45,222 nt of DNA from Pseudomonadota bacterium (GTDB taxonomy: Bacteria; Pseudomonadota; Alphaproteobacteria; Micavibrionales; UBA2020). Each line of letters begins with the position of its first letter. Position 1 is the first letter of the stretch. Location of the stretch: the NCBI GenBank assembly GCA_016195185.1, contig JACQAA010000186.1:1-45222 (forward strand), written 5' to 3'. Positions 1 through 45,222 of this stretch are shown one piece after another. The translations under genes and the position numbers were made by a program. Below the pieces are notes generated by a model. That model made no database searches and was not told the DNA's origin. It saw only the letters and a list, made by a program, of their open reading frames with translations.

Positions 1-917
1 CACTTGTCTTTTAAATTCCACCAGTAGAAGCCCAGCATGCCAAGATCGAAGGCCGGGCGCGGCGCGCCATTCTTGTCAACCACAGTGGCGGCGGCCAAAG
101 CATCCACCCGCTCTGCAGGCCCGCCCAGGGTTTCCGCGAGAAAGATGCTATCGGGTTGCTGCTCGCGGGTATAGGTAATAAGCTCCTGCCAGACATCCGG
201 GGGCAGCCGGTACGCCACATCACAGCGGAACCCGCTGAACCCGCAATCAATGTAGAAATCCAATACCCGCTTAAAATAGGCCTGATGTTCTTTATCTCCC
301 GCAATGAAGAACCGCCGTGCCTCGGGTGAGAAATAGCTGATCTGCGCCACGTCCGACCACGGGTCTTCCGGAGGTCCGCCAACTTGCAGGGAAAAATCAT
401 CTTTTCTGCAGAATTTGAAGTAAAACTCTTTATCCACCTCTCCCTCTTTGTAGGAGAAGCCGATGAGGTGATCTTTTTCTCCGATGATGGGTCTGACGGT
501 GTCACCGTCCTTTAACAAGATACTTTTGATCGCGGCGGTTTCTTCTTCAACCAACGGATGGTCGGCGGCAACATGGTTGAAAACCAGGTCGGCATAAACA
601 CGAATACCCTTCTTGGCGGCGGCGGCGCAAAAATGTTTCAGATGTTCCCGGTCCCGCGCCCCATTTCCGGAGGTGAACTCCTGATCTAACTTGAAATGAT
701 CGCGGATTGCATAGTAGCTGCCAGTCAGCTTTTTGCCGTGGGCCGTTTTTTCAACTTTGGTGGTTTCGCACATCGGGCTGAACCAGAGTGCGTTAAATCC
801 CAGATCCGCAACGTGATTCAGCATCCAGGACTGATGATCCGCAGCATCCAGACCCGACCATCCGGAAACGGGCCCGGCAAGGCGTGGCGGCACATAATAT
901 ATCCTTTGCCCTGGCAA
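1..917 (-). CDS. GH13 (alpha-amylase superfamily) enzyme, N-terminal part only; the 3' end runs off the left window edge
   Basis: Absent from the ORF track because there is no in-window stop. Manual translation of the minus strand (codon phase 917, 914, ...) is open to position 1. It reads ...DLGFNALWFSPM..GSYYAIRDHFKLDQEF..IRVYADLVFNHVAADHP..GFRCDVAYRLPPDVW..IFLAETLGG.., matching GH13 conserved regions I-III. TTG at 917-915 sits 8 nt after GAGG; GTG at 893 is an alternative start. Subfamily not resolvable by eye. Confidence 0.75.
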   Translation of the reverse strand, partial: MPGQRIYYVPPRLAGPVSGWSGLDAADHQSWMLNHVADLGFNALWFSPMCETTKVEKTAHGKKLTGSYYAIRDHFKLDQEFTSGNGARDREHLKHFCAAAAKKGIRVYADLVFNHVAADHPLVEEETAAIKSILLKDGDTVRPIIGEKDHLIGFSYKEGEVDKEFYFKFCRKDDFSLQVGGPPEDPWSDVAQISYFSPEARRFFIAGDKEHQAYFKRVLDFYIDCGFSGFRCDVAYRLPPDVWQELITYTREQQPDSIFLAETLGGPAERVDALAAATVVDKNGAPRPAFDLGMLGFYWWNLKDK

Positions 918-1053
918 TTTTATTACCTCGTTTGAATAAATTTTGAAATATGCTAGCTATTATGACATAAATATCAATTCTTTTAAATCTTTGACTGCTA
1001 ACTCTTTGAAATGTAGGGTTTGCTGCAAAGCAACATATACGCGGGGTGGCGCG

Positions 1054-2673
1054 ATGAGCGGGGGAAATGAGTGGTGGCGCGGCGCAGTCATGTATCAGAT
1101 ATACCCGCGCAGTTTTTGCGACAGCAATGGCGACGGGATCGGTGACCTGAACGGCATCACCTCAAAACTCGACTATATCGCTTCGCTTGGTGTCGATGGC
1201 GTGTGGATCTCACCCTTCTACACCTCTCCGATGGCAGATTTTGGGTATGATGTGGCCGATTACTGCAGCATTGATCCGATTTTCGGGACGTTGGAGGACT
1301 TCGATGCGCTGCTGAACGGGTTGCACAAACGCGGGCTCAAGCTGATTATCGATCTGGTGCTCAATCATACCTCAGAGCAACATCCGTGGTTCACCGAGAG
1401 CCGTAAAGACAAAACCAACTCCAAGGCCGACTGGTATGTCTGGACCGATCCCAGGCGCGATGGCACGCCCCCCAATAACTGGCTTTCCGTCTTTGGCGGT
1501 CCCGCCTGGCAGTACGATTCACGGCGCGGACAATATTATTTCCATCAGTTCCTGCAGCAGCAACCCGACCTGAACATCCGCAATCATGAAGTACAGGATG
1601 AACTGCTGCGCATCGCGGAATGGTGGCTGAAACGCGGCGTCGATGGTTTCCGCCTCGATGCCCTGAACCATTGCATTCATGACGAGCGTCTGCGCGACAA
1701 TCCGCCCCGTGAGGACATCGACCGCACCAAGACCGACCGGCAAATGCATCCTTATTACTGGCAGCGGCATCTCTACGATAAAACCCAGCCCGAAATGATC
1801 CCCTTCATCAAGCGCCTCCGCCAGCTGACCGATCGGTATCCAGAACGCATGATGGTCGGTGAAATCGGCGATGATCAGCAGAACAAAACCAGCGTCGCCT
1901 ATACCAACGGGCCGGAGATGCTGCATACCTCCTATAGCTTTGCTCTGCTCGGGCCTGATATTTATGCGGCAAAAAAATTGCGCGCCATTATTGAGGACTA
2001 TTTCAAGGAGCCGGGCGACAGCTGGCCCTCCTGGGCTTTCTCCAATCATGATGTGAGACGGGTGGCAACGCGGTGGGGCGTCAACGGACAACCCGACACT
2101 CGGCAGGTCAAAATGCTGATCGCTCTGCTGACCTCGCTGCGCGGTACGGCATTTTTATATGAGGGGGAAGAGCTGGGCCTGGGTGAGGCCGACATTCCCT
2201 TCGAAAAACTGCAAGATCCGTTCGGCATTTTTCTCTGGCCGGAGGACAAAGGCCGCGACGGCTGCCGTACCCCGATGCCCTGGAACGGAACACAGAAAAA
2301 CGCCGGATTCTCAACGGCGCCGGAAACCTGGCTGCCGATCCCCCCAGAACACCTGACCAAATCTGTGGCCGACGGGGAAAAAGAAGCGAAGTCTCCACTG
2401 CATTTCACCAGAAATTTCCTGAAATGGCGCAAAACATACCCTGTCCTGAAAACCGGCAAGCTCAGTTTTCTCGATGCTCCCGAACCGGCGCTGGCTTTCA
2501 AGCGGATACAGGGGAATGACACGCTGTTTTGTATCTTCAATCTGGGAGTGCAACCCGTCACGTTGCCGCTGCCCGCCGGATGTGCGCCGCTCGAGGGCCA
2601 CGGACTGCCTTTTTCTCTCAAGAACACAATGCTCACTCTGCCCGGATTTGGCGGATTCTTTGGAAAGAATTAA
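1054..2673 (+). CDS. alpha-glucosidase / oligo-1,6-glucosidase-like GH13 enzyme
   Basis: The sequence MSGGNEWWRGAVMYQIYPRSFCDSNGDGIGDLNGI..GVDGVWISPFY..DLVLNHTSEQHPWF..GVDGFRLDA..MVGEI..FSNHD is the classic AglA/MalL-type signature. Start moved from the track's TTG at 943 to ATG 1054, where homology begins. Confidence 0.9.
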   Translation: MSGGNEWWRGAVMYQIYPRSFCDSNGDGIGDLNGITSKLDYIASLGVDGVWISPFYTSPMADFGYDVADYCSIDPIFGTLEDFDALLNGLHKRGLKLIIDLVLNHTSEQHPWFTESRKDKTNSKADWYVWTDPRRDGTPPNNWLSVFGGPAWQYDSRRGQYYFHQFLQQQPDLNIRNHEVQDELLRIAEWWLKRGVDGFRLDALNHCIHDERLRDNPPREDIDRTKTDRQMHPYYWQRHLYDKTQPEMIPFIKRLRQLTDRYPERMMVGEIGDDQQNKTSVAYTNGPEMLHTSYSFALLGPDIYAAKKLRAIIEDYFKEPGDSWPSWAFSNHDVRRVATRWGVNGQPDTRQVKMLIALLTSLRGTAFLYEGEELGLGEADIPFEKLQDPFGIFLWPEDKGRDGCRTPMPWNGTQKNAGFSTAPETWLPIPPEHLTKSVADGEKEAKSPLHFTRNFLKWRKTYPVLKTGKLSFLDAPEPALAFKRIQGNDTLFCIFNLGVQPVTLPLPAGCAPLEGHGLPFSLKNTMLTLPGFGGFFGKN

Positions 2674-3512
2674 GGCCGGTTCTGCGACGGCTTCGAGACA
2701 ACCGCTCTTGCCTGATGTGGGGCCATCATCACATGCGGCGGCACCTGAAGATCATTGGCATCATATACCAGAGGCTTGCCGTCCAGATCTTCAACCCGGC
2801 CGCCGGTGGCTTCAACCAGAGCCTGCCCGGGAGCGACATCCCACCATTTGGTACGGCCATTGCGGCGGAGCGGAAAGACAACCGCCATATCTGCGCTGCT
2901 GTCCGCGATCTGACTGGCCAGTATGGCGCCACCCATCTCATCAATGCTCGCCGCTTTATTGAACTGGTGGGTCAGATACCCCCGTATCCCTTTTATATCG
3001 GCATTATTCTTCACCAGAACATGCAGATCCCCCGAGGGCGCGGCCCCGGCTGTAATCGGCATTCTGGTTCCGGCCGCATCGACCTTGGTCGCCGTGCCGG
3101 GCCCCATGCCGGAATAGGTAACACCCGTCACCGGATGATACAGGATGCCCATGACCGGCGTGTGGTCGACAATCAGCGCAATAGCGACAACGAAACCGCC
3201 TGTTTTGTCAACGAACTCCTGCGTGCCGTCGAGCGGATCCACCGTCCAGAAAGTACCGGCTGTAACATCCGGCACGTCACCGGCCGCGGACCGTTCTTCG
3301 GACACAATCGGAATATCCGGCGTGAGTTTTTGCAATCTGGAGAGGATGATCTTTTCGGATGCATGATCAGCATCTGTAACAAGGCTGCCATCGTCTTTGG
3401 TATAGATGGCCGTCCCGGCGTAATGCTTCATGATCTCAGCGCCGGCTTCCTGGGCGATGCCTTCCACGGCATGAAGAATCTTTTTTAATTCCGGTGCATC
3501 CATGACCACCAT
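2670..3512 (-). CDS. cysQ: 3'(2'),5'-bisphosphate nucleotidase (inositol monophosphatase family)
   Basis: IMPase-family motifs are present: SEE..(metal ligand), WTVDPLDGTQEF and WDVAPGQALVEATGG. Length is 280 aa. Confidence 0.8.
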   Translation of the reverse strand: MVVMDAPELKKILHAVEGIAQEAGAEIMKHYAGTAIYTKDDGSLVTDADHASEKIILSRLQKLTPDIPIVSEERSAAGDVPDVTAGTFWTVDPLDGTQEFVDKTGGFVVAIALIVDHTPVMGILYHPVTGVTYSGMGPGTATKVDAAGTRMPITAGAAPSGDLHVLVKNNADIKGIRGYLTHQFNKAASIDEMGGAILASQIADSSADMAVVFPLRRNGRTKWWDVAPGQALVEATGGRVEDLDGKPLVYDANDLQVPPHVMMAPHQARAVVSKPSQNRP

Positions 3513-3581
3513 TGTATTTACATATGATTAAAAAAGTGTAAACACATCAAAATATTAGCTTTTGTGCGAAAAGACAGCTCC

Positions 3582-4052
3582 TTATTTGGGGCCTTTCTTT
3601 TTCACAGGTGGGGCAGCTTTGGTATTCGGCATGCTCTCCAGAGCCGATTTTATCTCGTCAAATATTTCTTTGCTCTGCACATCCTCTTGGAAATTTTTAT
3701 CCCACACAAAACCACGTTTTACCAGCAATTGCGCCATTTTGGCGGGGGTATCTATATCTGCCGGGAAATTCCAGATCGTTTCACAGCACTCATCAATACC
3801 CTCAGCTTCCGGCAGCATTGCACGAATATAATCGGGACATTTAAACGTGACATCTTGCCCGGTCGGATAAATGTCGGCAAAAAGGCCGAAGCCACTTTCA
3901 TCTTGGCAGACAATAAAACTGAAGCGGCCAGCCAACCCTTCTGTAATAGCCTTTTCTATAGGAGTCTTCGCTGCATCATCCCCATTGAGCAATGCAGCCA
4001 TGACGATGTCAACGGCGGTGCGCGGCGCAACCTGACCAAAATTTTTCTTCAT
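3582..4052 (-). CDS. hypothetical protein (156 aa), acidic body with a Lys/Pro-rich C-terminal tail
   Basis: Clean ORF with an ATG start and no overlap with neighbours. I recognise no family. It ends ...NTKAAPPVKKKGPK. Confidence 0.55.
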   Translation of the reverse strand: MKKNFGQVAPRTAVDIVMAALLNGDDAAKTPIEKAITEGLAGRFSFIVCQDESGFGLFADIYPTGQDVTFKCPDYIRAMLPEAEGIDECCETIWNFPADIDTPAKMAQLLVKRGFVWDKNFQEDVQSKEIFDEIKSALESMPNTKAAPPVKKKGPK

Positions 4053-4104
4053 GCTTATCTCCTCTTCTGGTCACCACCATGGATAATAACTATGACAATT
4101 AAAT

Positions 4105-4120
4105 AGGGGGTTCGCCCCCT
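4105..4120 (-). terminator. possible hairpin terminator downstream of the DUF177 gene
   Basis: AGGGGG-ttcg-CCCCCT hairpin 23 nt after the stop at 4143. On the minus strand it is followed by ATTTAATT, a weak U-tract. Confidence 0.3.
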
Positions 4121-4142
4121 CGAGTCAACTCTTTTTTGGAAA

Positions 4143-4709
4143 TTACTCGTCTTTTTCCGACTTCAGGCCCTGCAAAACCTGAAACGGGCGGTTTTTGGGC
4201 GCAGTGCCAGTTTCGGCCAGTTGCGCCGCCAGGCTGACACCCGGAGCACGGGGGTAGGGATCCAGTTCTAACGACAGGTACTGGGCGACCAGCTCTCCCA
4301 TATCAATTATTCCGTTGTACATGACCTCATGCGGGTCCTCTTCCAGCTCGAGATCAAACTCCATGTCCGCATCAAATACCTCTTCTCCGTCTTCCGTAAA
4401 AGAGGTGTCAAACGGTATCTGTATCCGCGCCGGAACATCCTGCAGGGAAACGACGCAGGACTGCACAACATCCGCCTCCATATCGCCCCGAACCCGGATC
4501 AGCTTTCCCTCTGATATGCGCAGGATTGTCAAATTCCCCTTCAGGCCGCTTAATGACCTCAGGTCAAACCGGCGGGCCAGCGCCGCACATTCCTCGGCTG
4601 TTGCTTCCACTTTCTCGCGCCGCTCTCGATCAGGCGTGATCGTGCCGACCTCAAGCAGGCGGGAAAATTCGGGTGCTGCAACCATCGGCTCCACTCCTTT
4701 GCCGTTCAT
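4143..4709 (-). CDS. yceD: YceD/DUF177 family protein (23S rRNA accumulation protein-like)
   Basis: Size, very acidic C-terminal half and the ...CVVSLQDVP...EDPHEV...IDMGELVAQYLSLELDPYPR pattern are typical of DUF177. Confidence 0.7.
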   Translation of the reverse strand: MNGKGVEPMVAAPEFSRLLEVGTITPDRERREKVEATAEECAALARRFDLRSLSGLKGNLTILRISEGKLIRVRGDMEADVVQSCVVSLQDVPARIQIPFDTSFTEDGEEVFDADMEFDLELEEDPHEVMYNGIIDMGELVAQYLSLELDPYPRAPGVSLAAQLAETGTAPKNRPFQVLQGLKSEKDE

Positions 4710-4760
4710 TCTAGAGTGATATACATTGTTTTAAAAAGAAAAAAAGCATATATTTCGAAC

Positions 4761-5231
4761 ATGCAAAAATTTTGCCGCAGGGCTGTTTTTCTTTCCGGAG
4801 TCTGTCTGCTGCTGATGAGCCCCGTTGCCTGCTCACCCATCGTCGCGACCCGCGGCAATCTCCTCAGCCAGACCAAGTTTGAGCAGGTGCAGCCCAATGT
4901 CTCGCATCGCGCGGATGTCGTCCAATACTGGGGCCCCCCCACGGCCACCTCTCCCTTTAATCCGAATATCTGGTACTACATCGGCGAAACCACGTCCCAA
5001 AAAGGGGTCTTCGCCCCCAAGGTTGACAAACGCCGCATCATCCGCGTCAAGTTTGATCCCAATAACAACGACACCGTGGTTGAAGTGGCCGATCTGGATT
5101 CTGCCCTGGCAAAGGACGTCAAGCCGGTCAGCCGCACCACACCCGCCGCCGGCAAAGACTTTACCGCTCTCCAGCAGTTCATCGGCAATCTGGGCAAGTA
5201 CAACGCGGCGGCGGACAAAGACAAGAAATAG
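4761..5231 (+). CDS. bamE: outer membrane protein assembly factor BamE (SmpA/OmlA lipoprotein)
   Basis: Signal peptide with lipobox (LLMSPVAC|S), then GNLLSQTKFEQVQPN.S...V...G.P........WYY, typical of BamE. Start moved to ATG 4761. Confidence 0.8.
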   Translation: MQKFCRRAVFLSGVCLLLMSPVACSPIVATRGNLLSQTKFEQVQPNVSHRADVVQYWGPPTATSPFNPNIWYYIGETTSQKGVFAPKVDKRRIIRVKFDPNNNDTVVEVADLDSALAKDVKPVSRTTPAAGKDFTALQQFIGNLGKYNAAADKDKK

Positions 5232-5234
5232 CCC

Positions 5235-6665
5235 CTAATCCACGTAAGGGTTTTTGCTCGACCGGATGATAAAACGGATCGGCGTGGCGGGAATGTCAAA
5301 GTCACGCCGCAAACTGTTGATCAGGTATCTTTTGTGCGTGTCCGGGTAAGCGTCAGCGCGCCCCACCCAGAGCGCAAAGGTCGGCGGCCGCGCCTTGATT
5401 TGCGTCATGTACCGCAGGCGGTTCTGGCGCCCCTGCACCAGCGGCGCCGGATGCTGCTCCTCCACGGCGCGCAGCCAGCGGTTGAGCTTGCCGGTGGGCA
5501 CGCGCTTGTTCCACAGGTCATAGGTCGTCAGAACCGATTCCAGCAGCTGGTCAAGCCGGACGCCATTCAGCGCGGAAATTGTCACGGCACGAATATCTTT
5601 CACCTGCGCCAGGTTGGTTTCCAGCTGATGCTGGATCTCCTCCATGATTTTATGACGTTCTTTGACGGCGTCCCACTTGTTAACCGCAATCACCATCGCG
5701 CGGCCTTCATCGACGATATGCTGGGCGATGACCAGATCCTGCTTTTCAAACAGCTGTTCTGCGTCTATCACCATGATGACAACCTGCGCGAGGCGGATGG
5801 CCCGGAGCGTGTCATCGACCGACATTTTTTCGATCGCGTTGACAATCCGCGCCTTACGGCGAAGGCCGGCGGTGTCGACGAGGCGCAGCTTACGCCCGGC
5901 GAATTCCCAATCGACATGGACGGCGTCGCGGGTAATGCCGGCTTCCGGCCCCGTCATGGACCGCTCCTCGCCCACCAGCGCGTTCAGCAACGTCGATTTG
6001 CCCACGTTCGGGCGCCCGACAATCGCCACCTTGACCGGCTTGTTTTTATCCTCCGCATTTTCTTCCTGGTCGCCAAACCCCGTCTCGGCGCCCTCCCGAT
6101 ACACTTCAAAATATTTTTCAAGATTTTCCTGTTCATCCTCGATTCTCAACGCTTCATCTTCCGCCTCGACCCTGTCGATGTGCGGCTGCAGCAGCGCATA
6201 CAGCTCATCCATCCCCTGCCCGTGCTCGGCGGAAACGGCGACCGGCTCGCCCAGCCCCAGCTCATAGGCTTCATACACGCCGGCAATGCCCACTTTGCTT
6301 TCGCACTTGTTGGCGATCAGGGCGGAGGGGAGATTTTGTTTGCGCAACCAGTCGGCAAAATGACGGTCCATCGGCGTGATGCCGGCGCGCGCGTCAATCA
6401 CCAGCAAAGCCATATCGGCGCGTTTCAGCGCCTGCTCGGTTTGCCGCCGCATCCGCCCCTGAATAGAGGCATCAAAACTTTCTTCCAGCCCCGCCGTGTC
6501 AATGACTTTAAAGTGCAGGCCCATCAAATGGCCCTCGGCCTCACGCCAGTCCCGCGTCAGCCCGGGCGTGTCGTGCACCAGCGCCAGCTTTTTGCCAACC
6601 AGTCGATTAAAGAGGGTGGACTTCCCGACATTCGGGCGCCCGATAATGGCGACGGTGAACGGCAT
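5235..6665 (-). CDS. der: ribosome-biogenesis GTPase Der (EngA), double G-domain
   Basis: Two GxxxxGKS P-loops (GRPNVGKST twice), two DTAG motifs and a KH-like C-terminus. Confidence 0.95.
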   Translation of the reverse strand: MPFTVAIIGRPNVGKSTLFNRLVGKKLALVHDTPGLTRDWREAEGHLMGLHFKVIDTAGLEESFDASIQGRMRRQTEQALKRADMALLVIDARAGITPMDRHFADWLRKQNLPSALIANKCESKVGIAGVYEAYELGLGEPVAVSAEHGQGMDELYALLQPHIDRVEAEDEALRIEDEQENLEKYFEVYREGAETGFGDQEENAEDKNKPVKVAIVGRPNVGKSTLLNALVGEERSMTGPEAGITRDAVHVDWEFAGRKLRLVDTAGLRRKARIVNAIEKMSVDDTLRAIRLAQVVIMVIDAEQLFEKQDLVIAQHIVDEGRAMVIAVNKWDAVKERHKIMEEIQHQLETNLAQVKDIRAVTISALNGVRLDQLLESVLTTYDLWNKRVPTGKLNRWLRAVEEQHPAPLVQGRQNRLRYMTQIKARPPTFALWVGRADAYPDTHKRYLINSLRRDFDIPATPIRFIIRSSKNPYVD

Positions 6666-6676
6666 GTCAGCACTTT

Positions 6677-8011
6677 CTAACGGTAAGCCACCAGATCGCC
6701 GCCCTCGGTGAGAAGGAGCAGCGTACTGTCAGCAACAACGGGCGGGATCATGACGTTCCCCGGCAGGTCCGTTTGCTTGATGATTCTTCCGTCCTGCGGG
6801 TTGATTTCAACCATCTGGCCGCGATTGCTGGCCAGAATAAGCCGGCCACCGGCCAGCACCGGTCCTGTCCAGACCACCGGTTTATCCTTGCTGTCGCCTT
6901 CAAATCGCTGCAACGGCGTGATCCAGCGAATTTCTCCGCCCTGCCGGGTGAGCGCGATCACCTGCTGGTCGGCGCTCAGGACAAATACCGTCGCACCGGC
7001 CGCCCAGGGCATTTCGGCGCTGCCAATTTCGCGCTGCCAGACGCGTTGCCCTGATACTTCGTCGATGGCCACCAGGCGCCCGCTGTAACTCACCGCATAA
7101 ATGAGCCCCTGATCGATCACGGGCTGACCGCGAATATCGGCAATGGAGGAAAACGCGCCCGAACGCCGGACTGAGGAAAGATTGTCTTGCCAGACCACCT
7201 GGCCGTTTTCATTGCGCAGGCCAAAAATCTCTCCGGATGACAGGGGCAGCACAACCAAAGTTGCATCGACCGCCGGTGATATAGAACCGAGCAAATTGGT
7301 GGTCTCGGTGATACCGGAATAATTCCACAACGGCGTCCCGTCAGAACCGGAAAACACCATCAGACGGTTATCCAGCGTGATCAGGTACACTTTGTCGCCC
7401 ACGGCCGTCGGTGCGGATCGCGCCGGGGACGGCACGCTCGCGCGCCAAACCATGCCGCCCGAGGCGGGATTGATGCAGATCAGCTGTTTGTAGCCGTTGG
7501 TCACATACAGCTTCCCGGAAGAATAGGCCAGCCCGCCGCCGATATACCCCTTATGCTCTTCTCCCAGCGGGACGGAGGAAATGCGCCATTTTTTCTTGCC
7601 GTTGGCAAGATCAAAGGCGGTCACCTGGGCTTCGGTATCCAGCGTAAAAACCATCCCGTCGGCCACGACGGGCTCGACAATCAGAGGGTCACGGCGATCA
7701 CCGCCCGTGCCGATGGAAGCGCTCCAGACTCTTTTCAGAGCGCTGTCGAGCGTCAGATGCCCCATGGCATGATTGGGATACCCGCCCGTCTGCGGCCAGA
7801 ATTTATTCAACCAGGGCTCGGGCAGCGTCAGCGGCGCCTTTTGCAGCTCCGGATTCGGCACCAGCGCCTGTTGCAACTGCAGGACGGAAATGCGCTCCCC
7901 CTTCAGCGGCGGCTTTTTATCATCTGTGAAAAGACCATCCAGCGCCGAACAGGCCGTCAACAGCAGCGTCGTCACCAGAAAAAGCGCCAGAACTTTTAGA
8001 CCATTTTTCAT
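6677..8011 (-). CDS. bamB: PQQ-like beta-propeller lipoprotein, BamB
   Basis: Lipobox LLLTAC|S and repeated beta-propeller blades (..G.V.A.D...G...W..). It sits immediately upstream of der, as in many proteobacteria. Confidence 0.85.
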   Translation of the reverse strand: MKNGLKVLALFLVTTLLLTACSALDGLFTDDKKPPLKGERISVLQLQQALVPNPELQKAPLTLPEPWLNKFWPQTGGYPNHAMGHLTLDSALKRVWSASIGTGGDRRDPLIVEPVVADGMVFTLDTEAQVTAFDLANGKKKWRISSVPLGEEHKGYIGGGLAYSSGKLYVTNGYKQLICINPASGGMVWRASVPSPARSAPTAVGDKVYLITLDNRLMVFSGSDGTPLWNYSGITETTNLLGSISPAVDATLVVLPLSSGEIFGLRNENGQVVWQDNLSSVRRSGAFSSIADIRGQPVIDQGLIYAVSYSGRLVAIDEVSGQRVWQREIGSAEMPWAAGATVFVLSADQQVIALTRQGGEIRWITPLQRFEGDSKDKPVVWTGPVLAGGRLILASNRGQMVEINPQDGRIIKQTDLPGNVMIPPVVADSTLLLLTEGGDLVAYR

Positions 8012-8643
8012 TATGGGGCGCCGGCCACGTATAACTCGCGCAGGGAGAAAGCGCGCGCGCGCGCATCCGCCGGCGCCTGAGGGTCTGACGTAATGTTCGT
8101 CAGGGCTTCAATGGCCTGCAGCGTATGGCCCTGCTTTTCTTCCAGAAGCGCGGTCAGCTCGCGCGCCGAATAGCGCCAGGGGCTGCTGTCGCGCGACAGT
8201 TTTGACAGTTCCTGCACCAGTCTTTCCGGATTGTCACTGTCAAGGCGCTGGCTGATGCTGAGAACGGCGGCTAATTCGCGGTAGGTCCTGTCGAGCCCGA
8301 AAGTAGCCGCCACTCCATTATAGAGTTCGATGGCCTGGGTCTTTTCGCCGCGGTCAAGATGCGCGGAGGCCGCCAGCAGCCTGGCTATTGCCGCATGGTT
8401 CTTATCGCTAGCATCAGAAAATCTTTCCAGCTGGGTGACATTCGCCGCCTCCACCAGCCGAATCAGCTCCGTTGTCGTGGCCACATTGCGCTGCTGCTCC
8501 CACTGCCGCCACAAAGAGATCCCGGCTGTCAGCGCAATCGCCGCGATCACTCCGCCAATAAGCCAGGAACCGTTCTCACGCCAAAACTGGTGGAGTTTCT
8601 CCTGGCGCAAATCGTCGCTGATTTCATCAAACACGTCCGCCAT
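8011..8643 (-). CDS. YfgM-like membrane-anchored TPR protein
   Basis: N-terminal single TM segment (WLIGGVIAAIALTAGISLW) followed by a TPR-like helical domain. Its TAA stop overlaps the bamB ATG by 1 nt (TAATG). Confidence 0.7.
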   Translation of the reverse strand: MADVFDEISDDLRQEKLHQFWRENGSWLIGGVIAAIALTAGISLWRQWEQQRNVATTTELIRLVEAANVTQLERFSDASDKNHAAIARLLAASAHLDRGEKTQAIELYNGVAATFGLDRTYRELAAVLSISQRLDSDNPERLVQELSKLSRDSSPWRYSARELTALLEEKQGHTLQAIEALTNITSDPQAPADARARAFSLRELYVAGAP

Positions 8644-8776
8644 GATTCAGCCCTTATTATTTACCTGTTATTTCAAGCCCCTAAATGACCAAATGCGACC
8701 CTATGGTGTCAAGCAAAACCCCCATTATTTTTCATAATATTTAAATAGCTCACAGTTTATAGTAGCCTCAAGGGCC

Positions 8777-8911
8777 TTTTAGAGCATCCGCCGTTTAAAT
8801 AGAATATCTCCTGATCTCCACGCCGCACTTGTTGCGGCGTCCATGGATGCCGGGACAAGCCCGGCATGGTGAAGAGGATGATTCTCCACCTAACCGAAAA
8901 ATGCTCTAAAA
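8777..8911. repeat. MITE-like / REP-like palindromic intergenic element (about 135 bp)
   Basis: 11-bp perfect terminal inverted repeat TTTTAGAGCAT...ATGCTCTAAAA with about 25 further imperfectly complementary nt. These arms enclose two internal hairpins, CGCCGCA-cttgt-TGCGGCG and ATGCCGGG-acaa-CCCGGCAT. The core resembles the GGATGCCCGGGTCAAGCCCGGGCATG-type repeats common in alphaproteobacterial intergenic DNA. Confidence 0.5.
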
Positions 8912-8974
8912 TCCCGCTTTCATAGCCATCATACCCGTCCCTCTTAAACAGTTATGAGAACCATATACGATTTG

Positions 8975-8998
8975 TTAACTACCTCCATGGCATGATGA
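8975..8998 (+). promoter_or_regulatory. conserved flagellar upstream motif, copy 1 (81 nt before the flagellin ATG)
   Basis: TTAACTACCTCCATGGCATGATGA matches 10332-10355 at 19 of 24 positions, at almost the same distance from the start codon. Confidence 0.45.
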
Positions 8999-9055
8999 GA
9001 GGGTAGCCAGAAGAGTAGCTTTTGGCTCTTAACCTTAGAAAAAGGAACATTCATC

Positions 9056-10216
9056 ATGACAGGCGTAACATTAACTGCAGCAATGCGTGCTAACCTTGCC
9101 TCCCTGCAAGGCACGGCAATGCTGATGGGTAATACCCAGCTTCGTCTATCGACGGGCTTGAAAGTGAACTCAGCTCTTGATAACCCAACATCATTCTTCG
9201 CCGCTCAGGGCCTGAACAACCGTGCCAGCGACTTGTCCGCTCTTCTGGACGGAATGGCACAGTCGATCCAGGGTCTGAAAGCAACCTCTCAGGGTATTGA
9301 CGGTCTGACGGCTCTCGTCAACCAGGCCAAAGCCATTACCCAGACAGCTCAGGCTCAGCCTGCAACCGGTGGTTCTACCACTGGCACAGTCAGCCTGACG
9401 CCATTGACTATGTCGAACCTGACGACTGCTCTTGTCTCGGCTGGTGATCAGATCGGCATCTCGGTGAACGGTGCGGCTGCTGTCAACATCACGATTGCTG
9501 CCAACGACACCATCACGACTTTCATCAACAACATTAACGGTGCGGTAGGCCTGCAAAATGCCGACTCGTCACAGCAGGTGAAGGCGGAACTGGTGGCAGA
9601 TCCGGCGACTGCTGGTAACTACTTCCTGAAGCTGAGCACCACCGGCGGTCAAACTCTGACACTCACCAACGTGACAGGTACACCAAGAACGGCGTTCGGT
9701 TTGGCGAGCGGTGTCTTAGGTTCGTCAGCTGACATCTCGACTCAGATCACCCAGTATGCAACGCTGATGACGCAGATCAACCAGTTCATCACGGATACGG
9801 GCTATAAAGGCACCAACTACCTGAACGGCGACTCGAAAACCATTCAGCTGAACGAAGGCAATACTTCTTCGTTGACCATCACCGGCACAAGACGCGATGT
9901 TGCCGGCCTGGGCATGTCTGCGGCCATGACTCTGGCGACACTGAGCACGGTGGCGAGCAACATCGGCGCTGCTCAGACCACCCTGCGTAACGACGCCAGC
10001 AACTACGGTAACAACCTGGCCGTTCTTCAGGCCCGTTCCGACTTCACGACCAACCTGGTCGGCTCGTTGAAAGACGGCGCTAACCAGCTGATCGTCGCTG
10101 ACAAGAACGAAGAAGGCGCCAATATGCTGGCTCTGCAAACAGCCCAGCAGCTTGGTATTCAGGCCTTGTCTTTGGCTTCTCAGGCCAACCAATCGGTTCT
10201 CCGTCTGTTCGCTTAA
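9056..10216 (+). CDS. flagellin (SALDNPT / DUF1522-like alphaproteobacterial type)
   Basis: N-terminus ..LQGTAMLMGNTQLRLSTGLKVNSALDNPTSFFAAQGLNNRASDL.. and C-terminus ..EEGANMLALQTAQQLGIQALSLASQANQSVLRLFA are flagellin D0/D1 helices. The central region is Thr/Gly/Ala-rich and variable. Confidence 0.9.
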   Translation: MTGVTLTAAMRANLASLQGTAMLMGNTQLRLSTGLKVNSALDNPTSFFAAQGLNNRASDLSALLDGMAQSIQGLKATSQGIDGLTALVNQAKAITQTAQAQPATGGSTTGTVSLTPLTMSNLTTALVSAGDQIGISVNGAAAVNITIAANDTITTFINNINGAVGLQNADSSQQVKAELVADPATAGNYFLKLSTTGGQTLTLTNVTGTPRTAFGLASGVLGSSADISTQITQYATLMTQINQFITDTGYKGTNYLNGDSKTIQLNEGNTSSLTITGTRRDVAGLGMSAAMTLATLSTVASNIGAAQTTLRNDASNYGNNLAVLQARSDFTTNLVGSLKDGANQLIVADKNEEGANMLALQTAQQLGIQALSLASQANQSVLRLFA

Positions 10217-10244
10217 GACTGAGAAACAGAACTCTAAAAAGTAT

Positions 10245-10276
10245 CGGCGGGGTAAAATCCCGCCGGTACTTTTTTT
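10245..10276 (+). terminator. rho-independent terminator after the flagellin gene
   Basis: 7-bp GC stem CGGCGGG / CCCGCCG with a 7-nt loop, then GTAC and a run of 7 T. Confidence 0.8.
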
Positions 10277-10331
10277 GCGCCAGCCCGGTTATGAATCCGG
10301 TTGAGAATATCTGGCGGTGATTATCCGTTTT

Positions 10332-10355
10332 TTAACCACTTCCATGCCATACTGA
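10332..10355 (+). promoter_or_regulatory. conserved flagellar upstream motif, copy 2 (78 nt before the flbT ATG)
   Basis: TTAACCACTTCCATGCCATACTGA; see copy 1. Confidence 0.45.
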
Positions 10356-10409
10356 AGGCATATACAATGGTGGAAGAACTTCACCTTCATATAGACCGGA
10401 GAGAATCTC

Positions 10410-10799
10410 ATGGCACTGATCATCGATCTGAAACCTTCGGAAGTTATCATCATCGGCACCGCGCTGGTCACCAATGACGCCGCGCGGACAACCCGCCTGC
10501 ATATCGAGGGCAATGCCGCCATCCTGCGGGAAAAGGACATCCTGCGCGAGGCGGATGCCAATACCCCCTGTAAAAAAATCTACCTCGCCATCCAGTTGAT
10601 GTATCTTTCCGCGAACCCGGCATCCCTGCATCAAACTTATTTCGACATGATTCGCAGCATCCAGAAAGCGGCGCCCTCGACAGCCCTGTTCTTTGCCAAG
10701 ATCAACGACCATCTTCTCAATGATGACTATTACAAAGCCCTCAAAGAAGCCCGTCACCTGATGGAACATGAACAGGAGTTATTGGCCAATGCATCATAA
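10410..10799 (+). CDS. flbT: flagellar biosynthesis repressor FlbT
   Basis: MALIIDLKPSEVIIIGTALVTN......L.I.G.A.ILREKDIL.E.DA.TP...IY...Q.MYL parallels Caulobacter FlbT. Confidence 0.85.
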   Translation: MALIIDLKPSEVIIIGTALVTNDAARTTRLHIEGNAAILREKDILREADANTPCKKIYLAIQLMYLSANPASLHQTYFDMIRSIQKAAPSTALFFAKINDHLLNDDYYKALKEARHLMEHEQELLANAS

Positions 10800-11247
10800 C
10801 AGCCCTTACAGCAGAGCCGCCGGCGCTTACGGTTCGACCGCCGCCGCCACCGACCAGCGCCTTCTGGAAGGACAGGTGCTGCTGATTTCCGCCCAAAAAC
10901 TGGAAAACCTGTCGCTGCGCCTGCGGGCTGGAGAGAATGTGTCCCTGGAAGAGATTGACGACACGCTCGCGCATAACCGCAAGCTCTGGCAATTGTTTCT
11001 GGATACCACGATGGACCCCACCCACCTGCTGCCACAGGACATCCGCAACAACGTCGCCTCTCTGGCGGTATATGTTTTCAAGAGAACCCAGGAAGTGCTG
11101 ATCGACACGGTCCCGGACAAATTCAGGGTGCTGATCGACATCAACCGCAACATCGCCGCGGGACTGATGAAAAAGCAGGCGCAGGCCGCCGGGCCACAGG
11201 CGGCAGCGCCGATGGTTGAGAAAACAGCCACCGACAGCATGGCATAA
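10789..11247 (+). CDS. flaF: flagellar biosynthesis regulator FlaF
   Basis: ..YG.......D.R.LEG.VLL..A..L......................L..N.KLW..F..D....... L P.D.R.N...L..YV is FlaF-like. ATG 10789 overlaps the flbT stop, suggesting coupled translation. The track start at 10768 is less likely. Confidence 0.8.
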   Translation: MHHNSPYSRAAGAYGSTAAATDQRLLEGQVLLISAQKLENLSLRLRAGENVSLEEIDDTLAHNRKLWQLFLDTTMDPTHLLPQDIRNNVASLAVYVFKRTQEVLIDTVPDKFRVLIDINRNIAAGLMKKQAQAAGPQAAAPMVEKTATDSMA

Positions 11248-11262
11248 AAAAACCCACCGAAC

Positions 11263-11976
11263 ATGCCGGAAAAAAGCACAATACAATTGTCGCCGGACTG
11301 GCTCACCGTGCTGGAGGGCGAGTTCAGACAGCCCTACATGGCCACCCTCAAAGAATTTCTGCTGCAGGAAAAAAAATCTGGAAGAACGGTCTACCCGCGG
11401 GGGTCGGAAATTTTCAACGCCCTCAACACCACGCCGTTTGATCAGGTCAGGGTCGTCATTTTGGGGCAGGACCCGTATCATGGACCGGGTCAGGCGCATG
11501 GCCTGTCTTTTTCAGTACGCAAAGGCGTGGAGAAACCGCCCAGTCTGATCAATATTTATAAAGAAATCGAGCAGGAATTTGGCATTAAAATGCCGCCGCA
11601 CGGCGATCTGACGGGCTGGGCACAACAAGGGGTGCTGCTGCTCAACGCGACCCTGACCGTACGCCAGTCGGCCGCGGGGTCGCATCAGGGCAAAGGCTGG
11701 GAACAGTTCACCGATGCCGTCATTCGCGCCATTAACGACAAACACCGGCATGTGGTGTTCATGCTGTGGGGGTCCTATGCCCAGAAAAAAGGCGCCTTTA
11801 TCGACCGCACCAAACATCTGGTTCTGACGGCGCCGCATCCGTCGCCGCTGTCAGCGCATCGCGGTTTTCTGGGCTGCGGCCATTTTAAAAAGGCCAATGA
11901 CTATCTTCTTCAGCACCAACGCGGCGCAATTGACTGGTCTCTGGCCGAAGCGACGCCCCTGCAGAAGACTTCTTGA
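11263..11976 (+). CDS. ung: uracil-DNA glycosylase
   Basis: Motifs VVILGQDPYHGPGQAHGLSFSV, GVLLLNATLTV and HPSPLSA are present. Confidence 0.95.
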   Translation: MPEKSTIQLSPDWLTVLEGEFRQPYMATLKEFLLQEKKSGRTVYPRGSEIFNALNTTPFDQVRVVILGQDPYHGPGQAHGLSFSVRKGVEKPPSLINIYKEIEQEFGIKMPPHGDLTGWAQQGVLLLNATLTVRQSAAGSHQGKGWEQFTDAVIRAINDKHRHVVFMLWGSYAQKKGAFIDRTKHLVLTAPHPSPLSAHRGFLGCGHFKKANDYLLQHQRGAIDWSLAEATPLQKTS

Positions 11977-11986
11977 CTAAAGGAAA

Positions 11987-12232
11987 TTACTGAACAACCA
12001 CGGAACAACCCGTCGCATCGCAATACTGCTCGACGCTGTCATCCTCGGTTTTGAGAGCCTGCCGGAGGCGGCCACCGATATAACTGGCCAGAGCTTCATC
12101 GCTGAAAGAGGCGGTGCCAGCCACCGGCGCGCGGACGTCATTGACCGCGACATGGACCTGATCGGCGCGTGCGCCGGAGCCGCCACCAATCAGAAAAACA
12201 CATAGCATCAGATAAATATATTTTGTCCGCAT
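11987..12232 (-). CDS. small secreted hypothetical protein (81 aa)
   Basis: N-terminal signal peptide (MRTKYIYLMLCVFLIGGGSGARA|DQ) and two Cys near the C-terminus. No family recognised. Confidence 0.45.
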   Translation of the reverse strand: MRTKYIYLMLCVFLIGGGSGARADQVHVAVNDVRAPVAGTASFSDEALASYIGGRLRQALKTEDDSVEQYCDATGCSVVVQ

Positions 12233-12279
12233 AATAACCCGGCACCCCTTCGTACGTTACGTATACACACTCCCCGTTT

Positions 12280-13287
12280 CTAGCGCAAGGGCTTTAATCC
12301 CGTGACTTCGCGTGCGCGAGAGAGAGTCTGGCGGGCGATCTGACGGGCTTTTTCCGCGCCAGCCGCCAGCAGTTCGTCCAGTAACGCCGGTTTTGCCATG
12401 TATTCAGTGTAAATCTGTGTAGGCTTTTCAAATTCACGCTCCAGTACGATGAATAAATTTTTCTTCGCGTCGCCATAACCAATCTTGCCTTCTTCAAAGA
12501 GGCGCCGCGCGCTCTGAAGTTCTTCGGCAGCAATAAAATGGGTATAGATCTGGAAGATGATACTTTCATCAGGATTTTTTGGCTCTTCCGGGCGCTTTGA
12601 ATCGGTGACGATTTTCATCACCAGTTTTTGCCGCGCATTGCTGTCCATGAAAACAGGGATATGGTTGTTGTAGCTTTTGCTCATCTTGCGCCCGTCAATG
12701 CCGGGCAATAATGCGCCTTCTTTTTCCAGCTGGTATCCGGGCAACTTGAAAACGGGCTTGAACGTATTGTTAAAATAGCCCGCCATATCGCGGGCGAATT
12801 CAATATGCTGCACCTGATCTTTGCCGACCGGAACAATATCCGTCTGCGCCATCAGAATATCCGCCGCCATCAGGAGGGGGTAAGTATAAAGCCCCATATT
12901 GATGTCGGCGTCCGGATCGCGGCCGGCCTCGCGGTTTTTATCGACGGCAGCCTTATAAGAATGTGCCCGGTCCATCAGCCCCTTGGGGGTGACGGCAGCC
13001 AGCAAGGTTGCCAGCTCAAAAATCTCCGGCACGTCGGACTGGCGATAGAAAACCGTTTTCTGCGGATCAAGCCCCAGCGCCAGCCAGCAGGCCGCCACCT
13101 GATAGCTGTCCTCCCGCAGCGCTTTCGGGTCATGCACCGCGTTCAGGGCATGATAATCGGCGATGAACAGGTAAGATTTTTGCTGCGCGGCAGCCAGCCT
13201 CAGGGCCGGCCGGATTGCGCCAATATAGTTCCCGATATGCGGGGCGCCGGTGGGCTTTACCCCGGTGAGGATCGTCTTTCCGCTCAT
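12280..13287 (-). CDS. trpS: tryptophan--tRNA ligase
   Basis: Class I aaRS motifs: TGAPHIGNYIG (HIGH-like) and KMSKS. Confidence 0.95.
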   Translation of the reverse strand: MSGKTILTGVKPTGAPHIGNYIGAIRPALRLAAAQQKSYLFIADYHALNAVHDPKALREDSYQVAACWLALGLDPQKTVFYRQSDVPEIFELATLLAAVTPKGLMDRAHSYKAAVDKNREAGRDPDADINMGLYTYPLLMAADILMAQTDIVPVGKDQVQHIEFARDMAGYFNNTFKPVFKLPGYQLEKEGALLPGIDGRKMSKSYNNHIPVFMDSNARQKLVMKIVTDSKRPEEPKNPDESIIFQIYTHFIAAEELQSARRLFEEGKIGYGDAKKNLFIVLEREFEKPTQIYTEYMAKPALLDELLAAGAEKARQIARQTLSRAREVTGLKPLR

Positions 13288-13358
13288 GTTCTGGCCATTC
13301 CCATCTCAGATTTAGTTATATACAATATAGACGGAATGTAAACCTGGGGAATGACATC

Positions 13359-13745
13359 ATGGCGCTGGAACTGAAAGACCTGGACGGCCAATACCGCGTG
13401 ACCACCGTCTCCGACTACCACGGCCCGATACCGATGAAAAGCGACGGCATCACCGAAATTAAAAACGGGCGAACCCAGCGCGTTGATCAGGCCGGCTGCC
13501 AGTGGAGCACTTGCCTCACCGTCCTGAACGACAGCGAGGTGCGTTTTGAATCAACGGCTGATCCCGGAAATGCCGCCGCAGATTTTTTGCTGACGGACGA
13601 GGGGGGCAGGCTCACGCACGAGCCGGTCACCTATACGACCACCCTGAAAGTCGCGCGCAAAGAGGGTAAAATCCGCCTGTCCGGCAACATTCAGCACGGC
13701 AAGATCCTCACCGTCATCACCATGACAAAAATTGATACGCCCTGA
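13359..13745 (+). CDS. hypothetical beta-rich protein (128 aa)
   Basis: Clean ATG ORF. The pattern LDGQY.V.......G......G.TEIKNGRT..VDQAG loosely recalls GrlR-like or lipocalin-like small barrels; this is a weak impression only. Confidence 0.5.
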   Translation: MALELKDLDGQYRVTTVSDYHGPIPMKSDGITEIKNGRTQRVDQAGCQWSTCLTVLNDSEVRFESTADPGNAAADFLLTDEGGRLTHEPVTYTTTLKVARKEGKIRLSGNIQHGKILTVITMTKIDTP

Positions 13746-13839
13746 CCAATATGTAAACATTGTATGGTGATCGCCTTCTGCATTGGTTCTCGGTATACTG
13801 ACCCCGGTTTTTAGAAATACCTCAAGGAGGGGCAACATC

Positions 13840-14310
13840 ATGGACGGCACGAAAAACTGGCTGGAAAAATTGCAAAAAAAAGCTGAGGAAAAACTCGAGA
13901 GAGACGCCGATCCGCGCGTGCAAAAAGAAATAAAAAAAGAGAAGTCCCGCAAAATGTCCCAGCGCACATTCAAGCTGCTCGGCTGGGCTAAAAAAGGATC
14001 CGAGGAGTACAACAAGGCCGCGAAAAAGGCGGATGAGGCCGCTGCAGATCTCACAGAGAAAACTGTGGAGGTGGTCGAAAAGATAAAGCCGCTCGCTGAA
14101 ACAGTGGATAAGGCCGCAGAGTCTCTTGGCCAAAAAACCAAATGTTTTTTCAAGCGCGTGGCGAAAAAAGTTGGAGACATTAAAGAAGATCAAGCCCGGA
14201 AACCCGGCACGGGCTCCGGCATTCTCGATATCCTGGCGCCGGCGGTGCCTGATAAGGATGCGATCAAATCCAAGGCACCCAAAAAAGACGCACCCCCCGC
14301 GCAGCCCTAA
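13840..14310 (+). CDS. hypothetical Lys/Glu-rich, probably disordered protein (156 aa)
   Basis: ATG 13840 sits 7 nt after AAGGAGG; the track's upstream start at 13783 lacks an SD. Composition is dominated by K/E/A and it ends ..SKAPKKDAPPAQP. Confidence 0.55.
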   Translation: MDGTKNWLEKLQKKAEEKLERDADPRVQKEIKKEKSRKMSQRTFKLLGWAKKGSEEYNKAAKKADEAAADLTEKTVEVVEKIKPLAETVDKAAESLGQKTKCFFKRVAKKVGDIKEDQARKPGTGSGILDILAPAVPDKDAIKSKAPKKDAPPAQP

Positions 14311-14341
14311 ACACTCCTCCCCGTCGCAATAAGGATGCCGG

Positions 14342-15520
14342 ATGGCTATTAAATCTCTGCCCAGAAGCGTGATCATGCTTGGTTTCGTCAGCATGTTCAT
14401 GGATATTTCCTCGGAGATGATTCACAGTCTCTTGCCGGTTTTTATGGTTTCCGTTTTGGGCGTCAGCGCCCTCTCGGTCGGCATTATCGAAGGCATCGCG
14501 GAGGCCACCGCCTCGATCACGAAAATATTTTCCGGCGTCGTGAGTGACTGGATCGGCCGCCGCAAACCGCTGGTCCTGTTTGGCTATACCATGGCGGCCC
14601 TGACCAAGCCATTATTTCCGCTGGCACAGGGTGTTACCGCCATATTGACGGCACGTTTTATTGACCGCGTCGGCAAGGGCATCCGCGGCGCCCCCCGTGA
14701 CGCGCTGATTACCGATCTGGTCCCTAAAAATCTGCATGGCGCCGCCTTCGGTTTGCGGCAATCCATGGATACGGTCGGCGCCTTCATAGGGCCAACTGTT
14801 GCCATGGCGCTGATGTTTTTTACCTTTAATAACTACCGGCTGGTATTCTGGCTTGCCGTCATTCCGGCCTTTATCGCCGTAGCCTGCATTGTGTTCGGTG
14901 TGGAAGAGCCCGAACATACATCCACTGGAAAAACCAGGCCTTTCCCGATTCGAAAAAGCGAGTTGATCAAACTGCCGCTATCATTCTGGATCGTCGTAGC
15001 CTTTGCCGCCGCTTTCACGCTGGCGCGTTTTAGCGAGGCCTTTCTGCTGTTGCGGGCGGATAACCTGGGTCTTGCGGCCTGGCTTACGCCCGCCATCCTG
15101 ATCACCATGAACATTGTTTATGCCGGCAGCGCCTACCCTATTGGCAATCTCTCCGACCGCATCGGCAAGTTCGGGCTGCTGACCATCGGCATTATTCTGC
15201 TGATTGTCGCCGACCTGACGCTGGCCTTGGGGCACAACCTGTACTGGACTTTTATCGGCACCGCCCTATGGGGCCTGCATATGGGGATGACGCAGGGGCT
15301 TTTGTCCGCCCTTGTCGCCGACGTCGCGCCGTCCGAACTGCGGGGTACCGCCTTCGGCATGTTTCACCTACTCACCGGCATCACCCTGCTGATCGCCAGC
15401 GCTCTGGCCGGATGGCTCTGGACCGCTTACGGACCCGCCGAAACATTTTATTTCGGCGCTGCCTTTGCTGGTGTGGCGCTGATCGGGTTCCTGCAGATAC
15501 GCGACAAGTATTTGAAATAA
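14342..15520 (+). CDS. MFS transporter
   Basis: About 12 predicted hydrophobic segments. The MFS loop motif is DWIGRRKPL, with a second-half equivalent LSDRIGK. Confidence 0.85.
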   Translation: MAIKSLPRSVIMLGFVSMFMDISSEMIHSLLPVFMVSVLGVSALSVGIIEGIAEATASITKIFSGVVSDWIGRRKPLVLFGYTMAALTKPLFPLAQGVTAILTARFIDRVGKGIRGAPRDALITDLVPKNLHGAAFGLRQSMDTVGAFIGPTVAMALMFFTFNNYRLVFWLAVIPAFIAVACIVFGVEEPEHTSTGKTRPFPIRKSELIKLPLSFWIVVAFAAAFTLARFSEAFLLLRADNLGLAAWLTPAILITMNIVYAGSAYPIGNLSDRIGKFGLLTIGIILLIVADLTLALGHNLYWTFIGTALWGLHMGMTQGLLSALVADVAPSELRGTAFGMFHLLTGITLLIASALAGWLWTAYGPAETFYFGAAFAGVALIGFLQIRDKYLK

Positions 15521-15566
15521 CTCATTAAATATGCCGTCTCCATTTATATTTCACAAGAATCTATTC

Positions 15567-15595
15567 TTGACATATTGTCAACAGCTCAGTATTCT
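15567..15595 (+). promoter_or_regulatory. sigma70-type promoter for ankyrin pair A
   Basis: TTGACA-N17-TATTCT. The 14-bp palindrome AAGAAT-ct-ATTCTT (15555-15568) abuts and overlaps the -35. The track's TTG start at 15575 lies inside this promoter. Confidence 0.5.
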
Positions 15596-15640
15596 GAAAA
15601 AAATTATCGACGATTCGCGGGCGGGCCGCATAGAGACAAA

Positions 15641-16375
15641 ATGGCAATTTTTGTATCAGGTAAATCCATCGTTCTGAAAGCTATTAAGGAAGGCGATGTG
15701 AGCCTTCTCAGAGCCATTCTGAAAGAACAGCCGGAATGGCTGGAGAAGAAATTTCATGTCGGTTTTATCGGCATGTTCGATGGTTTTATTCTGGACATGG
15801 CAGCCTATTATAATCAGCCAAAAGTGATCGAGTTTCTGGTAACCGAAAAAAAGGTCGATATTAATCGTCAAAACGGGGTCAGTTGCCAATGGTCAGCGTT
15901 GCATCTGGCCTGCCGTAATGATTCATACGAGGCGGCAGAAATGCTGGTCAAGCTGGGCGCCAATGTGGGGGCAAAGGCCAGTCACGACACGACTCCTCTT
16001 GCTCTGTGCTCTTCCGGCCCCTGCAAAGAACGCTTGCGCGAATTATTCCGTCAGGCCCGTCAGGAAAAAGAAACGGCGCCCGAAAGGACTGATATCTGGC
16101 GGCGCATTTCTCCCGATGAAATCGTGCACGACCGCGACCTGCCGGAGAGCGGGTATCATATCACCGATATTTTCAATTTCGAGGCGCGCTACTGGACATC
16201 CATTACAAGAGACCTGAAAAGCGGCGTTCCGGCCCAGACTCAGCAATTTTTTGACGAGATGCCCGACACCCGCCTCCTGCATCTGGCCCATGAAAAATAT
16301 AAAGAACTGGGCGGCACGATCGGCGCTGACGTGATTGATAGCCAGCCCCTGCGCGGAAGAAATAAAACGCTCTGA
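15641..16375 (+). CDS. ankyrin-repeat protein with unassigned C-terminal domain (Ank-CTD A1, 244 aa)
   Basis: Ankyrin consensus pieces are present (..WSALHLACRNDSYEAAEMLVKLGANV.., ..TTPLALC..). The C-terminal 90 aa are paralogous to the next gene and, more distantly, to 26830-28100. Start set to ATG 15641, downstream of the predicted promoter, which gives exactly the length of the paralog. Confidence 0.8.
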   Translation: MAIFVSGKSIVLKAIKEGDVSLLRAILKEQPEWLEKKFHVGFIGMFDGFILDMAAYYNQPKVIEFLVTEKKVDINRQNGVSCQWSALHLACRNDSYEAAEMLVKLGANVGAKASHDTTPLALCSSGPCKERLRELFRQARQEKETAPERTDIWRRISPDEIVHDRDLPESGYHITDIFNFEARYWTSITRDLKSGVPAQTQQFFDEMPDTRLLHLAHEKYKELGGTIGADVIDSQPLRGRNKTL

Positions 16376-16404
16376 CTTGAAACCTATTCAGGAACATCAT
16401 CACC

Positions 16405-17139
16405 ATGCTGAACCCCAATAAATCCCGTTTTCTGAAAGCGATCAAAAAAGGCGACGTGACTTTTTTGAGAGAGTTTCTGGAGCAGCACCCGAAGTATCTC
16501 AAGAAGAAATTACATGCAAAACTATACTTGTTCGATGGTTTTGCCTTGAACATGGCAGCCTATTATAATCAGCCGAAAGTAATCGAGTTTCTGGTGACTG
16601 AGAAACATGTCGATATTAACAACCGGCGGCGGGTCCATCAGGAATGGACGGCGCTGCATCTGGCCTGCCACAACGATGCCTATGAAGCGGCGGAGGCCCT
16701 GGTGACGCTAGGCGCTGATATGGACTTGCCAAACTTCTTCGGCAAAACACCGCTGGGTATGTGCAGTTCAGACCCCATGCAAGAACGGCTGAAAGAATTA
16801 TTCGCCCGAACCAGGCTAGCCCGGGATAAGGCAGAACAGACCTGCACCAAGAGCGCTGATCAACAGGACATCTGGCGGCGCATCTCCCCGGGCGAAATCA
16901 TGCATGAGCGCGTGCTGCCAGAAAACGGCTATCGCATCACGGATATTTTCAATTTCGAAGCCCGCTACTGGACCTCCATCGTCAGAGACCCGACCAGCGG
17001 CACCCCGACACAGAATCGGGTATTTTTTGACAACATGCCCGATACGCGGATCTTGCACCAGGCTCATGCAAAATACGTTGAGCTGGGCGGCACAATCCCG
17101 GCAGAGGCGATCGACCGCCGCCCACGCAAAGCCCTCTGA
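16405..17139 (+). CDS. ankyrin-repeat protein with unassigned C-terminal domain (Ank-CTD A2, 244 aa)
   Basis: Tandem paralog of A1. It shares identical blocks MAAYYNQPKVIEFLVTEK, ALHLAC and ITDIFNFEARYWTSI. Confidence 0.85.
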   Translation: MLNPNKSRFLKAIKKGDVTFLREFLEQHPKYLKKKLHAKLYLFDGFALNMAAYYNQPKVIEFLVTEKHVDINNRRRVHQEWTALHLACHNDAYEAAEALVTLGADMDLPNFFGKTPLGMCSSDPMQERLKELFARTRLARDKAEQTCTKSADQQDIWRRISPGEIMHERVLPENGYRITDIFNFEARYWTSIVRDPTSGTPTQNRVFFDNMPDTRILHQAHAKYVELGGTIPAEAIDRRPRKAL

Positions 17140-17501
17140 TAAAGAAAATTGTGTGTAACACACTGAAATAATTAGTTGTTTTTAATGATTATTATTTTCT
17201 TGCTATTTTACAAAATCAATGTAAATTGGGCCCTGAGTTTAGATAGCTCTATGCCTTAAGCATTTTGACCGCGCAATAAACACAATAATAAAAGCACGGT
17301 CAGTCATACCAAACAGGTATGAATGAAAGCAGTGCACCTCTCTTGCATGTAAAACCGTGCGCGCCAGACTTTCCCAGCATTTGTCAAAGAGTTTTGTAAC
17401 CCAGGCACGAAAACGCCCAGTGGGTCGCTACGCTCTTTTAATCTCTGCCTCATGGTGAGGCGGGGATATAGACACACACTGACGTAAGGATACAACATAC
17501 C

Positions 17502-18872
17502 ATGACTACTTTTGAAGATCTGGGGATTCCAGCCCCCATTCTCGCCGCCATTAAAAAGGTCGGCTTTACCACGCCCACGCCCATTCAGGCGCAGGCTATT
17601 CCGCTTGCCCTGCAAGGCCGCGACGTTCTGGGGTCAGCTCAGACCGGCACCGGAAAAACCGCCGCCTTCGGCATTCCGATGATCGCCCGGCTGATCGCCG
17701 AACCGCGCAGCACCGGCATTATCATGACCCCCACCCGCGAACTGGCGGCTCAGGTATTGTCCACGCTGCATCCCCTTCTGGCCGGGCAGCACGGCATCCG
17801 CACCGCTCTCCTGATCGGCGGCGAACCGATGCCACGGCAATATCAGCAACTCCGGCAGAATCCGCGCATTATCGTCGGCACCCCCGGCCGCATCAATGAC
17901 CATCTGGAGCGCCGTAGTCTCAACCTCGCCAACGCTCACTTCCTGGTGCTGGATGAAACAGACCGCATGCTCGACATGGGCTTTGGCATCCAGATCGACC
18001 GCATCCTGCAATACATGCCTAAACAGCGCCAGACACTATTATTCTCAGCCACTATCCCGCCCGAGATCGAGAAGCTGGCGCAGAAATACCAGAACAAGCC
18101 GGAACGCATTTCCATCGGCGCCATGAACGTGCCGATTGCGAATGTCACGCAGGAGCTGCTACGTGTCAGCGAAGGCGACAAATATCCGCAGTTGCTGGCG
18201 CAGCTCCAGGCGCGTGGCGGGTCGATCATCGTTTTTGTCAAAACTAAACATGGCGCAAAACGCTTGGCGGAAAAACTCTCCCGCGAAAATCTGAAAGCCG
18301 ATACCATTCACGGCAATCTCAACCAGAATAAGCGCGACCGCGTTATTCAAGGTTTCCGTGCTAAACGCTTCCGTATTCTGGTCGCAACCGATGTCGCCGC
18401 CCGCGGTCTTGATATCCCGCACATCGAACATGTGATCAACTACGACCTGCCGCAATGCGCGGAAGACTATATCCACCGCATCGGCCGCACCGCGCGCGCC
18501 GGCGCCACGGGCACGGCGGTTGCCTTTATCACGCCGTCGGATGGGCGTCTCTGGCATGCCATTCACAAACTCCTGAATCCCGGCGACAAATCGCCGATGC
18601 CGCGCACCAACGACCGCCCACAAAACCGGCGCGGACGCGGGAGCCAGTTCGGCGGCGCGCGCCCGTTTTCCCGGGAGAGAAAATTTGGTGGTGAAAGAGC
18701 GGCGCCGGCAGAACAGGAGCGTCGACGTTTTGAGGGCCCACGCTCCAAAAGTCGGAAGTTCGATCCGCCGCGGGCAGAGCGCGCGAATACGCCCCGCTAT
18801 CAAAGCAAGCCGCGTCCGGATGGCAGCCCTGGTTTTTCAAGACAGGATCAGCGCCGGCGTCATAAGGCTTAA
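17502..18872 (+). CDS. rhlE: DEAD-box ATP-dependent RNA helicase (RhlE-like) with an Arg-rich C-terminal tail
   Basis: Q-motif (F..LG.....AI...GF..PTPIQ), AQTGTGKT, PTRELA, DEAD variant LDETD, SAT and HRIGRTARAG. Confidence 0.9.
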   Translation: MTTFEDLGIPAPILAAIKKVGFTTPTPIQAQAIPLALQGRDVLGSAQTGTGKTAAFGIPMIARLIAEPRSTGIIMTPTRELAAQVLSTLHPLLAGQHGIRTALLIGGEPMPRQYQQLRQNPRIIVGTPGRINDHLERRSLNLANAHFLVLDETDRMLDMGFGIQIDRILQYMPKQRQTLLFSATIPPEIEKLAQKYQNKPERISIGAMNVPIANVTQELLRVSEGDKYPQLLAQLQARGGSIIVFVKTKHGAKRLAEKLSRENLKADTIHGNLNQNKRDRVIQGFRAKRFRILVATDVAARGLDIPHIEHVINYDLPQCAEDYIHRIGRTARAGATGTAVAFITPSDGRLWHAIHKLLNPGDKSPMPRTNDRPQNRRGRGSQFGGARPFSRERKFGGERAAPAEQERRRFEGPRSKSRKFDPPRAERANTPRYQSKPRPDGSPGFSRQDQRRRHKA

Positions 18873-18900
18873 GATTAGGCCTCTGCTACTGCGCGGCAGC

Positions 18901-19794
18901 TTAGAGGGATTTATGCCGGTGAGGCCGGGACGTTTTGGGCGGTGTGGCAGGGGTGACCTTGACAAAACCGCTATTCAACAGGGTCATGATTTTTTTATCG
19001 CGCGCAGAGGCAGAGGGCCCGCCGAACACCACGACAAAAAGCCTTTCGTCACCACGATGGGCGGAAGCGGCCATGTTGAATCCGGAGGCGTCGATAAACC
19101 CGGTTTTGGCGAAATCAATTTCCGGCACCCGGCCGGGCAGACGACTGTGGTTTTTGTAGATATGCCCGTTAAAAACAAAACTCTGTTTTTCAAAGTACTT
19201 ACTGTATTGGGGAAAGTTGCAGAAATGCGCCTCGGCCAGGGTCACTATATCGCGCGCTGTGGTGACCTGTAGCGGATCAGGCAATCCGTTCGGATTGACG
19301 AAATGGGTTCTGGACATGCCCAGCTCCTTGGCCTTGGCATTCATCATCTCCACAAAATGTTCCTGCGTGCCTCCGATGGCCTCGGCCAGAACCACGGCCA
19401 CATCGTTGGCGGATTGCACGGTCAGGGCCGATATAGCTTCTTCAACAGTAATAGTTTGACCGGTCTTCAGATTAAGGCTCGTATGCGGCTGACTCGCGGC
19501 CAGGTCTGATACAGATAAACACTGGTTAAGTTTCAGCTGTGATTTTTCTACGGCCTCAAACGTCAAGTACAGGGTCATTAATTTGGTCAGCGACGCTGGA
19601 TAGACCTGTTGATCAGGATCTTTTTCAAACAGGATGTCTCTGGTTCCGCTTTCAACCACCAGCGCCGTCTGATGGGGGCGGTTGTCATGGCGAGGGGGAT
19701 GCTGTGAGCCAGGCGACTGCGCCGCGCTTATGTTGGCGGCAGCAATATTAAAAGTGACGGCCAGAATAAGTGTTGATAAAAACTTACTGCGCAA
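18901..19794 (-). CDS. D-alanyl-D-alanine carboxypeptidase (S11 / PBP5-6 family)
   Basis: Signal peptide plus the SxxK (ASLTK), SxN (SANDVA) and KTG (KTGFIDASG) motifs. TTG start as in the track. Confidence 0.85.
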   Translation of the reverse strand: MRSKFLSTLILAVTFNIAAANISAAQSPGSQHPPRHDNRPHQTALVVESGTRDILFEKDPDQQVYPASLTKLMTLYLTFEAVEKSQLKLNQCLSVSDLAASQPHTSLNLKTGQTITVEEAISALTVQSANDVAVVLAEAIGGTQEHFVEMMNAKAKELGMSRTHFVNPNGLPDPLQVTTARDIVTLAEAHFCNFPQYSKYFEKQSFVFNGHIYKNHSRLPGRVPEIDFAKTGFIDASGFNMAASAHRGDERLFVVVFGGPSASARDKKIMTLLNSGFVKVTPATPPKTSRPHRHKSL

Positions 19795-19941
19795 GGAGAG
19801 TTCTCACTATTTTACCGAATAAAAAGCACCGGGAAGGCCATCATAAATAAATAAAAACCAAAGTTGTTGTCAAACTATTTTAAGCTTTGGCCAGGTCGTG
19901 TAAAATCGCGAGGAACGGATCATGACAAGAAGCGGCATCGT

Positions 19942-20307
19942 ATGGCTCAACTGATTGATATCAAAAGGCTTATTGCGGCCGCCCATGAAGGGGTGCCAGG
20001 ACGCCCCGGACGGACGGAGGTGGGGGTTTTAACCCGCACCCGCGCCAAACTGCAAAAACCGGCCATGTATCGCGTTTTATTGCTCAATGACGACTTTACG
20101 CCCATGGATTTCGTCGTTCACGTTTTGGAAAGGTTTTTCAGCAAGAATAAGCAAGAGGCGACGGAAATCATGCTGCAAGTTCACCGTCGGGGCGTGGGTG
20201 TATGCGGAGTCTATACGTACGAAGTGGCCGAAACAAAAGTCAATCTGGTGATGGATTACGCCCGCAAGAACGAACACCCGCTGCAATGCACGATGGAAAA
20301 GGAATAG
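19942..20307 (+). CDS. clpS: ATP-dependent Clp protease adaptor ClpS
   Basis: [25 protein letters not shown]......A..IML.VH..G..VCGVYT.EVAETK. Start moved to ATG 19942. Confidence 0.9.
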
Positions 20308-20310
20308 ACC

Positions 20311-22620
20311 ATGCTCTCACGCCATCTTGAACAGACGCTACACCGGGCGCTTGCCTATGCCAACGCGCGCCATCATGAATTCGCCACACTGGAACATTTA
20401 CTGCTGGCGCTGACCGAAGACCAGGATTCTGTGGCAGTCATGCGCGCCTGTGGCGTTGATGTAGAGCTGTTGCGGCATGAGCTGACCCATTACGTAGACG
20501 TCGAGTTGCAGAATCTGGTGCATCCGGCATCTGAAGAAGCCAAGCCGACGTCCAGTTTCCAGCGCGTACTGCAGCGCGCCGCCATCCACGTGCAATCTTC
20601 CGGGCGCGAGGAAATGACGGGGGCCAACGTATTGGTGGCCCTCTTTTCCGAGCGTGAAAGCAATGCTGTCTTCTTGCTGCAAGAGCAAGAGATGACCCGC
20701 TTCGATGCGGTGAATTATATTTCACATGGCATCGCTAAGGTGGCCGGTCACACGGAGCAGCGTACGGTGCATGGCGCCGAACCCGATGCTGCCGAAGAGA
20801 CTATCATCAAGAAGGGCCGCGAGGCGCTGGATTCCTATTGCATCAATCTCAATAACAAGGCGGTCAAAGGCAAGATCGACCCGCTCATCGGGCGTGAGTC
20901 CGAAGTGGAACGCACCATTCAGGTGCTCTGCCGCCGTACCAAAAACAACCCGCTGTATGTGGGGGATCCGGGCGTCGGCAAAACCGCGATCGCGGAAGGT
21001 CTCGCCCGCCGCATCACGGAGGGTGATGTGCCCGAGGTCCTGAAGAATTGCACGATTTATGCCCTGGATATGGGGTCCCTGCTGGCCGGCACCCGTTACC
21101 GCGGCGACTTTGAGGAGAGAATAAAATCTGTGCTCACGGAACTGCAGGCGATTGACGGCGCGATCCTGTTTATCGATGAAATCCATACCGTGATCGGCGC
21201 GGGCGCCACCTCTGGCGGGGCGATGGACGCCTCCAACCTGCTGAAACCTTCTCTGTCGAATGGCGCCCTGCGCTGCATCGGCTCCACGACCTATAAGGAA
21301 TACCGTAACCATTTTGAAAAAGACCGCGCTCTGGTGCGGCGCTTCCAGAAAATCGACGTCAATGAGCCCTCGCAGGAAGACGCGATCAAAATTCTCAAGG
21401 GCCTCAAGCCGTACTATGAAGAACACCATAAAGTGACCTATGCGGAGGAAGCCATCCGCGCGGCGGTGGAGCTGTCCACGCGCTATATCGGCGACCGCAA
21501 ACTCCCCGACAAGGCGATTGACGTGATCGATGAAGCGGGTGCCTCGCAAATGCTGCTGCCCGTCGACAAACGTAAAAAACAGATCACCGTCAAGGATATT
21601 GAAGCCATTGTGGCCAAGATCGCGCGCATCCCGCCCAAGACGATCACCAAAGACGACAAGGAAGTGCTGGCCAATCTGGAGCGCCACCTCAAGACCATGG
21701 TTTTCGGGCAAGACCCCGCGATCATGGCGCTGTCCTCGGCGATCAAATTGTCGCGCGCCGGCCTGCGCGAACCGGAAAAACCCATTGGCAGCTATCTGTT
21801 TTCGGGACCGACCGGCGTCGGCAAAACAGAGATGGCGCGGCAGCTTGCCAAAACGCTGGGGCTGGAGCTGATCCGCTTCGACATGTCGGAATATATGGAG
21901 CGCCACTCCATCTCCCGCCTGATCGGCGCGCCGCCGGGCTACGTCGGTTTTGATCAGGGCGGCCTGATGACCGACAAGATCGACCAGCACCCGCATGCCA
22001 TTTTACTGCTGGACGAAATTGAGAAGGCGCATCCCGATGTCTATAATCTTCTGCTGCAGGTGATGGACTACGGCAAGCTCACTGACAACAATGGCAAGAC
22101 CATTGATTTCAGGAACGTCATCCTGATCATGACCACCAATGCCGGAGCGGCTGATCTGGCCAAAGCAACCATGGGCTTTGAACGCGGCACCCGCGAGGGA
22201 GATGATGAAGACGCCATCAACCGCGCCTTTACGCCGGAGTTCAGGAACCGCATGGATGCCATCATCCCGTTCCGGACGCTCACACCGGAAATGATCGGCC
22301 GGGTCGTCGATAAATTCATCATGCAGCTGGAGGTACAGCTGGGTGACCGCGGCGTGACGATCGAATTGATGGATGCGGCGCGGCAGTGGTTGGCGAAAAG
22401 GGGCTACGATCCGACGATGGGCGCGCGGCCGCTTGCCCGTGTCATTCAGGAACAGGTGAAAAAGCCGCTGGCCGATGAGCTGTTGTTTGGTCGCCTGACC
22501 AAAGGCGGCGCCGTGAAGATCGGCGTGGCCGATGACAAGCTGACGTTTGAATATCCGGCGTCCAAATCAGGCCCGGAGAAAAAATCCGAACCGGAACTTG
22601 AACACGAAACCATCGAATAA
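20311..22620 (+). CDS. clpA: ATP-dependent Clp protease ATP-binding subunit ClpA
   Basis: N-domain followed by two AAA+ modules ([10 protein letters not shown] and [11 protein letters not shown]). It lies directly after clpS. Confidence 0.95.
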
Positions 22621-23097
22621 ATGCCGGTACAGCAACAGGAATTCATGCGCCGGGCCATTGCCCTCTCCCGCCAGAAAATGGCGGCCAACTGCGGCGGCCC
22701 GTTTGGAGCGGTTATCGTCAGGCAAGACAAGGTCATTGCCGAGGGGTGGAATAGGGTGACCTCCAGCGCCGATCCGACCGCGCATGCGGAAGTGGTCGCG
22801 ATCCGGGCCGCCTGTAAAACTCTGGGGGACTACCGGCTGAACGGCTGCGACATTTACACCAGCTGTGAACCCTGCCCGATGTGTCTGGCGGCTATTTACT
22901 GGGCGCGGCTGGAGCACATCTACTATGCCAATACCCGGGCCGACGCGGCGGCGATTGGCTTCGATGATGCTTTCTTTTACCAGCAGATCAACCTGCCGGA
23001 AGAAAAACGCACCATTCCCACCAAGCGGATACTGCCCGACGAGGCCAGCGCCGTTTTCTCTGAGTGGTTAAAAAAAGCCGACCGGCAGCAGTATTAA
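22621..23097 (+). CDS. CMP/dCMP-type zinc deaminase (guanine deaminase-like / nucleoside deaminase)
   Basis: Zinc motifs HAEVVAIRAA and CEPCPMCLAAIYWA. The C-terminal extension is of the GuaD type rather than the short TadA type. Its ATG directly abuts the clpA stop. Confidence 0.75.
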   Translation: MPVQQQEFMRRAIALSRQKMAANCGGPFGAVIVRQDKVIAEGWNRVTSSADPTAHAEVVAIRAACKTLGDYRLNGCDIYTSCEPCPMCLAAIYWARLEHIYYANTRADAAAIGFDDAFFYQQINLPEEKRTIPTKRILPDEASAVFSEWLKKADRQQY

Positions 23098-23098
23098 A

Positions 23099-26000
23099 TC
23101 AGCGCCGGGGTTTCGGCCGGGAAGACGCGGCGGCTTTCCGCGCGCCGGCCCTGTGAATTTTGCGGTCTGGATATCGGAACTGCTCATAGGCACCGGGCAG
23201 CGATGCGGCGGTGGTAAAGGCGTCTTTGAGTTTCCGGGGCCCGCTCTCTTCCGCAGTGATCTGCCCCAGCGCCTGCTGCAGCAATACTGTCGGGCTTTCC
23301 TGACTGACAAAGGGGGCCACCCGCACCTCCAGCGCCGGCAATTGCGCCACGGTTGCGCCCACGGACCGGGTCCAGCCATCCACTTTAAGAACCGCCTCTC
23401 TGGCGGAGGCCAATCCCTCGTTCTCCACCCGGTTAAACAGCGCCTGGGCCTGATTGTCGTTCAGGGCCACCGGAAACGGTTGACTTTCCGTGATGATCTC
23501 GGTGCTGCCTTCGACCGGATCATGAGACAACAGCGTGATGTGGTCGGCGTGAACAACATCCAGCAATGTATTGCCCTCGCTCTCGGACAGTGCGCCGAAT
23601 TGCGGGTTGCCGGCCAGCTGATCCAGAACCCGGCGCTTTTCCCACGCTGGCGCATAAACCTCCTGAATCTCGGAACCAATAAGAAACTGCAGTTTCTCTT
23701 TTTTGGTATTGTAGTAGGCATCGTCAATGCTCTCTTCGTGCATCAGCAGGTTGCCGATATGAACCACGCCCGGTCTCTGCCCAATATCGGTCAGGACCTG
23801 TTTGGCCATCTCTGGTGATACCTGAATAAACCCCGGTTTGCGCGCGGAGCTGTATCTTTTGCAGTAAAATCCCACGGCCTTTTTGTCATCCAGCCCCTCG
23901 CCGTCCAGATCCCTATTGAGGGAGAGATAGCCCAGGACCTTCATATTGAAATAGAGGTCGGAATCATGCGTGGTGTGCATATCCGGCCTTTTGTCCAGCT
24001 TCTTCCTGAGGGCGGTTAAGGCACCCGGATCCTGCACAGGGACGGTATATAAAAATTCGTCCTGTCTCAGGAGTTTGTCAAAGTCAAAACTCTCAATCCT
24101 GAAGTCGAAACTGTTTTCCCCCTGATTCAAACGAATGATGGCGGCGTTGTCCGGGTTGAATTTCGTCGTCGCGTCGATATCCAGCAGGCGCGCATCCTTT
24201 TTGAGGGTGACCTCTCCGGTCAGGACTGTCTGCACCCCGTACTTGTCGATCATCAAAGTGGAGCCATCCTCCAGCGCTTGCAACAAACAGATGGAGGACA
24301 GATTATAGCTGCTGACCGCCCCGGTATCGGGGTCCGTCACATGCATGAAATCGGTGCGTTTTTTCAGCGCCGCCACGGTTGCCGCATCGGTATGCAAATC
24401 CGCCTTGACATGGTACCAGAAGATGGCGGAGGTCTCTATGCCAGACCTGGGGTCCGTGCCATGACAGATGGCGTCTATGTTCTCGGGCCGGAAGAGGCCG
24501 TGATTCTCCCGCAGAAAGCCGCCGCGCCTCTCGATGAGGGACAAGAGCTCTTCCGCATCCTGTGCCGATATGTTATCGAGCAGCACGTGCGATTTTCCCT
24601 GCCCTTGCGCCACCGCATAATTCACGGTTCTGCTATCGGCGTTGTACCATATGTTCGCAATGCGATTGAGGTGGCAAAGGACTTTATCATCCGTCAGGCG
24701 GATATTCTCGCCAACAAGAAGTTGCTCAAGATGGGAGAGGGTGGCGGAGGCCTTGCCCGGCGCCAGGTTGTGCGCGGCCTGGGCCAGAATATTGGCTTTG
24801 ATCACACCGGAGTCAAAGGGCTCCAGCAGCGCTGCCACCCATTCTGTTTTCTTCTCATCGCTAATTTTACTCGATACCACTTTTTCCAGCCACCCCCCGG
24901 GCGCCTGAGACAGTTGAGCACGCAATCCCTCCAGTCCTCCCGCCGAGAAGCTGTGAGCAATCAAACGACGTACGGTATTGACAGGGAATGTGTCCAGAGC
25001 AGACAAGACCTCATTCTGCATCAGGGTTTCAAATTTATAGGCAGGGCCCTTCCGGTCGCCATAGCCGTAGGGATAATTGCCATCAATTCTAATTTCATCC
25101 AGTAATCCCGCATTCAGGCTTTGCTCTAACAACGATGCCTTGGCCAGCGGGCTGGCCGAAACCGAGAGAACGTCGGTCAACAGGGACGCGTCCGGATGAC
25201 ACAGATACCAGAGGGAAATCGCCTCAAACGCCGACTTTTCAGTTTCAATTTTTTTAAGAGCAGAGAGAAGTTTTCCAGCATCCTTGCGTTGGAGGGCATC
25301 ATTAAACTGAACGTAGCTGCCGGAAATCTCCGGGCGCTGGCCGTCCATCCCCGACAGAAGCGCGGACAACGCCGCTTCCTGGGCGGGAAGATCGTTTTGG
25401 AACCGCTCGATCACGCGCTGAAAGACGTTGTGGCGATGGATGGTGTCAAGGAAGTCTTCCGGCTTGGTGTCATAGCGGGATTTCAGGTCCGCCATGACCC
25501 GCGGCAAGAAGCCGGGCGCCAGCGGGTTTTCTTTGGCCAGCACCAGTCCCAGGAATTTTTCAAAAATCTCCGGCGCCGTTTTGGCATCGGCAAAAACCAG
25601 CTTCTCGTCCGTCGGCACCGCGATCGGGCTCTCCAGCAGCTCCACCTTGGCGCAAGGGTGCTTGATGTGCTTCAAAATCAGCTCGTCCCAGGACAGCGCC
25701 TGATAGTCCCCCAGAAGCACCTTTTTCAGCAGTTCACTGGCCGCCGTCGCTGTCGCGGGAAACACATTCTTTAACTCCGCCAGGATGACGGAGGCTTCCT
25801 GACCATCAATCGCCGCAGCGACCCGCGAATATTGCAGGGCCATCTCCCGCACCGCCTGGGCATGACCCTCGACCGCTTCCTGATAGTCGGCATGGGCGAT
25901 ATCGATGATCGTCGCCGGATTTTGGTACGCCAACATCCTGGCGCTCGCATCTGCCGCCTTGCCGTTCGCATCGAAGGTGGCAGGCTCCAGCGTATCAGCG

Positions 26001-26662
26001 ACCCAATTCATAAAACTGTCGATATAGTAATGGCGGGCGCTTTGCAGCCCCAGCAGTTCATCTTTTACAGCGCGCAGTTGCTGGTAGACATCAGGGACCG
26101 GTTCTTCCCGGGGCTTTTGCTCTTCTGGCTGTTTTTCTTCTTTATCCTTGCCGCCAAACCAATTACGGAACAGCCCTTTTTTCTGTTCTTTCGGTTCCTC
26201 CTCTGACTGATCCTGACTCTCGACGGGCGGCGGGGGGGCGGCGGGCGGAGCGCTTTCTACATGAACGGTGGGGATCACCACGGTCGGCAAGGGCTCTTGC
26301 AGTGTGGCGGGCATCATATCAGTGAGGGGGGCAATCGCCTTCTGGAAGGCATTGTCCCTGCCAAAGGCGGTTTCAGATTTCGCTTTGAAGTCCTGCAAAC
26401 CCAGCACGAATCCCGCCACATCCCCCATCTGCGACAGCAGGGCGAGAGCGGTTGCTTCATCCTGGTTGTTCAGGGAGCGTTCCAGCTTCTGGTGAAACAG
26501 GATGATGTTATTTTTGTTGGCCGTCAGCCAGTTATTCACCGAATCCGTGTTTCTCTCCACGACCGTCAGGTAATCACCCAGCTGATCGCGCAGCTTGGCA
26601 AGAGCCTCGATATCCTGGGGTAATCCAAGGTTTTTCGGCGGGGATGCTCCGGCTGAATCCAT
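23099..26662 (-). CDS. giant orphan protein (1187 aa), no recognisable domain
   Basis: Uninterrupted 3.56-kb ORF with ATG start, an AAGGA SD and its own promoter-like element. It has a coiled-coil-like N-terminus and a Pro/Glu/Lys low-complexity linker (about aa 135-190). The large remainder shows no motif I can name. The basic tail is ..RKIHRAGARKAAASSRPKPRR. Confidence 0.8.
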   Translation of the reverse strand: MDSAGASPPKNLGLPQDIEALAKLRDQLGDYLTVVERNTDSVNNWLTANKNNIILFHQKLERSLNNQDEATALALLSQMGDVAGFVLGLQDFKAKSETAFGRDNAFQKAIAPLTDMMPATLQEPLPTVVIPTVHVESAPPAAPPPPVESQDQSEEEPKEQKKGLFRNWFGGKDKEEKQPEEQKPREEPVPDVYQQLRAVKDELLGLQSARHYYIDSFMNWVADTLEPATFDANGKAADASARMLAYQNPATIIDIAHADYQEAVEGHAQAVREMALQYSRVAAAIDGQEASVILAELKNVFPATATAASELLKKVLLGDYQALSWDELILKHIKHPCAKVELLESPIAVPTDEKLVFADAKTAPEIFEKFLGLVLAKENPLAPGFLPRVMADLKSRYDTKPEDFLDTIHRHNVFQRVIERFQNDLPAQEAALSALLSGMDGQRPEISGSYVQFNDALQRKDAGKLLSALKKIETEKSAFEAISLWYLCHPDASLLTDVLSVSASPLAKASLLEQSLNAGLLDEIRIDGNYPYGYGDRKGPAYKFETLMQNEVLSALDTFPVNTVRRLIAHSFSAGGLEGLRAQLSQAPGGWLEKVVSSKISDEKKTEWVAALLEPFDSGVIKANILAQAAHNLAPGKASATLSHLEQLLVGENIRLTDDKVLCHLNRIANIWYNADSRTVNYAVAQGQGKSHVLLDNISAQDAEELLSLIERRGGFLRENHGLFRPENIDAICHGTDPRSGIETSAIFWYHVKADLHTDAATVAALKKRTDFMHVTDPDTGAVSSYNLSSICLLQALEDGSTLMIDKYGVQTVLTGEVTLKKDARLLDIDATTKFNPDNAAIIRLNQGENSFDFRIESFDFDKLLRQDEFLYTVPVQDPGALTALRKKLDKRPDMHTTHDSDLYFNMKVLGYLSLNRDLDGEGLDDKKAVGFYCKRYSSARKPGFIQVSPEMAKQVLTDIGQRPGVVHIGNLLMHEESIDDAYYNTKKEKLQFLIGSEIQEVYAPAWEKRRVLDQLAGNPQFGALSESEGNTLLDVVHADHITLLSHDPVEGSTEIITESQPFPVALNDNQAQALFNRVENEGLASAREAVLKVDGWTRSVGATVAQLPALEVRVAPFVSQESPTVLLQQALGQITAEESGPRKLKDAFTTAASLPGAYEQFRYPDRKIHRAGARKAAASSRPKPRR

Positions 26663-26700
26663 CGATTTGTGAATCCTTACAGGGGGTTATGACTGTTGAA

Positions 26701-26729
26701 TTTATAGCATAGGTCTTCTGTTTATGCAA
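26701..26729 (-). promoter_or_regulatory. sigma70-type promoter for the giant orphan gene
   Basis: On the minus strand this reads TTGCAT-N17-TATAAA, about 35-40 nt upstream of ATG 26662. Confidence 0.45.
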
Positions 26730-26765
26730 ATCATTTTCGTAAAATAATGCGGCCCATCTTAGTCA

Positions 26766-26794
26766 TTGACATAAATGGATATTTTGCCTAATGT
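26766..26794 (+). promoter_or_regulatory. sigma70-type promoter for ankyrin pair B
   Basis: TTGACA-N17-TAATGT. The track's ATG 26791 lies inside the -10 hexamer, so ATG 26830 is the more plausible start. It stands back-to-back with the 26701-26729 promoter, 36 bp apart. Confidence 0.5.
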
Positions 26795-26829
26795 CTCTAT
26801 CGAGAATCAGGAAAGGCAGGATCGGGACG

Positions 26830-27393
26830 ATGGCAGATGAGGCACAGACAGAGCTCAATAAGCGACTGGTAGATGCCTGCAAAACTGGAGTGGCCGCAGA
26901 AGTCATCACTTTGCTGGACAAGGGGGCGGACATCAACTACAGCAAAAGCGAGAGCGAGAAAAATCTTCCGCTGGTCTATGCCGCCTATTGCGGGCATCTG
27001 GAAGTCGTCAATATTTTATTGGTACGGGGTGCAGATAGGCAGGGTCAGTGTAACAAAAAAACAGCCGCGCAGTGGGCGCAAGACACGGGGCACACGGCTG
27101 TGGCAGTTCGGCTCAGCGAAGACCCAGATCAGGTGATCTTTCAACAACCACTTAGTGACCGTACGCTGGAAGAGGTTTTTAATTTCGCCACGCTGGAGCG
27201 CATTTCCCTGGTCCGCCATTCTCCGCAAGGCGCCGTCGAAGCGATCACCCGCGAACCCTTCTCGGAGATTGTGGACCAGTCGCAACTCCGCAAGGCTTTT
27301 GAGGAGCATGTCCGCCGTGGCGGCAAAGCTGACGAAAGCCGCGTCTTCCCCTATGTTCTGTCCAAATCAAAATCGCCACGGTCTGGCCTATAA
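26830..27393 (+). CDS. ankyrin-repeat protein with unassigned C-terminal domain (Ank-CTD B1, 187 aa)
   Basis: Ankyrin pieces (LLDKGADINY..., LVYAAYCGHLEVVNILLVRGAD). The C-terminus VFNFATLERISLVRHSPQGAVEAITREPFSEIVDQSQLRKAFEEHVRRGGKADESRVFPYVLSK is paralogous to B2. Confidence 0.8.
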   Translation: MADEAQTELNKRLVDACKTGVAAEVITLLDKGADINYSKSESEKNLPLVYAAYCGHLEVVNILLVRGADRQGQCNKKTAAQWAQDTGHTAVAVRLSEDPDQVIFQQPLSDRTLEEVFNFATLERISLVRHSPQGAVEAITREPFSEIVDQSQLRKAFEEHVRRGGKADESRVFPYVLSKSKSPRSGL

Positions 27394-27416
27394 ACTTTCT
27401 CGAAGGATAGCACGCC

Positions 27417-45222: not shown

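Follow-up and report, generated by a model that had tools for sequence, protein, structure and literature searches.

A previously undescribed core protein of Micavibrio-related Alphaproteobacteria with predicted LytTR-like modules and a MinD-like motif: a possible membrane-associated scaffold

BIG, the 1187-aa product of a minus-strand gene in the analyzed stretch of 45,222 nucleotides (hereafter the window), represents a protein family, about 1150 aa in length, that was previously undescribed and unannotated. Its gene, inherited vertically at a single locus, belongs to the core genes of an uncultured Micavibrio-related alphaproteobacterial lineage. We tentatively propose, at a probability of roughly 0.45, that BIG acts as a membrane-associated cytoplasmic scaffold or adaptor and not as a toxin. 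An earlier note, made from the window sequence, had interpreted the gene as an inserted orphan that encodes a candidate effector; this interpretation is partly supported overall. The open reading frame is present as described there, and the gene and the predicted parts of its product are located as follows.

23099..26662, minus strand: BIG coding sequence, 1187 aa (ORF list, full-length homologs, dN/dS, Met1)
23101-23099, minus strand: stop codon (ORF list)
26333..26617, minus strand: N-terminal helical bundle, aa 16-110 (AlphaFold2, conservation)
25958..26332, minus strand: disordered Pro/Glu/Lys-rich linker, aa 111-235 (pLDDT, composition)
26150..26179, minus strand: MinD-MTS-like KGLFRNWFGG, aa 162-171, candidate amphipathic membrane-targeting helix (regex)
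26009-26035, minus strand: invariant RHYYIDSFM helix inside the linker, aa 210-218 (alignment)
24713..25957, minus strand: all-alpha domain, aa 236-650, about 22 helices (AlphaFold2 pLDDT mostly 80-95)
23387..24712, minus strand: seven LytTR-like beta modules of about 60 aa, each helix-ended, aa 651-1092 (AlphaFold2, Foldseek, repeat HMM, hhalign)
23102..23386, minus strand: C-terminal helices, aa 1093-1140, and disordered basic tail, aa 1141-1187 (AlphaFold2 model)

BIG is a genuine protein-coding gene under strong purifying selection. Met1 is nearly invariant (alignment A1), dN/dS ranges from 0.07 to 0.15 between close orthologs, and GC and GC3 match those of the neighboring genes. A first search revealed 16 full-length homologs with 32-53% identity, and an exhaustive search of 1.84 billion representative proteins extended the family to 88 members. 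Genomic loci with full-length homologs are known from 28 or more species-level MAGs that carry the labels Micavibrio, Bdellovibrionales, Rhodospirillaceae or Alphaproteobacteria, so that the term orphan does not apply.

The order of the locus is nearly constant, rimO - [0-7 Ank genes] - mscL <-> BIG - entericidin - ECF sigma, and the position of BIG next to rimO/epmB and mscL is constant across the clade. Even P0049, whose profile match covers the N-terminal two thirds only, retains this order. BIG evolves much faster than its neighbors, with 32-35% identity where RimO is at 83-86%. In the window, BIG is separated by a 1-nt gap from the convergent deaminase gene (22621..23097), as the earlier note had reported. 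The insertion of an accessory gene against a clpSA-deaminase unit, which was read from this arrangement, is rejected in view of the constant locus, the native GC and GC3, and the low dN/dS. Native composition, purifying selection and the clade-wide promoter and palindrome described below argue for vertical inheritance under constraint; the rearranged part of the window is the clpSA-deaminase side, not BIG.

The region upstream of BIG comprises the following elements and neighbors.

26701..26729, minus strand: sigma-70-type BIG promoter (sequence; conserved upstream of orthologs, invariant columns in alignment A4)
26729-26724, minus strand: -35 box TTGCAT (sequence)
26709-26707, minus strand: extended -10 TG (TGC) inside the 17-nt spacer (sequence)
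26706-26701, minus strand: -10 box TATAAA (sequence)
26733..26745, minus strand: inverted repeat ATTTTAC-GAAAAT, candidate operator (near-invariant to invariant block in A4)
26674..26678, minus strand: Shine-Dalgarno AAGGA, 11 nt 5' of the BIG ATG (sequence; conserved A4 columns)
26766..26794, plus strand: divergent promoter-like element TTGACA-N17-TAATGT of the first Ank-CTD gene, with boxes at 26766-26771 and 26789-26794 (sequence)
26791/26831-27393 and 27417-28100, plus strand: two Ank-CTD paralogs, neighbors only (Pfam Ank matches)

The earlier assignment of a separate promoter, TTGCAT-N17-TATAAA, is borne out clade-wide in the form TTGCAT-N17-(TGn)TATAGT. In 24 orthologous loci, the predicted elements lie 61-78 nt 5' of the start codon, and they constitute invariant columns of A4; at the sequence level, this same-position conservation in more than 24 loci altogether validates the promoter, with a predicted transcription start near 26694. 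A generic promoter scanner applied to the window called neither this promoter nor the divergent one of the Ank gene. The palindrome ATTTTCCGAAAAT adjoining the promoter is conserved across the clade, with the consensus ATTTTCC-GAAAAT, and is a candidate operator-like site. It abuts the -35 box of BIG between the two divergent -35 boxes, is the sole site with at most one mismatch in the 45-kb window, and occurs together with the -35 box as an exact pattern in 10 loci.

TTGACA-N17-TAATGT was likewise confirmed on the plus strand, with the two -35 boxes 36 bp apart. The annotated ATG at 26791 falls within its TAATGT box, which makes the ATG at 26831 the more likely start of the first Ank gene. 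Only the window and loci L005 and L006 have an equivalent element, TTGACA-N17/18-TA...T, at this position. Thus, the back-to-back arrangement of BIG and Ank promoters emphasized earlier holds for the three closest genomes, whereas the usual divergent partner of BIG is mscL and not an Ank gene.

The AlphaFold2 model of the full-length protein (pLDDT 79.4, pTM 0.65; C-terminal part pLDDT 87) predicts a helical bundle, a disordered linker, an all-alpha domain, seven beta modules and a basic tail in this order. It matches the four-part architecture of the earlier note: helices at 16-110, linker at 132-235, a folded part at 236-1110, and the tail. The bundle (helices 16-48, 50-65, 69-87 and 90-100; pLDDT 68-89) is the most conserved region, with a mean majority fraction of 0.66. 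Its invariant residues are E36-R37-N38-T39, W45 and G80-x-x-A83-G84-F85, of which W45 is invariant even in distant relatives; D40 is nearly invariant. The linker is acidic, proline-rich and disordered (pLDDT below 50 at aa 132-235), and includes the RHYYIDSFM helix with H211-Y212-Y213-I214-D215 and M218 invariant. For the all-alpha domain, Foldseek returned no confident neighbor, but only low-probability matches to alpha-solenoid, TPR and annexin structures. The tail carries the motif [ED]-x-[FIL]-x-Y-P-x-x-[KR][KR] (visible in A1) and is the sole consistently basic region of the family, with a net charge that varies among members from +2 to +10 and is +10 in the window protein, compared to -39 for the whole protein. 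Its strongly basic character had been recognized before, although Lys and Arg account for 10 of the last 25 residues instead of 9.

Regex checks confirmed the absence of P-loop, HExxH, CxxxCxxC (radical-SAM), RTX and YD motifs, and hydropathy in 19-residue windows (maximum Kyte-Doolittle 1.46) that of a signal peptide or TM segment. Without a hydrophobic segment or RTX motif, BIG is predicted to reside in the cytoplasm. The earlier statement that no motif could be named was fair for a reading without tools, but misses two features, the MinD-MTS-like motif and the LytTR-like modules.

The modules are predicted to adopt the LytTR fold, the only confident structural match of BIG. Their boundaries are aa 651-714 (M1), 715-769 (M2), 770-830 (M3), 831-892 (M4), 893-962 (M5), 963-1019 (M6) and 1020-1092 (M7), and a sub-model of aa 640-1110 (pLDDT 87, pTM 0.85) suggests a rigid array. 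Foldseek related the modules to the LytTR domains of AgrA, ComE and 3d6w with probabilities of 0.97-1.00, a TM-target of 0.55-0.67 for LytTR-only chains (0.32-0.34 for full-length ComE), and an rmsd of 3.3-4.1 A for the best chains. All matches with a probability of at least 0.95, in two PDB searches and a viral library, were LytTR domains. At the sequence level, a 58-aa repeat HMM detects modules across the family and matches the window protein at 651-713, 964-1019 and 1034-1082. Against the generic repeat, hhalign assigned probabilities of 99.5 (M1), 91.9 (M5), 99.3 (M6) and 97.4 (M7) and weaker values to M2 (70), M4 (44) and M3 (1.6), the last of which reveals no sequence relation to the other modules. 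Two distant relatives, P0091 (33.6 bits) and P0093 (24.3 bits), pass the curated cutoff of Pfam LytTR (22.6 bits). The window protein itself has no Pfam LytTR match, profile searches against PDB sequences did not reach LytTR, and hhalign against AgrA was not significant. Hence, the LytTR link of BIG rests on predicted structure and on the LytTR-matching relatives.

KGLFRNWFGG is a probable membrane-anchoring motif, judged from its ten-residue resemblance to the membrane-targeting sequence of E. coli MinD, KGFLKRLFGG (PMC5471200). F169 is invariant, and the family-wide motif G-[FLW]-[WF]-x-[KR]-[ILMV]-[ST]-G-K-[DE] is kept in very distant members as the only conserved island of the otherwise unconserved disordered linker. 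A hydrophobic-moment test did not distinguish it from shuffled linkers.

In the mechanism we propose, KGLFRNWFGG would attach BIG reversibly to the inner membrane from the cytoplasmic side, the LytTR-like array would offer a rigid platform for multivalent binding, and the basic tail would add a second contact, electrostatic in nature, with nucleic acid or acidic phospholipid. Classical DNA recognition by the array has probably been lost, since the average net charges of the modules range from -3.6 to +0.2 and, in a low-confidence alignment, their consensus has Asp at the base-contacting Asn201 position of AgrA.

The same two observations weigh against an unlikely, though the strongest, alternative: a nucleoid-associated protein or Noc-like membrane-DNA tether, in which array and tail bind DNA and the motif binds the membrane. 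This reading draws on LytTR as the sole confident fold match, a known DNA binder in AgrA and ComE, on the two Pfam-matching relatives, on the consistently basic tail, and on a membrane-targeting-like motif without a secretion signal. However, the protein as a whole is strongly acidic, the window protein lacks the Pfam match, no receiver or other regulatory domain is present, and seven tandem copies would be without precedent for a sequence-specific LytTR regulator.

An export of BIG and Ank-CTD proteins as effectors, via similar C-termini and a non-Sec route, to act in prey or a eukaryotic host is quite improbable. It builds on the Ank-CTD paralog family, which is present in 0-7 copies between rimO and BIG and recalls an arsenal: members lie within 8 kb upstream of BIG in 22 of 28 informative loci, and divergent Ank/BIG promoters occur in the closest relatives. 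The linkage noted earlier stands to this extent, but six genomes have BIG without a nearby Ank gene, copies are variable in number and rarely adjacent to BIG, and homology of the Ank C-terminal domain to BIG was looked for and not found. The C-terminal pattern proposed to be shared is an aromatic-Pro motif ahead of a basic disordered tail (E-x-x-V-F-P-x-x-L-x-K-x-K-x-P in Ank-CTD proteins, compared to the BIG tail motif); a conserved basic C-terminal tail also resembles some secretion signals, and the much faster evolution of BIG relative to RimO would fit. Against this, BIG is a syntenic, single-copy core gene of native composition under strong purifying selection, no toxin, enzyme or secretion signature was found, and a conserved internal membrane-targeting-like motif suits a resident cytoplasmic protein. 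The cultured relative M. aeruginosavorus possesses T1SS and T2SS but neither T3SS nor T4SS (PMC3189940). The toxin-like role suggested earlier is therefore disfavored.

Least probable is an enzyme with an unrecognized catalytic domain, its active site formed by bundle, RHYYID helix and alpha domain and its substrate positioned by the array: E36, R37, N38, T39, H211, D215, D259, D286 and Q288 are invariant and D40 nearly so (17 sequences, 32-53% identity), and conservation is highest in the N-terminal part, which the most distant relatives keep, yet no enzyme family was matched by sequence or structure, and the model has low confidence around the RHYYID helix, where the chain is probably disordered, which is more in keeping with a binding motif than with an active site.

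Compared to known systems, the Ank-CTD neighbors resemble Ank-repeat effector families of host-associated bacteria in forming a variable paralog array, and match Legionella Ank/Leg models (NCBIfam) weakly through their ankyrin repeats, far below curated cutoffs. BIG, in contrast, has neither ankyrin repeats nor similarity to any effector family. Its modules superpose, as predicted folds, on the LytTR domains of AgrA, ComE and LytR/AlgR-type regulators (PF04397; 3bs1, 4g4k, 4xqj, 4cbv, 3d6w), and their signature F-x-R-[IL]-x-D-x-L-[IV]-N-x-N aligns with the hallmark F-x-R-x-H-R-S-x-[IV]-V-N. The regulators carry a single LytTR domain of about 100 aa with DNA-friendly charge, whereas in the 1187-aa BIG, seven tandem, degenerate, neutral to acidic modules follow the bundle, linker and alpha domain, and the receiver or sensor domain of LytTR response regulators is missing. 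With MinD, BIG shares the Lys-flanked pattern K-G-hydrophobic-hydrophobic-basic-x-hydrophobic-F-G-G; the motif is internal in BIG but C-terminal in MinD, and BIG has no ParA/MinD ATPase domain.

Noc binds DNA as a ParB-like protein and has an amphipathic membrane helix; PopZ and HubP are acidic hubs whose linkers are disordered. Homology of BIG to these three was not detected in sequence or structure, and the three lack LytTR-like modules. The analogy with them is one of working principle: a cytoplasmic protein that would combine a membrane- or pole-targeting element, a long, acidic and disordered linker and a multivalent binding region.

The BIG gene occupies 23099..26662 on the minus strand and encodes 1187 aa, as the ORF list confirms, with a spacing of 1 nt to the convergent deaminase gene. 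Regular expressions for P-loop, HExxH, CxxxCxxC, RTX and YD motifs are all unmatched in the protein, and every 19-residue window is too weakly hydrophobic for a signal peptide or a transmembrane segment. On these points the earlier note was correct. The basic tail it described is also present, but Lys and Arg account for 10 instead of 9 of the last 25 residues. Its description of BIG as an orphan has to be given up: a search of 5.8 billion clustered proteins yielded 16 full-length homologs (1075-1182 aa, 32-53% identity), a scan of one genome per GTDB species yielded 28 loci, and an exhaustive HMM search of 1.84 billion representative proteins yielded 88 family members and no more. Some members of approximately 1100-1250 aa match the N-terminal ~700 profile positions alone. 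The full-length alignment contains invariant positions at E36-R37-N38-T39 (D40 nearly so), H211-Y212-Y213-I214-D215, M218, E614-P615, F835-N836-P837-x-x-A840 and F854-R855-x-E857. Because there are 16 full-length homologs and invariant positions, yet only 88 members in the exhaustive search, the family is real but narrow. None of the 16 homologs carries a Pfam domain or an informative name, direct sequence searches with BIG had no significant match in Pfam, NCBIfam, PDB, PADLOC or PHROGs, and a further word-indexed search for homologs, run with a broader alignment, revealed neither additional homologs nor a named or cultured member.

The 28 loci all belong to metagenome-assembled genomes (MAGs) labelled Micavibrio sp., Bdellovibrionales, Rhodospirillaceae, Rhodospirillales or Alphaproteobacteria. 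In the NCBI taxonomy, Micavibrio is still placed under Bdellovibrionales, and we infer that these labels denote a single Micavibrio-related alphaproteobacterial lineage. The lineage is related to epibiotic predators. The family is a universal marker of this poorly known, uncultured lineage related to predatory Micavibrio, and its function therefore likely bears on the cell biology of the lineage. An ortholog in M. aeruginosavorus was sought by synteny in a published RNA-seq table, where mscL (GMV_1099) has no adjoining gene of BIG size (~3.4 kb), so that neither an ortholog nor an expression value was recovered. Our search of literature and databases found no description of the family or of tandem LytTR arrays.

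The neighbourhoods of six homologs and a tblastn synteny survey of all loci reveal a usual gene order of epmB - rimO - (0 to 7 Ank-CTD genes) - (sometimes other genes) - mscL <-> BIG - entericidin - anti-sigma/ECF sigma - hydrolase - hut genes, where Ank-CTD denotes ankyrin-repeat genes with a shared C-terminal domain. This order is present almost everywhere, nearly all relatives having BIG at the same place beside rimO/epmB and mscL, and even P0049, a protein matching the N-terminal part of the profile only, has the same downstream neighbours. In the window, the rimO/epmB side is kept, clpS-clpA-deaminase replaces entericidin and ECF sigma on the other side, and mscL is missing; here the flank was rearranged and the BIG gene was not inserted. 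GC content (0.564) and GC3 (0.680) are inside the range of the neighbouring housekeeping genes, and dN/dS is 0.07-0.15 between close ortholog pairs at 88-93% amino acid identity (Nei-Gojobori). The constant locus, the native composition and the low dN/dS contradict the proposal of an inserted accessory gene: BIG is a core gene of vertical descent. Over long evolutionary distances it diverges fast, with 32-35% identity compared with 83-86% for RimO and 72-90% for MscL.

Divergent promoters had been proposed for BIG and the adjacent Ank-CTD gene. Their hexamers are present, with 36 bp between the two -35 boxes, and a palindrome falls exactly between these boxes:

26729-26724 and 26706-26701, minus strand: TTGCAT-N17-TATAAA, BIG promoter
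26766-26771 and 26789-26794, plus strand: TTGACA-N17-TAATGT, Ank-side promoter
26733-26745: inverted repeat ATTTTCCGAAAAT, abutting the BIG -35 box in the alignment of upstream regions; ATTTTAC-GAAAAT in the window, ATTTTCC-GAAAAT in the clade

From the window sequence alone both promoters are merely plausible, because a generic promoter scanner called neither of them. Comparison with relatives changes the picture for BIG. TTGCAT-N17-TATAGT is located 61-78 nt upstream of the start codon in 24 orthologous loci (the window TTGCAT is at -67), and a TG placed two bases ahead of the -10 box is conserved as well, giving an extended -10. In an alignment of 14 upstream regions, the invariant or near-invariant columns include those of the -35 box, TGnTATA, an AAGGA Shine-Dalgarno sequence and the block immediately upstream of the -35 box. 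Judged by this conservation, the BIG promoter is real. The palindrome, further examples of which are found at L012 7883-7903 and L022 7870-7890, looks like an operator. The 45-kb window contains no second close copy of it and hence offers no evidence for a regulon; CtrA (TTAA-N7-TTAA), EcfG (GGAAC-N16-CGTT) and sigma-54 patterns are absent upstream of BIG. The Ank-side TTGACA promoter is common only to the window and two orthologous loci, L005 and L006. Its -10-like TAATGT (window 26789-26833 region) shares bases with ATG 26791, the start codon of the longest ORF. A more probable start of the first Ank gene is the in-frame ATG 26831 (MADEAQ...), with AGGA-rich sequence ahead of it.

For the full-length protein, AlphaFold2 with a 17-sequence alignment gave a model of mean pLDDT 79.4 and pTM 0.65, with the following predicted parts:

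aa 16-110: helical bundle
aa 132-235: disorder
aa 236-650: all-alpha domain, pLDDT mostly 80-95
aa 651-1092: seven beta-rich modules (M1 to M7), each with a helix at its end
aa 1093-1140: two helices
aa 1141-1187: disordered basic tail

When aa 640-1110 were modelled on their own, pLDDT was 87 and pTM 0.85, and the modules are therefore predicted to pack as a single rigid body. Alpha-solenoid, TPR and annexin matches of the all-alpha domain were rejected at Foldseek probabilities below 0.5. The net charge of the whole protein is -39 and only its tail is basic (+10 in the window protein, +2 to +10 across the family), the family means of the modules being neutral to acidic (-3.6 to +0.2).

In distant relatives the modules are obvious as tandem repeats of ~58 aa with the signature F-x-R-[IL]-x-D-x-L-[IV]-N-x-N-x-[IV]-x-x-[IV]-x-Y-D...L-x-F...G...helix. 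An iterative repeat HMM found 167 copies in 69 family proteins, and in BIG it matches aa 651-713 (1e-19), 964-1019 (8e-16) and 1034-1082 (1e-4). Pairwise hhalign against the generic repeat supports M1, M5, M6 and M7 at 92-99.5% probability; M2 (70%) and M4 (44%) are borderline cases, and M3 goes undetected. When the full model was compared with the PDB by Foldseek, a probability of at least 0.95 was reached for LytTR domains only (AgrA 4xqj, 4xqn, 4g4k; ComE 4cbv; 3d6w). LytTR-only chains gave a TM-target of 0.52-0.63 and an rmsd of 3.4-4.5 A, an exception being 4g4k_B with 7.5 A. The model of aa 640-1110 retrieved these same LytTR domains with improved E-values, the lowest being 2.4e-3, and a TM-target of up to 0.67. 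Over the BIG models, the LytTR probabilities are 0.97-1.00, and no other fold exceeds 0.5; small LytTR-like proteins of a viral structure library are matched as well. The predicted modules show the elongated beta fold of solved LytTR domains. Matches of the aa 640-1110 model to beta-propellers (Apaf-1, LRP6, clathrin terminal domain) combined probabilities below 0.3 with an rmsd of about 20 A and a TM of about 0.1, and were discarded as repeat-induced noise. According to these models, the modules appear LytTR-like in fold, and their origin is probably LytTR likewise.

LytTR is the DNA-binding output domain of transcription factors, usually fused to a receiver or membrane sensor. A reading of BIG as a DNA-binding protein or membrane-DNA tether would draw on this fold, and two distant relatives, P0091 (33.6 bits) and P0093 (24.3 bits), are the only ones to pass the gathering score of Pfam LytTR (PF04397, 22.6). 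In BIG itself this model has no match even at E up to 1, and Pfam and NCBIfam reveal no receiver or sensor domain. Profile searches with the full-length, module-region and double-module alignments did not reach LytTR among PDB sequences; a borderline Npl4 ubiquitin-like-domain match of the double modules (E 0.006) was treated as chance. Module profiles were also aligned by hhalign to the AgrA sequence, confirmed against 3bs1. The result is not significant (E 0.054, 39 columns), and its register places the module F-i-R-I-x-D-x-l-i-l-N on F-F-R-C-H-N-S-F-V-V-N of AgrA. AgrA contacts bases through H169, N201 and R233 (PMC11039898). The comparison covers the N201 region only, H169 and R233 being unmappable onto the modules, and in this non-significant register the conserved Asp of the module takes the position of Asn201, while the equivalents of R198 and N206 are kept. 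Since the fold matches stand against the missing Pfam match of the window protein, the non-significant profiles, the Asp at N201 and the neutral-to-acidic charge, we call the modules LytTR-like and do not file BIG as a member of the LytTR DNA-binding family. We consider DNA binding or a membrane-DNA tether rather unlikely.

Three short relatives of 472-525 aa, P0088, P0092 and P0096 (locus L039 7001-8419), consist nearly entirely of LytTR-like modules. They are surrounded by hypothetical genes in a Rhodospirillales MAG, and P0088 and P0096 have a hydrophobic C-terminal end that is possibly tail-anchoring. The gene contexts of the short module-only P0096 and P0084, and that of P0091, gave no functional clue.

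The disordered linker contains a sole conserved island, KKGLFRNWFGGKD in the window, with KGLFRNWFGG at aa 162-171. It reads KKWWSSASSWFKK or KKGFWKKLFGG in relatives and G-[FLW]-[WF]-x-[KR]-[ILMV]-[ST]-G-K-[DE] in distant members, and F169 is invariant in the family alignment. The membrane-targeting sequence (MTS) of E. coli MinD is KGFLKRLFGG (PMC5471200). KGLFRNWFGG matches the MinD-type pattern K-G-hydrophobic-hydrophobic-basic-x-hydrophobic-F-G-G, is flanked by Lys and is conserved family-wide; it is closely alike to the MinD MTS in sequence and differs in being internal. Its hydrophobic moment is no higher than that of shuffled linkers, a comparison that is uninformative because charged linkers score high when shuffled and thus inflate the null. 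As the motif is internal and not separable from shuffled linkers by its hydrophobic moment, membrane binding is something we infer from its sequence.

Taken together, BIG is a constrained core gene with its own promoter, encoding a cytoplasmic multidomain protein with tandem modules that are LytTR-like in their predicted fold. The family is well defined, and for its function we propose a membrane-tethered scaffold or adaptor, with a probability of roughly 0.45. The MinD-like motif in the flexible linker would anchor BIG at the inner membrane, the LytTR-like array, rigid and acidic, would serve as a multivalent binding platform, and the basic tail may provide an additional electrostatic contact.

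According to the earlier note, BIG was a candidate large effector or toxin-like protein, possibly linked in function to the ankyrin genes. A related reading is that of a secreted effector exported together with the Ank-CTD proteins. Linkage as such is confirmed: at least one Ank-CTD gene (copy number 1 to 7) lies within 8 kb upstream of BIG in 22 of the 28 informative loci, and none within this distance in the other six (L003, L018, L020, L021, L023, L032). However, the arrays begin beside rimO and mscL normally lies between them and BIG, so that the direct back-to-back arrangement is restricted to the subclade of the window, L005 and L006. The Ank C-terminal domain has an hhalign probability below 1% against both the BIG alignment and the repeat profile, and phmmer with the Ank N-termini found no BIG-family protein. 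The tails of BIG (window 23102-23242) and of the Ank-CTD proteins (27300-27393 / 28010-28100) show in succession one acidic residue, one hydrophobic residue, the pair aromatic-Pro and a disordered stretch rich in Lys, Arg and Pro, a short resemblance which could represent a signal or binding motif common to the C-termini of both. Of the marks of a T4SS effector, a positively charged disordered C-terminal tail together with a cognate T4SS, BIG has the tail. Secretion-system genes are absent from the window, and cultured M. aeruginosavorus possesses T1SS and T2SS and lacks T3SS and T4SS (PMC3189940). BIG carries no secreted-toxin signature in the form of a hydrophobic N-terminus, GGxGxD or a match in Pfam, NCBIfam, PADLOC or PHROGs. 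The effector interpretation was not upheld; we regard joint export as unlikely. Adjacency to ankyrin genes and a lack of matches by eye do not make a gene a horizontally acquired effector. An enzyme relying on the invariant polar residues of the N-terminal half is the least likely reading.

The Ank-CTD genes themselves are tandem paralogs in 0-7 copies between rimO and mscL/BIG (e.g., window 26791-28100, L001 3960-8498, L029 1216-4641, L034 1219-4605). In all of their products the C-terminal domain ends in ...LRxAFxEHxxRGGKxxExxVFPxxLxKxKxP, and there is no Pfam match outside the ankyrin repeats. Compared with the other BIG-family members, P0062, a distant one, has an insertion in its alpha region, namely a single consensus ankyrin repeat (MTPLQIAAQKGHIEIVRALLAE, aa 436-466), which again points to a ready spread of ankyrin repeats in the lineage. 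As a 'Rosetta stone' fusion of BIG and Ank it was rejected, being one inserted repeat in this protein only. A second ankyrin pair (pair A, 266 and 244 aa; window 15575-17139, plus strand) is flanked by genes for an MFS transporter and a DEAD-box helicase and shows no tblastn match to the Ank-CTD proteins at E 1e-5 or below.

Some further genes of the window deserve mention. At 31392-32996 (minus strand), a class II aminoacyl-tRNA-synthetase-like domain (PF00152, aa 20-329) and C-terminal ankyrin repeats (aa ~437-473) are joined in a protein of 534 aa; given the adjacent epmB it is EpmA/PoxA-like, an unusual EpmA-Ank fusion adjoining epmB and rimO. Between epmB and this gene, 30574-30870 (minus strand) encodes 98 aa with a central hydrophobic helix and very basic Pro/Lys-rich ends, and no Pfam match. 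Positions 33000-44526 are devoted to purine catabolism (xdhA, xdhB, xdhC, PuuD-type urate oxidase, OHCU decarboxylase, allantoicase, ureidoglycolate lyase and a polysaccharide-deacetylase-type enzyme, possibly PuuE) and also encode malate synthase. Together with the hut genes of relatives, this cluster argues against a strongly reduced, obligately host-dependent metabolism.

An apparent orphan has thus become a defined, undescribed family whose boundaries are clear and which has conserved motifs, a confident structural model, a conserved promoter and a likewise conserved putative operator. Two far-reaching extensions are conceivable, and we rate them as quite unlikely: BIG might found a new class of cytoplasmic organisers, in which the LytTR fold is multiplied to a rigid seven-module array with a MinD-like anchor and could keep DNA or a large complex attached to the envelope, or BIG and the variable Ank-CTD proteins might have in common a new C-terminal export signal, made up of aromatic-Pro and a basic tail, that would serve an unrecognised secretion route. 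To our knowledge, the LytTR fold is known only as a single-copy DNA-binding output domain, and its predicted occurrence in tandem and in a non-regulator context is unprecedented. If confirmed, the array would give a LytTR match a wider meaning in annotation and would be, as far as we know, the first case of this fold as a tandem structural repeat outside transcription factors.
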